Shown here: in pieces, positions 1 through 64,000 of the stretch
How the letters are laid out: the number at the start of each line of letters is the position of its first letter
Numbering within the stretch: position 1 is the stretch's first letter
DNA from: an uncultured Acidobacteriota bacterium
Lineage (GTDB): Bacteria; Acidobacteriota; Terriglobia; UBA7540
Direction of reading: 5' to 3'
Length of the DNA: 64,000 nucleotides
NCBI GenBank assembly: GCA_963804995.1
Contig: CAWDSK010000003.1
Span: 576,001-640,000, forward strand
The notes under the pieces: generated by a model
Database searches by the model: none
Told to the model about the DNA's origin: nothing
What the model saw: only the letters and a program-made list of their open reading frames with translations
Translations under genes and position numbers: made by a program

Positions 1-1100
1 TTGTAGCCTGCGCACAAGTAGTTCAGCCCCGGTTCTCCGTCAGGCGTACGCGCAAATCGATGTTTCGGGCACTCCCCGTTGCAGGCAAACCGCACATCGC
101 ACTCGCGGCAATAGCGGGGAAGCGTATCGCGCTTATTCTCTCCGAACTTGCGCTGCTGCTCCGATTGGACCATAACTTCCAGCGGAGCGTCCATAATGTT
201 GCCGAGTTTGTTCTCCGGATAAACAAAGTGGTCGCAGGAATAAAGGTCGCCCGTGTGCTCGATGGCCATCGCCTGACCGCAGGTTTCCCGGAACACGCAC
301 AGGCTTGCGCCCATTCCGTACCAAATTTCCAATGCCACGTCGAAAATCTGCACAAACTGACGCCCCACATCGCGCCGCACCCACTCATCGAAGATGGCAC
401 AGAGGAACTTGCCGAACGCCAGGGGTTTGACCGACCAGGGAGTAACCTCACTCTCGCCTGGGAAGGAGGGTTGGATCAACACCAGTCCATCATTGCCGGG
501 GGACTTCGTGGTGCGTTCGACAATGGGGATGAACTGCATAAACCCGCTGCCAATTTCCTTGAGGAACCGATACACGGCAACCGGCTGTTCGGAATTGACT
601 CGATGAACGACCGTAAGAGTGTTGAATTGCACGGCATGCTTCTTCAAAACTTGAATGCCGTTCATCACCTTATCGAAAGTCGGCTGCCCGCCCTTATCCA
701 CGCGGTAGCAATCATGCACTTCGCGCGGACCGTCGATCGAGACCCCCACCAGAAAATCGTGTTCGGCTAGAAACTCCCCCCAAGTGTCGTCCAGCAGAAC
801 GCCGTTGGTTTGGAACGCATTGGTGATAGCTCTGCCTTCTGCATATTTGTTTTGCAGGTCCACGACGTTCTTGAAGAAATCGATGCCCAGGACGGTGGGT
901 TCGCCGCCTTGCCAGGCGAAGTTGAGCGGACCCGCAGGTTGCGCTCGGATGTACTGTTGAACGTACGAATCCAAAACCGCTGGCCGCATGGCCCAATTGT
1001 TCGTATCCGGATACAGTTTTTCCTTCTCCAGATAGAAACAATATTTGCAGTCCAGATTACAAATCGGACCGACGGGCTTGGTCATGATGTGAAACGGCAA
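1..1100 (-). CDS. Anaerobic sulfatase maturase (radical SAM/SPASM); runs off the left edge
   Basis: Absent from the ORF track because there is no stop in the window. Manual translation gives LPFHIMTKPVGPICNLDCKYCFYLEKE (CxxxCxxC), FAWQGGEPT, QTNGVLLDD, VSIDGP and a SPASM Cys cluster (YSCDHFVYPE, YCRECDVRFACNGECPKHR). Start uncertain: TTG 1100 or ATG 1085. Confidence 0.95.
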   Translation of the reverse strand, partial: MPFHIMTKPVGPICNLDCKYCFYLEKEKLYPDTNNWAMRPAVLDSYVQQYIRAQPAGPLNFAWQGGEPTVLGIDFFKNVVDLQNKYAEGRAITNAFQTNGVLLDDTWGEFLAEHDFLVGVSIDGPREVHDCYRVDKGGQPTFDKVMNGIQVLKKHAVQFNTLTVVHRVNSEQPVAVYRFLKEIGSGFMQFIPIVERTTKSPGNDGLVLIQPSFPGESEVTPWSVKPLAFGKFLCAIFDEWVRRDVGRQFVQIFDVALEIWYGMGASLCVFRETCGQAMAIEHTGDLYSCDHFVYPENKLGNIMDAPLEVMVQSEQQRKFGENKRDTLPRYCRECDVRFACNGECPKHRFARTPDGEPGLNYLCAGY

Positions 1101-1230
1101 CGAGCTCGAACATCCGAAATCGCCATCCTGTATGGGAAAGATCGCCCCACGAATTGCCAGCCAGGTTCCTATGATAGCAAGGTCTGCCCCTTCACGCACA
1201 GAACCGTGGGTAGTGGTGTCATTTGGAAGT

Positions 1231-1280
1231 GCCACGGGCAGCCTGCCCCGATGCATCGGGGTCCGAAGGTGTGAAAAAAT
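1231..1280. repeat. Dispersed ~50-bp repeat module; second copy inverted at ~15242-15291
   Basis: gccacgggcagcctgccccgatgcatcggggtccgaaggtgtgaaaaaat matches the reverse complement of ~15242-15291 with about 3 mismatches. Confidence 0.85.
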
Positions 1281-1347
1281 GCAATTTTGACCGCAGATTC
1301 CCATGAGCCTTCGGCTCGCCACTGTACATGAAAATGTGCGAAGCACC

Positions 1348-1428
1348 TTGGAGTGCGGCGGCTCAACGCCGCCTTCGTCATCGTCCTCGGCGTAAATTCA
1401 AGGCGGCGTCGAGCCGCCGCACTCCAAG
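1348..1428. repeat. REP-like inverted pair (TTGGAGTGCGG... family); related copy at ~56308-56410
   Basis: ttggagtgcggcggctcaacgccgcctt ... aaggcggcgtcgagccgccgcactccaa forms an inverted pair. Confidence 0.8.
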
Positions 1429-1528
1429 TGAAAGTCTGGGGAGTGATTCTATTAAGTTTTCTGGGAGAAGCACTGGAGGCTGGTTTGAGTCCGCAGGGTG
1501 CGAGCAAAACCCAGCTGGTAGGACCTGC

Positions 1529-1562
1529 CCCTGGGGGCGGCCTTTTGAGGCCGCCCCCAGGG
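1529..1562 (-). terminator. 15-bp perfect hairpin downstream of the TonB receptor (terminator or mRNA-stabilising stem)
   Basis: ccctgggggcggcct-tttg-aggccgcccccaggg, ~40 bp after the stop at 1600; no clear U-tract. Confidence 0.45.
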
Positions 1563-1599
1563 CTCATTCCATCTTGCAAGTTACGACGAACTGCATCGA

Positions 1600-4500
1600 C
1601 TAGAAGTAGAACTTCCCGCCGATCTGTCCGATGCGCGTGGAATTACCGGCTCCATTTACTCCGCCAAAACCGCCGGGGCCGTCATTAAAGTTGCCGTCCA
1701 CATTGTTGTTGCCAAAGAACTGGGCGTGGTTGAAAGCGTTGAAGAACTCGCCACGGATCTCCAGCCGCATGCCTTCTCTCACCTTGATATCCTTCATCAC
1801 GGCCAAGTCCCAGTTATTGACCCCCGGCCCGTGGAAGAATCTCCGGTTGGCGTTGCCCTGGCCGCCAAAAGGTTCGGGGCCGAACAGCGCGGGGTTGAAA
1901 TAGGGGTTGACCAGGATCCCGTTGGAATCTATGTATTGCTTTCTCGGGTCCTTGTTGACGTAGATTGAGCCACCCCCCAGGAAAACGGGTTCATCCGTGT
2001 AGGACTGTTGCGGGCTATTGCGGCCATTGCCCCGCAACGAATTATCATTCGTCTGAAAGATACTAACCGGGGGGCCTGTCGTAAATGAGGTGACCCCTGC
2101 CACTTTCCACCCCCGCGTCAGCCGGTTATTGGCACGGAAGAGCTTGTCAAAGGGAAGTTCGTACGTGTAGCTGAACGAGAAAATGTGCGTGAGGTCGAAC
2201 TGCGAGAGGGAGCGGTAGATATTCGGGTTCAAGCCCGGGATAATCTGGTCACCGAATCCGGAACCGTTATCGAGCGACTTACTGTAAACATAACTGAGGA
2301 GGTATGCCGCCCGCCCCGTAGTACGACGCAGGGTGAGCTGGCCGGAGTGGTAGGCCGAGTTACCCGCCATAATCTGCGCGCCCAAGCCCGCGTAGTTCTG
2401 ATCAAAGGGGCCGCGGACGAGGACCTGTCCTCCTCCCGCCGGGCTGAAGAATCCCGTTTCGTTTCCAGGACCGCAAATATTGGAGTTGGGCATGACGCCA
2501 CCGATTCCCCGCTGTATGGCCAGCGCAGACCCAGCGACTGCGCTCAGACTGTAGCAGAGCGCCGGGTTGGCTTGGTTCTTATCCGCATTCAGAACCAGGT
2601 GGTGGCCGAAAGTCCCCACGTAAGCCAAGGTCAGCAGCGTGTTGGGCGTCAACTGCCGCTGGAAGGAGAGATTTAGGTGTTCAGCGTAGGGGCTGGGATC
2701 ATTGGGGTACGGTTCCCGATCCCCTGAAATGGGCAGGAACGGCGAAAAATCGATGTTGGTGTCGCCCTTGTGATGAACGGGAAGCGGAAAAGGATTGGCA
2801 AAATTCGCTCCCGTCAGCTTGTTAATAAAGGGGGCGCTAAACAACGGCGGAAAGTTGCTGGGGTAGTACAGAGAATAGGGGGCGGCAGCAAAATTGAATG
2901 TGTTCGCTCCCTCGATGTTGGTGAAGAAGGTGCCATAGCCCGCCCGGATGCTGCTCTTGCCCGCATCGCCAAAAAGCGTGTGCAAGAAACCACTGGAGAA
3001 GCTGGGCGAATAGGCCAATCCCAGCCGTGGGCCGAAGTTGTCCCAGCGGGGATTGAGGAAGTATTGGGGAATGCCCGGGTCGCCGGGGAAACAATATCCC
3101 ACGGGAGCCGTGGGGAAGGTCTTCGAAACACATCCCAACTGAACGTCAGGGTTCCGATTGAACCGGTCGCCCCAGAACGGGGTAGTTTCCCAACGCACTC
3201 CATAGTTAAAGGTCAGGTTAGGTCTGATGCGCCAACTGTCCTCGCCATAGATCCCAACGTAAAAGTTCCGCAGATTAAGGGCAGCGGGAGCGCCCTGGGC
3301 GAAATAGTCAGGAGCGCCAATCAACATGTTCGCGAGATCGTATCCGGTCTCAGTATCACCACTCATTGTAAAAAACGAATTGCCACCATTGTTGACCTGG
3401 GCAATGGGCACGTGGTCCCAGTGGTAGTTCCCCCCGAATTTGATGGTATGGGTTCCCTTAACTTTTGTGAAGTCATCCTGGAGTTGGTAGGTCTCACCGT
3501 CCTGGACGCGCTCCACCACATATTGTCCTGTCCCATAGTGGTCGAACCCGATCCAAGGCCACTGTTGAGCGCTGGGGCCTTCCAACTGATAGATGCCGCC
3601 CTGCGCCCCGGGGGGCTTGAAGCCGAGCGATTGGAGGGTTGGCCCCGTGGTTCCTGCCTTGCCACCATCGTTGTGGTTGCGCATATAGCTGGCGGTAAAC
3701 GAGTTGACGGCGGTACCGCCGAAGTTAGTGGTAACGTTAAACGTGAACAATTGCGCCTTGCCCACGTTCTGAATCGGAAAACCAGGGAACGAGCTGGCCG
3801 CAAACGGACCATAGGGTGCTTGTTCCAGCCAGGGGTCGTAATGCCAGTAGCCTGAGATCATTCCAATTCGTGTGTTGGCGTCGATGCGGACGCCGGCCTT
3901 GTCATCGTTTAGAGTCGATGACGTTCCGGGGGCGGTATAAAACTGGCTCCCGGGGTCAGGATCAGCAATGAGCTTAAGTACGTTCGCGCTGGGGCTGTCC
4001 CAGGCCGACTGCGGAATCATGTAACCGGGAAAGACACACTGGGTATTGTTGACACAGCCGGGCAAGAAATAGTGCTCACCCGCGGTTACCGGATATCCCA
4101 GCCTGGTAGCGAGGACACCGGCAAAGTATTGGCTACTGACCAAGTTCACATTCGGGTTACTAGCTGCATTGGCTGCAATAACCGCTGACTGATCGGTGAA
4201 GTTTCCGGTCTTGTCGGCAACCGAAGGGACCAGTTGTCGCCCCCTAGTTACACCCTCCACATGCCGAGTCCCCTGGTAATCGAGGAAGAAAAAGACCTTA
4301 TTTTTCAAAATCGGGCCGCCGCCTGTCGCGCCGAACATGTTCTGGTGAAGGATGCCACGTTTCCCGTCGGCGATCCTTGTGTAATAGTCGCGCGTATCGA
4401 AGTCCGAATTGCGCACAAACTCAAACGCGGAACCGTGAAAACCGTTGGTCCCCGATTTGGTGAGGACGTTGACCTGCCCGCCGCTATAGTTGCCGTATTC

Positions 4501-5286
4501 AGCGCCGGCATTACTGAGGATGATCCGGAACTCGGAGATCGAGTCGAGGTTGGGGATAACGGTCGTACCGCCCCCATTTCCCTCGACCGTGTTGGCCCCG
4601 TTCACCATGAAGCCGTTCTGTTCGCCCCTCTGCCCGCTCATCACCAGCACGCCGTTGTTGAGCGAATTCGAGGGCGACAGTGTGCCGTATTGGGACAAGT
4701 TGAAAGGTACGACGCCCGGCTGAAGGGCTAGAAGGTCGGTGTAGGCGCGGCCGTTGAGCGGCAGGTCCTGCATCTCCTTGCTGCCAATCACTTCGCCCGT
4801 CTGCTGGGTCTGAGTATCTACCTGCGCTGCCGCGGCAATCACGGAGACCTCTTGAGTCACAGTTCCCACTTCGAGCACGGCATCGACGCGCAGGGCCGTA
4901 TCGACATCGATATTCAAGCCCTTCTCGACGTAAGCCTTAAAGCCGCTCTTTTGGATGCTGATGTCATACATGCCGATGGGCAGTGCCGTGAAGTTATAGA
5001 ACCCCACAGTGTCCGTCTGGCTCTTCTGGTCCACACCTGTCTGCTCGTTGTGGGCTGTCACCGAAGCGTCTGGGACAACTGCGCCCTGAGCATCCTTGAC
5101 GGTCCCTGAAATGTTTCCCGTCACCTTGGCGAGAAGCAAGGCCGGGGCGAAAACCAGCAATGCCAGCAACAGCAGGCTCTGTCTCATCCAAGAAGGAAGA
5201 GACCGGACGGGGCGCAAGCCGCCCCGAGGCGTCAGAGCACGATTGTCCGCTGCAGATACATCATTCGCAGCTTGGCAACATATCAT
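1600..5286 (-). CDS. TonB-dependent receptor, Oar-like, with carboxypeptidase regulatory-like N-domain
   Basis: ISGTVKDAQGAVVP N-domain, DLPLNGRAYTDL plug start, FHGSAFEFVRNS, C-terminal RGEFFNAFNHAQF...QIGGKFYF. GGAGG RBS supports ATG 5286 rather than 5427. Confidence 0.93.
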   Translation of the reverse strand: MICCQAANDVSAADNRALTPRGGLRPVRSLPSWMRQSLLLLALLVFAPALLLAKVTGNISGTVKDAQGAVVPDASVTAHNEQTGVDQKSQTDTVGFYNFTALPIGMYDISIQKSGFKAYVEKGLNIDVDTALRVDAVLEVGTVTQEVSVIAAAAQVDTQTQQTGEVIGSKEMQDLPLNGRAYTDLLALQPGVVPFNLSQYGTLSPSNSLNNGVLVMSGQRGEQNGFMVNGANTVEGNGGGTTVIPNLDSISEFRIILSNAGAEYGNYSGGQVNVLTKSGTNGFHGSAFEFVRNSDFDTRDYYTRIADGKRGILHQNMFGATGGGPILKNKVFFFLDYQGTRHVEGVTRGRQLVPSVADKTGNFTDQSAVIAANAASNPNVNLVSSQYFAGVLATRLGYPVTAGEHYFLPGCVNNTQCVFPGYMIPQSAWDSPSANVLKLIADPDPGSQFYTAPGTSSTLNDDKAGVRIDANTRIGMISGYWHYDPWLEQAPYGPFAASSFPGFPIQNVGKAQLFTFNVTTNFGGTAVNSFTASYMRNHNDGGKAGTTGPTLQSLGFKPPGAQGGIYQLEGPSAQQWPWIGFDHYGTGQYVVERVQDGETYQLQDDFTKVKGTHTIKFGGNYHWDHVPIAQVNNGGNSFFTMSGDTETGYDLANMLIGAPDYFAQGAPAALNLRNFYVGIYGEDSWRIRPNLTFNYGVRWETTPFWGDRFNRNPDVQLGCVSKTFPTAPVGYCFPGDPGIPQYFLNPRWDNFGPRLGLAYSPSFSSGFLHTLFGDAGKSSIRAGYGTFFTNIEGANTFNFAAAPYSLYYPSNFPPLFSAPFINKLTGANFANPFPLPVHHKGDTNIDFSPFLPISGDREPYPNDPSPYAEHLNLSFQRQLTPNTLLTLAYVGTFGHHLVLNADKNQANPALCYSLSAVAGSALAIQRGIGGVMPNSNICGPGNETGFFSPAGGGQVLVRGPFDQNYAGLGAQIMAGNSAYHSGQLTLRRTTGRAAYLLSYVYSKSLDNGSGFGDQIIPGLNPNIYRSLSQFDLTHIFSFSYTYELPFDKLFRANNRLTRGWKVAGVTSFTTGPPVSIFQTNDNSLRGNGRNSPQQSYTDEPVFLGGGSIYVNKDPRKQYIDSNGILVNPYFNPALFGPEPFGGQGNANRRFFHGPGVNNWDLAVMKDIKVREGMRLEIRGEFFNAFNHAQFFGNNNVDGNFNDGPGGFGGVNGAGNSTRIGQIGGKFYF

Positions 5287-5687
5287 GATGTTTATCCTCC
5301 AAAAATAATGTGTTTTAACAAGGCCCGATATACGTTCCTCTAGCCCGTGACCCTTGATAGCAATCAATATACCAAACATTGAATCCCCACATCTGGCTCC
5401 AACACGTTGAAAAACCACGGCATCCATTCAATTTGAGTTATGTATATAGCGGTAATCAAGCTCAGGAATTCTATAATCCGTATCAGAAAATTCAGTAATT
5501 CATATTTAGGGTGAGATAATGACAAGCTGTCCACTAGAGGACAAATTGGCATATTCATCTGGCGGAGAATTAACTTCAGAGAATACAAGGACTTATTGTC
5601 GCAAAGTTTTCTGAATCAAGCCGAAAGAGGTTGAAACTCCGAACGTCGGCTCAAGTTGCAGGGCGAAAGGGCTTCTTCCCATGGCTC

Positions 5688-5817
5688 AGAAGGTGTGAAG
5701 AAATAGTATTTTTACCGCGGAGGCGCTGAGGCGCAGAGAAAAGGAGCTTTATTTTCATTCCTCTGCGCCTCAGCGTCTCTGCGGTAAGGAGGTTTTAGAC
5801 GATTTTTCCACAGCTTC
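5688..5817. repeat. ~120-bp palindromic element (ACCGCAGAGACGCTGAGGCGCAGAG core); inverted copy at ~15139-15257
   Basis: Near-identical reverse-complement copies. This copy is further enclosed by the inverted pair cttcttcccatggc / gccatgggaagaag. Confidence 0.88.
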
Positions 5818-5846
5818 TCACGCCATGGGAAGAAGCGGCAGGCTCA

Positions 5847-7364
5847 CTACGGAGTTAACGTGCACCCCTGCAGGTGGTTTTCAAGGCAAGTCTGGTTGTT
5901 CTTAAAGACCGTGTTGGCAGGCTCCAGCCGCCGCGCGGTTTTGAATTCCGCGGCGGCGTTTGACCAATCCTGGATCTTGGCGAGCGCAACGCCCAGCACA
6001 TTGTGAGCGTAGGGGTCGTCCGGGCGCAAGACAATAACCTTTTGCAGGCAAGAGGCGGCGTCTTCCGGCCGATCAGCCGCCAAGTAAGCCTTGCCAAGAA
6101 GATAGAGAGTGTCGGGGTGGTCAGGCTGAGATCGCAACACCGCCTGGAAATGGGTTATAGCCTCGTCGGGCTTACTCTGCATAAGCAAAGCTAAGCCGTA
6201 ACCGTACGAAGCTCGCACATTTTCGGGGTCCAGGCGCAGGGCTTCCTGAAACTTCCGCACGGCTTCCTCAACCTTTCCGCCCTCGAGGAGCTTCGTGCCT
6301 TCTCCGGCGTACGTGTTCGACAGGTTCCTATCCGCAGTACCTTCGGTCCTCTGCTGAAACACCCGGATCTCCTTTTCCGCTTCGCCTTTTCGCGCGGTTT
6401 TTTCGAGGGCTTGCGCCAGCACGAAATGGACCTCACGGTCATCGGGCAGCAGTTCGGCCGCGCGGCGCAGTTCCACGATCGCCTCATCCAGGCGTCCCTG
6501 CCTGCGCAGGACGAGTCCCAAATCCCGATGCGCTTCGCCCAAGTCGGGCCGCCGTTCGATAGCGCGGCGAAGCTCCGTTTCCGCTGTACTCAGCTCGTTT
6601 GACTGGAGATCGAGGTTCCCCAAGGCAGCATGGTAGTCCGCGTCGCGATCGTTGAGCTTGATGGCCGCCCGCAACTCCGCTTCCGCCTCGGGGAGGCTGT
6701 GATTGGTTTGATAGAGTTTGCTCAATTCAAAGTGCAGGCTGGGCTCGCGCGGGGCGTAACGCAGCGCCACGCGGTACTCTGCGAAGGCCAGGTCGTTGCG
6801 TCTCTCTTTGGCGAAGAGGCGCGCCAGGGCCTGGTGGACCTGGACGTCCGCGGGGTTGAGCCGGGCCGCTTCTTTCAGCTCTTTCTCGGCGTTGTCGTTC
6901 GCGCCTTCGTCCGCCAGCATGATACCCAAATTGCGGCGGATGACAGCGTCACGAGGAGCGAGCGAGGCGGACTTCCGCATTTGGGCAACAGCCTCGTGAG
7001 GGCGGCCGCTAGCCTCGAGCGCCGCCGCCAGGTTGCTGGACAGGCGAGGGTCGTTGGGGCGCCGCTCAGCGGCGCGCTGGAACACCTCCACGGCCTCTGC
7101 GTTGGCTCCCTCACTCATTAATGCGACACCGAGGTTGGCGAGGCAGTCGACATTTTCCGGATCGCGCTCCAGTGCCTGGCGGAATTTTTCTACCGCTTCC
7201 TTCACCCGCCCTTGCTTCATAAGGTCCAATCCAGCGGAATTCAAGCGTGCGGCAATCTCCCCTTTGTCCTCAGGGCGCGCTACGGCGCTCCATAAGAGCC
7301 CGGGGCCCGGTAGGAACAAGGACAGCAGTACGATGACAACGGCTTGTCGGTGTGAAAACCGCAT
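5847..7364 (-). CDS. Secreted tetratricopeptide-repeat protein
   Basis: Many TPR-like repeats (EAVEKFRQALERDP..., AHNVLGVALAKI). The signal-peptide start MRFSHRQAVVIVLL at 7364 abuts the upstream stop at 7366-7368. Confidence 0.92.
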   Translation of the reverse strand: MRFSHRQAVVIVLLSLFLPGPGLLWSAVARPEDKGEIAARLNSAGLDLMKQGRVKEAVEKFRQALERDPENVDCLANLGVALMSEGANAEAVEVFQRAAERRPNDPRLSSNLAAALEASGRPHEAVAQMRKSASLAPRDAVIRRNLGIMLADEGANDNAEKELKEAARLNPADVQVHQALARLFAKERRNDLAFAEYRVALRYAPREPSLHFELSKLYQTNHSLPEAEAELRAAIKLNDRDADYHAALGNLDLQSNELSTAETELRRAIERRPDLGEAHRDLGLVLRRQGRLDEAIVELRRAAELLPDDREVHFVLAQALEKTARKGEAEKEIRVFQQRTEGTADRNLSNTYAGEGTKLLEGGKVEEAVRKFQEALRLDPENVRASYGYGLALLMQSKPDEAITHFQAVLRSQPDHPDTLYLLGKAYLAADRPEDAASCLQKVIVLRPDDPYAHNVLGVALAKIQDWSNAAAEFKTARRLEPANTVFKNNQTCLENHLQGCTLTP

Positions 7365-7365
7365 C

Positions 7366-9277
7366 TTACTTGCGGATAATCTTGGGAAAGTTCCTGGGAA
7401 CAATTCCGACGCCTTCCTTTACAGTGATGATGCGATCGATGGGCAGGTTGGCAAGTTTGTCCACGGCGCCACTGGGCCAGACAATTTCGAGTGCATCGAC
7501 ATTCTTTCTTTGCCCCAGCCCGAAGTGAAGGCGCGGGTCCTGGGCGGACATATAACCCATCCCCCCCTGCGCCTGCCGGTACTCGATGAAAGTGCCGGAG
7601 GTAAGCTTCAGCGCCGCGCCCCGGCCGTCCCGATTGGATTTTGTCCCCACCAGCATTACTTCCAGCCAGTGGTTCGAATTTTCGCCTTCGTTGCGCAAGA
7701 GCTGCGGGTAGGAATTGCTGTTCGAGATGGCGATACCCAGGCGCCCGTCGTTATCAAAATCCGCTACGGCCGACCCGCGCCCCACGGTGGGTTTCATGAA
7801 GTCCGGCCCCATCTGCTCAGACACTTTTTCGAATTTACCTCCGCCCAGGTTGCGGAACATCAACTTGGGCTCCGCCCAAGTCTCCTCCGAGTGGTACAAG
7901 CGGATATTGTCCAGCATGCTCCCATTCACCTGGAAGATGTCCACCCAACCGTCGTTATCGTAATCGAACATCCGGGCGCTTACGCCGCTCAGAAGAATGG
8001 CTTTGTTGCCGAGGCCAGAGGTAAAGGTGACGTCATCGAAGGTCTCGTCGTGGTTGTTGCGATAAAGCCGGTTCAGCTCAAAGTCCAGGTGCGTGACGTA
8101 CACGTCCAGCCAGCCGTCGCCATCGACGTCCGCCGCGTCCACACCCATGCCGGCCTCGTATTTCCCGTCGTCACTGGCCGCCACGCCTGAGGTGAACGAA
8201 ACATCGCGAAACGTCCCGTCATGATTGTTGATGAAAAGGAAATTCGGCCAGGTATCATTGGCCACAAAGATGTCAGGCCAGCCGTCGTTATTAAAGTCCG
8301 CCAGCACCACACCCATGCCCTTCGCTTTCGGGCTTCCCCACCCCGGAGGCGTCGCTAACGTCTGTGAAGGTGCCGTCGTGGTTGTTGTGATAAAGCTTCA
8401 AGCGTTGGCCCCGGTAATTGTCCGGATGGCAATAAGCACGGTAGCCGGGCTTGTGGTCGCCACACCAAAGATTATTTTGGGGCGACCATTGGATGTAGTT
8501 GCAAATCAGCAGATCCAGATAGCCGTCCCGGTCGTAATCAAACCACCCCGCGCTGGTTGACCACCCGCCCTCATCGGCGACGCCTGCCTGGGCGGTCACA
8601 TCGGTGAAGGTCCCGTTGCCGTTATTGTGGTAGAGGATGGTGTGGCCGTAGCCGGTCACCAGCATGTCCGGATAACCGTCGTTGTCAAAATCGCCTACGG
8701 CCACGCCTTGTCCGTAGAACCCTGCGGCGCCGACCCCGGCCTTTTCCGTGACATCGGTGAACGTTCCATCGCCATTATTGTGATAAAGCGCCGAGCGCAG
8801 AGGGCGCGAGGGCTTGTACCATTCCGTCGCCGCGGTTTGGACCAGGTAGAGATCCATCAGCCCGTCCTGGTCGTAATCGATCCAGCCCAATCCGTTGCCC
8901 ATGGTCTCGAGGTAATTCTTTTCTTCCGTCATCGTGGCGTCGTGCTGAAAGGTGATTCCGGCGGCCTGCCGTACGTCCGTGAAGTGAATTGGGATGCCGG
9001 CCGAATGCGGCCCGGCGTGCTGGACCTCGTGATGGGCGACTTGACTTCTGTTGACCGCGCCGGCCTGAGGGGGAGCGCCAGAAGTCATGGGCCACAGAGC
9101 AGCAAGGGGCTGCGCACGTAATAGACTCCACAAGGCCGAGTTCGCGAAAAGTAGGGCGGCGGTCAGAAGGGCCACAGCCGCCAATCGGTGCGACTTGGGA
9201 GTCGTATTTGGATTTTGTTTTTTCAACTGGGTTTCTCGTCCCGCCCAACTATAGCGCAACCCGTCCTCCGACCTCAA
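7366..9277 (-). pseudogene. CRTAC1/ASPIC-UnbV family FG-GAP repeat protein, split by a +1 frameshift at ~8327 (possibly a sequencing error)
   Basis: ORFs 8291..9277 and 7366..8316 join into one protein (DYDQDGLMDLY, DFDNDGYPD, RLHFGLG, IVWPSG) if one A is removed from CCC GAA A GCG AAG GGC ATG, giving PEAKGMG. Start may be TTG 9226. Confidence 0.9.
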
Positions 9278-9369
9278 TCATCCTCGGCGACCGTGCCAAT
9301 TGAACCCGACATTTGATATGCTAGCGACACCAACGCGATCTGAGGTTAGCACGAGGGAGCCACTGGCGA

Positions 9370-11631
9370 ATGGTCTTGCGCAAAACAAATTTGAAATCCG
9401 AAACTCCGGATAAGGGGCCAGATGAGGGGAATGATTCGACCGGTAAGAACCACAGTCAGTCGCAGACTCGGAGGGCCGACGGATTGGTCCCGCCCATGCG
9501 GCCCTCCCCGGCATCGCGATTCGCAACCCACCCGACGGTCTGGGCGGCCATTCTCCTGGGCCTGTTCTGTAGTTCCGCCGGCCTCTCGCAAAGTGATTCT
9601 CTCAATCGCACGCCGGTTTTGCTGATTACCGTCGATACGCTGCGCTGGGACCGGCTGGGCTGCTACGGGTCTCGCAGCGTCCGAACCCCCGCCATGGACT
9701 CCCTGGCCGCGCAGGGCGCGCGCTTTGAAAACGCCTTGGCCCAGGTTCCCGTCACCTTGCCCTCGCATACCGTGATCTTGACCGGGACCTATCCGATATA
9801 CAACGGGGCCCGCCACTATACAAGTCCGAACATCTTCCCGAGTATCGGACTGCTGCCGGAGGCCTTCCGCCGCCAGGGCTACGATACGGCGGCCTTTGTG
9901 AGCGCGTACGTGCTGAATTCGATCTGGGGCTTGAATCGCGGCTTCCAGACTTATGACGACCACTTCGGCCCGCGGCAGAATGTAATGCGCAACCCTGAGA
10001 ACGTTGAGCGCCGCGCCGACGAAACTGTGGGGCACTTGCTGGCTTGGTTCGAGGCCCGTGCCCAGCGAGGCGCAGCGGCCCGGCCTTTCTTCGTCTGGCT
10101 ACATCTCTACGATCCGCACAGTCCTTATGATCCTCCGGAGCCCTTCCACAGTCAGTACGCCGGACGCCTTTACGACGGCGAAGTGGCTTACGCGGACAGC
10201 CAGTTGGCGCGGCTATTTGATTATCTCCGCAAGAGCGGCCTCTACGATCGCACACTTGTGGTGCTGCTGGCTGATCACGGAGAGTCGCTGGGCGAGCACG
10301 GCGAAGACGAGCACGGCTTCTTCATCTACAACTCCACCTTGCACGTTCCGCTCATCTTTAAACTCCCGCAGGGAGAGGGTACGCCGCGTGTCGTCCACCG
10401 GCTGGTAGGGACCATCGACGTGGCGCCCACCCTCCTCGAACTGCTGCACCTTCGCGATCCCCTCAGCCGCCAGTTCCAGGGAACCAGCCTGGCTTCCGAC
10501 ATCCTGGGAAAAGAGGCGGCCAGCGCGCGCCCCGTTTATTCCGAGACGTATTACCCGCGCGACTCCCTGGGCTGGAGCGAGCTTGCCGGCCTTACCACCG
10601 ACCGCTTCAAGTTCATCCAGGCGCCTCACCCGGAGCTTTACGACCTTAGCAAGGATCCTCAGGAGTTGCGCAACCTCTACAGCGAAAACGCCACGACCGC
10701 GGCCGCGCTGCGCGAACAACTGACGGACATCGAGCGGCGTTACAGTTCGACTCAGACTGCGGCGGTTGGCCCGCCCTTGCCGCCGGAAAGCCTCGAAAAG
10801 CTGCGGTCGCTCGGTTACCTCGCTTATTCGGCACCCGTACAGCCTGCCTCCGCCGGGCCGCTCCCTGACCCCAAGGACCGCCTGAAGATATACAAGTCGA
10901 TCCAGCGCGCCCGCCTTTTGAATTCGACTGGACACAGCGAGGAGGCCGACGCGCTCCTCGCCACCGTCGCGAGCGAAGACCCGCACCTGTATGTGATTCC
11001 ATACTTGCAGGCTGAGAATTTCGCGCTGGTACATCGCTGGGATGATGCCGAACGCAGCTACCTGGCGTGCCTGAAACTCAATCCCGCCTACGATCAGGCG
11101 ATCATGGGGCTGGCGAATCTATATCTCGACAAGGGGGACGCCGCACAGGCGAAACCGTGGCTCGATCTCGCCATCCACCAGAACCCTCACAACTACACCG
11201 CCTACTACGCTCTGGGGGTGATAGCGCGGACGGAGAAGAACAATCAGGAAGGCTATCGCTGTTTCCTGAAGGCCGTCCAGGAGAATCCTGACTACGCGTA
11301 TTCCCAGCAGGAGTTGGGAATTACGCTGGTCGATCTGCAGCGCTACCAGGAATCCCTGGGGCCCTTGGGCCGCGCCGAAAGCCTTGGGCAGGAGGATGCG
11401 CGCCTCGAGCAATACTTCGGAACGGCCCTGGCAAACGTTGGCCGGTCGAAGGACGCCGTGGGTCATTACCAGAAGGCGCTGAAATTGAAGCCTGACTTCG
11501 CCGAGGCGCGCCTGAGCTTGGCTTTGACCTACCTCAGCCTGGGCGACCGCTCCGATGCGACCCGCGAGTTCCACACCCTCTGCCGCCAGAATGCTTCCCT
11601 GTGCCAACAGTTCCGCAACCAGTTTGAATAG
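9370..11631 (+). CDS. Sulfatase-like hydrolase (alkaline phosphatase superfamily) with C-terminal TPR domain
   Basis: LITVDTLRWD, TLPSHTVILTG, WLHLYDPHSPY, YDGEVAYAD, DHGESLGEHGE, LRSLGY, followed by TPR repeats. The true start may be downstream (e.g. MRPSPAS). Confidence 0.92.
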   Translation: MVLRKTNLKSETPDKGPDEGNDSTGKNHSQSQTRRADGLVPPMRPSPASRFATHPTVWAAILLGLFCSSAGLSQSDSLNRTPVLLITVDTLRWDRLGCYGSRSVRTPAMDSLAAQGARFENALAQVPVTLPSHTVILTGTYPIYNGARHYTSPNIFPSIGLLPEAFRRQGYDTAAFVSAYVLNSIWGLNRGFQTYDDHFGPRQNVMRNPENVERRADETVGHLLAWFEARAQRGAAARPFFVWLHLYDPHSPYDPPEPFHSQYAGRLYDGEVAYADSQLARLFDYLRKSGLYDRTLVVLLADHGESLGEHGEDEHGFFIYNSTLHVPLIFKLPQGEGTPRVVHRLVGTIDVAPTLLELLHLRDPLSRQFQGTSLASDILGKEAASARPVYSETYYPRDSLGWSELAGLTTDRFKFIQAPHPELYDLSKDPQELRNLYSENATTAAALREQLTDIERRYSSTQTAAVGPPLPPESLEKLRSLGYLAYSAPVQPASAGPLPDPKDRLKIYKSIQRARLLNSTGHSEEADALLATVASEDPHLYVIPYLQAENFALVHRWDDAERSYLACLKLNPAYDQAIMGLANLYLDKGDAAQAKPWLDLAIHQNPHNYTAYYALGVIARTEKNNQEGYRCFLKAVQENPDYAYSQQELGITLVDLQRYQESLGPLGRAESLGQEDARLEQYFGTALANVGRSKDAVGHYQKALKLKPDFAEARLSLALTYLSLGDRSDATREFHTLCRQNASLCQQFRNQFE

Positions 11632-11756
11632 ACCTGCCCGCAGTGCGTTGTCCCGGCAAAAATGTGAGGGCCGGTTTTGGGGATTACGACCAAAAACTGG
11701 TTGCTCTAAATGTCCATTCCAATTTATTGCTATTTGTCCCAGCACTGAGGATTTAT

Positions 11757-11786
11757 GTGGGACCTCGCTCGCTATGCCCCGCGGAG
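11757..11786. repeat. 30-bp exact repeat, second copy at 51417-51446
   Basis: gtgggacctcgctcgctatgccccgcggag is identical at both sites. Confidence 0.9.
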
Positions 11787-11906
11787 GCGCACAACTGGGA
11801 CACAAATCCGTTGGCCCATAAGCCTCGCGAGCGACAGATTGTCTGGATCGGCCAGCCCTGCCATTTGCGCAATTCAGGGGGTGAAAATCAGGGTCGGCGA
11901 TATCCT

Positions 11907-13115
11907 CTAGTGGGCCAGCTTGTACACTTCGCTTGCGGCCAGCAGAAATGCGCCAGTGACGAACTCGTGGGTACTGTTGCGCGCCACGGCGTGGGGCTCC
12001 GCGTCCACCGGCTGACCCCAAAGAATCTTGCCTTCCGGGCTGACGTTTTGCGTCAAACCTTTCCACGCCTTCCAGAGGGCCGGGAGATACTCTTTTCGGC
12101 TCAACACTCCATGGTTGATGCCCCAGGCCAATCCAAAACAGAAGAAGCCTGAGCCGCTGGTCTCGGGATTGGGGAATTGGTCCGGGTCGTCCAGGTTCAC
12201 CCGCCAAAGGCCATCCGCTCCCTGCCGCTTGACCACTTCCGGCGCCATGCGCAAGAAAATTTCGAGGTAACGCTGCCGGCTGGGGTCATGTTTCGGCAGA
12301 TAATCCAAAACCCGGGGGATGCCGGCGAAAACCCAGCCATTGGCGCGCGACCACAGGATCTTTTTCCCGTTGGGAGTTTTCTGGCCAATGAAACTGGGAT
12401 CGCGATAGTACAACCCGGATTCCTTGTCGAACAAAGGCGCCGTAGTGTCATCGAAAAACGCATTCATGATGTTGAGATATTTTTTATCGCCGGTAGCCTG
12501 GGCGAGCATGGCGAGCGCCGGCGCGCCGTAGAGGGCGTCGGCATAGGGGATTGGCGGCGACTTGGTATCTCTTGCGTCCATATACCAGAGTTTCGAACCC
12601 GCCGGCGAGAGGGGATCGGGTGTGGCGAGCCACAGGATCGACGGCTCGATCATCGCCCGATCCTTCTTGGCGAAGTAAATCTCAGCCCAGAGCTGGATGG
12701 GGAAGAGGCGGTTGGGCCCTATGCGCTCCTTGCCAACCTGCCATTGGAGTTCGCGACCGTATTTCACAGCTTGTTCCAGGTATGAGGGGTCCATGGTCGC
12801 CCGCCACGCCGCCATCACGCCGTTGTACCACACGACGCGCGGCCAAGGGTGCCACAGCGGGTCCGCTGCCTCCGACGGGTCTAACACCGGATGGGCGAGC
12901 TGATAAGAGTTCACCTTCTGGATAATCGCCAGGACGTCGGCTTTTGTCGGGATTGCGTCATCGGTTATTTCTTTTCCCGCCGCCATGGCTCCGGTGACGT
13001 GAACCCTTTCCCCGAATCTTAAGAGGTTAGTCGCGACCGAGGAGGTTTTCGCACCCGCTGCTGCTAGCAGGACGGGGTATGTAATCAATACGAGCCACGG
13101 TTTCCACTTGGTCAT
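11907..13115 (-). CDS. Glycoside hydrolase family 105/88 (unsaturated uronyl hydrolase-like)
   Basis: Signal peptide; LFDKESGLYYRD, WSRANGWVFAG, GLWRVNLDDP, ETSGSGFFCFGLAWG motifs. Confidence 0.9.
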   Translation of the reverse strand: MTKWKPWLVLITYPVLLAAAGAKTSSVATNLLRFGERVHVTGAMAAGKEITDDAIPTKADVLAIIQKVNSYQLAHPVLDPSEAADPLWHPWPRVVWYNGVMAAWRATMDPSYLEQAVKYGRELQWQVGKERIGPNRLFPIQLWAEIYFAKKDRAMIEPSILWLATPDPLSPAGSKLWYMDARDTKSPPIPYADALYGAPALAMLAQATGDKKYLNIMNAFFDDTTAPLFDKESGLYYRDPSFIGQKTPNGKKILWSRANGWVFAGIPRVLDYLPKHDPSRQRYLEIFLRMAPEVVKRQGADGLWRVNLDDPDQFPNPETSGSGFFCFGLAWGINHGVLSRKEYLPALWKAWKGLTQNVSPEGKILWGQPVDAEPHAVARNSTHEFVTGAFLLAASEVYKLAH

Positions 13116-13130
13116 TTGATTTCCCCTTGC

Positions 13131-13250
13131 TCAGCACGACCCGTTTATCTTGTCAGCACCACCCCATTTCATTTTCAGCACCATGCCTTTTCCTTTTCAG
13201 CACCACTTCATTTCCTTTTCAGCACCACTTCATTTCCTTTTCAGCACCAC
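13131..13250. repeat. Tandem repeat, 22-bp period, ~6 copies (consensus TCAGCACCACTTCATTTCCTTT)
   Basis: TCAGCAC starts at 13131, 13153, 13175, 13197, 13219 and 13241. Confidence 0.93.
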
Positions 13251-13385
13251 CCCGTCGCTCAGCGCGCCACCCCTCCTCATCTGAGGCGGGGAGTTCCCTT
13301 TTTTTAAACAACTCCCCTCCTGATTTAGGAGGGGTGGCGCGCCGAGCGACGGGGTGGTTACCGGTGGCGCCGGGGTGGTTACGGC
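13245..13385. repeat. REP-like palindromic element (CCACCCC...CCCCTCCT...AGGAGGGG family); related copy at ~45781-45950
   Basis: caccaccccgtcgctc...ccacccctcctcatctgaggcggggag / ctcccctcctgatttaggaggggtgg...gagcgacggggtggt. Confidence 0.85.
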
Positions 13386-13422
13386 GGGTGGCGCCGAGCG
13401 CCGGAGGGCTTTTTCCGGCAGG

Positions 13423-14838
13423 CTAATCCCGTTCCGCTTGAATTCCGAGTTCGCGCAACTTCTCTTGCAGGCTCTGGCGATGCAAACCGATGGCCGCGGC
13501 CGTGCGCGTAATGTTTCCGCCGTGCTCGCGAAGTTTGCCTTTGATAAAGGCAATCTCAAACTGCCGCCGCGCCTCCCTAAAATCGTCGATATTGAGAAAG
13601 CCTAAGTCACCGGACCCTGCCTGCCGAGTGGCGCCCGGCGCAACGGAGTCTCGCGAGAAGTCTTCCGCATGCAAGGTGTCGCTGCGGCTCATGACCATAG
13701 CGCTCTCAAGCGCATTCTTCAGCTCGCGAACATTTCCCTTCCACTCCGCGCCCATCAGAATTTCGATGGCATCCTTGGCGACTGCTACTGACGGCCGGGC
13801 GTGTTTCTCGCCCAGCATCTGGCAGAACTGTTCGACCAAAAGGGGAATGTCCTCGCGATGCTCGCGCAGCGGTGGCAAACGCAGCAGCACCACGCGCAGG
13901 CGGTAGTAGAGGTCCTCGCGAAAGATTTGTTTTGCAATCTCCGCGGCCAGATCTTTGTTGGTTGCACTCACAATGCGGACGTTGACTTCGAGCGGCGCGG
14001 TCCCGCCCAACCTGTCCACCCGGCGCGTCTCAAGGACCCGCAGGAGCTTGGCCTGGGTCGCGAGCGACATGTCCCCCACCTCATCGAGAAAAAGCGTGCC
14101 ACCATTCGCCAGCTCAAACTTGCCGCGTTTCATTGCCATGGCACCGGTGAAGGCGCCCTTCTCAAATCCAAACAGCTCACTCTCAATCAAATGCTCCGGG
14201 AGGGCCGCGCAGTTCAAGGCCACAAACGGCCCCTTGCCGCGATTACTGCGCCGATGGATTTCCGTGGCCAGCAGTTCCTTTCCGGTCCCGCTTTCCCCTT
14301 GAATCATGACCGTGGCATCCGCTTGTGCGACCCGGTCGGCCAAGTCAAAAAGTTCCCGCATCACGCGGCTTGGACCGATCATGGCGCCGAATTGGCCTTC
14401 TGAAACCAACTGGCGCTTCAGCCGAACATTCTCTTCCGCCAGCGCCAAGTGCTCCAAGGCGCGCGCTACCACCAGACGAAGCTCATCCACTTCGAAAGGT
14501 TTCGGCAGATAGTCGTACGCCCCGCTCTTCATGGCTTCGACGGCAATCTTTTCCGAGCCATAGGCTGTGATCATGATGACCGCGGGACTGCTGGCTTGCG
14601 CTTTCAGTTCGCGAAGAAAATCCAGGCCGCTCTCCTCCGGCATTTCGATGTCCAGCAGAAGCAGATTGGGATTTTCCTGCGCAACCAGCGTGCGCGCGGC
14701 GGCGACGTTTTCCGCGTCCAGCACTCGATAGCGGTCTTCGAGCGCCCGCCGCATCCCGTAACGGGCGGTGCGGTCGTCGTCGACAATCAGGATGGTTTGA
14801 GGTTTTCGTTTCTGGTTCGAGGATTCTGTAGGGTTCAT
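13423..14838 (-). CDS. Sigma54-dependent response regulator (NtrC/AtoC family)
   Basis: Receiver domain (ILIVDDD, LLLDIEMP), AAA+ domain (GESGTGKE, GAFTGA, FLDEVG) and Fis-type HTH. Confidence 0.96.
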   Translation of the reverse strand: MNPTESSNQKRKPQTILIVDDDRTARYGMRRALEDRYRVLDAENVAAARTLVAQENPNLLLLDIEMPEESGLDFLRELKAQASSPAVIMITAYGSEKIAVEAMKSGAYDYLPKPFEVDELRLVVARALEHLALAEENVRLKRQLVSEGQFGAMIGPSRVMRELFDLADRVAQADATVMIQGESGTGKELLATEIHRRSNRGKGPFVALNCAALPEHLIESELFGFEKGAFTGAMAMKRGKFELANGGTLFLDEVGDMSLATQAKLLRVLETRRVDRLGGTAPLEVNVRIVSATNKDLAAEIAKQIFREDLYYRLRVVLLRLPPLREHREDIPLLVEQFCQMLGEKHARPSVAVAKDAIEILMGAEWKGNVRELKNALESAMVMSRSDTLHAEDFSRDSVAPGATRQAGSGDLGFLNIDDFREARRQFEIAFIKGKLREHGGNITRTAAAIGLHRQSLQEKLRELGIQAERD

Positions 14839-14914
14839 ATGGTTTTGCGAAGCCTCAGGGGGAATGACTCTCTAATTCTTTTCACGTAACCTCTTGTATC
14901 CTGTTCGATGCTAA

Positions 14915-15130
14915 GACCCCCTCACCCGTCCCGCTCCGGCTGATGAAAACGCCGGCAGCGGTCCACCCTCTCCCCCAAAGGGGCGAGGGCAGTAAGTTCA
15001 ACTTAACTCCCCCCTCGGTCGCCGCGGCGACTGAGGGCGGTAAGTTCAATTTAACTCTCCCCTCGGAGAGGGCTAGGCACCGTAAATCCCAGCCTTCTCC
15101 CAGGGGTCACAGATCCGCCGTGGCGGGAAA
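14915..15130. repeat. CCCCTCACCC...CCCTCTCCC(CC)AAGGGGCGAGGG REP-like cluster
   Basis: gaccccctcacccgtcccgctccggctgatgaaaacgccggcagcggtccaccctctccccc matches 53305 onward; the same family recurs more than 12 times in the window. Confidence 0.9.
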
Positions 15131-15239
15131 AGGGGTGCAAAAATCGTCTAAAACCTTCTTACCGCAGAGACGCTGAGGCGCAGAGGAATGAAAATAAAGG
15201 TCCTTTTCTCTGCGCCTCAGCGCCTCCGCGGTAAAAATA

Positions 15240-17306
15240 CTATTTCTTCACAGCTTCGGACCCCGATACATCGGGGCAGGCTGCCCGTGGCTCATCGGAC
15301 CCGGCGGCGCGGAAGCGTACTACGAACCGCGTGCCGGGGTGCGCGGCGTTTGCCCCAACACTCTGCACGGGGCTTTCACATTCCACGGAGCCGCCAATCT
15401 CATCCAAGCGTCGTTTTACGATGGCGAGGCCCAACCCGGTTCCACCCGGGCGCGTGGTGAAAAACGGCTGGAAGACTCTATCCAACTTATCCGCCGGAAT
15501 GCCCTGCCCTTCGTCTTCTACAGACAGCTCGACGCGGCCCCGCTCATTTTGCGTGTGAACCAGGCGAATCCGAATTGTGCCACCCTCCCGGCTAGCTTCC
15601 AATGCGTTCACAAGCAGATTTGAAATGATGTCGCTCGCGGCCTCTTCGCCCCCTTCAATCGAGCACGGCTCCCCTGCCTCCACCTCCAGGGTTACCTTGA
15701 GTCTCTCCGCCTCCACCCGCAGAATCGCCGCGACTCTTGCCACCACCACTGCCAGGTCCGCGGGACGGTCGGTGTCACGCGCGGGCTTGGCGTAACGGAG
15801 AACCTGCGAGATGTTTCGATTCAAGCGGTCGATCTCTTCCACCAGCATGTGGCAGTCGCGCCGCGCCGGCTCCGGAAGAGTTTGATCCTCTTCCAGGAGC
15901 TGCACAATCGTTTTCATGGAGCTGAGGGGGTTCTTCACGTTATGCGCAATCCGCGCCGCCATCTCACCCAGGAAAGCCATCTTGGCTTTTTCCGCAAGCT
16001 GGCGTTCCAGGTTAACCTTGTCGGCGATGAGCCGGCAAAGCTCCAAGGCGCCCGCCAGACGGCTGGCAAAGATTTCAAGCGCCGCAAGCTGATCGCCGGA
16101 AACTTCGGCTGCGGCCGGAATGACTTCGAGGTAAGCGATGGTTTCTCCGCTGCGATGAACCGGCACCCAGCGCGGTTTCTTCCAAGTCGCCGTGCCCTGA
16201 GTCTCGGGGTGAGTAGAGCCCTGCCAGAGCTTGACGCGCTCCAGGCCGAGTTCCTTAGGTACACGCTCCTCCACAAAAGCCTGAAGAGAATCCACATCCC
16301 CCGTCTGCTTGGCATGCTCCTCAACTTCATCCGCGAGGTTTTGGACCTTTTCAAACTCTGATACGAATTGACTATGCAGGGCCTGATTGATCAGTCGCTT
16401 CATCGGTTCGAGCAGGACGACGAGGATAAAAATCATAATGCCTTCCGTGACGACGGCAGGCAAAACCTCCCGCGCCTCAAGCCAGGCGCTGATCCGGCGC
16501 ATGAAGTTCAGGTAAAGCAGAAACCCAAAGCCCGCGATTACCGCGTAGGCAACATTGCGCTGCACGCGGAGATCCAGAAAATTGTAGCGGAAGATGGAGT
16601 AACCCATGAGAGCACTGGGAATAATCGCGACCAGCATCAACGCTGTGGGGAAGTATCCTCCCAATCCCCCCAAGCGCGGCAGCGTATACGGAACGAAAAC
16701 CAAGGTGAGCCCAAGGAATCCCTGCAACCCTGCAAGATATCCATGAAATCTCGCCAGAGTTGGGTTGACTTCTCTCTGACGCTTGGCGAGGAACAGATTC
16801 ACCCCCGCCGCCAGGAACAAGGCGGCAACCGCCCAGACGACCAGCAGGCTTATGGGCCACCCCAGCGCCACCAGCGGCTCGATGCCCAGGTGGCCAAGCG
16901 TTCTTCCCACAACCCACGGACTCGCCAGAAGCGGCAGATAGAAGCAGGCCACGAGCAACTTTTGGTTGAAGCGAAGTGGCACAAACCCTCCCAGGTATTC
17001 CACCTGAACGTGAACCAGGAGGGGGACCGCCGTCAGGAAGCCGGCCAGCGCCAAGAAGGGGGCAAAGCCCGAAAGGAAGGGGGGACCGGCTCCATAGAAA
17101 AGGCCGATGTTCAGAGCCAGCAGGTTTCCCGCATACCACATGAACAGCGCCGCCATCAAGGCGAAGAGGAGCCATTCAAACCGCCGCAGGCGACGATTGC
17201 CCAAGATCAGAACCATCAAGAAGAGATGGACAAGCGTCCCCACGCTGTAGATGACCAGCTTGGTGGCCACTAGAAGAGTGAGTTCAGAAGCGACATCCAC
17301 GCGCAA
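15240..17306 (-). CDS. Membrane-bound sensor histidine kinase (multi-TM + GAF-like + HisKA/HATPase), cognate of the downstream regulator
   Basis: About 8-9 hydrophobic segments, H-box IAHNVKNPLSS, N-box NLLVNALEA, DEGQGI, FFTT, GTGLGL. The stop codon is supplied by the repeat element. Confidence 0.94.
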   Translation of the reverse strand: MRVDVASELTLLVATKLVIYSVGTLVHLFLMVLILGNRRLRRFEWLLFALMAALFMWYAGNLLALNIGLFYGAGPPFLSGFAPFLALAGFLTAVPLLVHVQVEYLGGFVPLRFNQKLLVACFYLPLLASPWVVGRTLGHLGIEPLVALGWPISLLVVWAVAALFLAAGVNLFLAKRQREVNPTLARFHGYLAGLQGFLGLTLVFVPYTLPRLGGLGGYFPTALMLVAIIPSALMGYSIFRYNFLDLRVQRNVAYAVIAGFGFLLYLNFMRRISAWLEAREVLPAVVTEGIMIFILVVLLEPMKRLINQALHSQFVSEFEKVQNLADEVEEHAKQTGDVDSLQAFVEERVPKELGLERVKLWQGSTHPETQGTATWKKPRWVPVHRSGETIAYLEVIPAAAEVSGDQLAALEIFASRLAGALELCRLIADKVNLERQLAEKAKMAFLGEMAARIAHNVKNPLSSMKTIVQLLEEDQTLPEPARRDCHMLVEEIDRLNRNISQVLRYAKPARDTDRPADLAVVVARVAAILRVEAERLKVTLEVEAGEPCSIEGGEEAASDIISNLLVNALEASREGGTIRIRLVHTQNERGRVELSVEDEGQGIPADKLDRVFQPFFTTRPGGTGLGLAIVKRRLDEIGGSVECESPVQSVGANAAHPGTRFVVRFRAAGSDEPRAACPDVSGSEAVKK

Positions 17307-17358
17307 CCCTCAGACCGGAGACAGGCGGTTCAAACCTTCACTGCTGAGCTTAGCGCAG

Positions 17359-17682
17359 CTAGTGCGGTGTCCCGGTTAATATCTGACAAGGCTTCCGACC
17401 CCCTCACCCCCCAGCCCCTCTCCCCCAAAGGGGCGAGGGGAGAGTTAATTCTCTTGCCCTCGCCCCTTTGGGGGAGAGGGTGGCTGGCCGAGGCGTTCTC
17501 ATCAGCCGAGGCCAGACGGGTGAGGGGGTTCTACCCCTTGTCAACTCTAACTCGGGACACCACACTAGGTGACATGCCCCCCCCGGCCCCTCTCCCCCAA
17601 AGGGGCGAGGGGAGAAGAAAGTTGAATTCCTGCCCTCGCCCCTTTGGGGGAGAGGGTGGCGCGCAGCGCCGGGTGAGGGGGT
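17359..17682. repeat. Nested repeat cluster: MITE-like terminal inverted repeats enclosing a REP pair, followed by a second REP pair
   Basis: ctagtgcggtgtcccggtta (17359) / taactcgggacaccacactag (~17568) flank inverted CCCCTCACCC-family units; another pair lies at ~17577-17682. Confidence 0.8.
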
Positions 17683-17865
17683 CCATGCGTCACGCTCTTG
17701 TGCAAAGCTCAGTAGTCACGCGCCGCTTACGCTGGCACCATTGTACGGCTGCCAGGAAGGGGGCTCAAGTAATAGGTCCGTTCGCAATCTCATTTGCACA
17801 CTTGCGACTCTTATGCGAGGATGGTGCGGCCCTTTTGAAGTAGGCAAGGGTCCTGATTACCCAAG

Positions 17866-20128
17866 ATGGAGAGTAATTCCACCCCACAAGCCCCCCCCCG
17901 CGCCACTACACCTGCACTACCCCGGGTCATGGTGGCGACGACCGCCATGCTCACCTTTATCACCTTTTGGCGAGCCGCGGCGATCGTCCTGAATGACCTT
18001 GCTTCCTCCGCCTACTACGCGGGCGGCATCGCCGAGCAGGCAGTGGGCAAATCAGCCCCCTGGTTCATCCTCGCCATCATGCTGTTTTCCTACCTGGTGC
18101 GAGCGATTTACGTCGAAAGCTGCAGCATGTTCGTGCGCGGTGGAGTCTACCGCGTGGTCAAAGAGGCGATGGGTGGGACTCTTGCCAAATTCTCAGTTTC
18201 CGCCCTGATGTTCGATTACATCCTGACGGGCCCCATCAGCGGCGTTTCCGCCGGCCAGTACCTTGTGGGGTTTCTGAACGAGATCCTCCAGTATTTCCAC
18301 CTTGCGATCGTCTTGCCCGTAAACCATACGGCTGCCTTCTTCGCTGCCCTGGTCACAATTTATTTCTGGTGGGAGAACGTCAAAGGAATCCCGGAATCGA
18401 GTGAGAAGGCTCTGCGCATCATGCAACTCACCACCGTGATGGTGGTGCTCCTGATTGGCTGGTGCGGTTACACGCTTTGGGTACGAGGCGGCCACCTGCC
18501 TCCGCCGCCCACGCTCGGACACCTTAATTTCGCCCCCGATGCCTTGGGATGGCTGAGAGGAAGCCGGCTGCCCCAGACGATCGGCATAGTGGGAATCTTC
18601 ATTGGTCTCGGCCACTCCGTGTTGGCCATGAGCGGCGAAGAGTCTCTGGCGCAGGTGTATCGTGAAATCCAGCATCCCAAACTGCCGAACTTGAAAAAGG
18701 CGGGCTTGGTTATTTTCATTTACAGCATGGTCTTCACCTCGCTGGTGTCGTTCTTTGCGGTGATGATCATCCCGGATGCAGTGCGGAAAAACTTCTTTGA
18801 CAATCTGATCGGCGGTCTGGCCATGAACATGGCAGGCCCGCTGATGCTCCGCCTGGTGTTCCATGCTTTCGTGGTTTTGGTGGGCACCATGATTCTGGCC
18901 GGCGCGGTCAATACCGCCATTGTGGGTTCCAATGGAGTTCTCAACCGCGTTTCGGAAGATGGAGTGCTGTCCGACTGGTTCCGGCGCCCGCACCCGCGCT
19001 TTGGCACCTCCTATCGCATTATCGACATGGTGGTTGGCCTGCAGCTTTTGACGATCCTCCTGAGCCGAGGCAACATAATGATCCTGGGCGAGGCCTATGC
19101 CTTTGGCGTGGTGTGGAGCTTCGTCATGAAGGGTCTGGCGGTGCTGGTGCTGCGTTACAAAAATGCCGGGCCCCGTGAGTACCGGGTTCCGTTAAACATC
19201 CATATTGCCGGACGCGAAATTCCCATCGGGCTCGGCGTCATCACCCTGGTGCTTCTGGGTATCGCGCTTATCAATCTGCTTACCAAACAGGTTGCGACGA
19301 TTTCCGGAGTCTCGTTTACCATAATTCTCTTCCTCGTCTTCACGATCTCGGAGAAAATAACTCATTCTCGCCAGGGCATTCACGAGGAATTGGATCAATT
19401 TCACCTGGTCCCGGGCGAGGAACTCACCCCCAAGGCGGTCGGAGTTCGTCCCGGCAACGTTTTGGTTTTAGCTCGCGACTACCACACCCTTTACCATCTG
19501 GCGGCCGTCCTGCGTCGCGTCAACACCACCCGCCAGGACGTCGTGGTCCTGAATATTCGAATCTTGCTACGCGCCGCTTCCGGTGAGAGCAGCCTTGAGC
19601 CGGAACAGCTCTTCAGCGTCACGGAGCAATACCTCTTCACTCGCGCCCTTTCCCTCGCCGAACACGAAGGTAAAAGCATTCATCTTTCGGTCGCTGCTGC
19701 CAGTGACATTTGGGATGGCATTCTGCGCTCCGCGCACTCGCTCCAATCCTCGACCATCGTCCTCGCACTCTCCGCGAAGATGACGGAGACGGAGGAAGCA
19801 CGGCGTGCCGGCTTCGCCTGGGAACGGCTCCCCGATCCTAAACCGCGGTTGACCGTAGAGATCTTCACTCCCGACGGCAGGGAAGAGATCTTCTATCTAG
19901 GGCCGCATGCACCCCACCTTACCCCCAAGGAAATCGATCTGCTCCACAAGCTCTGGTTAAAATACAGTACCGAGCTTGCTCCGGAAGAGGTCCACCACCA
20001 CGACATCGTACACTTCGCGCTGAACGAGTTGCAGGATGAGCTGGCTCAAGGGTAAGGAAAAGGAAGTTCGCCTGAGATTGAAAGAGCACCTTGAGCAGAT
20101 CAAGTCCCGCCGCGTTCCCCACCTTTGA
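17866..20128 (+). CDS. APC family permease with cytoplasmic C-terminal (USP-like) domain; apparent +1 frameshift at ~20050
   Basis: About 12 TM segments (DLASSAYYAGG, GGVYRVVKEA, MSGEESLAQ). The ORF stops at 20055, but removing one G from CAAGGGTAAG reads on as QGKEKEVRLRLKEHLEQIKSRRVPHL* to 20128. Confidence 0.88.
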
Positions 20129-20171
20129 GTGATTGTAGAATTTTGAATTGCTTCTATCGGCCATCGACTAT

Positions 20172-21203
20172 TCAATCGGCCTGGCGCTCGTCCTTGGGGC
20201 GGAAGATCTGCGTCAGGATGACCCCGATCGAAACCAGGGCAATGCTGAGCAGCATAAGCAGATTCAGGAATTCGTGCAGGAAAAAGTGGGCGAATAAAGT
20301 GGCAACCAGAGGCGTGAGGGAAGAAAAAGCATAAACGCGCGCCACGGCCATGAGGCGCAGGGCCGTAAACATACAGTAGATCGCGAAGACACCGGAAAGG
20401 ACACCGCTGGTCAGCAGGGCAGCCAGGGTGCGCCAGGTTGTGGATTGCAGCGATGCGCCGTGCCCTGAAATCAGCAAGCCGGCGATACCCACCGCTACGC
20501 TCGTGACAAATTGCAGGAAGATCGCCACTGATTGGTGCGCGCCGCGAAGCTGCCCGTCACGCCACAGGACCCCGGAAATCCCGTAGGTCAACGCCGTGCT
20601 AAGAGCCAGCGGGATGGCCCAATACCACAGCGGGGAAATCGGCTGGCCCCGAACCTGTCCGAGCGCTAGCCCAACCAATCCCAGAAAAATCAAGCCCACA
20701 CCCACAAGAGCATAGCGATGAATCCGTTCATGCAGAAACACCCACGCGATCAAGGTTCCCCAGATGACGTAGGTCTCCTGAACCGGTATGGTGATGGTCA
20801 CTCCGCCGATCTGAATTGCAAAGTAGTAAAGGAAGAGTCCCAAAGTGGAGATGACGCCCGCGGCGACAAAAGCCAGGATGGCCCGCGGCCCAATGTACTG
20901 CGGCGAACTCGGTCGCAATTGATCGAGCGTGCGGTGCTTCCACACCAGGATACAACCCAGCAGCAAGCTGGGCAGTCCGCGCAGCACCGGACCAATGACC
21001 GGGTCGGCATGGACCACGGCGAGACGGTCGAAAATGTTAGCTGAGGCGTAACCCGTTACCGTCCCCAGCGCCCAGGGCTCACCGCGACGGCGTGGATTGG
21101 GGTTGGATGGGGTTTCCATATCGGTCGGGATCGTGGTCTCCGCACTGTTATCACAGGCCTCAGCGATTATATCGGGTTGAAGGGTTTGGGCAAGCTGATT
21201 CAC
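20172..21203 (-). CDS. DMT/EamA family transporter
   Basis: About 10 TM segments in two EamA repeats (IAWVFLHERI, LFAHFFLHEFL). Start GTG 21203 or ATG 21119. Confidence 0.88.
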   Translation of the reverse strand: MNQLAQTLQPDIIAEACDNSAETTIPTDMETPSNPNPRRRGEPWALGTVTGYASANIFDRLAVVHADPVIGPVLRGLPSLLLGCILVWKHRTLDQLRPSSPQYIGPRAILAFVAAGVISTLGLFLYYFAIQIGGVTITIPVQETYVIWGTLIAWVFLHERIHRYALVGVGLIFLGLVGLALGQVRGQPISPLWYWAIPLALSTALTYGISGVLWRDGQLRGAHQSVAIFLQFVTSVAVGIAGLLISGHGASLQSTTWRTLAALLTSGVLSGVFAIYCMFTALRLMAVARVYAFSSLTPLVATLFAHFFLHEFLNLLMLLSIALVSIGVILTQIFRPKDERQAD

Positions 21204-21297
21204 AAGCCTTTTACAATTTCATGACGTATTCTCGCCACCCTCGTTGGATACTACTTCCGGTTGGATTTGAATAGGCGGCGCCCGGAGAGCAATTGCC

Positions 21298-21408
21298 GGT
21301 ACTGGTGCAGTTTGACGTAGCGGCGGGTTTACCCCGCCATCGTACGTCGAGATAACTCGATCGATGGCGGGGTAAACCCGCCGCTACGTCAGCAAACTGA
21401 ACCAATAC
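21298..21408. repeat. REP pair (GACGTAGCGGCGGGTTTACCCCGCCAT family) inside ggtactggtgcagtttg / caaactgaaccaatacc inverted ends
   Basis: The same REP occurs at ~46592-46642, ~55135-55208 and ~57855-57935. Confidence 0.88.
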
Positions 21409-21424
21409 CCAATTGCTTTGCTTC

Positions 21425-21454
21425 TTGAGGGGGCCACCTAAGAAGTGATACATT
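21425..21454 (+). promoter_or_regulatory. Sigma70-like promoter driving the FMN riboswitch leader
   Basis: TTGAGG-18 nt-TACATT with TGn extended -10, ending 16 nt upstream of the aptamer P1. Confidence 0.5.
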
Positions 21455-21470
21455 AGATACGGAATTTAGT

Positions 21471-21668
21471 GACCTTCGGGGCAGGGTGAGGACTCGCAGC
21501 ATTTTGATTCGGCTGCAACTCCAATTCCCGATCGGCGGTATAGCCCGCGAGGGGAGATCCGAATCGCCAGCGTGCACTAAGCTGTGTTACGAGGGCGAAA
21601 CGAATCTGCAATCCCCAGGATCCGGTGAAACTCCGGGGCCGACGGTACAGTCCGGATGGAAGAAGGTC
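21471..21668 (+). ncRNA. FMN riboswitch (RFN element)
   Basis: GACCTTCGGGGCAGGGTGA..AATTCCCGATCGGCGGTATAGCCCGCGA..GGATCCGGTGAAACTCCGGGGCCGACGGTACAGTCCGGATGGAAGAAGGTC contains all conserved RFN blocks in order; P1 is GACCTTC/GAAGGTC. Confidence 0.97.
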
Positions 21669-21788
21669 AGGGCCGGTCCTTGTTTGGTGGACAATACTGC
21701 CTTCGCAGGTAGCGGAGGTGGCCGTCCATCTGTGTACCCTACCGCTCTGATCCCCTCCTCGCTCGTGCCCCGCCGTGAGGAAATTCCC

Positions 21789-24700
21789 TTGGGAAAGAAC
21801 CGGGAAAGAATTCTTTCACCGCTAATCATTCTCGTCTTCGAAGTTCTCTTTGCCTTGTGCGGTCTGACCCTGGCACCGTGGGCGGGCCGCGCGCAAAACT
21901 GGAACAGCCAACTGGAAGGGCTCATTACCGATCCCAGTGGCGCGGTCATTCCCGGAACCCAGGTTGAGTTGAAGAACTCTGCCACAGGGCAAATCCGCAA
22001 AACCAAAACCGATCAGCAAGGGTTCTATACTTTTCCTCTCGTACCGGTAGGGACCTACGACCTGCAAGTGGTGGCCCCCGGCTTTGCCACGCGCCTCCTG
22101 CATGGCTTGGTTCTGCAAGTCGGGCAGACGCCTCGCGTCGATTTGACACTGCAACTCGCGCGCGGTCAGGAGGTGTTGCAGGTCCAAGCCAGGACCCCGC
22201 TGGTCGAGACGGCTTCCCCTGCCATCGGCGACGAGCTCTCGAACCAACGCGTTACTTCCCTTCCCTTGAACGGGCGGCAATTCTCGCAGCTTGCGCTGCT
22301 CGCCGCCGGCGCCGTCCCACCCTATGCGAATGGCGCCACGCAGCAGTTCAATACGCCCGCCCAAGGTCTGGGATTTTCCGTTAATGGCCAGCGCTCCGAA
22401 CGCAACAACTTCTCTCTGGACGGCATCACGCTGATTGAACCTTTCGCCTTCAGCCTGACTGCGAATCCCTCAACGGATGCCATCCGGGAGTTCCGCGTGG
22501 TTGAGAATTCCTATTCCGCGGAACAGGGGATGCTTTCCGGCGCGCAAGTCGATATCGTGTCACGATCAGGTTCGAACCGGCTTCAGGGCACCGTCTACGA
22601 GTACTTGCGCAACAGCGCGTTCGACGCCAAGAACTTCTTTGATGACCCCACCCGTCCTATCCCACCCTATCGGCAAAACCAGTTCGGGGGAAGCTTGGGT
22701 GGACCCGCGCGCCGCGACCGGACATTCTTCTTCACCAATTACGAGGGATTTCGCATTCGCCAGAGCATCACGAACACCACCCTGCTCCCGACTGCAGCGG
22801 AGCGCCAAGGTGATTTCAGTGGGATCAATCCTGCCACCAGCCAGCCTTTTCCCGCGATCATTAATCCCGCGACCGGTGCGCCCTTCTCCGGAAATCATGT
22901 TCCTATCGCGGACATGAGTTCTGTGTCGCGGGCGCTGCTTGCCCTCGTGCCGCTGCCGAACCAATCCACTGGGGCGCTGGGTACGAATAACAGCATCGAT
23001 ACGGGGCTCCATGATCTGACCTCTGACCAGTTCACGGTGCGGGTCGATCACCAACTCAATTCCCGGCAGCAACTCTTCGGGCGCTTTCTGTTTTTTCAAG
23101 ACACTCAACTCTTTCCTTTCGTGCCAGACAGCTTTGCCAATAATCCGCCTGCCCCGCCCGGCTTTGGAGACAACGTCCACGACTCCGGCCGCAATCTGGC
23201 TCTGGGCCTCACCTCCGCCTTCCGGCCCACCATGATCAACGATTTTCGCTTCGGTTACTCTTACTACCACGGCGCCAAAGCAGGCCAGAACATCCGCAGC
23301 GGATTTCTTCAGTCACAGGGTTTGTCGCGCGCACCCGGCGCAACCAACGACGGCATTCCTGCCCTGGCCATTCCAGGTTACGCCGACCTGGGAGACAGCG
23401 ACATCTTCCAGCCGCAGTATCGCAAGAATCACACTTTTCAAGTGACTGACAGCCTGGTGTGGGTAAAAGGGCGGCACACTTTTCAGGTCGGAGGCGACTT
23501 CCGGCGGCTGCGGCTCTTCTACTTGGTCGAGGACTTCGGCCAAGGTGTGTTCCAATTCAGTGACGGGGCCAGTTCAGTTTCCGGCACGGCCTTCTCTGAC
23601 TTTCTGCTTGGCAGGCCGTTCCTTTCCTATGCCCAGGCTGGCAATTCCGGCGGCAACGACCGCCTCGACTATGTGGGAGCGTACTTCTCGGATGAATTTC
23701 ACGCTACCCCGCGCCTGAGCCTCACCTACGGCCTGCGCGAGGAATTCCACACGCCCCCGGTGAACATCGAGGGCCGGGCGTCGATCCTCGATCCCTCTAA
23801 TGCCCTGCGGTTCATCGTGCTCAATAACCGTGGCCAGGCTGACTCCCTGATTGCGAATCCGCTGGTCCAACAACTCAGTTCGCTTTACGGATTGCAATTC
23901 GAAACCTCGCAGCAGGCAGGATTACCAGATTCACTCATCAAGCCGGACTGGGCCAACTGGGCGCCCCGCTTCGGCTTCGCTTACGACCTGAATGGCAACA
24001 GCAAATCCTCGCTGCGCGGGGGCCTCGGTGTATTCAATTCCCTGATGGAACTTGATTACACTTCGGAGACGCGCCTGAGTGCGCCCATTACCGACTTCCT
24101 CTTCGGGCTCGACTTGTGCCGCTTCTACGGCCCCGGCGCGTGCGGTCAGTCTTTTGCTCCACCCGTGCTCACCTATCAACTCGGTTACACGCTCGGCAAT
24201 CAGGAGCCCACCGCTATTTCGTCTCCGCCCAACATCCGCAACGGTTATGTTTATGAGTGGAGCCTTTCCTATGAGCGTGAGCTCGCGCCCAACACCATCG
24301 TCTCGGTAAGTTACACGGGATCCGACGGCCACAAGTTGCCGCGGCGGGCTCTGCAAAATCAAGGCGTGCCCAATCTGCCGGGAGAGCGGCGTGGCTATCA
24401 TCCGCAACCTGGCTCCAACCAATTCATCCGCGCCACTGACGTAGACTCGAATTACAATGCGCTCGTGGCCCGCCTGGAGCGCCGCCTTTCCGGCGGACTC
24501 TCCTTCGCAGGCGGCTACACTTACGGCAAATCCCTTGACACCACCTCGGGGCTCGATGGCACCAATCAGCCGCAGGACAATTACAATATGCGCGCAGAAT
24601 ATGGCCCCTCCGATTTCGACATGCGCCAGCGCTTCACATTGTCGGGAATCTGGCAGTTGCCGTTCGGAACGAATGGGCGTTGGGCGAAGCAAGGAGCGGC

Positions 24701-25181
24701 CCGGAGCATCGCCGGCGATTGGCAACTCGCGAGCATCGTCACACTTCAAACCGGCCAGCCCGTCACCGCCATCCTCGCCACGGCGCTCAGCGGCACACAG
24801 TCGAACGGCACCGATCGCCCCAACTTGATTGCTGACCCCAATCTTCCCGGCAGCCAGCGCCGCCCGACCCGTTGGTTCAATACCAATGCCTTCGCCACCC
24901 CGCCAATCTTTAACGATGCGCTGGGCGCCTACAGCATTCCCGGGAATGAGGCGCGAAATGTGATTACCGGCCCGGATCTGAAAAGTTGGGACGCCAGCCT
25001 GGAACGTAACTTCCGCCTGACCGAGCGCTCAAAGATAATCTTCCGCACGGATTGCTTCAACCTCACCAACCATCCCAATTTCAATCGCCCCGGGTTGATC
25101 TTTGGTACGTCGAATTTTGGAAAGATTACGTCTGCACAAAACTCCCGGCAGATTCAGCTTTCCCTGCGCTTGAATTGGTAA
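21789..25181 (+). CDS. TonB-dependent receptor (Oar-like), FMN-riboswitch controlled; candidate flavin transporter
   Basis: LEGLITDPSGAVIPG, SLPLNGRQFSQLA, VYEYLRNSAFDAKNFF, C-terminal FNLTNHPNF...RQIQLSLRLNW. GAGGA RBS precedes TTG 21789, which is followed by a signal-peptide-like segment. Confidence 0.93.
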   Translation: MGKNRERILSPLIILVFEVLFALCGLTLAPWAGRAQNWNSQLEGLITDPSGAVIPGTQVELKNSATGQIRKTKTDQQGFYTFPLVPVGTYDLQVVAPGFATRLLHGLVLQVGQTPRVDLTLQLARGQEVLQVQARTPLVETASPAIGDELSNQRVTSLPLNGRQFSQLALLAAGAVPPYANGATQQFNTPAQGLGFSVNGQRSERNNFSLDGITLIEPFAFSLTANPSTDAIREFRVVENSYSAEQGMLSGAQVDIVSRSGSNRLQGTVYEYLRNSAFDAKNFFDDPTRPIPPYRQNQFGGSLGGPARRDRTFFFTNYEGFRIRQSITNTTLLPTAAERQGDFSGINPATSQPFPAIINPATGAPFSGNHVPIADMSSVSRALLALVPLPNQSTGALGTNNSIDTGLHDLTSDQFTVRVDHQLNSRQQLFGRFLFFQDTQLFPFVPDSFANNPPAPPGFGDNVHDSGRNLALGLTSAFRPTMINDFRFGYSYYHGAKAGQNIRSGFLQSQGLSRAPGATNDGIPALAIPGYADLGDSDIFQPQYRKNHTFQVTDSLVWVKGRHTFQVGGDFRRLRLFYLVEDFGQGVFQFSDGASSVSGTAFSDFLLGRPFLSYAQAGNSGGNDRLDYVGAYFSDEFHATPRLSLTYGLREEFHTPPVNIEGRASILDPSNALRFIVLNNRGQADSLIANPLVQQLSSLYGLQFETSQQAGLPDSLIKPDWANWAPRFGFAYDLNGNSKSSLRGGLGVFNSLMELDYTSETRLSAPITDFLFGLDLCRFYGPGACGQSFAPPVLTYQLGYTLGNQEPTAISSPPNIRNGYVYEWSLSYERELAPNTIVSVSYTGSDGHKLPRRALQNQGVPNLPGERRGYHPQPGSNQFIRATDVDSNYNALVARLERRLSGGLSFAGGYTYGKSLDTTSGLDGTNQPQDNYNMRAEYGPSDFDMRQRFTLSGIWQLPFGTNGRWAKQGAARSIAGDWQLASIVTLQTGQPVTAILATALSGTQSNGTDRPNLIADPNLPGSQRRPTRWFNTNAFATPPIFNDALGAYSIPGNEARNVITGPDLKSWDASLERNFRLTERSKIIFRTDCFNLTNHPNFNRPGLIFGTSNFGKITSAQNSRQIQLSLRLNW

Positions 25182-25199
25182 GCTACTCGCATTGCGAAC

Positions 25200-26945
25200 C
25201 TAGTCCTCCAACGTCGAGAGGTCGCCGGTGGGCAGGCCTAATTCCCAGGCCTTCAGGACGCGGCGCATGATTTTCCCGCTGCGCGTTTTGGGTAGCTTTT
25301 CGCGGAATTCAATCTCGCGCGGAGCCGCGTGCGCCGCCAGTTTTTGCCGCACGAATTTCTGAATCTCATCTTTCAGCTCGTCGCTCGGTTTGTATCCTTC
25401 GCGCAGCGAGATGAACGCTTTGATGATGTGACCGCGCATGGCGTCGGGCTTGCCAATCACTCCGGCTTCGGCGACCGCCGGGTGCTCAACCAGGCAACTC
25501 TCGACCTCGAAGGGCCCCACGTTTTCGCCGGCCGTAATAATCAGGTCATCGACGCGCCCCTGGAACCAGAAATACCCGTCGGGGTCTTTGTAAGCGCTGT
25601 CGCCCGTCACGTACCAGCCCGGAATGCGGAAATAAGTCTCGTAGCGCTCCGGTTGTTTCCAGATGGTCCTCATCATACCGGGCCAGCCGGGCTTTATCAC
25701 CAAGTTGCCGAGCGTATTGGGAGGCACTTCCTTGCCCTCGTCATCGACGATTGTGGCGTGGACACCCGGCAGGGGCCGCCCCATCGAACCGGGCCGGATA
25801 GTCATAGAGGGATAATTCGAAACCAGGATATGTCCTGTTTCAGTCATCCACCAGTTGTCATGGATGCGCCGGCCGTAGGTTTTCCATCCCCACCACACCA
25901 CTTCCGGATTCAGCGGCTCCCCTACGCTCAGCACGTGGCGGAGGCTCGAGAGGTCATACTTTTCGACCACCTCTTCGCCCGCCCCCATCAGCATGCGGAA
26001 GGCGGTGGGCGCGCTGTACCAGATGTTCACGCGGAAGCGCTCGATGGTGTGGTACCAGTCGGCAGCGTTGAAGCGCCCGCCGCGGATGAGGTTGGTCATG
26101 CCGTTCAGCCAGGGTGAAAAGATTCCGTAGGAAGTTCCCGTCACCCAACCCGGGTCAGCCGTGCACCAATAGACATCGTCTTCGCGCATGTCGAGCACCC
26201 AGCGGCCCGTCATCAAGTGCCCGAGCATGGCGCGTTGGACGTGCAACACGCCCTTGGGTTTTCCCGTTGAGCCCGACGTGTAGTGGATGATCAGAGGATC
26301 GTCCAGCGTCAGCCACTCGATTTCCGTCTTCTCCTCGGCTTTGTCCATCAGGGCTTCGTAGCTATGCTGCGATTCCGACAACTCGCTGGCCGCCGCGCCC
26401 ACCAGGATAATGTGCTTCAGCGCGGGCAATTCGTATTGCGGCACGCGTTCGACGAGCGCCGGAGAGGTCACCAGCGCCACGGCTTCGGCGTTCGCCATGC
26501 GGTCCCTGACCGCGTCTTCCATGAAGGCCTCGAAGAGGGGGTTCGGAATCGCGCCGATCTTCAGGATGCCGAGGATGGCGATATAAAGTTCCGGGCGTCG
26601 TCCCAGGAATACAAACACCCGGTCGCCCTTTTTCACTCCCAGCTTGCGCAGAACGTTTGCGAAGCGGTTGGACTGTAGCGACAGGTCCTCAAAAGTAAAG
26701 CGCGAGGTGTGTTCCTTGTCGGTATAAATCAGCGCCAGCTTGTTGCGACGGCCGCGCGTCAACTGGCGGTCAATGGCCTCGTGCGCCATGTTGACCTTGC
26801 CGGTTTTTGCCCAATCAAATTCCTTCTCTGCGTCTTCCCAGCGGAACGTCGAGTAAAGCCCCTCATAATCCTTCAGATGGTGGGCCTGGGGATCGTCCAC
26901 CGGCTTCAAGACATTCAGCGGGTCCGCAGACGCTTTCGTGGCCAT
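25200..26945 (-). CDS. acsA: Acetate--CoA ligase
   Basis: YTSGSTGKPKG, WCTADPGWVTGTSY, DNWWMTETG, LPKTRSGKIMRR, GDLSTLED. Confidence 0.95.
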   Translation of the reverse strand: MATKASADPLNVLKPVDDPQAHHLKDYEGLYSTFRWEDAEKEFDWAKTGKVNMAHEAIDRQLTRGRRNKLALIYTDKEHTSRFTFEDLSLQSNRFANVLRKLGVKKGDRVFVFLGRRPELYIAILGILKIGAIPNPLFEAFMEDAVRDRMANAEAVALVTSPALVERVPQYELPALKHIILVGAAASELSESQHSYEALMDKAEEKTEIEWLTLDDPLIIHYTSGSTGKPKGVLHVQRAMLGHLMTGRWVLDMREDDVYWCTADPGWVTGTSYGIFSPWLNGMTNLIRGGRFNAADWYHTIERFRVNIWYSAPTAFRMLMGAGEEVVEKYDLSSLRHVLSVGEPLNPEVVWWGWKTYGRRIHDNWWMTETGHILVSNYPSMTIRPGSMGRPLPGVHATIVDDEGKEVPPNTLGNLVIKPGWPGMMRTIWKQPERYETYFRIPGWYVTGDSAYKDPDGYFWFQGRVDDLIITAGENVGPFEVESCLVEHPAVAEAGVIGKPDAMRGHIIKAFISLREGYKPSDELKDEIQKFVRQKLAAHAAPREIEFREKLPKTRSGKIMRRVLKAWELGLPTGDLSTLED

Positions 26946-26976
26946 TTTGGAAACCTCGTTAGTGGGAATTTGGTCT

Positions 26977-27132
26977 AAGGGCAGTGGCTAGTGGTTAGTG
27001 GCTAGTGGATAGTGACGAGCGCCTCCGAGATCCTAAGTGGGAAGAATCACTCCAATTTTGTTGGCTTCGGACCTCGGACGCCGGAAACGATTCTTGCTAG
27101 CCACTAGCCACTAACCACTAGCCACTGCCCTT
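26977..27132. repeat. Perfect 32-bp inverted repeat built from heptamers (AGTGGCT/AGTGGTT)
   Basis: aagggcagtggctagtggttagtggctagtgg (26977-27008) is the reverse complement of 27101-27132. Confidence 0.93.
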
Positions 27133-28442
27133 CCATATGCTTCATCCAGCAATTCGATCACATGCATCACCCGCTGCCCCTTGCCCTGGCGCTTCACGCC
27201 GGCGCTGAGTTGCAGCAGGCACCCGGGATTGGCAGTCAGCACCACTTCTGCACGTGTCTCTTCAATGCGGCGCAACTTGTTTTCCAGCAGCCGCTCCGAC
27301 ATCTCGTTGTGCACAACATTGTAAACGCCCGCGCTGCCGCAGCAGATGTCAGCTTCCTTCAGCTCCACCAGATCCAGCCCCGGGATGGCGGCCAGCAGCT
27401 TGCGTGGCGCCGTCCGGATACGCTGCGCGTGCCCCAGATGGCAGGGGTCCTGATAAGTTGCCCGCACTTTCATTATTCCCAGTTCCCGGTTCAAGTCAAT
27501 CCCCGCGAGGAATTCCGTGACGTCGCGCAATTTTTCGACGAAGGCCTTGGCGGGCTCATAAAGCTCCCGGTCTTCCTCCTCGAAGAGCAGCGGATACTCC
27601 TTGAGGACGGAGCCGCAGCCTGCGGCGTTGGTGATCACCGCGTCGAAGTCTCCGGCCAGGAACGCATGGATGTTGCGTTTCGCGAGGTCACGAGCCATGC
27701 CGCGCATGCCCGCGTGCACGTGCAAGGCGCCGCAGCACCCCTGGTCGCCTGGAATCACGACCTCGCAACCGTTTTTCGCGAGCACGCGCACCGTAGCGTC
27801 ATTGAGCCGCGCGAAGGAGAGGTTCGCAATGCATCCCGCAAAGAAGGCCACGCGGTAGCGCCGCGTCCCCTCCGCCTCAACGGTCGTCCCCAGGCGTCCA
27901 TAGAAGAAGGGTTTCTCCATGCGGGGCGCGAGTTCCGCCACGCGCGCCAGGCGACCGGGAAACAATTTCAAGACGCCTGAGCCCAGCACCAACTTTTCAA
28001 GCCCTGAGCGCTGATAAACGCGCAGCATGCCGCCCAACAATTTCAAACGTCCCGGATGCGGCAAGACTTCACAATAAAAGAGCTTGCGCAGCAAGGTGGT
28101 GAGCGGCGGACGGTGATAGTATTTTTCGATTTGCCCGCGCGCCGCTTCCACCAGCTTGCCGTACTCAACTCCGGAGGGGCACGCGGTTTCACACGCGCGA
28201 CAGTCAAGGCACAGATCGATGTGGCGGACAAAACTTTCACCGAGCGGCAGGCGGCCTTGCTCTACCTGAATGATCTGGTAGATGCGCCCGCGGGGCGAAT
28301 CCATCTCCACACCCAACTCGCGATAGGTGGGGCAGGCGTTCAGGCACAAGCCGCAGTGCACGCAGCGGGAATAGTCCGCCCAACGCGGCGCCTCACCCGG
28401 GCCGTAGCCGTTGCGCTTTTCGTCCTTGTTCAAATTCTCCAC
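27111..28442 (-). CDS. glcF: Glycolate oxidase iron-sulfur subunit
   Basis: CVHCGLCLNACPTY, SPRGRI, CLDCRACETACPSG and two CCG domains (CCGAL, CCGSAG). GTG 28442 is preferred because the longer start lies inside a REP. Confidence 0.92.
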   Translation of the reverse strand: MENLNKDEKRNGYGPGEAPRWADYSRCVHCGLCLNACPTYRELGVEMDSPRGRIYQIIQVEQGRLPLGESFVRHIDLCLDCRACETACPSGVEYGKLVEAARGQIEKYYHRPPLTTLLRKLFYCEVLPHPGRLKLLGGMLRVYQRSGLEKLVLGSGVLKLFPGRLARVAELAPRMEKPFFYGRLGTTVEAEGTRRYRVAFFAGCIANLSFARLNDATVRVLAKNGCEVVIPGDQGCCGALHVHAGMRGMARDLAKRNIHAFLAGDFDAVITNAAGCGSVLKEYPLLFEEEDRELYEPAKAFVEKLRDVTEFLAGIDLNRELGIMKVRATYQDPCHLGHAQRIRTAPRKLLAAIPGLDLVELKEADICCGSAGVYNVVHNEMSERLLENKLRRIEETRAEVVLTANPGCLLQLSAGVKRQGKGQRVMHVIELLDEAYGRAVASG

Positions 28443-28489
28443 GCTCGCTTGGTTTCCAGTCTTAGTGGTCTCTGCGAATTGTGTGAAGT

Positions 28490-28935
28490 AACCCCTCACC
28501 CGTCCCGCCCCGGCTGATGAAAACGCCGGCGGCGGTCCACCCTCTCCCCTCGGAGAGGGCTATGAATTCACGTTCTTCCCTTATCCAACTATATTGACTC
28601 TCCTTCGAAGTGCGCTAGTACTTGCTTGGATTAATTCGCGCATTTTTAAGTCGTTGAAATCAAAGTGCGACCAACAGCCAGTTACGTACGCTAATTAAGT
28701 CAAGCAAGTACTAGTGCACCGGACACACAGGGCGTTCATGTTAGTGCTGACCCCCTCACGCCCCCCCGGACCCTCAATCGCCGCGGCGACCGAAGGGGGA
28801 GTTAGGTTGATTTCGTTCCCTCGGCCTCAAGTTCGGGGGGCTTGATTTGAATCCACAACCCTCGCCCCTTTGGGGGAGAGGGTGGACCGCAACCGGCGTC
28901 CTCATCAGCCGGGGCGGGCCGGGTGAGGGGGTCCC
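28490..28935. repeat. Repeat cluster between glcE and glcF: CCCCTCACCC-family REPs flanking an AT-rich 110-bp inverted-repeat element (28610-28719)
   Basis: REPs at ~28490-28560 and ~28858-28932; gtgcgctagtacttgcttggattaatt / aattaagtcaagcaagtactagtgcac are complementary at 24/27 positions. Confidence 0.85.
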
Positions 28936-28982
28936 AACGCCACTCCATGATGTAAGGCCAAATCCCAGCACCCATCCAAAAT

Positions 28983-30320
28983 CTAAAATCCCAAGAACCG
29001 TCCCGGCGACAGAATCCCTTTCGGATCCCAGGCGGATTTCATTTTGCGCATGGCTTCGATGTCATCGCCGGGCGCGCCCCAGACATCGACTTGGGCTTTA
29101 AGCTCCGCCGGGCAATGCTCGATGACCAGCGACCCGCCCAGATCGCCAGCGGCTTTGCGGAGGCGCGCCACCAAGTCGCCTGACTTCTCACTGAACTTCT
29201 CTTCCAGCAGGCAGACGTGGACAATGCCCACACCCGCAAAAACCGCGACCGATATGCGTTCCGCCGCAGCCGCCTGCTGCGCCTGTTCGAGGAATGTTTC
29301 GCCGGCGGCAATGGGCAGGGCGGCTTTCAGAACTGTCACATCGCGATATTTTTCCTTTAGCCACAGGGGAAGATTTGAGACCCGCTCCCACACCGTCTCC
29401 GCAGATTCCAGGCGCGCCATCATGGCGCCAGCGGCGCGGGCGAGTTGCCCCAAATCCCGTTCACAGCGTTCGATCACGCGGTGTGACCCACCCACTTCCA
29501 TCCAGAGTTCCAGACCGTTCTGCCCGGCATTCGATGCAGCACCATCGAGGAGACCGATGGCAGAATCATCCAGCAACGCCAGCCGCAGGGCATCAATCGG
29601 CGAACGCAGAATAATGCGACGTAGATCTCGCGCCGCGTCGAGGGTCGAGATCTCGAAAGCGAAGGTGGCGCGTTCCGGCGGCTTCGGATAAAGTTTCAGG
29701 TTGGCTTCCACAATGACGCCGAGCGTCCCGTATGAACCAATCAGAAGTTTGCTCAGGTCATAGCCGGCAACGTTTTTCACTACTCGCCCGCCGGTCTTCA
29801 AAATCTTTCCGTCGGTCGCGGCAATCTTCAATCCCAGGACCATATCCCGCGGGCCGCCATAGCCTTGCCGCAGGGGTCCCGCCGCGTTGGCCGCGATAAT
29901 CCCTCCGATGCTGGCCTTCGCGCCGCCCCTCGGATCGAGAGGCAGCCACAGCCCATGGCGCCCCACAAAGTTCTGGAGATCGCCGAACTTCATGCCGGGC
30001 TCGACGCTGATCGTCAGGTCAGCCGGCTCGTAGTGCCAAACCTGATTGAGTTCCTTTAATGATAGAGCGAGGTCGTATCGCCGCGGCGGGTTGCCGATCG
30101 AAAGCTTGGTGCCATTGCGAAAAGGAATAACGGCCAGTTCGTGCGCGGAGGCCAGGCTCAGCACTGCCGCCACCAGCTCTGCCGTGGGGGGGTAGACCAC
30201 GCAGCTTGGGACCTTGCCATCCACGGCCACGGCCGCACAGGCCTCGGGGTCTGTCACCACACGCGATTCGCCCAGCAGCGCTGTCAATTCCGCCCGCACG
30301 GATAGGAGCGCGACCGTCAC
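28983..30320 (-). CDS. glcE: FAD-binding oxidoreductase, glycolate oxidase subunit
   Basis: YEPADLTISVEPG, GGRVVKNVAGYDLSKL, GSYGTLG, WDPKGILSPGR. GTGA overlap with the glcD stop. Confidence 0.9.
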   Translation of the reverse strand: MTVALLSVRAELTALLGESRVVTDPEACAAVAVDGKVPSCVVYPPTAELVAAVLSLASAHELAVIPFRNGTKLSIGNPPRRYDLALSLKELNQVWHYEPADLTISVEPGMKFGDLQNFVGRHGLWLPLDPRGGAKASIGGIIAANAAGPLRQGYGGPRDMVLGLKIAATDGKILKTGGRVVKNVAGYDLSKLLIGSYGTLGVIVEANLKLYPKPPERATFAFEISTLDAARDLRRIILRSPIDALRLALLDDSAIGLLDGAASNAGQNGLELWMEVGGSHRVIERCERDLGQLARAAGAMMARLESAETVWERVSNLPLWLKEKYRDVTVLKAALPIAAGETFLEQAQQAAAAERISVAVFAGVGIVHVCLLEEKFSEKSGDLVARLRKAAGDLGGSLVIEHCPAELKAQVDVWGAPGDDIEAMRKMKSAWDPKGILSPGRFLGF

Positions 30321-31744
30321 AAGACACCTCCCGCGGCCCGCTCCACACGCAATTCCCCGCACATTTTCCCAGTGGGCAAAAGCTTTCCGGGATTAAAGCG
30401 CCCCTGAGGATTGAAAAGGTTCTTGATCCGGCGCATCAAATCCAGATCGTCGTCGGAGAAAATCAACGGCATCAGGTCCGATTTTTCGAGGCCCACGCCG
30501 TGCTCACCGGTGATGGAGCCGCCCATCTCCACGCACTTGCCGATAATTTCTTTGGCGGCCTTGAGGACGCTCGCCGTCTGCTCCTTGTCGCGCGAATCGT
30601 ACATGATGAGAGGATGCAGGTTTCCATCGCCCGCGTGGAAGATGTTGCCAATGTGTAAATCGTATTTCTTCTCGATGTTGCCGATGAATTCCAGCATCTC
30701 CGGCAACTTGGTGCGGGGGATGACGCCGTCCTGAACGTAGTAGCTGGGACTGATGCGGCCCAGCGCCCCGAAGGCATTCTTCCTTCCCTTCCACAACAGG
30801 TCGCGCTCCTCCGCCGTCCGGGCGCGCCGCACATCACGCGCCTGATTCTCGCGGCAGACACTCTCAATTTCATCCGCGTGCTCTTCCACGGCTTCTTTCA
30901 AGCCCTCGACTTCCGCCAGCAACACAGCGGCGCAATCCATGGGATAGCCGGCATGGGTGGCTGCTTCCACGGCGCGCAAGGTGAATCCATCCATCATCTC
31001 GAGAGCGGCGGGCGTAATGCCCCGCGCCGTAATGGCAGCCACAGTGCGCGTGGCGTCCGCGATGCGGTCGTAAATGGCGAGGAGCGTTTTGACGGCTTCA
31101 GGCCTGCGCGAGAGCCGCACCGTTGCCGCCGTGACGATGCCGAGCGTCCCTTCCGAACCGACAATCACTCCCGTCAGGTCGTAGCCCGGCCGGTCCCAGT
31201 GCGCCGCGCCCGTATGCATCACTTCGCCATCGGGCAACACCACCTCCAAGCCCAGCACGTGGTTGGTGGTGACGCCATAGGCCAGAGTGTGCGGGCCGCC
31301 GGAATTCTCCGCCACGTTGCCGCCAATCGTGCAGGCCTTTTGGCTGGAGGGATCGGGGGCATAGTAGTAGCCCTCGTCGGCGACGGCGAGGGTGAGGTCG
31401 AGATTCACCACGCCGGGCTGGACGCGGGCGCGCTGGTTCTCTAAATCAATTTCGAGAATCTGCTTCATCCGCGAAAAGCCCACCAGGATGCCGCCCTCGG
31501 TAGCGACCGAGCCTCCGCTCAGGCCCGTGCCCGCCCCCCGCGCCACCACGGGCAGATCATGCCGTACGGCAAGTTTTACAATCGCGACCACATGCTCTGT
31601 CGTGCGGGGGAAGACCACGACGTCAGGCTGGCGCAAAGAGGAAAGGGCGTCGTACTCATAGAGCATCAGGTCTTCCTGATGCCATAAGACGCCGTCCTCG
31701 CCCACGATTTTGGCGAGTTCCCGAGCAAAACTCTTGGAATTCAT
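30317..31744 (-). CDS. glcD: Glycolate oxidase FAD-linked subunit
   Basis: RGAGTGLSGG, YAPDPSSQKACTIGGNVAENSGG, FHAGDGNLHP, GSITGEHGVG, FNPGK. Confidence 0.94.
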   Translation of the reverse strand: MNSKSFARELAKIVGEDGVLWHQEDLMLYEYDALSSLRQPDVVVFPRTTEHVVAIVKLAVRHDLPVVARGAGTGLSGGSVATEGGILVGFSRMKQILEIDLENQRARVQPGVVNLDLTLAVADEGYYYAPDPSSQKACTIGGNVAENSGGPHTLAYGVTTNHVLGLEVVLPDGEVMHTGAAHWDRPGYDLTGVIVGSEGTLGIVTAATVRLSRRPEAVKTLLAIYDRIADATRTVAAITARGITPAALEMMDGFTLRAVEAATHAGYPMDCAAVLLAEVEGLKEAVEEHADEIESVCRENQARDVRRARTAEERDLLWKGRKNAFGALGRISPSYYVQDGVIPRTKLPEMLEFIGNIEKKYDLHIGNIFHAGDGNLHPLIMYDSRDKEQTASVLKAAKEIIGKCVEMGGSITGEHGVGLEKSDLMPLIFSDDDLDLMRRIKNLFNPQGRFNPGKLLPTGKMCGELRVERAAGGVL

Positions 31745-31914
31745 ACCGGCCCCTGAGTGCAATGTGCCCGCCGGATTGCGGGGATAGCGGGCCAATTGCG
31801 TGGGAATTTGATGCGGCCAAGCCAGCCCCTTACTCTCGGCGCGAGTATATCGCCGCGGCCGAGGGGCGTCAACGGAGGGGGGGTATGAAGATTCGAGCTG
31901 CGGCGGCGCAAAGG

Positions 31915-32430
31915 AAAGTCAAAAGGCAAAAGGCAAAAGTGAAAAGGGTTTGCTGGCGGCAGCTATCGGTCGAAGGCGGGAACCCCTTGACGCCCGGCCC
32001 CCTCCCCCCCAAAGAGGCAAGGGGGGAGATAATTTGAATTTGCTCGGGTAAGCCGAAGATACGGAATTCATAGCTCTCCCCAAGGGCAGAGTTAATTTAC
32101 TCGGATGAGAGAAGAAGTTGAATTCATAGCCCTCTCCAGGGGGAGAGGGTGGACCGCAGCCGGCGTACTCATCAGCCGGGGCGGGACGGGTGAGGGGTTC
32201 CTTCGTCAGGCTGATGCCGCCTGTTTGATCGCCCGATTGTTCAGAACCATACCGTTCTTAATTCGCAACAGGCGCATGCCGGGAGATCGCAAGTCATCGC
32301 CTCTGTCCGCGCCTCTGAAAAAGCTGTGTGGATGCTTTGCGGTTGCTGGCCGGAAGTAACCCCTCACCCGTCGCGCTCCGGCTGGTGCAAGCGCCGACAG
32401 CGCGCCACCCTCTCCCCAAGGGCGAGGGCT
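31915..32430. repeat. Repeat-rich intergenic region: AAAAGGC heptamers plus several CCCCTCACCC-family REPs
   Basis: aaagtcaaaaggcaaaaggcaaaagtgaaaag at ~31915-31946; REPs at ~31980-32030, ~32128-32200 and ~32357-32430. Confidence 0.82.
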
Positions 32431-32681
32431 GGGGTCGCTCGTGCGGAGGGCCCCGGAGTACGTCCATCCCAAATTCAGCAAGTATCGGGTTGCGAGGTCC
32501 GGAAATACTTTTCATGATGCTATCGAGACAAAGGAGTTCCTGGCGTCAAAAGATGCGCCCAGCACTTCCAAGGTGACCCGCGTCAAGTTCCGGAACTTCT
32601 CTCGCCGCGGTTCCGTATGGGACTTGGAAGCGGCAAGCAGGGGGGGATTGTAAAAGAATTGTCAACGTGACCCGATGACCC

Positions 32682-32777
32682 AACTATTTTGGAAATGGCG
32701 CGTCTAATGATGGAGCAGCCCGTGAAGACGCAAGGCAACGCATTTCAGCTAACGGTCCGCGCCATGGGACGTCTAAT
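32682..32777 (+). promoter_or_regulatory. Two tandem ECF-sigma-like promoters (AAC-N16-CGTCTAAT)
   Basis: AAC 32682 / CGTCTAAT 32701 and AAC 32751 / CGTCTAAT 32770 have identical spacing. Confidence 0.55.
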
Positions 32778-32804
32778 GGGCAGGTAGGTTAGGGCAAGAA
32801 AAAA

Positions 32805-32907
32805 GGGGTTAAATGGACTGCCGTTGCTGACGGTTTGGCGGCCTTGGCAACGACACTCCCCGGGGGAAAGACGCGAAGCGTTAGCTTCCCGCTTTCCATT
32901 TAACTCC
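32805..32907 (+). ncRNA. Candidate structured RNA (multi-stem junction) in the leader of the small secreted protein gene
   Basis: 13-bp closing stem GGGGTTAAATGGA/TCCATTTAACTCC enclosing CGTTGCTGA/TTGGCAACG and GGGAA..ACGC-GAA-GCGT..TTCCC stems. Family not recognised. Confidence 0.4.
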
Positions 32908-33041
32908 ACCTGATTTTAGGGGCCTTCTTCGGGCAATTACAAGTGAAACATTGCTGAAACCAGGCGGGCAGTCAAGGCAACTCCGGCTCGGGGATCGCCA
33001 GGATCACAACCCAGTCAACCACCATCCACAAGGAGGATGAT

Positions 33042-33401
33042 ATGAAACTGAGAAAGATCATGGGGATCACAATTGTCGCGCTGGCTTTCATGATCGCGGC
33101 CGGCGCGGAGGCCAAATCCAAGAACTCTGCAAACCTGCTGATCCCGTACGAAGGATCTGTGGCAGGTTCGCACTTAACCAGCGGCCGATACCACGTGGAG
33201 TGGCAGACCCATAGCCCGGAGGCCACTGTCACCTTCGTGCTGCAAGATAAAGTCGTCGCTACCGTTTCAGGCAAGGTAAAGGACCAGGGAGAAAAGTCCA
33301 CCAACAACCAGGTCATCTACGACGAACACGCCGATGGTTCGCGTGAAATCAAGGAAATCCGGTTCGCGGGGTCGAGTGAAGTAATTGTGTTCAATGAGTA
33401 G
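33042..33401 (+). CDS. Small secreted beta-rich hypothetical protein
   Basis: Strong AAGGAGG RBS; signal peptide MKLRKIMGITIVALAFMIAAGAEA; 119 aa. Confidence 0.85.
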   Translation: MKLRKIMGITIVALAFMIAAGAEAKSKNSANLLIPYEGSVAGSHLTSGRYHVEWQTHSPEATVTFVLQDKVVATVSGKVKDQGEKSTNNQVIYDEHADGSREIKEIRFAGSSEVIVFNE

Positions 33402-33556
33402 GAATACTCGGTGAGACCCAGGGCACAGGTAGCTCCAGCCTGACTGCCCTGGCCGCCGGGTGTGACATGGCAGGCTGAGCGCGCCTCTTCACGTCCGCCT
33501 CCTGGCCCACCTTTTCTCGTGGGCAGCCTCGGGCCGTCAAGGTAAAATGCCAAGGC

Positions 33557-34258
33557 ATGGTTCCGATTCCTCTCACTGACCACATCCGCCGCCGGAGCTT
33601 TTGGACCATCACGCTTCTGCTGATCATAGTGAACACCTGGGCCTTCATCATGGAGCTCTCGCTCGGGCCGCACCTCAACCGCTTTATTCTGCTCTACGGA
33701 CTGATCCCCGCTCGCTACGCGCCCCAGAAACTTTTCGCGTTGCCGGCGGAATTCACGTTCGTTCCCCTATTCGTTTCCATGTTCCTGCACGGAGGCTGGC
33801 TGCACCTGCTGGGAAACATGCTCTTTCTTTTTGTCTTCGGGCGCAGCATTGAAGACCGGGTCGGCCACATCCCTTTTCTGTTCCTTTATCTCGTCTCGGG
33901 CGTTGCTGCCGCCGTGGTGCAGATCGCCGCCAGCCCGGCATCGAAGATTCCCACCATCGGGGCCAGCGGCGCCATTGCCGGAGTCCTGGGCGCCTATTTC
34001 GTGTGCTACCCCGGGGCGCGAATCACTACACTTATCCCCCTCTTCTTTTTCTTTTGGACCGTCCAAATCCCCGCCATCTTTTTGCTCGGATACTGGTTCC
34101 TGATTCAGTTCGTGGCGGGGTTCCAGATGCTCTCCATCCAGAATGTGACGACGGGGGGCGTCGCCTGGTGGGCGCACATCGGCGGGTTCATCATCGGGGC
34201 GTTTTTAGGCCTGGTCATGCGGCCGCGGCGGCGCGGTCCGGTTGTGGAGATGGTGTAG
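33557..34258 (+). CDS. Rhomboid family intramembrane serine protease
   Basis: SMFLHGGWLHLLGNM, GASGAIAG (catalytic Ser), WWAHIGG (catalytic His). Confidence 0.95.
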   Translation: MVPIPLTDHIRRRSFWTITLLLIIVNTWAFIMELSLGPHLNRFILLYGLIPARYAPQKLFALPAEFTFVPLFVSMFLHGGWLHLLGNMLFLFVFGRSIEDRVGHIPFLFLYLVSGVAAAVVQIAASPASKIPTIGASGAIAGVLGAYFVCYPGARITTLIPLFFFFWTVQIPAIFLLGYWFLIQFVAGFQMLSIQNVTTGGVAWWAHIGGFIIGAFLGLVMRPRRRGPVVEMV

Positions 34259-34262
34259 TAGG

Positions 34263-34476
34263 CGGGATAGGGGGTACGGGGTACGGGACACGGGATACGG
34301 GATCCGGGGTTGGGGACAGGGGAAGACTTTTAAGCCCTGATAAGGTCCATCGCACTTCAGGAAAAGCGACGGATTCAAGAGGAACCCGAAGCTAAAGTCT
34401 CGAGTTCCGAGGCGAGAGTCCCGAATCCCGAACCCCTAATCCCGTGTCCCGTATCCCGTTTCCCGTATCCCGTGTC
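34263..34476. repeat. Inverted heptamer arrays (GGGATAC/GGGACAC), about 8 units each
   Basis: ggtacggggtacgggacacgggatacgggatccgg (34263-34322) faces cccgtgtcccgtatcccgtttcccgtatcccg (~34418-34476). Confidence 0.88.
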
Positions 34477-35411
34477 GTTGCCTCTTCTCCGCGCTCGCGT
34501 TCTGTCAGGTATACACCCGTCAGAATCAGCACGCCGCCAATCAGGACCTTCGTCGTCAGTCGCTCGGAAAGCAACCAGATGCCCAGCGTGCTGGCGATGA
34601 CCGGTTGCAAGTAGTTGAACGCCGCGATGCGCGACGCCGCCAGTTCCCGGATGGCATAGGCAAAGAACATGTAAGGCACGACCGAACCGAACAGCACCAT
34701 GAACGCCAGGCCCCACCACGCTTCCAGACGCAGGGCCGCCCAGGGAGTCGCGACGACCGCGCGGAAGCAGAACGGCAGCATGAGAATCGCGCCGAGGCCG
34801 AAGACCAAAGTATTGAGCGTCAGCGCGTCGTAATCGTTTGCCACCTCTTTCATCAGGACCGTATAGATCGCGAATAAGGCCGTGCCCACCACCAGAATCA
34901 CGTCGCCCGTCCAATGTGCACCGTTTCCCCCCACCGTTTTGTCGGCCGTCAGGATTCCCACCCCGGCAAACGAAATCACCATGCCCACAAATTTCCAACC
35001 CGTCAGGGGTTCCAATCTGATTAACACCGCAATAACCAGGACCATCACGGGTCCCAGAGCCACGATCAATCCGGCATGGGCGACCGTGCTGCGCTCAAGG
35101 CCTCCAATAAAGAAGATCTGATTCAGGGCTACGCCGCTCAAGGCCGTGGCCGCAAGTAAAAGCCACTGGCGGCGCGACAGCCTCAGGCGCCGTCCTCGCC
35201 CCGCAGCCAGAAACCAGAGGGCGTAAGTCACTGCCGTGCCCAGCACACGAAGTTGCGCCAGGGCGAGAGCCGCGAACCCGGTCAGCCCCTGCTTGCCGGC
35301 AATGATATTACTGGCCCAGCAAACGGTAACCAACAACATCATGAGATGTAAACGGCCGTGGTGGGGATGAGGCGTGGACGGGGCGGGCGGAACCGGCGCG
35401 ACGTTACTCAA
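34392..35411 (-). CDS. DMT/EamA family transporter
   Basis: CWASNIIAGK, FNYLQPVIASTLGIWLLSERLT. Probable TTG start overlaps the menC stop; the C-terminal tail is translated heptamer repeat. Confidence 0.88.
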   Translation of the reverse strand: MSNVAPVPPAPSTPHPHHGRLHLMMLLVTVCWASNIIAGKQGLTGFAALALAQLRVLGTAVTYALWFLAAGRGRRLRLSRRQWLLLAATALSGVALNQIFFIGGLERSTVAHAGLIVALGPVMVLVIAVLIRLEPLTGWKFVGMVISFAGVGILTADKTVGGNGAHWTGDVILVVGTALFAIYTVLMKEVANDYDALTLNTLVFGLGAILMLPFCFRAVVATPWAALRLEAWWGLAFMVLFGSVVPYMFFAYAIRELAASRIAAFNYLQPVIASTLGIWLLSERLTTKVLIGGVLILTGVYLTERERGEEATTRDTGNGIRDTGLGVRDSGLSPRNSRL

Positions 35412-36510
35412 AGGCTTCCTTCCGCACGGTGGCCTTTTCAATCCGCTCGAGATTGGGGGTGAATCCCAGCCCCACCGTCTGCGGCACCTGGATCGTGCCC
35501 TGCGCGGTGACTGTGACCTCCGGATCGATGATGTCCTCCGCCCAGTAGCGGCGGCTGGCGGAGACATCCCCCGGCAGCGTGAAGCCCGGCAGCGTGGACA
35601 TGGCGATGTTGTGCGCGCGGCCAATGCCGGACTCCAGCATGCCTCCGCACCACACGGGAATATTCCTGGCACGGCACACGTCGTGAACCTGCCGCGCGGA
35701 CGTGAATCCGCCCACGCGCCCCAGCTTGATGTTGATGATCTTGCCGGCGCCGATTTCCAAACCTTTCCTCGCGTCGTCGGCGCTGTGAATGGATTCATCC
35801 AAACAAATCGGCGTCGCGAGTTCCCGTTGCAGCCTGGCGTGGTCCACCAGATCATCCCAGCCCAACGGTTGTTCAATCATCATCAGGTAGAAGCGATCGA
35901 ATTCCTTGAGATGAGCAGTGTCTGCAAGCGAATAGGCGCTATTCGCGTCAGCCATCAGCAGGATGCGCGGAAACTTCGAGCGAATCCGCTCCAGCACATT
36001 CACATCCCAGCCCGGCTTGACCTTCACCTTGATACGTTGATACCCCGCGGCCACTTCACGCTCGATCTTCTCGAGCAACTCCTCGATCGAGTTCTGGATG
36101 CCGATCGAAACCCCGCAAGGGATTTCCCTGAGCGTCCCGCCCAGCAACTTCCAGAGCGGCAGATTCTGCCGTTGCGCCTCAATGTGCCAGAGCGCATTCT
36201 CCAGCGCTGCCTTCGCCATGTTGTGCCCGCGGATTGGTCGGAAGCGGGGCGCCACATCGCCCGGCGCGGCCCACTCTTTTCCCAGCGTCCAGGGAATCAG
36301 CAGATCACGCAGGATGTGCCAGGCCGTATCGGGAGTCTCATGGCTGTAAAACGGATGCTCGCCACAGGTCACCTCCCCCCAGCCGGTGAGCCCGTCCGCC
36401 TGCACTCGCACCAGGACGATGCGGCGTGTGGTGGTGCGCCCAAAGCTCGTCTCAAAGAAATGCACGAGGGGCAGTCGTAACTCTCGAAGTTCGATTCTTT
36501 CAATTCTCAT
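35404..36510 (-). CDS. menC: o-Succinylbenzoate synthase / N-acylamino acid racemase (enolase superfamily)
   Basis: FETSFG, RIKVKVKPG (KxK), MADAN, IEQP, ICLDES, INIK, WCGGMLESGIGRA, LPGDVSAS. Confidence 0.93.
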   Translation of the reverse strand: MRIERIELRELRLPLVHFFETSFGRTTTRRIVLVRVQADGLTGWGEVTCGEHPFYSHETPDTAWHILRDLLIPWTLGKEWAAPGDVAPRFRPIRGHNMAKAALENALWHIEAQRQNLPLWKLLGGTLREIPCGVSIGIQNSIEELLEKIEREVAAGYQRIKVKVKPGWDVNVLERIRSKFPRILLMADANSAYSLADTAHLKEFDRFYLMMIEQPLGWDDLVDHARLQRELATPICLDESIHSADDARKGLEIGAGKIINIKLGRVGGFTSARQVHDVCRARNIPVWCGGMLESGIGRAHNIAMSTLPGFTLPGDVSASRRYWAEDIIDPEVTVTAQGTIQVPQTVGLGFTPNLERIEKATVRKEAFE

Positions 36511-37270
36511 AAGCCTCCAACAAATAATGAGCGGATTCCTTATCGTGGGTAAAACCTGTTATCGCCAGCTTTTCCCCGAAACAGGATTGCAATTGCTCGC
36601 GGACACGTCCTTGCCAGGTCCGGGCCTCCTCGATATTCTTTTTGATCAAGGCATCGACGTCAGTCGGGATCTCGACAACTCGGGCCGGCTTCTTACGCGG
36701 ATTCCGGACGGGCTTGCCGGCTAGAGCCCGATTGACCCGCAGCGATTGCAGCCGCCATTCGGCAATCAACCGGTCACTCGGCAGGCCTTGCTGAAACCGG
36801 CTATCCACGTGGCCATAATAATCAGGCTCATATCTTCGTACGATGACCCCCAGACGATTGATATTCAGGTTGGCATTCTTCGCTCGCAGCGGATCAAAGG
36901 ACCACTCGATGGAATCAATCCCCGCGCCCAGAGCAAGATCCCGCTGCGCGAGCTTGAGTGCCCTGCCCAATCCCCGGTTTTCGTGGCCGTGCATCACGCC
37001 GAGAGACAAGGAATGCAGGTAACGATGTCTTCCGTGCCACGCCGGCATGGACGCCACAAAACCCACCTGCTCGCCCTGGATTGTGAAGGCTCCCAAAACA
37101 TGCCCGCCAATCCGGCCCAGGTTGACAAACAACCGCTGGGGATAAAGCTCATGCTCAGCGTAGCCCCAGATGTCTTTCTGAATCCGCACGCACGCGGCCA
37201 GATCCTCGAGCTTTTCGCACAGCCGGATGGAATACGCTACGGGGTTTCTCGACCTTTGATTTCTTGCCAA
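36500..37270 (-). CDS. GNAT family acyltransferase of the type found beside NAAAR/OSBS genes
   Basis: YLHSLSLGV..ENRGLGRALKLAQR, WSFDPLRAKNANLN, GLPSDRLIAEW; overlaps the menC start. Confidence 0.88.
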   Translation of the reverse strand: MARNQRSRNPVAYSIRLCEKLEDLAACVRIQKDIWGYAEHELYPQRLFVNLGRIGGHVLGAFTIQGEQVGFVASMPAWHGRHRYLHSLSLGVMHGHENRGLGRALKLAQRDLALGAGIDSIEWSFDPLRAKNANLNINRLGVIVRRYEPDYYGHVDSRFQQGLPSDRLIAEWRLQSLRVNRALAGKPVRNPRKKPARVVEIPTDVDALIKKNIEEARTWQGRVREQLQSCFGEKLAITGFTHDKESAHYLLEAYEN

Positions 37271-38109
37271 ATGGACTCCATTTCTTCCAATGAACAGTCC
37301 TGCAACTTCTTCCCGCGCTTCCCAACCTCCTGCTCCATCGCCCGGAAGCGTCGCTCGAATTTCTGATTGGCGCGGCGCAGAGTGCTTTCAGGGTCGGAGC
37401 GCAGAAAGCGCGACAGGTTCGCCACTGCAAACAGCAGATCGCCAACCTCTTCCTCCACGCGCGCGGCAGGACGCGTCGTTTGCGCCGCCAGCTCCTCGCG
37501 TAGCTCGCCAACCTCTTCATCAATCTTGTCAAGCAGGTCGCCAACCTTTGCCCAATCAAACCCAACCTCTTGGGCCCTTACGCCCAATTCATACGCCTCG
37601 AGCGTGGCAGGTAGCGAGGATGGAATTCCATCGAGTATGGAAGCTTTCTCTGGCTTTTTCTCGGAGGACCGTTCCTGATCTTTGACGGCGAGCCAGCTCT
37701 TGAGGGCTTCTTCGGCATTCCTTGCCTGCACTTCGCCGAAAACGTGCGGATGCCGCCGGATTAGCTTCGCGTGCACCCGCTCGATTACGTCGTCAAGGGT
37801 AAATCGCCCTTCCTCCTCCGCCAGTCGCGAATAGAACACGACCTGAAAGAGCAAATCACCCAGCTCGTCCTCCAAGCCATCAAAGTCACGGGCGTTAACC
37901 GCATCGATAACTTCGTAGGCCTCTTCAAGCAACAGGCCTTTCATGGAAACGTAGTCCTGGTCGCGGTCCCACGGACACCCTTCCGGACTCCGCAGGTGCG
38001 CCGTCAGCTCGATAAGTTTTCGAAGATTTTCTCCGGCCAGGGCAGCTCCAGCTTCTCCCGAGACGGCTCCCGGTAAGCAAGGTATTTTGTCACGCAGGTA
38101 ATCTATCAA
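37237..38109 (-). CDS. mazG: Nucleoside triphosphate pyrophosphohydrolase
   Basis: GCPWDRDQ, EEAYEVIDA, ELGDLLFQV, KLIRRHPHVF, GFDW, KFERRF. Confidence 0.96.
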   Translation of the reverse strand: MIDYLRDKIPCLPGAVSGEAGAALAGENLRKLIELTAHLRSPEGCPWDRDQDYVSMKGLLLEEAYEVIDAVNARDFDGLEDELGDLLFQVVFYSRLAEEEGRFTLDDVIERVHAKLIRRHPHVFGEVQARNAEEALKSWLAVKDQERSSEKKPEKASILDGIPSSLPATLEAYELGVRAQEVGFDWAKVGDLLDKIDEEVGELREELAAQTTRPAARVEEEVGDLLFAVANLSRFLRSDPESTLRRANQKFERRFRAMEQEVGKRGKKLQDCSLEEMESIWQEIKGRETP

Positions 38110-38198
38110 GCTACCCCAATAAACTGCAAGAGGTGCTGTTGCATGGCGCTCGCGGAGATATCAAATCCCTGCGGCCCCGAATGCATTATCCTCGAAGA

Positions 38199-38440
38199 GA
38201 CCCCTCACCCGCCTGCGGGCCGAAGCTGAAGTTGTTTACTGCTCCCAATTCCCCCTTCGGTGGGCGAAGGCCCGTCCCGCCCCGGCTGATGAAAACGCCG
38301 GCTGCGGTCCACCCTCTCCCCTCGGAGAGGGCCATGATTTCAATTTCGATCCCACGAGGTTGAAAAAAGCGTTTCACCCGTCCCGCCCCGGCTGATGAAA
38401 ACGCCGGCGGCAGTCCACCCTCTCCCCTCGGAGAGGGCCA
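38199..38440. repeat. Two tandem CCCCTCACCC-family REPs, the first interrupted by a ~64-bp insert
   Basis: cccgtcccgccccggctgatgaaaacgccggc..gtccaccctctcccctcggagagggccatga occurs twice (~38271 and ~38377). Confidence 0.88.
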
Positions 38441-38460
38441 TGAGTTCAATACAAGGCGTG

Positions 38461-39435
38461 CTACCGGCCACGCCGAGCGGTCAGGAACGCTTCGAGCGCT
38501 TGTTGCGAGGTATGTTGTGGCGTGTAGCCAAACGTGGTCTTCAGACGTGTAATGTCACCCACCCAAGGGTAGCGGATCAAATCAAGAATGCCCGCGGGAA
38601 AGGGTGAAAGCCGCAACTTCCAGAGGAGATTCGTCAGCGGGTAGAGAATCGCTGCCGGCAGTGCCCAAGGCCGTTTGCCACCAGCTCGAACCACTTCACT
38701 GTAAGAAATTATGCTCTCACCCGCGCAGTTGAAGATCCCCCCCGTGTCGGATTTCAAGGCTCGCAGCAGGATTTCACTCGTATCTTCCTCGGAGAGGAAC
38801 TGGAAGGGTGGATCCGCTCCACGCACCTGAAACATCCATGGAAACGAGCGCCACGGCCAGTCCATCATCTTCGAGACGATGTTCTGCGTATGCGGGCCCA
38901 GCACGATGGCCCCTCGCAGCAGCGTGACCCGCACGTCCGGGTGCTGCTCCATGAAATCCTGCACCACACGATCGACCTCAGCCTTATGGTAGGAGTAAAG
39001 ATAACGCGGCGTGCCCGTGGGTTTGGTGTCCTCGTTAATCCAGGGCGGCTCCGTGGGATTTCGCGGGTTCACGTAGGCCGTGGTGCTGCCGGCGTAAACC
39101 ACACGCTCCAGACCCGCGGCAGCCGCAGCCCGGAAAAAGTTAAGAGTACCCCGCACATCCACCTCGCGGTGACGCCGGGCATCGTGAATGGGATTAAATT
39201 GCCAGGCCAGGTGCAACCCGGCATTGATCCGCCGCTTGGTCCAAAACTCCGCCAACAGCTCCCAGGGAGCGGTCAAATCGAAGCGCAGGAACTCCGCGGC
39301 ACAGGGCAAATCAAATTCCCGACGGTTAATGTCCAGGCCCAGGATGAATTCGCACTCGGGATCGGCGCCGAGCCGTGACATAACCTGCTGAGCCAGGTAC
39401 CCGCTGCTCCCGGTGATTGCCAATCGCAGCTTCAT
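38461..39435 (-). CDS. NAD-dependent epimerase/dehydratase (extended SDR)
   Basis: MKLRLAITGSSGYLA Rossmann start, HLAWQFNP, YSYHKAE (YxxxK). The upstream part of the 669-aa ORF is antisense shadow. Confidence 0.9.
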   Translation of the reverse strand: MKLRLAITGSSGYLAQQVMSRLGADPECEFILGLDINRREFDLPCAAEFLRFDLTAPWELLAEFWTKRRINAGLHLAWQFNPIHDARRHREVDVRGTLNFFRAAAAAGLERVVYAGSTTAYVNPRNPTEPPWINEDTKPTGTPRYLYSYHKAEVDRVVQDFMEQHPDVRVTLLRGAIVLGPHTQNIVSKMMDWPWRSFPWMFQVRGADPPFQFLSEEDTSEILLRALKSDTGGIFNCAGESIISYSEVVRAGGKRPWALPAAILYPLTNLLWKLRLSPFPAGILDLIRYPWVGDITRLKTTFGYTPQHTSQQALEAFLTARRGR

Positions 39436-39549
39436 GGCGCGGATTATAGTCACGAGCCAAGCGCACCACAACAAATAAACCCTCCGGCACTCTGGTTCCT
39501 TGCTAAAATCGCGCTCGTTGTATGTTTCACATTCCGGAAGTGAGGTCCT

Positions 39550-40890
39550 ATGTTGAAGAACTATCGAGATGTTTCTGCCCAAGCTTGGGTTTTTTCCCCT
39601 GTCCTCGTGCTGCTCTTTGGGTTGCTCAGCCCGCTCGTGATGTTCAGCCAGACGGAAGGTCTGACCGTCACGGTCGGCCCCGCCGACGCCGACGTCATTG
39701 GCACGGACAACCTTGCTATCCAGAAGGCGATTGATCGTGTGGCCGCGGCGGGCGGCGGCACCGTGGTGATTAAGGCCGGCACGTATATGCTCGCCAATTC
39801 CGTGCGGCTCGCGAGCCACTTGACGCTGCGCGGCGAGGGGCCGGGAAAAACCCTGCTCAAGAAAATCCCCGGTGTGCGCAGTAATTTGAAACTCGACGCC
39901 GACTACGCCGAAATGATGGCGACGGTAGAAGACGCGCGCGGATTTGCGCCCGGCATGGGCGTCACAGTCCTTGACAAGGTCAACCCCGACGGCTGGACGC
40001 CCAGCGTCCGAACCATCGTGCGTATCGACGGGAACACGCTCTACTTCGACCGTTTCCTGCAAATGGATTATTCCGTGGAGAACCAAGGCGTGGTGTTCAA
40101 CACCTTTCCCCTGCTTGCGGGGTTTGACGTCCAGGACGTACAGATCGAAGACCTGACGGTGGACGGTAGCCGCGCCGATAGCAGCATTCTGGATGGCTGC
40201 CAGACGGGCGCCATCTACTTCTTCCATTCCCAGCGCATGACCATTCGCAACTGCGTGGCGCGCAATTATCCGGGGGACGGCATCAGCACGCAATTTGTGG
40301 TAAAGCCGGTGGTAGAAAACTGCGAGGCTTACGGCAACGCCTACCTGGGGATTCACCTGGGTACGGGTGCGGCCGAGGGAATTGTCCGCGACAATCGTGC
40401 CCACGATAACGGCCAGGACGGGCTGTTCCTCTGCTGGCGCGTCCAGCACGCGCGCTACGAAGGCAACCAATCATGGAATAATGGCCGGGACGGCATATCC
40501 CTGGGCCATAAGGATACCGATAATATCTTTTCCAAGAACGTAGTCAGCGGTAATGCGCGGGCGGGAATCTATTTCCGCGATGAACGCGAGGCGAACGCCG
40601 CCAGCCGCAACACCTTCGAAGAAAACGTGATTGAGGATAACGGGCGGCCTGGCGCCCCGGGTTACGGTATCCGCATCGAAGGCGAGACGCGCGACCTTAA
40701 ATTCATTTCCAACACCATCCGCTCAAACCGCCGGGATGGGGGGGTCGTACAGCCGGTGGGAATCTATATCGGGCCCAAAGCCGACTCTGTTACCTCGGAA
40801 CGCAACATGTTTGTCGGGCAACTTAAGCAGGCCATCGTCGATGAGTCCACGGGCGGCCACAATCAGATTGCCCAACCTGGTGGGAGATAG
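39550..40890 (+). CDS. Right-handed parallel beta-helix protein (pectate lyase/GH28-like fold), secreted
   Basis: DNLAIQKAIDRVAAAGGGTVVIKAGTY followed by Asn-ladder repeats (NRAHDNGQDG, NQSWNNGRDG). Confidence 0.87.
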   Translation: MLKNYRDVSAQAWVFSPVLVLLFGLLSPLVMFSQTEGLTVTVGPADADVIGTDNLAIQKAIDRVAAAGGGTVVIKAGTYMLANSVRLASHLTLRGEGPGKTLLKKIPGVRSNLKLDADYAEMMATVEDARGFAPGMGVTVLDKVNPDGWTPSVRTIVRIDGNTLYFDRFLQMDYSVENQGVVFNTFPLLAGFDVQDVQIEDLTVDGSRADSSILDGCQTGAIYFFHSQRMTIRNCVARNYPGDGISTQFVVKPVVENCEAYGNAYLGIHLGTGAAEGIVRDNRAHDNGQDGLFLCWRVQHARYEGNQSWNNGRDGISLGHKDTDNIFSKNVVSGNARAGIYFRDEREANAASRNTFEENVIEDNGRPGAPGYGIRIEGETRDLKFISNTIRSNRRDGGVVQPVGIYIGPKADSVTSERNMFVGQLKQAIVDESTGGHNQIAQPGGR

Positions 40891-40977
40891 AGGGCTTTCA
40901 CAACAACTCCCCCGCGATGGATCATCAACGCGCGGCCTTTTTCGTGCCTGCGGATGAGCCAGCAGGAGACCTGACAT

Positions 40978-42318
40978 ATGACTTCAAGCGCCGCACGCCA
41001 CGAGCAAGTCATGCTGGCCATTACCGGGGCCCAGTTGATTGATGGCGTCCGGCCCGCGCCCGTTCGCTCCAGCGTCCTACTGATCGGACGCGACGGCCGG
41101 ATAGTCGCGGCGGGCCCGGCGCAAGAGGTCTCCGTACCCGAAGGTGTTTCCACGCTGAATGCGGCGGGGATGACACTGCTCCCTGGCCTCATCGACGGGC
41201 ACGTCCACCTGACGTGGGACAAGACTCTTTACACTTTGTCGCCGGCGGATGGCCAGCAAGGACATTTGCGGCCGCCCAATGCGGAACGCGAGCTGGTGCG
41301 GGCCGGGCACTTCGCCCAAATGGCGCTGGCGGCCGGGGTCACAACCGTTCGTGACTGCGGAGCGGATGACTGCGGGGTATTGGCCCTCCGTGACGCGATC
41401 AACGCGGGTGAGTTCCTGGGCCCTCGCATTCTGGCTTCGGGGCGGCCGATCACGACGACGGGCGGCCACCTTTATTCCGGCTGGGGGGCGGACAACATCG
41501 ACGCCCTCCGCGAGGCGGTCCGCTTCATGGCAAATCACGGAGCGGACTTCATCAAGTTAGTGGTGAGCGGTGGTATGACTAGCCCGGGGACAGACGTGGG
41601 CGGGTCGCAATACACGCTAGAAGAAATCCGCGCCGCCGTCGAAGAGTCGCACACCCTTGGCCTGCAAGTGGCGGCGCACGCCATCTCCACGGCAGGTATT
41701 CGTCTGGCTGCCGAAGCCGGTGTCGATACCATCGAGCATTGCTCGTGGATCGGCCGCGACTCCCGGACGGCCATCACGGATGAGGCGGCAGTCGATTGGA
41801 TGGTCAAGAACGATGTGCACGTGGACCATGCCATCATGCCACGGGCTGCTTTGTTCCCTGATGAGTGGGGCAACACGCCATCCCCGGACGAAGAGTGGTG
41901 GCTGAAGCTTCTGAAGGTGCGCTGGCCGTTCCTTCATCACATGCGGCGACGTGGCGTGTGCGTGTTCCTGGGAACCGATGCTGGTTTTGGTCCCTGGCCT
42001 GGCTCAGCGTTCTGGCCCGGATTCGAAGACCTGGCGCGAGCCATCGAGGTTCTGGTACGGTACGGTGAGTTTGCGTCGATGGAAGCGATCAAGATGGTGA
42101 CGGCTGATGCGGCGCGGGCGATGCATTTGGACCGCGAGATTGGAACGATTAAGGCTGGCAAACGCGCCGATCTCATCCTGCTCACCCATGACCCCCTTAA
42201 AGATATTCGCGCCCTGCGCAATGTCGATCGCGTTTTCCGGGACGGGCGGCTGGTGGCCCAGCGGGGCCAGCTTGCGCTGCACCAGAACAATCTAGACATC
42301 GTTACAGCCGTGGTTTGA
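40978..42318 (+). CDS. Metal-dependent amidohydrolase (prolidase/imidazolonepropionase-like)
   Basis: LPGLIDGHVHL, GVTTVRDCG, ADFIKL, VAAHA, TIEHC, LGTDAG, GTIKAGKRADL. Confidence 0.92.
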   Translation: MTSSAARHEQVMLAITGAQLIDGVRPAPVRSSVLLIGRDGRIVAAGPAQEVSVPEGVSTLNAAGMTLLPGLIDGHVHLTWDKTLYTLSPADGQQGHLRPPNAERELVRAGHFAQMALAAGVTTVRDCGADDCGVLALRDAINAGEFLGPRILASGRPITTTGGHLYSGWGADNIDALREAVRFMANHGADFIKLVVSGGMTSPGTDVGGSQYTLEEIRAAVEESHTLGLQVAAHAISTAGIRLAAEAGVDTIEHCSWIGRDSRTAITDEAAVDWMVKNDVHVDHAIMPRAALFPDEWGNTPSPDEEWWLKLLKVRWPFLHHMRRRGVCVFLGTDAGFGPWPGSAFWPGFEDLARAIEVLVRYGEFASMEAIKMVTADAARAMHLDREIGTIKAGKRADLILLTHDPLKDIRALRNVDRVFRDGRLVAQRGQLALHQNNLDIVTAVV

Positions 42319-42360
42319 AGGTATATAGTGGTGGCGAGGATAGAGGGTTAGCGTGTCAAA

Positions 42361-42627
42361 ATGGACAGCGAAGAAATAGCCAGGCACATCCAAGAGCAAG
42401 AGCGCAAACGTAAAAGGGGCGTCTATGATGCGGAGGCACGCCGAGAGAAGTCCAAAATCCTGCGCAATGTTCAAGAATTTGCAAAGTATGAGGATTTTGA
42501 GGGGTTTTCCCGAATGCTTGACACGCTGAATGTTACGGATGTAGAGAGACGGCGCGTCGCGGTCGCTCAGTTCTATCAGATGGTGCGCGATTACAAGAGG
42601 AAAGGGAGCGCGAAGCCTCGGCGTTAG
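42361..42627 (+). CDS. Small hypothetical protein (88 aa)
   Basis: ATG with purine-rich upstream sequence, charged helical composition, lower-GC segment; no family recognised. Confidence 0.5.
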   Translation: MDSEEIARHIQEQERKRKRGVYDAEARREKSKILRNVQEFAKYEDFEGFSRMLDTLNVTDVERRRVAVAQFYQMVRDYKRKGSAKPRR

Positions 42628-42733
42628 CCGCTTTCAGCCTCGCTAGTTGTTCCTCTTTTGGAAGATCGCGAAGCGAGTCCTCAATAATTGATGCAATTAT
42701 TTTGAGTGGCTTTTGTTTCTTCTCTTTTGCCAT
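42533..42733 (-). CDS. Small hypothetical protein (~66 aa), convergent and overlapping
   Basis: MAKEKKQKPLKIIASIIEDSLRDLPKEEQLARLKAAN reads like a real N-terminus; no family recognised. Confidence 0.3.
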   Translation of the reverse strand: MAKEKKQKPLKIIASIIEDSLRDLPKEEQLARLKAANAEASRSLSSCNRAPSDRTERPRRAVSLHP

Positions 42734-42926
42734 TTCAAAGCCTTGGGGCTTTTCTCGGACTATGCTTATGATCCCTGAATGATAGTAAGCGAAGCCGCTT
42801 GGGATGTCAATTAGGATTGGGAGTAGCGCAGTTTGAACTTTCCCAAACTGTACCCGATTCCGCGGATCAAACGTCGCGCAATTAACATCATACTGTGACA
42901 CTGCCATTTTGGAGAGTGTGTAACCC

Positions 42927-43113
42927 ATGAAGTCCGACGAACTTTACGCGCGCGCCCAAAAGCACCTGGTGGGAGGATGGTCTGACCCGAGGATTGCACT
43001 TCCACGACTACGGCCACACCATGCACCACGGCTTTTCTTCCCAGCATTCGCTCGCCGACATTGAGGAATCGCTGAATATCATTTACCTATCACGGGTGGC
43101 GGTTAGGAGATAG
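42927..43113 (+). pseudogene. Internally deleted class III (HemL/GSA-AT-like) aminotransferase remnant
   Basis: GGAGAG RBS, then MKSDELYARAQKHLVGG (HemL-like N-terminus) joined out of frame to RGLHFHDYGHTMHHGFSSQHSLADIEESLNII (HemL-like C-terminus). Confidence 0.65.
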
Positions 43114-43186
43114 CCCCCCGGTTGCAAATTCAAATTAACTCCGCCCTGTGCTATGATTTGGGGATTCGAAAGGAGAGAACCCCAGC

Positions 43187-43546
43187 GTGCTTGACCAATA
43201 CGGACCCATCGTAATTTTTGGTGTGATTGCGGCACTGTTCGCGCCGGTGACGCTGTGGCTCTTCAAGTTTATCCGCCCCACCTTTCAGCCCACCCCGGAA
43301 AAGGTGATGCCCTATGAGTGCGGCATCACGCCGGAATCCGACTCCCGGGGCCGTTACACGGTTCGCTTCTACGTTGTGGCGATTCTCTTCCTCGTCTTCG
43401 ACGTGGAGACGGTTTTCCTCTACCCCTGGGCCGTGCAGTATCAGGCGCTGGGACTCTTTGGGCTGGTCGAGATGCTGGTCTTCCTCGGCATTCTGATTGT
43501 CGGCTACGTGTGGCTCTGGAAACGTGGCGCGCTGAATTGGATTTAG
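43187..43546 (+). CDS. nuoA: NADH-quinone oxidoreductase subunit A (isolated)
   Basis: KVMPYECGI, RFYVVAILFLVFDVETVFLYPWAV, WKRGALNW; AGGAG RBS with GTG start. Confidence 0.96.
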   Translation: MLDQYGPIVIFGVIAALFAPVTLWLFKFIRPTFQPTPEKVMPYECGITPESDSRGRYTVRFYVVAILFLVFDVETVFLYPWAVQYQALGLFGLVEMLVFLGILIVGYVWLWKRGALNWI

Positions 43547-43550
43547 AGAT

Positions 43551-43713
43551 CACCACCAAGGCACCAGGAAAAACCTGGAGCCAAAAAGCAGAGTTCACCA
43601 CCAAGGCACCAAGACACCAAGAAAAACTTTAAGTTAAAAAGCAGAGATGGGCAGACTGCAGCAATATTGTGTTTGAGTTCTGCTATTCTTTGTGTCTTGG
43701 TGTCTTGGTGGTG
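43551..43713. repeat. 9-mer based repeat (CACCACCAAGGCACCAAGACACCAAG) with an inverted partner
   Basis: Direct copies at ~43551 and ~43597; inverted cttggtgtcttggtggtg at ~43696-43713. Confidence 0.85.
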
Positions 43714-43743
43714 CATCCTGTAGTTTTCGATTGGAGTGGCGCG

Positions 43744-45646
43744 ATGTCTTACGACAAGGCAGCAATTGTATCGTCCGACGAACTCCTGGCGCTTGCAGAA
43801 CAGGTTTTTTCCGCTGTCGAGGGCGGAAAACCGGATGAGGTACGGGCACGGTTACAGTCGGAGTTGGCAGAGCACCGTTTTTCCAGCCTTCGCGCCTATG
43901 CCGGCTCACTTGAGGAGGACTCGTCTCATCCCGCGAATTATTATCTTGCGATTGACGCCCTGGACGGAACAAGCACGCAGCCACTGCTCGTGCAAATGAG
44001 CCCCGCCTCGGTAATCCCGGCGGCCCGGTTCGGGAACCCGCTTCGAGCCGACCACCTGCGTCTTTCAGGTGGCCGCGAAGTTGATTTGAAGGCCTATTCG
44101 TTCACCTCGCGCGATCACGCCAACCTTCGGACCTTCGCCGAGGAAGTTGCTCCGACCTTCCTGCCGCGGCCACAACGCGAGCTCCCCGCCATTGCGGCAG
44201 GCAACCGGCATCCGGAAATCAGCTTGCCCGCCGTCTTCGCAGGGTTTCGGACCATCCTCGAGAAGCTGGGCGTAAACATGGCGTCCACGGTGCAGCTCTC
44301 CGCCACGCGCGAGATGACCACAGACAACGTTATCGCCGCCCGCGATGGGGAGGATCCGGTCGCCGTCGGTCACACGCGCATCTCGATTCGCCACTTGTAC
44401 CATGCAGGGCTTTGGGCGGCGGTACGCGCCGGGTGGCGTGCCGGCTATACGGCGGAGGCCGACCACTTTATTGTATCGGGCTCGAACGGAGGCGGAAATT
44501 GCGCGTTCGGTGGAAGTGGTCAAGGAAGCGATTCGCCACGCCGCGGGTTACACAAAATTCACCACTGACACTTCGCGCCTGTTCGAGCTCGAAAGCGACC
44601 TGCGCCATCCCCGCGCCTGGGGCACCTCGGCTGTGGAAGAGAGATTCCACAAGATCTTCCTGTCGGATGAGGCGCGCTGGATCCTGGCAGAATTCTCCAA
44701 ACCCTTCCAGATTGCTGAGACCACTTACAGTTTTTCGCGAGAAGAAATTCTTCGACTTGCCGTGAAGTTTGGGCGAAGCATCCAGCTCAATGAAGAACTC
44801 TTCAATTATATCCGGGCCGCGAAGGCGGGATTGCGCTCGGGCAAGGACTTTGATTTCGAGCCCTCGCTGGATGAAGCTGAAACGCTGACCACGCCGAAGG
44901 AGTTGCTTTTCTATATGCACTGGTTGAAGGCGCGGGGGCGCCCGGCCCAACTGGTTCCTCCCAATCTGGGATTCAAGAAACGTCAGGCCTACCCCGCGGC
45001 GTTAGAGACCACCTCCGAGCACGGAATCGGTTTGGAGGATTACTCCAACCACAAAATGTGGCCGGAACTTGTGCCACGCGTGCGGCGGGATTTCGCGTCA
45101 AAGCCTCTCGCGGAACTGGCGGCCCGGGTGGCGGAACTCGCCGCCGTGGCCCAATATTTCGATGGCACCCTGAGCATTCACTCCGGCAGCGGCAAGCAGG
45201 CGGAAGTGCTGGAAGCGATTGGCCACTCAACGCATGGCCGGGTGAATTACAAAATCTCAGGCGAACTCCAGTTGCAACTCCTGGATGTCCTTTCGGAGCA
45301 ACCTGCCAGCTCGCCCTGGCGCCAGCTTTTCGAGCGCATGGTCAACCGGGCCAATCAGTTTGCATCAACCGGAGCCTTTGGGGCGGAAAGCGAATTGGCC
45401 GCGCAGTATGCGAACATGGGCCGCGAATTTTACCTGGGCGACTCGTCGCGCGGGCGCGTGGATGGGAACCTCTTCCTTGTTTTCTGGCTGGGAAACGTGG
45501 TGGGCAGCCACGACAATCAATCACCCGATGGCGACCAGCGCTTTTTCAAAGAGAAGCTCGACGAGCTGCCGGAAGATTTGCTGGCGGAGGTGCGCCGGAG
45601 AAACTCGCGCTACATCGTCTGGCTCGCCGAGCATCTGCGCGGGTGA
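43744..45646 (+). pseudogene. uxaE: Tagaturonate epimerase family protein, split by a +1 frameshift at ~44484 (possibly a sequencing error)
   Basis: LSATREM, YTAEADH, YTKFTTDTS, DFEPSLDEAETLTTPKE, LSIHSGSGK. Removing one A from TCG A ACG GAG joins the two ORFs (VSGSTEAEIA). Confidence 0.8.
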
Positions 45647-45780
45647 ATTGAGCTTCCCCTCCCTCGCCGGGATTTCTCACGACCGCTTTGGAAGGGCGGG
45701 GTTACACCGGCGCACTTACAAGGCCATAATTCCTGGAGCGCGTTGCTCACCAATGGGCAATCCACCCCGGTGCTCTAGTG

Positions 45781-45950
45781 CCACCCACCGTAACCACCCC
45801 GGCGCTCTCAGCGCCACCCCTCCTGAATCAGGAGGGGAGTTCTTAAGAACACTCCCCGCCTCAAATGAGGAGGGGTGGCGGGCCGAGCCCCGATAGCGTG
45901 TTTTTTCCAAATTGATCATCGGGGCCGAGCCCCGGGGTGGTGCTGACAAG
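45781..45950. repeat. CCACCCC...TCCTGAATCAGGAGGGG REP-like element
   Basis: Inverted homologue of 13245-13385; its end ggggtggtgctgacaag is the reverse complement of 13149-13165. Confidence 0.85.
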
Positions 45951-46084
45951 GATATTTGCCATCTCGAGGAAACACTTGACTTTCGCTTTGTCTTCGCCTA
46001 TTTTATTTCCTCCCGAATAACCCAGGCATTGCCACGATTTGTTGGGGATTGGCGGGTTATTCACCTTTGTCAATGGAGGAACCT

Positions 46085-46591
46085 ATGGCACTGAACGAAG
46101 GATTGCTCGCGGAATTCGACAAGGAGATGGCCGGCGCTCGAAAAACATTGGAGCGCGTGCCCGACGATAAATTCGATTGGAAACCGCACGCGAAATCGAT
46201 GACCTTCCGCCAGTTGGCCTTGCACCTGGCTTTGTTCCCAAGCTGGATGACCATGACCCTCGCAGGTTCATCCTTTGATTACGCCCCCGTGGGAGGCGCG
46301 CCGTATCAGCCCCCCGCCGCAAACTCGCACAGGGACCTGCTGGAGATATTTGACCGCGACCTGCCCAAAGCGCGGGAAGGCCTGAAGGGCTCAACTGATG
46401 CTCAGCTCTTGGAAACTTGGACCTTGCTGGCGGGGGGGAAGACGATCTTCACAATGCCGAAGATTGCGGTACTGCGCGGCATGGTGATGAACCACATGAT
46501 TCACCACCGCGCCCAACTGGGAGTCTACCTGCGGCTGAACGATATCCCGGTGCCTGCCCTCTATGGTCCGTCGGCAGACGAGCAGGCGTAA
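46085..46591 (+). CDS. DinB family protein
   Basis: WKPHAKSMTFRQLALHL, NHMIHHRAQLGVYLRLNDIPVPALYGPSAD; GGAGGA RBS. Confidence 0.93.
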   Translation: MALNEGLLAEFDKEMAGARKTLERVPDDKFDWKPHAKSMTFRQLALHLALFPSWMTMTLAGSSFDYAPVGGAPYQPPAANSHRDLLEIFDRDLPKAREGLKGSTDAQLLETWTLLAGGKTIFTMPKIAVLRGMVMNHMIHHRAQLGVYLRLNDIPVPALYGPSADEQA

Positions 46592-46642
46592 GTAGCGGCG
46601 GGTTTACCCCGCCATATGGCGGCGTAAAGCCGCCTCTACGTC
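46592..46642. repeat. REP pair (GTAGCGGCGGGTTTACCCCGCCAT family)
   Basis: gtagcggcgggtttaccccgccat-atggcggcgtaaagccgcctctacgtc between convergent genes. Confidence 0.85.
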
Positions 46643-46673
46643 ATACTGGCCCACTGCGCAAATCGGGGGCCGC

Positions 46674-47921
46674 TCACTGGACGCGGTAGAGCATTTCGCC
46701 GGCGCGGGGCACTAGCAGAATGCCCTCGTCCTCGCGGCCTTCCCATTCCTCGCGCTTGACGGTCGAAGGGTCAAGATACTTCAGATTGACGTGTTCGGTG
46801 CGCTCTTTTGAGATGCCGGTAGAGAGCGTCACCTCAACGCGTGGCGTCTCCTTATGGGTGGAGGCGTTGTACTCGCCCAGACCTTTGAGGTGCGTCGAGT
46901 GCGCCAGGATGCCGCCCGGGTACGATTTGAACTTATCCCACTGCGCCAGAAAGTAGTCACGGCAGTGGTAGCCAACTTCTTCAATCAGCTTGCCGTGCGT
47001 GTAACTGATTTCGTCGATATGCGGCGCAAAGATCACCACCTCGCCGCCATCGGCCACCGCGGGCTCCATCTTGTACATCCCCTTGGAGCCGGTCCAGATA
47101 TCGTCATAAAGCTGGGGCATGACGGAGAGCACGCGCTTGAAGGGCTTCTTCACATAAACAATGTGCTTCTGCGCGGAGAGCGCTGAGGCCGCTTTCCAAG
47201 CCTCCTGGGGCGTGCCAAAATAGATTCCCGACGTCCCCTCATGCTTCACCACCAGCGCGAGACAAGATGAGGGCCGGTCGATGAACCCGGCTGCCCGGTC
47301 AATGATGGCGCGGACGGGCGTGTAGCCGGACCCGATGATCTTGTAATTGGTCATCAGGGCGCCGAACCAGTGTGTCAGGTTGATGATTTCCGATCCCGCA
47401 ATGCCGGGGAAGAAGTATTTGGTGCCACCGGAGAAGCCGACCACTTCATGCGGGAAGACCGGGCCACAAATAATGAGCTGGTCATAGTCGTAGATCAGCT
47501 TGTTGAGCCGCACAGGCACTTCCTGAGTCAGCAACCCACCGGTAAGTTCACCGATCTCAGCCGCAGGAATCACTCCCAGGGTGGCGAAGGTGGACGGGTC
47601 CTCCCAATGGTGGTTGAAGATGCGGGTCTTGCCGGTTTTCCCATTGATGACGGGGCGGCCGACGAGCTTGCTGAGGTGCTCGTCGGTCATGATCGGGTGC
47701 GTGCCGAGCGCCACCAGGAAATCCAAGGCAGCCACGCGCGGACCCAGGTTCGCTTCCAGGAAGTCGAACATCAGTGGCATGGGCATGGTGCGGGTGCCAT
47801 CGGGGATGATCACCAGCACACGCTTTCCATTCACGGCCAACGAGCCCAAACCCTCCTGGACAACCTGGCTGATTTCCTCCCGGGTCAAATAGCGATCCGC
47901 GAAACCTATTCCTACCACCAT
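46674..47921 (-). CDS. LarA-family (nickel-pincer-dependent) alpha-hydroxy acid racemase/epimerase
   Basis: IIPDGTRTMP, VALGTH, NHHW, PHEVVGFSGGTKYFFPG; GGAGG RBS before ATG 47921. Confidence 0.88.
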   Translation of the reverse strand: MVVGIGFADRYLTREEISQVVQEGLGSLAVNGKRVLVIIPDGTRTMPMPLMFDFLEANLGPRVAALDFLVALGTHPIMTDEHLSKLVGRPVINGKTGKTRIFNHHWEDPSTFATLGVIPAAEIGELTGGLLTQEVPVRLNKLIYDYDQLIICGPVFPHEVVGFSGGTKYFFPGIAGSEIINLTHWFGALMTNYKIIGSGYTPVRAIIDRAAGFIDRPSSCLALVVKHEGTSGIYFGTPQEAWKAASALSAQKHIVYVKKPFKRVLSVMPQLYDDIWTGSKGMYKMEPAVADGGEVVIFAPHIDEISYTHGKLIEEVGYHCRDYFLAQWDKFKSYPGGILAHSTHLKGLGEYNASTHKETPRVEVTLSTGISKERTEHVNLKYLDPSTVKREEWEGREDEGILLVPRAGEMLYRVQ

Positions 47922-47968
47922 CGACTTCCTCCCTTGGAGAACTTCGACATCATATTTTCTGACATCGG

Positions 47969-48802
47969 TCAAACTCCACTATACACCGAAAAACCTCCGT
48001 CAATCGGAAGAACGACTCCGGTCACAAAGGACGAAGCTGGGGAGAGCAGCCAAAGGACGGCTCCGAACAAATCTTCCGGCTGGCCGAAACGCCCCATAGG
48101 GGTATGGTCAATTACCGACCTGCCGCGTTTAGTCAGTTCACCCGTCTTCTCATCCGTCATTAGAAACCTGTTTTGCCGGGTCAGAAAGAACCCTGGGGCC
48201 ACGGCGTTCACGCGAATTCGCGGCGAATACTCCTGGGCCATGTGGACAGCCAGCCACTGCGTGAAGTTACTGACCCCGGCCTTGGCGGCCGAGTAGGCCG
48301 GTACGCGCGTCAGGGGGCGCAGGGCGTTCATCGAGGAGATATTGAGAATGACCCCTTCTCCCCTTTCCGCCATGAGCTTCCCAAACACCTGCGAGGGCAG
48401 GATCGTCCCCAGCATATTGAGGTCAAACACCCAGCGGAAAGCGTCCGTGGGCAAATCGAAAAACGACAGGTCGGCGCTGGTCGTGGCCTGGGGTTTGTTG
48501 CCCCCCGCCGCATTCACCAGGCAATTGACCGCCCCGAACTTCTTCGCGATGGTTTCAGAAGCTTGCCGCAAGCTGTCCAGGTCCAGAACGTCGGCGCGGA
48601 CCGCCACGGCCTGGTTGGCGCGAGGCTCCATGAGGTCCAGGATATGCTGTACGGGATCCAGGTTGCGGTCCAGAATCGCAACATTGGCCCCGCACCCCAC
48701 CAGGGCGCAGGCAATTTCGCCCCCCAGGATTCCTGTACCGCCGGTAATAACAACCGTTTGCCCGCTGAAATCATAAAGTCGGGCTAATTCAGATGAGTCC
48801 AT
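47969..48802 (-). CDS. uxuB: SDR-type D-mannonate oxidoreductase (fructuronate reductase)
   Basis: ITGGTGILG, NAAGGN, RPLTRVPAYSAAKAGVSNFTQWLAVH, RVNAVAPGFFLTRQNRFL, HTPMGRFG. Confidence 0.82.
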   Translation of the reverse strand: MDSSELARLYDFSGQTVVITGGTGILGGEIACALVGCGANVAILDRNLDPVQHILDLMEPRANQAVAVRADVLDLDSLRQASETIAKKFGAVNCLVNAAGGNKPQATTSADLSFFDLPTDAFRWVFDLNMLGTILPSQVFGKLMAERGEGVILNISSMNALRPLTRVPAYSAAKAGVSNFTQWLAVHMAQEYSPRIRVNAVAPGFFLTRQNRFLMTDEKTGELTKRGRSVIDHTPMGRFGQPEDLFGAVLWLLSPASSFVTGVVLPIDGGFSVYSGV

Positions 48803-49056
48803 TAAGGTATGACCTCCACATAGGTATGCAACGCAGGTTGCGATGAGGCGCCTGATTTGGTTTGGATATCACACAGCACGCTTCCACTAGAACCAGCGCG
48901 GGTAGTGTCAGAGTCCCATCGCATCGAAGACTTGGTGGAGGTGTAGGCTAACACTCCCATACGGGTAGGCGCAAGAGGCGCATGCATTTCTTGCTTGTTT
49001 TTTTCGCGGGGTGTTAGGATGCTGCACCTAATGTCCTTCTGCCGAGGTTGATAACC

Positions 49057-49851
49057 GTGAACACATATGCAGGACTGAGTTTGGATGGAAAGCAAGCGCT
49101 CGTGCTGGGGGGTACGAGCGGCCTGGGGAAATCCATTGCCCTGGGATTTTCTGAAGCGGGCGCTAACGTGGTGGCCGTTAGCCGGCGCGCCGAAGAAGTG
49201 GCGAAAACGGCTGCGGAAATCCGGGCGCGGCAGCGGCGCACGCTCCAAGTGACCGCCGACGTGACAAGCCGCAGGGACCTCCAGCGCGTCGTCGATCTGA
49301 TGCTCGCCGAATTTGCCCGGATTGATATCCTGGTTAACTCAGCGGGAATCACCAAGCGCGTGCCCTCGCTCGAAATGAGCCTGGAGGATTGGAACCGGAT
49401 TATGAACACGAACCTGAACGGTACCTGGAACGCGTGCCAGTTAGTGGGCCAAGTGATGAAGGAGCAGCAGTATGGCCGCATCATCAACCTGGGTTCCATC
49501 ACGTCGTTCCAAGGCTCCTATGAGGCTACGGCTTATTGCGCGAGCAAAGGCGCCGTCCTGATGCTGACGCGCGCCTTGGCCGTCGAATGGGCGAAATATC
49601 ACATCACGGTCAACGCCCTGGCGCCGGGTTTCTTTGAGACTCCCCTCAACCAGGGAATCTTCAAGGATCCCGTGCGCAAGGCGTCAATCCTGGCGCGTAC
49701 CCCTATGCGGCGATTCGGCCACGCCGAAGAAGTCCAGGGGGCCGCTATCTTCCTCGCCTCTGATAGTGCGCGCTTTGTGACCGGAGAGATTCTGTCCGTC
49801 GACGGAGGATTTCTGGTGCAAGGTATCGGCGAAGGGCCACCAGCGTCGTGA
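49057..49851 (+). CDS. SDR oxidoreductase, gluconate 5-dehydrogenase/KduD-like
   Basis: LGGTSGLG, LVNSAG, YCASKG, VNALAPGFFETPLN, RTPMRRFG. Confidence 0.88.
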   Translation: MNTYAGLSLDGKQALVLGGTSGLGKSIALGFSEAGANVVAVSRRAEEVAKTAAEIRARQRRTLQVTADVTSRRDLQRVVDLMLAEFARIDILVNSAGITKRVPSLEMSLEDWNRIMNTNLNGTWNACQLVGQVMKEQQYGRIINLGSITSFQGSYEATAYCASKGAVLMLTRALAVEWAKYHITVNALAPGFFETPLNQGIFKDPVRKASILARTPMRRFGHAEEVQGAAIFLASDSARFVTGEILSVDGGFLVQGIGEGPPAS

Positions 49852-50050
49852 GCAAGCGTAGCTCCTATCTATTCGGTAGGTCAGGGGCAATCTATAACTG
49901 AATACCACTGCTTGCTTCTGGCCATCACTTCGCATGCCCACTTAAACGCTCAGAACTAATTGCAGTTCCCGAACCGAGTTTTTCCGCAGCCGGTGAAGCC
50001 CTGCCTTGCAATCGCCTTCAAAACCACACTGCCTGGTGAGAAATCCGTTC

Positions 50051-51244
50051 TTAGCGCGTCTCTCGGGCGAGGGAATCAGCCCCGCCCGTAAGCCACTCAA
50101 GCGAGAAGCGCGCGAACGTGACCCTTTCCGCGGCGTGGTGGCGTCCCCTTTCGTAGAGGCAGCCAATCTGCATATCCGGAAGCACCGTTAAACACGAGTA
50201 GGCTGAACCGCCCGCATTCAACAGCTTCGCGACAGGCCACGTCTTCCCCTCATCGTAACTGAGGCGCACGGTCATGCGAACGCGGTCGTCTGAGCTGGCG
50301 GGATTGGAAAAGAGCAGGCGGTTTTTTGTGAAAGGCGGAGACTGGGTATAGCGGATGAAGCTCGCCTCGCATGTTGGCTCAATCAGCATGGGATCGCTCG
50401 CAACCTTCGACCAGGTCAGACCGCCGTCTTTGCTAAGGGAGATCCCACGGTGGCCCTTATCCTCGTAGTTGCGCATGTTGATCATCAGCGAGCCATCGCT
50501 CAGTTCCACGATTTGATCTTCATCCATCTTCCCTTCAATCGTGCCGCCCAAGTGCCAGCTTCGCCCATGGTCGTCGCTGTAAATAATGTGGTCGGTCCCC
50601 ACATCTCCATTCAGGTGAGTGCAAGGAATAACCAAGCGTCCGCTGCGCAGTTGGATTCCCACGCCTGGACCGGGAACGATGCGGTTCCATCCCCGCTGAT
50701 TGACCGACCGGGTGATGTCAATGGGGCCGGACCACGTGGCGCCCTCATCATTACTGTGCATAATCCACATGTCGCTGACGCGGCCCGTGGCTTTCGAAAC
50801 CGCATCGTTGTTCTTATATTTCTTCGTAAACGTCCGAATGAGCAGCAACCAGATCGTTCCCGTGTCGCGATCAACGACTACGGTCGGGTTGCTCACCGCA
50901 TTGGTCCCGTCACGCTTGACAAGTTGGGGCGCAGTCCACGTCTTGCCTTCATCCGAACTCCTGCGCATCATGATCTCAATGTGACCCTGGTCCTCCCAAC
51001 TGTCTTTGCGCGCCTCAACGAATGCCAGCACGGTGCCTTTGGGAGTGGTTATCAAGGCAGGAATGCGGTACACGGTATAGCCACCTTCGCCGCCGATAAA
51101 CAGGTCCGTCTGCTCGGGTTCTGGTACGGCTTGCGGCGCACGCTCTGCTTTTGAGAGCGGGCCACGGACAGTCGGCAAAAGCAGCGATCCCAAAATGGCG
51201 AACGGAATCACGATGAGACGCACGCGCAATTGGTTGTTTGCCAT
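50051..51244 (-). CDS. Sialidase family protein (GH33, BNR repeats)
   Basis: YRIP motif and Asp-boxes SSDEGKTW, SNDEGATW, SDDHGRSW, SKDGGLTW, SYDEGKTW; AYS and LYE motifs. Confidence 0.93.
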   Translation of the reverse strand: MANNQLRVRLIVIPFAILGSLLLPTVRGPLSKAERAPQAVPEPEQTDLFIGGEGGYTVYRIPALITTPKGTVLAFVEARKDSWEDQGHIEIMMRRSSDEGKTWTAPQLVKRDGTNAVSNPTVVVDRDTGTIWLLLIRTFTKKYKNNDAVSKATGRVSDMWIMHSNDEGATWSGPIDITRSVNQRGWNRIVPGPGVGIQLRSGRLVIPCTHLNGDVGTDHIIYSDDHGRSWHLGGTIEGKMDEDQIVELSDGSLMINMRNYEDKGHRGISLSKDGGLTWSKVASDPMLIEPTCEASFIRYTQSPPFTKNRLLFSNPASSDDRVRMTVRLSYDEGKTWPVAKLLNAGGSAYSCLTVLPDMQIGCLYERGRHHAAERVTFARFSLEWLTGGADSLARETR

Positions 51245-51787
51245 GACGCTCTACCCTACCCTCCTTTGGCACTAACTATGGTGTGGCCAAATCCGAAAGT
51301 GTCACGGTGCCATTTTAGTTCCTCCCAATATTTTAGGGATGGATTTGTGATAGCACGCGTAGCGGAGCCACACGTAAAAAGTCATAGGAAGAAAACGCAT
51401 GAAGCTGGGAAAATAAGTGGGACCTCGCTCGCTATGCCCCGCGGAGAGCAACATGTGGGACAAATCCCCGCCATGACAAAAAGTCGTGGGCTTGCACCAT
51501 TGGCCTGGGCAGAGCACGCGGTGTCAAGCCCGACTTCCACGCCCCTCGCCCGGCCGAATGTGCAGATGTTGCCCCTCCGCTTCGCACCCCAGCTTTCGCC
51601 CAAATTAAGACATCCGCCTCTCGAAGCAAGGAGCAGTGGATCCGCACCAAATGGCGGCGACCGGAGGTTGAGAATTCGAATCAGCTTGGCGGTTTGACTT
51701 GTCCGCGTTTAGGTGATTTATTATGGGCCGTTTCTCGAAAGCCCATGTAGTTGTGTTGCGGCCTACGGGCCTGGAAGCAATACCAGA

Positions 51788-53221
51788 ATGGTCCAACCGT
51801 TGCCTGCGGTAGTCATCGGTGTTGATGTGGGGACAAGTGGTGTGCGCGCCTTGGCCGCCACTGCCGAAGGGGAGGTCTTAGCGGACGCCCGGGCCACACT
51901 TTCGGAGCGCCCCTCTGACGGCATGGTTCACGAGCAGGACACCCACGACTGGTGGAGCGCCGTCTGCCAGACCCTCCGCGAAGTGTTGAGCACCCTAAGT
52001 GACCCTTCCGTCCGGCCCGCCGGGTTGGCGGTGACTTCCACATCAGGTTCGCTAGTCCTGGCAGACTCCGCGGGTCAGCCGGTGCGGCCGGCAATTCTGT
52101 ACGACAACGCGCGCGGCGGTGCACTCGCAAACGATTTGAATCGCCGCCTCTCCACCGAGCAACTCAACTCGTCCTACTCGCTCGCCAAGATCCTTTGGGT
52201 CAGGCAGCACGAACCGTCAGTCTGGGAGCGCGCAGCCTACGTGTTACATCCTGCCGATTGGCTTACGGGAAAGCTGACGGGGCAGTTCGGGATCGCCGAC
52301 TACTCCAACGCGTTGAAGCTCGGTTACGACCAGGAGCGGGAGAAGTGGAGTGAGGCGATTGAAGTGGCAGGCATACCTGGCGCGATGCTCCCCCGTGTGG
52401 TTCGTCCAGGGCAGCAGGTGGGAACGATCTCAAACCAAGCCAGCGTGGAAACTGGTTTACCCGCCGGCACGCCGGTGCTCGCCGGGGCTTCGGACGGTTT
52501 GGCGAGCCTCATCGGTTCAGGCGCAAAAGACGCGGGCGACGCCAACACCACTTTGGGAACAACTCTGGTTTGGAAGGCGCTAACGCTTAGCAAACCTCAA
52601 CTGGGGGCGGGGATGTACTGCCACCACCATCCCTCGAATCTGTGGGCGCCCGGAGCAGCAAGCAATACGGGACCGGGCAGCCTACGGCCTGATGACCCCA
52701 CCCTTGATCCTGCGGAATTGGATCGGCGCGCCGCCGCCCACTTGCCCACCGCCGTTCAATGCTACCTCCTGGGGTCACGGGGAGAGCGCTTCCCTTTCCT
52801 CAATCTTGCCGCCCAATCCTTCGTGGAAGGCGCGCCTGCGGGCCCCGACGAATGGTACGCAGCGCAATTACAATCCCTCACCTGCGTGGAACGCTGGGGG
52901 TATGAACGCCTGGAAGCCTGCGGAGTGACGGTGGGGGAGAAAGTGTTCTCCGCCGGGAGTGCGGCCGCGAGTCCAATTTTATCTCAACTTCGCGCCAACG
53001 TTTTACAGCGGGTCGTGATACGCTGCTCAACTCCCACGGCGTCATTCGGCGCCGCCATCCTCGCCGCGGGGGAAACCTTGTACGGTGGAGATTTATCGGC
53101 AGCGATGCGCAGCATGACTCGGATTTCAACGAGCCATCAACCCGAACCCGGAACTCGCGAGAGGTTCGAAGCGGTTTACCGGCTGTTCCGCGCGGCCTGC
53201 ACTGCCCGGGGGTATGCTTGA
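51788..53221 (+). CDS. FGGY-family carbohydrate kinase
   Basis: IGVDVGTSGVR, TSTSGS, AILYDNAR, LHPADWL, DYSNALK, GERFPF. Confidence 0.9.
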   Translation: MVQPLPAVVIGVDVGTSGVRALAATAEGEVLADARATLSERPSDGMVHEQDTHDWWSAVCQTLREVLSTLSDPSVRPAGLAVTSTSGSLVLADSAGQPVRPAILYDNARGGALANDLNRRLSTEQLNSSYSLAKILWVRQHEPSVWERAAYVLHPADWLTGKLTGQFGIADYSNALKLGYDQEREKWSEAIEVAGIPGAMLPRVVRPGQQVGTISNQASVETGLPAGTPVLAGASDGLASLIGSGAKDAGDANTTLGTTLVWKALTLSKPQLGAGMYCHHHPSNLWAPGAASNTGPGSLRPDDPTLDPAELDRRAAAHLPTAVQCYLLGSRGERFPFLNLAAQSFVEGAPAGPDEWYAAQLQSLTCVERWGYERLEACGVTVGEKVFSAGSAAASPILSQLRANVLQRVVIRCSTPTASFGAAILAAGETLYGGDLSAAMRSMTRISTSHQPEPGTRERFEAVYRLFRAACTARGYA

Positions 53222-53304
53222 GCGGGCCGTGTGTAGCGCGTGACCTGGCACCAAGGCTGTTCGCTTAAGCTCTTTTACGAAGGTGGTTCTGTGTTCGACG
53301 CCAA

Positions 53305-53522
53305 GACCCCCTCACCCGTCCCGCTCCGGCTGATGAAAACGCCGGCAGCGGTCCACCCTCTCCCCCAAGGGGGCGAGGGCTGTAATCTCAAATTAACGCT
53401 CCCCTCGGTTACTGTGGTTGAAAGTGCGGTGACCATGATGGCGGGCGGCAATGGGTTGTAAGTTTAAATTAACTCTCCCCTCGGTCGCCGCGGCGACAGA
53501 GGGGTCGGCGGGTGAGGGGGTC
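53305..53522. repeat. CCCCTCACCC-family REP cluster
   Basis: Near-identical to 14915-14990 including the flank gttcga(c/t)gc(c/t)aag; contains the ctcggtcgccgcggcgacagag palindrome. Confidence 0.88.
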
Positions 53523-53608
53523 TTAGGATCGAACACGGAACTTTTGCAAGTTGTTGCTCAACAAGGAAATCTCATCGTCCAAGGCACGAAGCATTGGAAA
53601 GGTCAAAA

Positions 53609-55090
53609 ATGAGCGACGGATACTGTTGTTTGGCATTTGATCTCGGAGCGGAAAGCGGCCGCGCCCTGCTGGGACGATACGCGGGCGGGAATCTGTCCGT
53701 GGAAGAAGTCCACCGCTTTTCAAACGAGCCCGTGGAATACAACGGCGAGCTGCATTGGGACGCGCCGCGCTTATGGCATGAGATTCAAAGCGCCCTGGCA
53801 GTGGCGGGGTCCCAAGGCATTCATCTGGATGCCATTGGCGTCGACACGTGGGGCGTGGATTACGCGCTGCTGGGCGAAGGGGGCGGTCTGCTGGGAAACC
53901 CCTTCCACTATCGCGACAAACAAACCGATGGGATGATGGAGGAGGTTTTCGCTCACGTCTCTCCTGAGGAAATCTACTCCCGGACCGGCATTCAATTCAT
54001 GCAGCTTAATGGCCTGTACCGCCTGTACACGCAACAGGTCAGGACCCCCCGGCTACTTCAGACCGCAGAAAAGCTGCTGACCATTCCCGACCTCTTCAAC
54101 TTTTGGCTGACGGGAGTGGCGGTGTCGGAGTTCACCAACGCCACCACTTTGCAATTCTACGACCCGCGCAAAAAGGATTGGTCGACGGAACTCCTCGAGA
54201 AGCTGGGCATCCCCACCCACTTCCTTCCCCCCGTGGTTCAGCCCGGGACGATCATCGGCAACTTGCGCCCCAACGTCGCGAAGAAAGCCGGGGTAACGAA
54301 TGTCCCGGTCGTGGCGCCCGCCTGCCATGATACGGGGTCAGCGGTCGCGGCCATTGCCGGCGCCGGTGAATCCGTGTATATCAGCTCCGGAACCTGGTCA
54401 CTCGAAGGGACGGAAGTCCGCGAGCCCGTCATCAACCTGGAATCCCAACGTCTGAACTTTACCAACGAAGGCGGCGTGTGCGGCACCTTCCGCCTCTTGA
54501 AAAACGTCATGGGACTCTGGCTCCTGCAGCGCTGCCGGCGTGATTGGCAGCTTGCCGGGAAGAATTACACCTACCCTGAGCTGATGCAGATGGCGCAGTC
54601 GGGCCCGCATTTCCGCAGCCTGGTGGATCCCGATCACCCCTCTTTCCTTCATCCCGAGAGCATGCTTGCGGCCATCGCTGACTTCTGCCGAGCCACCCAC
54701 CAACCCGTACCCGAGGCCCCAGCGGAAGTGGCTCGCATGGTGCTGGAGAGTCTGGCGCTGAAGTACCGCTTTGTTCTGGACCGGCTGGAGGCTCTGACCG
54801 GGCGGCATTTCGCCGAGATTCACATCGTAGGCGGAGGGGCCAAGAATACCCTGCTCAACCAGTTTACGGCGGAAGCCAGTGGCCGCCGCGTCGTTGCAGG
54901 ACCCGTTGAGGCGACGGCTCTTGGAAATATTGGAATGCAGATGCTGGCGAGCGGCGCCGTCGGATCTCTCGAAGAAGTGCGCAGATTGATTGCCCACTCC
55001 TTCCCGGCCGAGGTCCAGGAACCGCAGCAATCTGATCAGTGGGAAGGCGCTTATACCCGCTTCAAGCAGTACTGCGAGAGGGCGGGATAA
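53609..55090 (+). CDS. rhaB: Rhamnulokinase family FGGY kinase
   Basis: AFDLGAESGR, GVDTWGVDY, HYRD, TGIQFM, HDTGSAV, ISSGTWSL, FTNEGG, LKNVMGLW, PVEATALGN. Confidence 0.9.
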   Translation: MSDGYCCLAFDLGAESGRALLGRYAGGNLSVEEVHRFSNEPVEYNGELHWDAPRLWHEIQSALAVAGSQGIHLDAIGVDTWGVDYALLGEGGGLLGNPFHYRDKQTDGMMEEVFAHVSPEEIYSRTGIQFMQLNGLYRLYTQQVRTPRLLQTAEKLLTIPDLFNFWLTGVAVSEFTNATTLQFYDPRKKDWSTELLEKLGIPTHFLPPVVQPGTIIGNLRPNVAKKAGVTNVPVVAPACHDTGSAVAAIAGAGESVYISSGTWSLEGTEVREPVINLESQRLNFTNEGGVCGTFRLLKNVMGLWLLQRCRRDWQLAGKNYTYPELMQMAQSGPHFRSLVDPDHPSFLHPESMLAAIADFCRATHQPVPEAPAEVARMVLESLALKYRFVLDRLEALTGRHFAEIHIVGGGAKNTLLNQFTAEASGRRVVAGPVEATALGNIGMQMLASGAVGSLEEVRRLIAHSFPAEVQEPQQSDQWEGAYTRFKQYCERAG

Positions 55091-55114
55091 CGTCATCGAG
55101 AAGATCCCGGATAC

Positions 55115-55242
55115 CTAGCAGGCTGATGAAAAACGACGTAGCGGCGGGTTTACCCCGCCATCCGCTGTTGAAATCGTTGGCGATATGGCGGGGTAAACCC
55201 GCCGCTACCTCGCACCGTGAGGGCTTTTCAACAGCCTGCTAG
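55115..55242. repeat. MITE-like ends CTAGCAGGCTG(A/T)TGAAAA enclosing a GACGTAGCGGCGGG REP pair
   Basis: ctagcaggctgatgaaaa ... ttttcaacagcctgctag. Confidence 0.85.
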
Positions 55243-55268
55243 AACTCACTTTGGGAGAATTAAACACG

Positions 55269-56192
55269 ATGCGCTCATGGCTTTTACTTTTCGCCTGTAA
55301 TCTGATGTGGGCTCTGCAATTCACCTGCGTCAAATTGGTGCAGGACCAGGTGGGGGCCCTCTTCACGGTCTGGGGCCCTATGACCCTCGCCACCCTCATG
55401 CTGATTCCCTTGATCAAATTAGAAAAGGGCGACAGCCAGAAAACCACCGAACGCTCCAGACGTGACATCGGGATCTTCTTCCTTCTCGCCCTGCTGGGGG
55501 TTTTTCCCGGGCAGGTGTTGATCACCTGGGGAACACGCTGGTCGCTGGCGAGCAACGCCGCCTTACTCATGCTGACCCTGCCCGTGTCGACAGCCGTGCT
55601 GGCCTACTTCCTCCTGGGAGAGCACATGACGCGGGTGCGGTGGATCAGTTTTGCTTTCGCGATCGTGGGTGTTTTGATGTGCTCGGATGTGGATTTTTCC
55701 CATCTCAATTTCGGGAAGGGATTCCTGCTCGGAAACACCTTGATTTTTCTTGGAACTCTGGGCAGCTCCTTCTACAATTCCTACGGCAAGAAGATACTGG
55801 AACGTTACTCACCCCTCGAAATGCTTTTTTGGACTTACGTGGGAATGTTCATCCTGCTCACGCCGTTTGTGGTGGCGCAAGAGGGGGAGGTTTTCCGTCG
55901 CATTCCCAGCTTTACGGCCCAAACCTGGATTGGCCTGATCCTGCTGACCTTCTTCCACAACTTTCTTTCGATGGTTCTGTTTTTGAAAGCTCTCAAGCAG
56001 TTGGACGCCATCCAGGCGGCACTTTCCAATTATCTTATTACCTTCTTCGGCGTTCCCATCGCTGCCATTTGGCTTCATGAGAAAATGACCCTGCTGGCAA
56101 TCATTGGCGGTGTGATTATTCTTGTAAGTACGTTGCTCATTACGCTCTGGGACCGGAAGCCGGCGGAGGCAGTTGCGCCGGCCCCGCAATAG
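55269..56192 (+). CDS. DMT/EamA family transporter
   Basis: About 10 TM segments; LAYFLLGEHMT and IAAIWLHEKMT repeats. Confidence 0.9.
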   Translation: MRSWLLLFACNLMWALQFTCVKLVQDQVGALFTVWGPMTLATLMLIPLIKLEKGDSQKTTERSRRDIGIFFLLALLGVFPGQVLITWGTRWSLASNAALLMLTLPVSTAVLAYFLLGEHMTRVRWISFAFAIVGVLMCSDVDFSHLNFGKGFLLGNTLIFLGTLGSSFYNSYGKKILERYSPLEMLFWTYVGMFILLTPFVVAQEGEVFRRIPSFTAQTWIGLILLTFFHNFLSMVLFLKALKQLDAIQAALSNYLITFFGVPIAAIWLHEKMTLLAIIGGVIILVSTLLITLWDRKPAEAVAPAPQ

Positions 56193-56307
56193 GAATAGTT
56201 GTGCGCGGACCTGGAGGGTAGGAACGCGATCAAGGTTGAGCAGAATAGCGAGTGACCCTGACGGCTTCGCCGTCTGCTGCCCTGAAAATTGCTGTGCCGA
56301 AGGCACT

Positions 56308-56410
56308 TTGGAGTGCGGTAGCAGCAGCTACCGCTTTCCCCGTTCGGTCCAGACGGCGAATAGGCGAGGCGCGGAGGAATAAAGGCGGTAGCTGCTGCTA
56401 CCGCACTCCA
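56308..56410. repeat. TTGGAGTGCGG-family REP pair
   Basis: ttggagtgcggtagcagcagctaccgc ... ggcggtagctgctgctaccgcactccaa. Confidence 0.85.
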
Positions 56411-56424
56411 AGGAGGCTCTCGAA

Positions 56425-57825
56425 ATGGACAAGCATGAGACCCATCTATCCCGGCGTGACACTTTGAAATTAATTACCGGAGTGTTGGGAGGAGGACTTG
56501 TGGTGCGCCAATGCGAGGGCGCAGAAGGCGGAGAGTTTCGTTTGACCTCGTTCACGGCGGATGTCACACCGCCTGTGGGTAATCCCTTGTTCAATGGTAT
56601 GCCCGAACGCGCCACGGTCATCGTGGATCGGCTGGAGGCCAATGGAATTGTTCTATCCGGTTCCGGCAAGCCCCTCGTGCTGGTGGCCGTCGACTGGTGT
56701 GAGATTCGCAACGAGTCCTACGAACGGTGGCGATCCGTGCTGGCTGAGGCCGCCGGGACGGATAAGGAAAGGGTGCTGGTGAGTTGCATTCACCAGCATG
56801 ATGCCGCTTACAGTGACAAGGTGGCGCAACAACTCTTAAAAGCCAACCACGTTCCACAGGATTTGTGTGACCTGGATTTTGATGAGCGCACGATCCAGGG
56901 CGTGGCGTCCGCGCTGCGCAAATCCCTGGCCAATTCGCACCCCATCACCCATATCGGGACCGGACAAGGGAAGGTGGAAATGGTCGCCTCCAACCGGCGC
57001 TATGTCACCCCGGACGGAAAAGTCTCCTGGGGAAGAACCAGTTCAGAACGCGACCCGGTGGTTCGAAACATGCCCATCGGATTAATCGATCCCTGGCTGA
57101 AGACCATCAGCTTTTGGAAGGGTGACCAGCCCGTGGCCGCCCTGAGCTGTTACTCAACCCATCCCATGGCTCACTATGGAAAGGGAGAAGTCTCCTATGA
57201 CTTCCCGGGAATGGCGCGCGCCCAGCGGCGGAAAGAGATGCCCTCGGTCACGCAGATCTACTTCTCGGGCTGCAGTGGAGATACCATGGCGGGCAAGTTC
57301 AACGACGGAAATTACCAGAACCGCCCGATCCTGGCAGAACGTCTGCATCAAGGCATGCTGGCCGCGTGGAATTCGACCAAGCGGCATCCGCTGAACAAAA
57401 TCGGTTTCCGTTGCGCTCCGATGAAACTGGAGCCGAGGCATACGCCCGGGTTCAGTCTGGAAGATTTTCGCCGCAACCTCGCGGACGAAAAACAGACGAC
57501 GCTCGAACGCTTCGACGCGGCGCTGGGCTTAAGCTGGCGGCAACGCACCGATTCCGGCCACCACATCGACGTTCCGGCGATCGACTTCGGTCCCGCCCAA
57601 ATCGTGCTGATGCCGGCGGAATCCTTCGTGCAATATCAGCTCTGGGCGCAGGCCCTGAGGCCCGACTCCTTCGTCATGACGCTGGGGTATGGCGAATGCG
57701 CGCCCGGCTACATCCCCACGGCCAAGGATGCGGCGGAAGGTTATAACGATCATTACAGTTGGATTGCTTTTCCGGAATGCGAGGCGAGCATGCGTCAGGC
57801 CCTCGCCGCTGCCTTGAAAGCGTAA
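56425..57825 (+). CDS. Tat-exported neutral/alkaline ceramidase-like putative metallo-amidase
   Basis: SRRDTLK Tat motif; ADVTPP, DWCEI, IHQHDA, YSTHP, SGCSGD, MPAESFVQYQL, GYIPT. Confidence 0.75.
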   Translation: MDKHETHLSRRDTLKLITGVLGGGLVVRQCEGAEGGEFRLTSFTADVTPPVGNPLFNGMPERATVIVDRLEANGIVLSGSGKPLVLVAVDWCEIRNESYERWRSVLAEAAGTDKERVLVSCIHQHDAAYSDKVAQQLLKANHVPQDLCDLDFDERTIQGVASALRKSLANSHPITHIGTGQGKVEMVASNRRYVTPDGKVSWGRTSSERDPVVRNMPIGLIDPWLKTISFWKGDQPVAALSCYSTHPMAHYGKGEVSYDFPGMARAQRRKEMPSVTQIYFSGCSGDTMAGKFNDGNYQNRPILAERLHQGMLAAWNSTKRHPLNKIGFRCAPMKLEPRHTPGFSLEDFRRNLADEKQTTLERFDAALGLSWRQRTDSGHHIDVPAIDFGPAQIVLMPAESFVQYQLWAQALRPDSFVMTLGYGECAPGYIPTAKDAAEGYNDHYSWIAFPECEASMRQALAAALKA

Positions 57826-57854
57826 CCTCGCGCGCCGGGCAGGTTGATGAAAAC

Positions 57855-57935
57855 GACGTAGCGGCGGGTTTACCCCGCCATTTGGCGAGGTACTCTCGCC
57901 GGCAGGAAATGGCGGGGTAAACCCGCCGCTACGTC
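57855..57935. repeat. GACGTAGCGGCGGG REP pair
   Basis: gacgtagcggcgggtttaccccgccattt ... aaatggcggggtaaacccgccgctacgtc. Confidence 0.88.
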
Positions 57936-57975
57936 GCAGTGAGTATATGCAAAATCCCTTAACGAGGAGCTCAAC

Positions 57976-59358
57976 ATGAAAACTGATCGCCGCGGATTTC
58001 TAGCAGGTTCGCTCGCCACCCTGGGCGGTTTTGCGGCGCGGGGCGACGCTATGCTCCCGCCCGGCGTACCGCCTGAAGGGGGCGTGCAGGTTGCCACTTT
58101 TGTAGCCGATATAACCGTGCCTCTCGGTGAACCTCTGGCGTTTACTTGTCCCCCCACCAAGGTCATTGAGCACCCGTTGCTTGCCAAGGGAATTGTCCTG
58201 CGCGACGCGGGTGGGACCTACGTGCTTTGTGCCCTGGATTGGTGCGAGATTCACAGCGCGACCCACGATGTCTTCCGGGAAAAGATCGGCAAGGCCGCGG
58301 GTGTGCCTGCTTCCCAGGTGGCGGTCCAGACTCTGCACCAGCACACGGCGCCTGCCTACGACAACGATGCGCAGGGATTGCTGAACAAGCTCGCCGGTGA
58401 CCCGCCCCAAAAAGGATTTGAGTTTGTGGATGTGGCCGCCAATCGAACCGCCGCGGCAGTCGCGAAAGCCACAACTCAATTACGCAGCGTATCGCAGGTG
58501 GGCACGGGTTGGGCGTCCGTCAACCAAGTGGCTTCGTCGCGCCGCATCCGGCAGCCCGACGGAACCATTCTGACGCGCTTGAGCAGCAGCAAGAATCCGG
58601 AAGAGCAGAAGGCGCCCGAAGGGTACATCGATGGCTATGTGCGCACCCTCACTTTCTTTGACGGCGAGCAGCCGGTAGTTCGAGTGTATTACTACGCGAC
58701 GCATCCACAATCTTACTATAACGATGGGCGCGTGACTTACGATGTCCCCGGCATCGCCCGCGAGCGGCTGGAGAAGGAATCCGGCGTCTTCCAGCTCTAC
58801 TTCACAGGCTGCGGCGGTGATATCGGGATGGGAAAATACAACGACGGCACTCCCGAGCGCCGGCCGGTTCTGGTCGACCGTTTGTACGACGGCATGATTC
58901 GGTCGGTTAAAAACGTCCATAAGGAACCGCTTACCGGATTGCGATGGAAAACCACCGACGTGCGGTTCCCCATCCGCAGGGACGGGCTATTTTCTGAAGA
59001 GTCCTGCCGCAAGGCTCTGGCTGAAACCAAGGGGCCTTCTATGGCGCACCTGAACGCCGCCTGGGCAACCGTGCGCGCTGAGCAAGACCGGGCCATCCAA
59101 CTGAGCTGCCTTACCCTCGGTTCGGTCCGGGTCCTGCACCTTCCCGGGGAGCCTTTCGTCGAGTATCAGCTCTGGGCCCAACACAATCGCCCGGACCTCT
59201 TCGTGGCGGTGGCCGGATACGGCGATTGTACGACCGGGTACATTTGCACGAACGTCGCCTATACCGATCGAGGTGGCTACGAACAGACGGAATCGTTTGT
59301 GGGCCCCAGTGAAGATATTCTCAAGGCAGCCATCGGCAAGCTGCTGGCGGATGGGTAG
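57976..59358 (+). CDS. Tat-exported ceramidase-like protein, paralog of the upstream gene
   Basis: DRRGFL Tat motif; ADITVP, DWCEI, LHQHTAP, YATHP, TGCGGD, LPGEPFVEYQL, GYICT. Confidence 0.75.
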   Translation: MKTDRRGFLAGSLATLGGFAARGDAMLPPGVPPEGGVQVATFVADITVPLGEPLAFTCPPTKVIEHPLLAKGIVLRDAGGTYVLCALDWCEIHSATHDVFREKIGKAAGVPASQVAVQTLHQHTAPAYDNDAQGLLNKLAGDPPQKGFEFVDVAANRTAAAVAKATTQLRSVSQVGTGWASVNQVASSRRIRQPDGTILTRLSSSKNPEEQKAPEGYIDGYVRTLTFFDGEQPVVRVYYYATHPQSYYNDGRVTYDVPGIARERLEKESGVFQLYFTGCGGDIGMGKYNDGTPERRPVLVDRLYDGMIRSVKNVHKEPLTGLRWKTTDVRFPIRRDGLFSEESCRKALAETKGPSMAHLNAAWATVRAEQDRAIQLSCLTLGSVRVLHLPGEPFVEYQLWAQHNRPDLFVAVAGYGDCTTGYICTNVAYTDRGGYEQTESFVGPSEDILKAAIGKLLADG

Positions 59359-59432
59359 GTGGGATGAACCGTGACAATGCCAGCGTCCTGAGTCAGAAGT
59401 TCGGTGACGAAGTCTAAATGGGTTCCAGGGCG

Positions 59433-59613
59433 AACCCCCTCACCCGTCCCGCCCCGGCTGATGAGAACGCCGGCGGCGGGCCACCCTCTCCCCCAAGGGG
59501 GCGAGGGAGTAAGCTCAACGCTACCCTCCGTCGCCGCGGCGACAGAGGGTGGTAAATTCAAAATAACTCTCCCCTCGCCCCCTTGGGGGAGAGGGGCTGG
59601 GGGGTGAGGGGGT
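59433..59613. repeat. CCCCTCACCC-family REP pair
   Basis: aaccccctcacccgtcccgccccggctgatgag...; inverted unit ends ggtgagggggt. Confidence 0.88.
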
Positions 59614-59697
59614 CACCAAGAACGATTTGAAGAGTAACGCCCCAATTTGAGCAGTACTTTGCCAGGCCTCCAATCCGGTCTCCGAAGGAGCAGGATC

Positions 59698-61773
59698 ATG
59701 TCTCGAAGCCGTGTGCTTAAATGCCTCCTCACGTCCGCACTTTTTCTGGCCTGGCTGGTAGCGCCCTCCACACGCGCGGCCGATCACAATCCTCTGCTGC
59801 CACGGCCGCAGGAAGTTCGCTATGGCAACGGCTCGCTCCGCCTCCAGGGTCTGAGCATCCGCATCGCATCGGACGCGAGCGCCGAGGATCGCTTCGCCGC
59901 GGAGCAATTGGCGGCGGCACTCAGTTCCCGCTCCGGGACCTCGATCCCCATTTCGGAAAAAGCCACGCCCGGCCATGCCATTGTCCTGACGCGTACCGGA
60001 TCCGGCTCCGCCCTGCCGCAACCGGACGAGCACCCGGGCCCCGATTCTCGTGAAGCCTACACGCTGAGCATCACCGCCCAGGGTGGCGAAGTTCGCGCGC
60101 GCTCATCGGCAGGCTTGTTTTACGGTGTGCAAACCCTGCGTGAAATGGTGGAAGGAGCCGGCGGCGATGCGGCGCTTCCGGCCGCGGAGGTCCGCGACTG
60201 GCCTTCCTTCGCCTATCGCGCCGTGATGATGGATATGAGCCACGGTGCGTTGCCGACTGAAGCAGAGGTCAAACGGCAAATCGATTTCCTGGCTCGATGG
60301 AAAGGCAACCAGTACTTCTTCTACTCCGAAGCCAACATTGAACTGAAGGGCTACTCGCTGCTCAATCCTGGCGACGCGCGTTTCACCCAAGAGCAGGTGC
60401 GGAGGATCATCGACTATGCCCGCGAACGTCATATCGATGTAGTCCCTTGCCTGGAACTATACGGACACCTGCACGATCTTTTTCGCGTGGAGCGTTATTC
60501 GGAATTGTCGGTGCTCCCCAATGGCGGCGAATTCGATCCTCGCAAACCCGGCGTGATGCCCGTCGTCCAGGACTGGGTCGAGCAGCTCACCAAGCTATTC
60601 CCCAGCCCCTTCTGCCATATCGGCTTTGACGAAACTTATGAGCTTGACATGGCTGCCGAAGCGGAAAAAGCTGCCCCGGCCCATCTGTACCTGGAACAGG
60701 TGCGGAGCGTGGCGGCGCTGGTGGCGCAGCACGGCAAGCGCGTGATGATGTGGGGCGATCACAATATCATCACGCAGCATCCGGAGATTCTGGCCGGCCT
60801 GCCCGCCGGCATCATCGCCGTGCCCTGGCACAACGGCTTTTTGGAATCCTATCAGAGCTACCTGGAACCCTTTTCCTCACGCCAGATTCCCCAGTATGCC
60901 TCAACGTCGATCTATGGTTACGCGCAGGTCTTCCCGGACTTCAACCAATCGTTTGCCGCCCTCACCAACCTGATGGCCGACGCCCGCCAATTTCATTCCG
61001 TGGGCCTCCTGCTTACGCTCTGGACGGACGACGCCCAGGTGTCAACCCGCATGTCCCTTCCGGGTGTCGCTTTCGGCATGTCCCTCTGCTGGCAATCTGA
61101 GGCGCTTGCGCCCGGCAAGTTTTTTGAGGATTACGCGAACCTGGTCTATTCCCCCGCCGTGGCTCGCGAAGTGGCGCCGGCCCTGCGCGAACTTTCCGAC
61201 GCCGAGCAGCGCCTGCAAAGTGTTCTGGGCTATACCACTAGCCGGATGTTTTGGACCGATCCGCTTTCCAGTTCCAGCCTGCAGCGGGGGCAAGCGCACC
61301 GCGAGGACTTCCGCCAGGTGCGTCTGCTGGCTGAGGATGCGCAAATGCATCTGCAACGCGCCCTGGAATTGAAAGGCAACGAGGAAAACCTTGCAACCTT
61401 TTTGCTGGGATCACAGATGCTCGACTACGCCGGCATGAAATTCCTTTATGCGACGGAGTTGGCGGATTATTGGCGGCAAATGGGCCCGCACCCCACACCC
61501 CATCAGGTGGAATTCTATATCCTGACGGAAATGTGCGAGGAGGATCACTCCCTCATCGCGGATCTGCTGGACGCCGCGGCGGGACTGAGAGATCGGCGCC
61601 AGGCCGCGTGGCTCGAAGAATATACGCCCTATCGACTGCGTGGAGCTTTGGAGAAGTGGGATGCCGAGTACCAGTACTGGTACCGCCTGCAGCGCCGCCT
61701 GCGGGACTTTTCGGATAATTTTCGTGAGGGAGACGCGTTGCCTCCCTTCTTATCCTTCAATCCGGGAATATGA
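59698..61773 (+). CDS. GH20 beta-N-acetylhexosaminidase family protein
   Basis: Signal peptide, LLPRPQEV, EAYTL, GLFYGVQTL, VRDWPSFAYRAVMMDMSH, HIGFDE catalytic motif. Confidence 0.9.
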   Translation: MSRSRVLKCLLTSALFLAWLVAPSTRAADHNPLLPRPQEVRYGNGSLRLQGLSIRIASDASAEDRFAAEQLAAALSSRSGTSIPISEKATPGHAIVLTRTGSGSALPQPDEHPGPDSREAYTLSITAQGGEVRARSSAGLFYGVQTLREMVEGAGGDAALPAAEVRDWPSFAYRAVMMDMSHGALPTEAEVKRQIDFLARWKGNQYFFYSEANIELKGYSLLNPGDARFTQEQVRRIIDYARERHIDVVPCLELYGHLHDLFRVERYSELSVLPNGGEFDPRKPGVMPVVQDWVEQLTKLFPSPFCHIGFDETYELDMAAEAEKAAPAHLYLEQVRSVAALVAQHGKRVMMWGDHNIITQHPEILAGLPAGIIAVPWHNGFLESYQSYLEPFSSRQIPQYASTSIYGYAQVFPDFNQSFAALTNLMADARQFHSVGLLLTLWTDDAQVSTRMSLPGVAFGMSLCWQSEALAPGKFFEDYANLVYSPAVAREVAPALRELSDAEQRLQSVLGYTTSRMFWTDPLSSSSLQRGQAHREDFRQVRLLAEDAQMHLQRALELKGNEENLATFLLGSQMLDYAGMKFLYATELADYWRQMGPHPTPHQVEFYILTEMCEEDHSLIADLLDAAAGLRDRRQAAWLEEYTPYRLRGALEKWDAEYQYWYRLQRRLRDFSDNFREGDALPPFLSFNPGI

Positions 61774-61969
61774 ACCTCCGTACTACAATTAGGCTTGACA
61801 TTAAGCGTTTCAAAGTGGCATAATTTCACTGCCCCGGCTGCCCGAACGGGCCGGCGTGAAGCGCTCCGCGGGAAGGATTCCCCGGTGGGGCCTTTCAAAA
61901 GCAAACTGGAACGCTCCAGTGGGAAAAACGAGACCGAAAACAGACCGCCTGAGCTATACATTTTTAGCC

Positions 61970-62129
61970 GACAATGTGTCGCTGGATGGATAAAACGTCC
62001 AAAGCTGAGAACATATTGAAAACAAAGCGCGTCACTATGAGATTTCTGCGCACCAAAGCTGAGAGGTTATTGAAAACAAATACGGTTAGCAACAATATTA
62101 TAAATGGTAAAACATGATGACAATGTGTC
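61970..62129. repeat. AT-rich segment with two 28-bp direct repeats, bounded by 11-bp direct repeats
   Basis: GACAATGTGTC at 61970 and 62119; ccaaagctgaga(aca/ggt)tattgaaaacaaa at 61999 and 62053. Confidence 0.85.
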
Positions 62130-62458
62130 CTGTGGATAGGGGTCGAAAAGCCGTGGAAAACCTCCGTGTGACGAGGGAGAATTCCGTGGGGGAATGGCGC
62201 TCGCTGCCGATCCGCAATGAAGAAAATGCCGGCCGGGCGTCTACGGCCCAAAGTCTAAACCCATGATCCCGCCCCTCCTTTAACGAGTGATAGGCTACAT
62301 AGATAAGCTACCCACTCTCTTCCCGCCCGGCCAGACCCTGACCCCGCAAATCAAACTACCCCACTACCCAAAAGTCCCGGAGCTGTGCTACCGTGGGCGG
62401 CGCGAAAGAGGCGAATCTTGGTTGGGAGTGAAGTAAATACCCAGGGGAGGTTGGATTC

Positions 62459-64000
62459 ATGCGACGCAAAAATCTGACGCGGAGAGAGTTTATTCAAACA
62501 ACTTCTGTAGGTATGGGTGCGGCGGGGCTAATACCGTGGGCAACAGAGGGGCCACAAGGCGTCGCCAGGGAGGCGACAGCCGCCAGCCGCTCGCTCGGCA
62601 ACACGTTCAAGAACAACTTATCCCCACACGCGCACCCTGCCACGGGGGGGAGCTGGGCGGGGGTCGACCAGGTATTGTCCGGCTTTGAGCGCCCGTTGAT
62701 CTTCCCGACTCCGCAACAGTTGGAATTGCGCGACGCGCCGTTTGCCCTGAACCCGGAATGCGCCATCGTGCTTCCCCTGATGGCCTCTTCAAGCGACAGT
62801 GCGTTGGCTCGCTTTCTTTCGGAGGAAATGAGTGACCGGTATGATGTGCAATTGAAAATGCAGCCCCTCGATAGGCTTCCTGCCGCCGGCAAATTCATTT
62901 TGATCGGGTCGATTCAGAATCCCCTGGTTCGCGACTTCTGCCAGCAGAACCACCTGGATGTTACTGCACAAAATCCTGGTCCGGAAGGCTACGTATTGCA
63001 CGTGAGCGAACACGCAGCGATCGTGGCCGGCAGCGATGAGCGCGGAGCTTTCTACGGTCTGCAATCGCTGCGGCAATTGATCTCGCGGCGCGAGCGTGGC
63101 CTTGAGATTCCCGGTGTGCAGGTGTGCGACTGGCCCGACAAACCGTTTCGAGGCTTCAAGCTCTATGTGCCGGGACAAACCAGCATTCCGTTTTTCCGCC
63201 GCTTCGTGCGCGAAGTGTTGGCGCTCTACAAATTCAATACCCTGATGGTAGAGATGAACGGCTGCATGCGGCTCGATCGCCATCCGGAAGTCAACGCCGG
63301 GGCGATGGAATATGCGCGCGACACGAATTACAGCCTGCGAAATTATCCGCCCGGGCCGGTCCATAATCGCGAACAGAATTCCTCCCACCAGGATTGCGGT
63401 GACGGCGGCCTGCTGGAAAAGGATGAGGTGGCAGGCCTGGTGCGCTGGGCCGAGGCGCACCATATCGAAGTCGTGCCGGAAGTTCCCTCCTTCACACACA
63501 GCTTCTATCTGCTGTCGCGACACCGGGACCTGTCAGACGTTCCTGGCGACAAGTGGCCCGACACGTTTTGCCCTTCCGAGCCACGCAGCTACCAGCTTCT
63601 CTTCGATGTGATGGATGAATACATCGAGGTCATGAAGCCGCGCCTGATTCATGTCGGCCACGATGAATGGTTCGCGCCCTTCGGAGTTTGCCCGCGCTGC
63701 CAGGGGAAAGATCCGGGCGAGCTTCTGGGCCAGGACTTGCGCAAGACTCATGACTACCTCGCGGACCAGGACATCAAAATGGCGATTTGGGGTGACTACC
63801 TGCTCCAAACCGTCCGCGGCACGGGCTTGCAAAAGCGCACATCCCCTGACGGCTGGAAGTACACTTCGGCCGGCGGCATGACTCCGCAGCAGGTGAAGGA
63901 CTTGGTTCCCAAAGACATCCTGCTCTTCAACTGGTTTTGGGGGGAGGAGGATCGCGGGGTGGTGAATGAGGTGCAATTGGACGAATGGGGGTTCCAGCAG
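62459..64000 (+). CDS. Tat-exported GH20-family glycoside hydrolase; runs off the right edge
   Basis: Absent from the ORF track. Manual translation gives MRRKNLTRREFIQ (Tat), LIFPTPQQL, GPEGYVL, GAFYGLQSLRQL, VCDWPDKPFRG, IHVGHDEW. Confidence 0.9.
   Translation, partial: MRRKNLTRREFIQTTSVGMGAAGLIPWATEGPQGVAREATAASRSLGNTFKNNLSPHAHPATGGSWAGVDQVLSGFERPLIFPTPQQLELRDAPFALNPECAIVLPLMASSSDSALARFLSEEMSDRYDVQLKMQPLDRLPAAGKFILIGSIQNPLVRDFCQQNHLDVTAQNPGPEGYVLHVSEHAAIVAGSDERGAFYGLQSLRQLISRRERGLEIPGVQVCDWPDKPFRGFKLYVPGQTSIPFFRRFVREVLALYKFNTLMVEMNGCMRLDRHPEVNAGAMEYARDTNYSLRNYPPGPVHNREQNSSHQDCGDGGLLEKDEVAGLVRWAEAHHIEVVPEVPSFTHSFYLLSRHRDLSDVPGDKWPDTFCPSEPRSYQLLFDVMDEYIEVMKPRLIHVGHDEWFAPFGVCPRCQGKDPGELLGQDLRKTHDYLADQDIKMAIWGDYLLQTVRGTGLQKRTSPDGWKYTSAGGMTPQQVKDLVPKDILLFNWFWGEEDRGVVNEVQLDEWGFQQ

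Follow-up and report, generated by a model that had tools for sequence, protein, structure and literature searches.

The window analysed here is a 64-kb stretch of DNA from an uncultured acidobacterium. At the locus under study, an FMN riboswitch with its own promoter precedes the gene for an Oar-like TonB-dependent receptor, and a gene for a DMT-family permease is transcribed divergently on the opposite strand (Table 1). The gene that follows the receptor encodes an acetate-CoA ligase and is convergent with it, which leaves no gene but the receptor for the riboswitch to control in cis. This agrees with the sequence-only reading, which had named a ~1130-aa TonB-dependent receptor as the sole controllable gene: the unit is monocistronic, and translation from the TTG start described below yields a protein of that length.

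Table 1. Features of the riboswitch-receptor locus, in window coordinates
Feature	Position	Strand	Basis
EamA/DMT-family permease, ~315 aa from ATG 21119	20172..21119	-	Pfam EamA, homolog lengths
Permease promoter-like site (TTGCCC, 16 nt, TATAAT)	21166..21193	-	Consensus scan 10/12, consensus match only
Promoter of the riboswitch-receptor transcript	21425..21454	+	Read from sequence, genus conservation
FMN riboswitch aptamer (RFN element)	21468..21671	+	RF00050, 92.4 bits
Expression platform	21672..21788	+	ViennaRNA folds, leader comparison
TonB-dependent receptor, Oar-like architecture, 1130 aa	21789..25181	+	Pfam, AlphaFold2, Foldseek
Acetate-CoA ligase	25200..26945	-	NF003313, 943 bits

The riboswitch, its promoter and the expression platform

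The aptamer was matched by Rfam cmscan to RF00050 (FMN) well above the gathering score of 66.2 (E 6.4e-20). The alignment covers model positions 1-138 of 138 without truncation, confirming the complete RFN aptamer that the sequence-only reading had placed at 21471-21668. It is the sole gathering-level RNA match within the window and the single FMN riboswitch in the whole 7.55-Mb, 92%-complete genome. P1 is formed by 21470-21477 pairing with 21662-21669, and two hairpin loops carry long insertions of 37 and 55 nt. In the cmscan alignment, the conserved blocks GGGCAGGGUGA, CGGCGGUA, AGCCCGCGA, CCGGUGAAA and GCCGACGGUA.AGUCCGGAUGG.AGAAG agree with the consensus, including the core of the binding pocket. 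FMN-rejecting variants, as a passage in PMC6298564 describes them, are rare and carry a conserved G changed to A.

The promoter consists of a -35 box (TTGAGG, 21425-21430), an 18-nt spacer and a -10 box (TACATT, 21449-21454) with an extended -10 TG at 21446-21447. A scan for consensus promoters did not list this site, which lies one match below the threshold (8 of 12). The sigma70-like promoter proposed from the sequence is upheld nevertheless by comparison, as TTGA and TGnTAnAnT are kept at constant spacing in 12/12 genus relatives while the flanks diverge.

Downstream of the aptamer, a variable hairpin (~21686-21730) is followed by a pyrimidine box (UCCUCGC...UGCCCCG, 21756-21772) and the SD region (GUGAGGA, 21775-21781). 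The box has two possible partners, namely the aptamer 5' strand (21477-21492) and the SD region. With the aptamer closed, ViennaRNA pairs 21756-21762 with 21775-21781, and the probability that GAGGA is unpaired falls to 0-0.08; in the unconstrained minimum-free-energy fold, 21756-21772 instead pairs with 21477-21492, and the SD region is also paired, here with the early coding region. In 36/48 orthologous leaders a TGCCCC box follows the aptamer at a distance of 73-109 nt, compared to a mean of 4.4 and a maximum of 12 in shuffled sequences. The variable hairpin shows compensatory changes at 5 pairs. The sequestering pairs between box and SD region are invariant in the genus alignment and show no covariation; one of them is disrupted in the window. 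In other genera, box and SD region are predicted to form strong GCCCC/GGGGC hairpins, and in some leaders of another genus an extra 100-240 bases separate the conserved box from the mature N-terminus of the receptor. A scan of the receptor leader found no intrinsic terminator, and a look-up of RNA sequencing runs returned none that contains this stretch. Occlusion of the SD region, which these folds and alignments test weakly, may be the mechanism of control.

The receptor

The receptor reading frame is open from 21486 to 25181. Comparison supports TTG 21789, with GAGG at 21777-21780, as its start: the TTG is aligned in 11/12 genus relatives, with a GAGG- or GGAG-type SD 8-9 nt upstream, and the sequence 5' of it contains indels that are not multiples of three.

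The sequence and the AlphaFold2 model (pLDDT 87.6, pTM 0.86) together give a layout of a predicted signal helix (residues 11-27), a CarboxypepD_reg domain, a putative plug (~129-250) and a barrel (~253-1130). CarboxypepD_reg (PF13620, residues 42-122, 76.1 bits) is a confident beta-sandwich in the model, giving the protein the fusion typical of Oar-like receptors, and the C-terminal beta-barrel is matched by OMP_b-brl_4 (PF25183, residues 257-1123, 738 bits). The Pfam Plug match at residues ~183-249 is weak (15.2 bits, below the cut-off of 23.9; E 0.032); in the model, segment 129-250 has a mixed alpha/beta structure. A candidate TonB box, EVLQVQA, can be read at residues 128-134, where the model has a strand at 129-133, and an E.V.V pattern is present in the consensus of 104 receptor homologs.

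Structural comparison places the receptor among the TonB-dependent transporters. A Foldseek search of the PDB with the model returned FusA (E 8e-37), then YddB, Cir, PfeA, PqqU and BtuB; the best 45 of the 357 chains at E <=0.001 are all TonB-dependent transporters, with TM-scores normalised to the target of 0.64-0.77 for most of these, and the alignments extend over ~1000-1085 columns, well beyond the barrel. The likeness is one of fold only, at 8-12% identity: a sequence search of the PDB returned no relative at E <=0.01, neither BtuB nor any other vitamin receptor that has been characterised. The receptor sequence contained nothing indicating a substrate. Orthologs, which public sources label only as carboxypeptidase-regulatory-like or hypothetical, are 65-78% identical, compared to <=38% for the nearest paralogs found in family genomes and <=49% for the nearest other clusters. 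The wider set of relatives is very large, with 102,912 representatives at E <=0.001.

The divergent permease

The maximal open reading frame of the permease reaches 21203; residue 29 of this long frame is a methionine, most homologs are 314 aa long, and the promoter-like site lies 5' of ATG 21119 but within the longer frame. EamA (PF00892) matches with 96.8 bits over two stretches, consistent with the two-repeat DMT fold. Matches to NCBIfam models are weak and of generic DMT/SMR type, the atlas clusters are likewise generic EamA, and public sources name the orthologs 'DMT family transporter'. The permease family is large and includes exporters. The gene has no FMN riboswitch in its own leader, being divergent, on the opposite strand and provided with its own promoter-like site.

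Orthologs of the permease (58-85% identity) occur in 59 of the 101 genomes of the taxonomic family compared below, including 55/55 with the receptor and only 1/41 with ribE (G020), where the gene is divergent from a riboswitch-rib operon. Coordinate comparison placed it <=3 kb from the receptor or riboswitch in 38 of the 55 receptor genomes; in the other 17, among them all 8 of one genus, it is unlinked from the receptor. A profile search of the window's genome found neither RibU-type (PF12822) nor PnuX-type (PF04973) transporters. A passage of PMC6298564 counts DMT permeases (COG0697) as one kind of riboflavin transporter that goes with FMN riboswitches, and ImpX and RibN transport riboflavin according to part of PMC4418817. 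We infer that the permease is likely to be the inner-membrane partner of the receptor and propose it as a riboflavin permease.

Riboflavin genes and distribution across the family

An HMM search of the window's genome found no ribE (PF00677), ribH (PF00885), ribB (PF00926) or ribA (PF00925); as controls, the ribH and ribB profiles were positive in 14/14 well-known genomes. A tblastn search with RibE, RibH, RibBA and RibD from a relative carrying a ribE-ribH-ribBA-ribD operon recovered only deaminase-domain pieces. The genome also lacks ribD but retains RibF. This gene content suggests that the source bacterium needs flavins and would be unable to make riboflavin.

Across the 101 family genomes, all of them metagenome-assembled, the receptor ortholog is present in 55 and ribE in 41; no genome has both, and the five with neither are 66-96% complete. 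Viewed from the other side, 41/46 genomes without the receptor carry ribE. The occurrence of ribB coincides with that of ribE in all 41 genomes, with a single odd match besides. FMN riboswitches occur in 76 family genomes: in 25 they immediately precede ribE, and in the other 51 the gene that follows is the receptor. Of these 51, 49 share a contig with the receptor and 2 lie where a contig ends, as a break in the assembly would leave them; among the remaining receptor orthologs, one is without the 5' end of the gene and three are without a detectable aptamer (G002, G032 and G037). The receptor-linked aptamers score 78-97 bits in many genera. In a second collection, aptamer motifs were found upstream of 15/15 further orthologs and 0/63 paralogs, and sampling 150 genomes of the phylum gave only one further FMN riboswitch, which sits before ribB. 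Two checks suggested by the sequence-only reading, conservation of the riboswitch upstream of orthologs and absence of rib genes from the carriers, thus both came out in its favour, and the receptor combines a conserved riboswitch with a presence coupled to vitamin need, as a vitamin receptor would.

We additionally mapped the presence of the rib operon or the receptor onto a RibF tree (a single gene, 40 rows, 318 columns). The label changes 5 times, and at least 3 changes are forced by well-supported branches. An AU test rejects trees in which the rib genomes form one clade (delta lnL 86.5, p 1.7e-7). Three genera that have rib genes and lack riboswitch, receptor and permease nest within a receptor-bearing clade (SH-aLRT 99), and the tree suggests that the three elements were lost together in these lineages with rib genes and without the riboswitch. 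The divergent permease, the predicted family-wide auxotrophy and this whole-system loss were absent from the sequence-only reading.

Discussion

The locus and its family present a riboswitch, a receptor with the fold of TonB-dependent transporters, absent rib genes, a conserved linkage and a distribution complementary to that of biosynthesis. We consider it probable that the locus encodes an FMN-repressed system for flavin salvage across both membranes in a bacterium that does not make riboflavin. At low cellular FMN the aptamer would be open, and the box UCCUCGC...UGCCCCG would pair with the aptamer 5' strand, leaving the SD region free and allowing the receptor to be made. The receptor would then capture extracellular riboflavin (or FMN or FAD) and move it into the periplasm with TonB energy, the DMT/EamA permease would carry riboflavin through the inner membrane, and RibF would turn it into FMN and FAD. 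High FMN would close the aptamer and release the box to pair with GUGAGGA, blocking translation of the receptor; the untranslated mRNA may then be lost, or Rho-dependent termination may set in. Riboflavin, at 376 Da, is small enough for porins, and its entry need not strictly depend on an energised receptor.

How the switch acts may differ from this scheme, and control that is mainly transcriptional, by Rho-dependent or premature termination and not by occlusion of the ribosome-binding site, is a less likely variant that would serve the same function. The missing covariation in the sequestering helix within the genus and the long stretch from box to mature N-terminus in some leaders both speak for it, and FMN riboswitches of Gram-negative bacteria can affect transcription and translation alike, as stated in a portion of PMC5756330. 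Set against this are the leader without an intrinsic terminator, the predicted pairing of the SD region when the aptamer is closed and the strong box-SD hairpins of other genera. We think it unlikely that the substrate is not a flavin but, for instance, an iron chelate, with FMN control reflecting the known coupling of iron and riboflavin metabolism instead of the substrate. Most characterised TonB-dependent transporters structurally similar to the model are receptors for siderophores, haem or proteins, and excerpts of PMC6041382 and PMC5816637 deal with an iron-riboflavin regulatory axis. However, an iron receptor would have no reason to occur only in genomes without ribE (55 against 0) or to be missing from the three genera whose rib genes come with no riboswitch; moreover, auxotrophs require an uptake route, and no other gene of this genome is FMN-controlled.

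The arrangement might also be a leftover: deletion of a rib operon would have brought its riboswitch next to a receptor unrelated to it, and selection would not have acted on any regulatory link between the two. Riboswitch-rib operons do exist in 25 family genomes, and G020, with the permease divergent from such an operon, resembles the state before replacement. We nevertheless regard this as very improbable: a neutral relic would decay in a family whose receptor protein has diverged to 65%, whereas the receptor-linked aptamers still score highly across many genera, the TGCCCC box is held at its distance in most leaders, and the promoter boxes, the SD and the TTG start are conserved within the genus. 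Myxococcus Oar reportedly works outward, and the N-terminal CarboxypepD_reg domain joined to a barrel is an architecture common to Oar-like proteins; the receptor could on these grounds export a protein or metabolite whose output is shut off at high FMN. It is hard to see what an auxotroph would gain from such an FMN-repressed exporter, the receptor occurs where the biosynthesis genes do not, and even the nearest other clusters are distant in sequence, making this scarcely credible. Flavin import remains our reading of the receptor, with a flavin as its likely substrate and the permease as the proposed second step.

The system can be compared to known uptake routes. BtuB, the cobalamin receptor under a cobalamin riboswitch, has the same predicted fold class (BtuB chains, Foldseek E ~1e-25 to 1e-26), with no detectable sequence relationship; the receptor is ~2x as long, has the extra N-terminal CarboxypepD_reg domain and is proposed to bind a flavin, not a corrinoid. 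In addition, its proposed inner-membrane partner is a DMT permease and not an ABC system, which for BtuB is BtuCDF. A table in PMC5756330 includes a TonB-dependent receptor preceded by a cobalamin riboswitch. The closest match in logic to receptor and permease is OMthi with PnuT, for thiamine uptake in Bacteroides thetaiotaomicron, although vitamin, riboswitch class and phylum differ, the permease there is of the Pnu family instead of DMT/EamA, and here it is divergent and outside riboswitch control. Like RibN and ImpX, the permease has two EamA domains, but its gene is not downstream of an FMN riboswitch. In a section of PMC4418817, ImpX is confined to bacteria with the biosynthetic pathway and RibN to Proteobacteria; unlike ImpX, the permease described here is almost exclusive to genomes without that pathway. 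Finally, in the canonical operons of family relatives, an aptamer of the same family precedes ribE-ribH-ribBA-ribD in 25 genomes, whereas here the gene under control is that of an outer-membrane receptor, in a genome without the biosynthetic genes.

Our literature searches found no TonB-dependent transporter for flavins, and the surveys PMC4418817, PMC3766115 and PMC6593275 do not describe flavin passage across the outer membrane: in the first two neither TonB nor outer membrane occurs, and in the third TonB is absent and outer membrane appears once. The receptor is a strong candidate for a so far undescribed outer-membrane gate for flavins. Taken together, the evidence leans towards an Oar-type receptor and a DMT permease that would provide the first outer-membrane transport dedicated to flavins, in a family of uncultured soil and peat Acidobacteria (Terriglobia) that would depend on the riboflavin of its neighbours. 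The system would have been gained or kept when biosynthesis was lost, with receptor, permease and riboswitch discarded together on its return. A substrate named by a riboswitch would be the first functional handle on a huge family of orphan receptors. More than half of the sampled species in this family are predicted to be riboflavin auxotrophs, a prediction that is relevant to the cross-feeding of vitamins in soil and peat and offers a simple hint for cultivation, namely to supply riboflavin.

An FMN riboswitch lies directly upstream of a monocistronic receptor gene

Searching the window with Rfam returned one RNA family at gathering level, the FMN riboswitch RF00050, which matched the full model without truncation, scoring 92.4 bits (cut-off 66.2). 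The sequence-only reading had placed an FMN aptamer behind a sigma70-like promoter and upstream of a TonB-dependent receptor of about 1130 aa, and each of these features was recovered. The promoter fell just under the threshold of our consensus scan, yet 12 of the 12 relatives from the genus keep its TTGA and TGnTAnAnT boxes at a constant distance, where the flanks have diverged. Downstream of the riboswitch, the receptor frame is open throughout. Its supported start is a TTG that GAGG precedes by eight bases. Eleven of 12 genus members share an aligned TTG, following a Shine-Dalgarno (SD) sequence of GAGG or GGAG type, and the alignment ahead of it contains indels of lengths not divisible by three. 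From this genus comparison, we think that the gene call on record (1149 aa, beginning 19 codons earlier and implying a GTG start at 21732) is too long. Since the following acetate-CoA ligase gene is convergent, the receptor gene is monocistronic and, as had been proposed, the only gene that the riboswitch can control.

Features of the locus and its surroundings, in window coordinates
Feature	Position	Strand	Remarks
EamA/DMT-family permease gene	20172-21119	-	From likely ATG; upstream of the riboswitch and divergent from it; own promoter-like site
80-aa ORF	21211-21453	-	Treated as spurious
Long perfect palindrome	21300-21400		Between permease gene and riboswitch promoter
FMN riboswitch RF00050	21468-21671	+
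Receptor gene	21789-25181	+	1130 aa from TTG
CarboxypepD_reg domain	Receptor residues 42-122		Pfam, 76.1 bits
OMP_b-brl_4 barrel	Receptor residues 257-1123		Pfam, 738 bits
Acetate-CoA ligase gene	25200-26945	-	Convergent with receptor gene
CCG/4Fe-4S protein and FAD-linked oxidase genes	27111-30362	-	Adjacent
Palindrome-related copies	About 55135-55162 and 57855-57935

The 80-aa ORF has no Pfam family and overlaps the palindrome, and was therefore treated as spurious. The palindrome is a dispersed repeat that looks like a REP-type element: blastn-short gave 214 matches in the genome, chiefly to its 27-28-nt arms, and a full copy, 98% identical, at another place on the contig.

An AlphaFold2 model of the receptor, built on 104 homologs (pLDDT 87.6, pTM 0.86), consists of a signal helix, a beta-sandwich, a mixed segment (residues 129-250) and a long barrel. 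The Foldseek matches listed for this model were exclusively TonB-dependent transporters, and the best among those listed was FusA (E 8e-37), followed by YddB, Cir, PfeA, PqqU and BtuB. Searching solved structures by receptor sequence gave no match at E <=0.01, and the Pfam Plug model scored 15.2 bits, below its cut-off of 23.9. In public sources, orthologs of the receptor are labelled as carboxypeptidase regulatory-like domain protein or hypothetical protein, and those of the permease as DMT family transporter, with no other name; the labelled entries derive from Terriglobia or Acidobacteriota metagenome-assembled genomes.

Riboflavin biosynthesis genes are absent from the window's genome

The genome (7.55 Mb, 9 contigs, 92% complete) contains exactly one FMN riboswitch, that upstream of the receptor gene. 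HMM searches of this genome found no riboflavin synthase, lumazine synthase, DHBP synthase or GTP cyclohydrolase II; the lumazine synthase and DHBP synthase models were positive in 14 of 14 well-known control genomes. A relative in the family carries a riboswitch-ribE-ribH-ribBA-ribD operon, and tblastn of its four Rib proteins against the window's genome gave just two short deaminase-domain matches, for RibD. Neither RibU-type nor PnuX-type transporter families were found in this genome, which retains a RibF of bifunctional size with a flavokinase domain. On the basis of its gene content, the organism is predicted to be unable to make riboflavin. Within the window, the CCG/4Fe-4S protein and the FAD-linked oxidase beside it resemble glycolate-oxidase-type subunits; the oxidase exemplifies a flavoenzyme that needs the cofactor in this putative auxotroph, and the pair is otherwise ordinary.

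Receptor and ribE are mutually exclusive in the family

We then compared the 101 genomes of the taxonomic family, combining the lists of receptor, ribE, permease and riboswitch by hand. Receptor orthologs occur in 54 genomes at 65-78% identity over most of their length (fragments up to 83%), and one further genome, G037, has a relative at 52% identity; four other matches are paralogs (35-38%). The sequence-only reading had suggested asking whether receptor carriers lack rib genes, and its expectation was borne out: the receptor is found in 55 genomes and ribE in 41 others, with no genome having both. Seven genomes flagged as unpublished (G018, G044, G073, G083, G088, G096 and G100) all carry ribE and belong to genera g18 and g23, the only genera whose counts they partly underlie; without them the receptor is present in 55 and ribE in 34 of 94 genomes, and the overlap is still zero. 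Five genomes, 66-96% complete, have neither gene (G010, G016, G039, G058 and G065). RibF was found in 94 of the 101, and ribB in the 41 ribE genomes plus one atypical match in G071, a receptor genome without ribE. This DHBP synthase match (G071:C148:13176-13751, in a 479-aa frame) outscores every family member (297 against about 260 bits), and could stem from contamination, from a ribBA acquired by transfer or from an enzyme put to a different use.

The FMN riboswitch is present in 75 family genomes at E <=0.001 and additionally in G011, where it is cut by the contig end. Twenty-five of these 76 riboswitches directly precede ribE and 51 precede the receptor gene, so that, with 55 receptor genomes, the linkage that had also been proposed for checking is widely kept among orthologs. 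(At the first 30 riboswitch loci, the receptor was downstream in 13 and ribE in 17.) In 49 of the 51 the receptor gene is on the same contig; in G050 and G077 the riboswitch sits at a contig edge and the rest of the gene is on another contig. Three genomes have a receptor ortholog and no riboswitch (G002, G032 and G037), and in G045 the receptor gene lacks its 5' end. At the G032 locus (L072 683-1066, minus strand) an unrelated 128-aa ORF, whose N-terminus by eye resembles a PIN-domain toxin, lies between receptor and permease.

Many family aptamers carry 107-130-nt loop insertions and score 41-52 bits under fast filters, below the Rfam cut-off, so that they would escape routine annotation. 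Five of them (L053, L065, L054, L047 and L044) rose to 78-91 bits when rescored with permissive filters and proved complete, with the extra bases in one hairpin loop; a candidate in G071 still scored 44 bits.

Because related genomes are not independent, we built a RibF tree (one gene, 318 columns) from 41 of the 94 matches, covering 28 of 30 genera and including no unpublished genome; the G002 row, mis-translated and with a branch length of 5.8, was left out, leaving 40 rows. Gene content defines three states: a riboswitch-rib operon (g4, g9, g14, g20, g21, g22, g28 and G051); riboswitch-receptor and permease, with no rib genes; and rib genes without riboswitch, receptor or permease (g7, g18 and g23). 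On this tree the labels rib operon versus receptor need 5 changes, at least three of them forced by branches with SH-aLRT >=95; shuffled labels averaged 12.2 changes, with 0 of 500 shuffles coming down to 5. An AU test, with groups fixed by gene content beforehand and run after the first tree had been seen, rejected a single clade of rib-bearing rows (delta lnL 86.5, p 1.7e-7). The third state is nested within a receptor-bearing clade (SH-aLRT 99), and we therefore read it as lineages that probably regained biosynthesis and lost the whole uptake set.

A candidate permease accompanies the receptor

Permease orthologs (58-85% identity) occur in 59 of the 101 family genomes, including all 55 with the receptor. 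Among ribE genomes the permease is found only in G020, where it is divergent from the riboswitch-rib operon. In 38 of the 55 receptor genomes, no more than 3 kb separates the permease gene from the receptor or riboswitch; in genus g19 it is unlinked in 8 of 8 genomes. NCBIfam gave weak generic matches only, homolog searches returned 'DMT family transporter' as the sole name and the protein atlas placed it in generic EamA clusters; these three sources held nothing tying the permease to riboflavin or arguing against it.

Aptamer motifs precede orthologs but not paralogs in a second collection

In a second collection of 78 loci, retrieved with six peptide patterns, the two aptamer motifs precede the aligned start by 127-455 nt in 15 of 15 orthologs (64-83% identity), compared with 0 of 63 paralog loci, in 7 of which the available upstream stretch is shorter than 500 nt. 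Across 400 sampled genomes of the phylum, with two candidates scored per genome, one had a receptor relative at E <=1e-200; the identity of this relative is 49%, and no riboswitch precedes it. Elsewhere in the order, none of 4 genomes of another family had the riboswitch. FMN riboswitches are rare in the phylum outside the family, occurring in 1 of 150 sampled genomes (E <=1e-8) against 75 of 101 within it (E <=0.001); the single example (L198) precedes ribB.

Proposed control of receptor expression

The receptor leader contains a pyrimidine-rich TGCCCC box between aptamer and start codon. A scan of this leader for intrinsic terminators, as hairpins with a U run, found none. When folding was computed with the aptamer closed, UCCUCGC (21756-21762) paired with GUGAGGA (21775-21781), leaving GAGGA with an unpaired probability of 0-0.08. 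In the unconstrained minimum-free-energy fold, 21756-21772 instead pairs with 21477-21492, the 5' strand of the aptamer that includes the invariant GGGGCAG. One box can thus engage the aptamer or, alternatively, the ribosome-binding site: in the proposed mechanism it would sequester GUGAGGA when FMN closes the aptamer, and would pair with the aptamer 5' strand when the aptamer is open.

Across genera, 36 of 48 leaders carry the box at 73-109 nt downstream of the aptamer, against a mean of 4.4 and a maximum of 12 in shuffles. In several genera it forms part of a strong GCCCC-loop-GGGGC hairpin immediately before a TTG start, and two leaders, read by eye, have pairing-preserving changes on both sides (TTCCCC/GGGGAA and ACGCCCC/GGGGCGT). 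Within the genus, the pairs of the sequestering helix are invariant, so that covariation speaks neither for nor against it, and compensatory changes (5 pairs) are confined to the hairpin between aptamer and box. One sequestering pair is broken in the window's own sequence, and in the unconstrained fold the SD region additionally pairs with the beginning of the coding region. On this evidence, we lean towards control by occlusion of the ribosome-binding site as the somewhat more probable mode, to which transcription may contribute. A search of sequencing runs found no RNA run holding the stretch, only small shares of it in six DNA runs.

Several g17 genomes have 100-240 extra bases between the box and the mature N-terminus of the receptor. 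This extra stretch (L044 367-508, L047 994-1135) contains a palindromic segment to which a plant microRNA model aligns weakly in both orientations (36-44 bits; cut-off 168), and is probably a small inserted repeat.

Discussion

Vitamin receptors whose substrate is indicated by a riboswitch are established in the case of cobalamin; for thiamine, OMthi and PnuT are described as a pair of receptor and permease (PMC6977713). For riboflavin, the relevant passages of a 2015 transporter survey (PMC4418817), a 2013 regulon study (PMC3766115), a 2019 gut micronutrient study (PMC6593275) and a 2025 review (PMC12702654) deal solely with cytoplasmic-membrane systems. Searches of full-text literature, mostly outside subscription journals, returned no link between an FMN riboswitch or riboflavin uptake and a TonB-dependent transporter.

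Taken together, our results confirm the pairing of riboswitch and receptor. The interpretation of the receptor as a flavin importer, put forward in the sequence-only reading, is supported by the computational tests proposed with it; both substrate and mechanism are inferred. The locus would extend riboswitch-controlled vitamin receptors to a vitamin for which none is described, with a different receptor architecture and a candidate permease partner.
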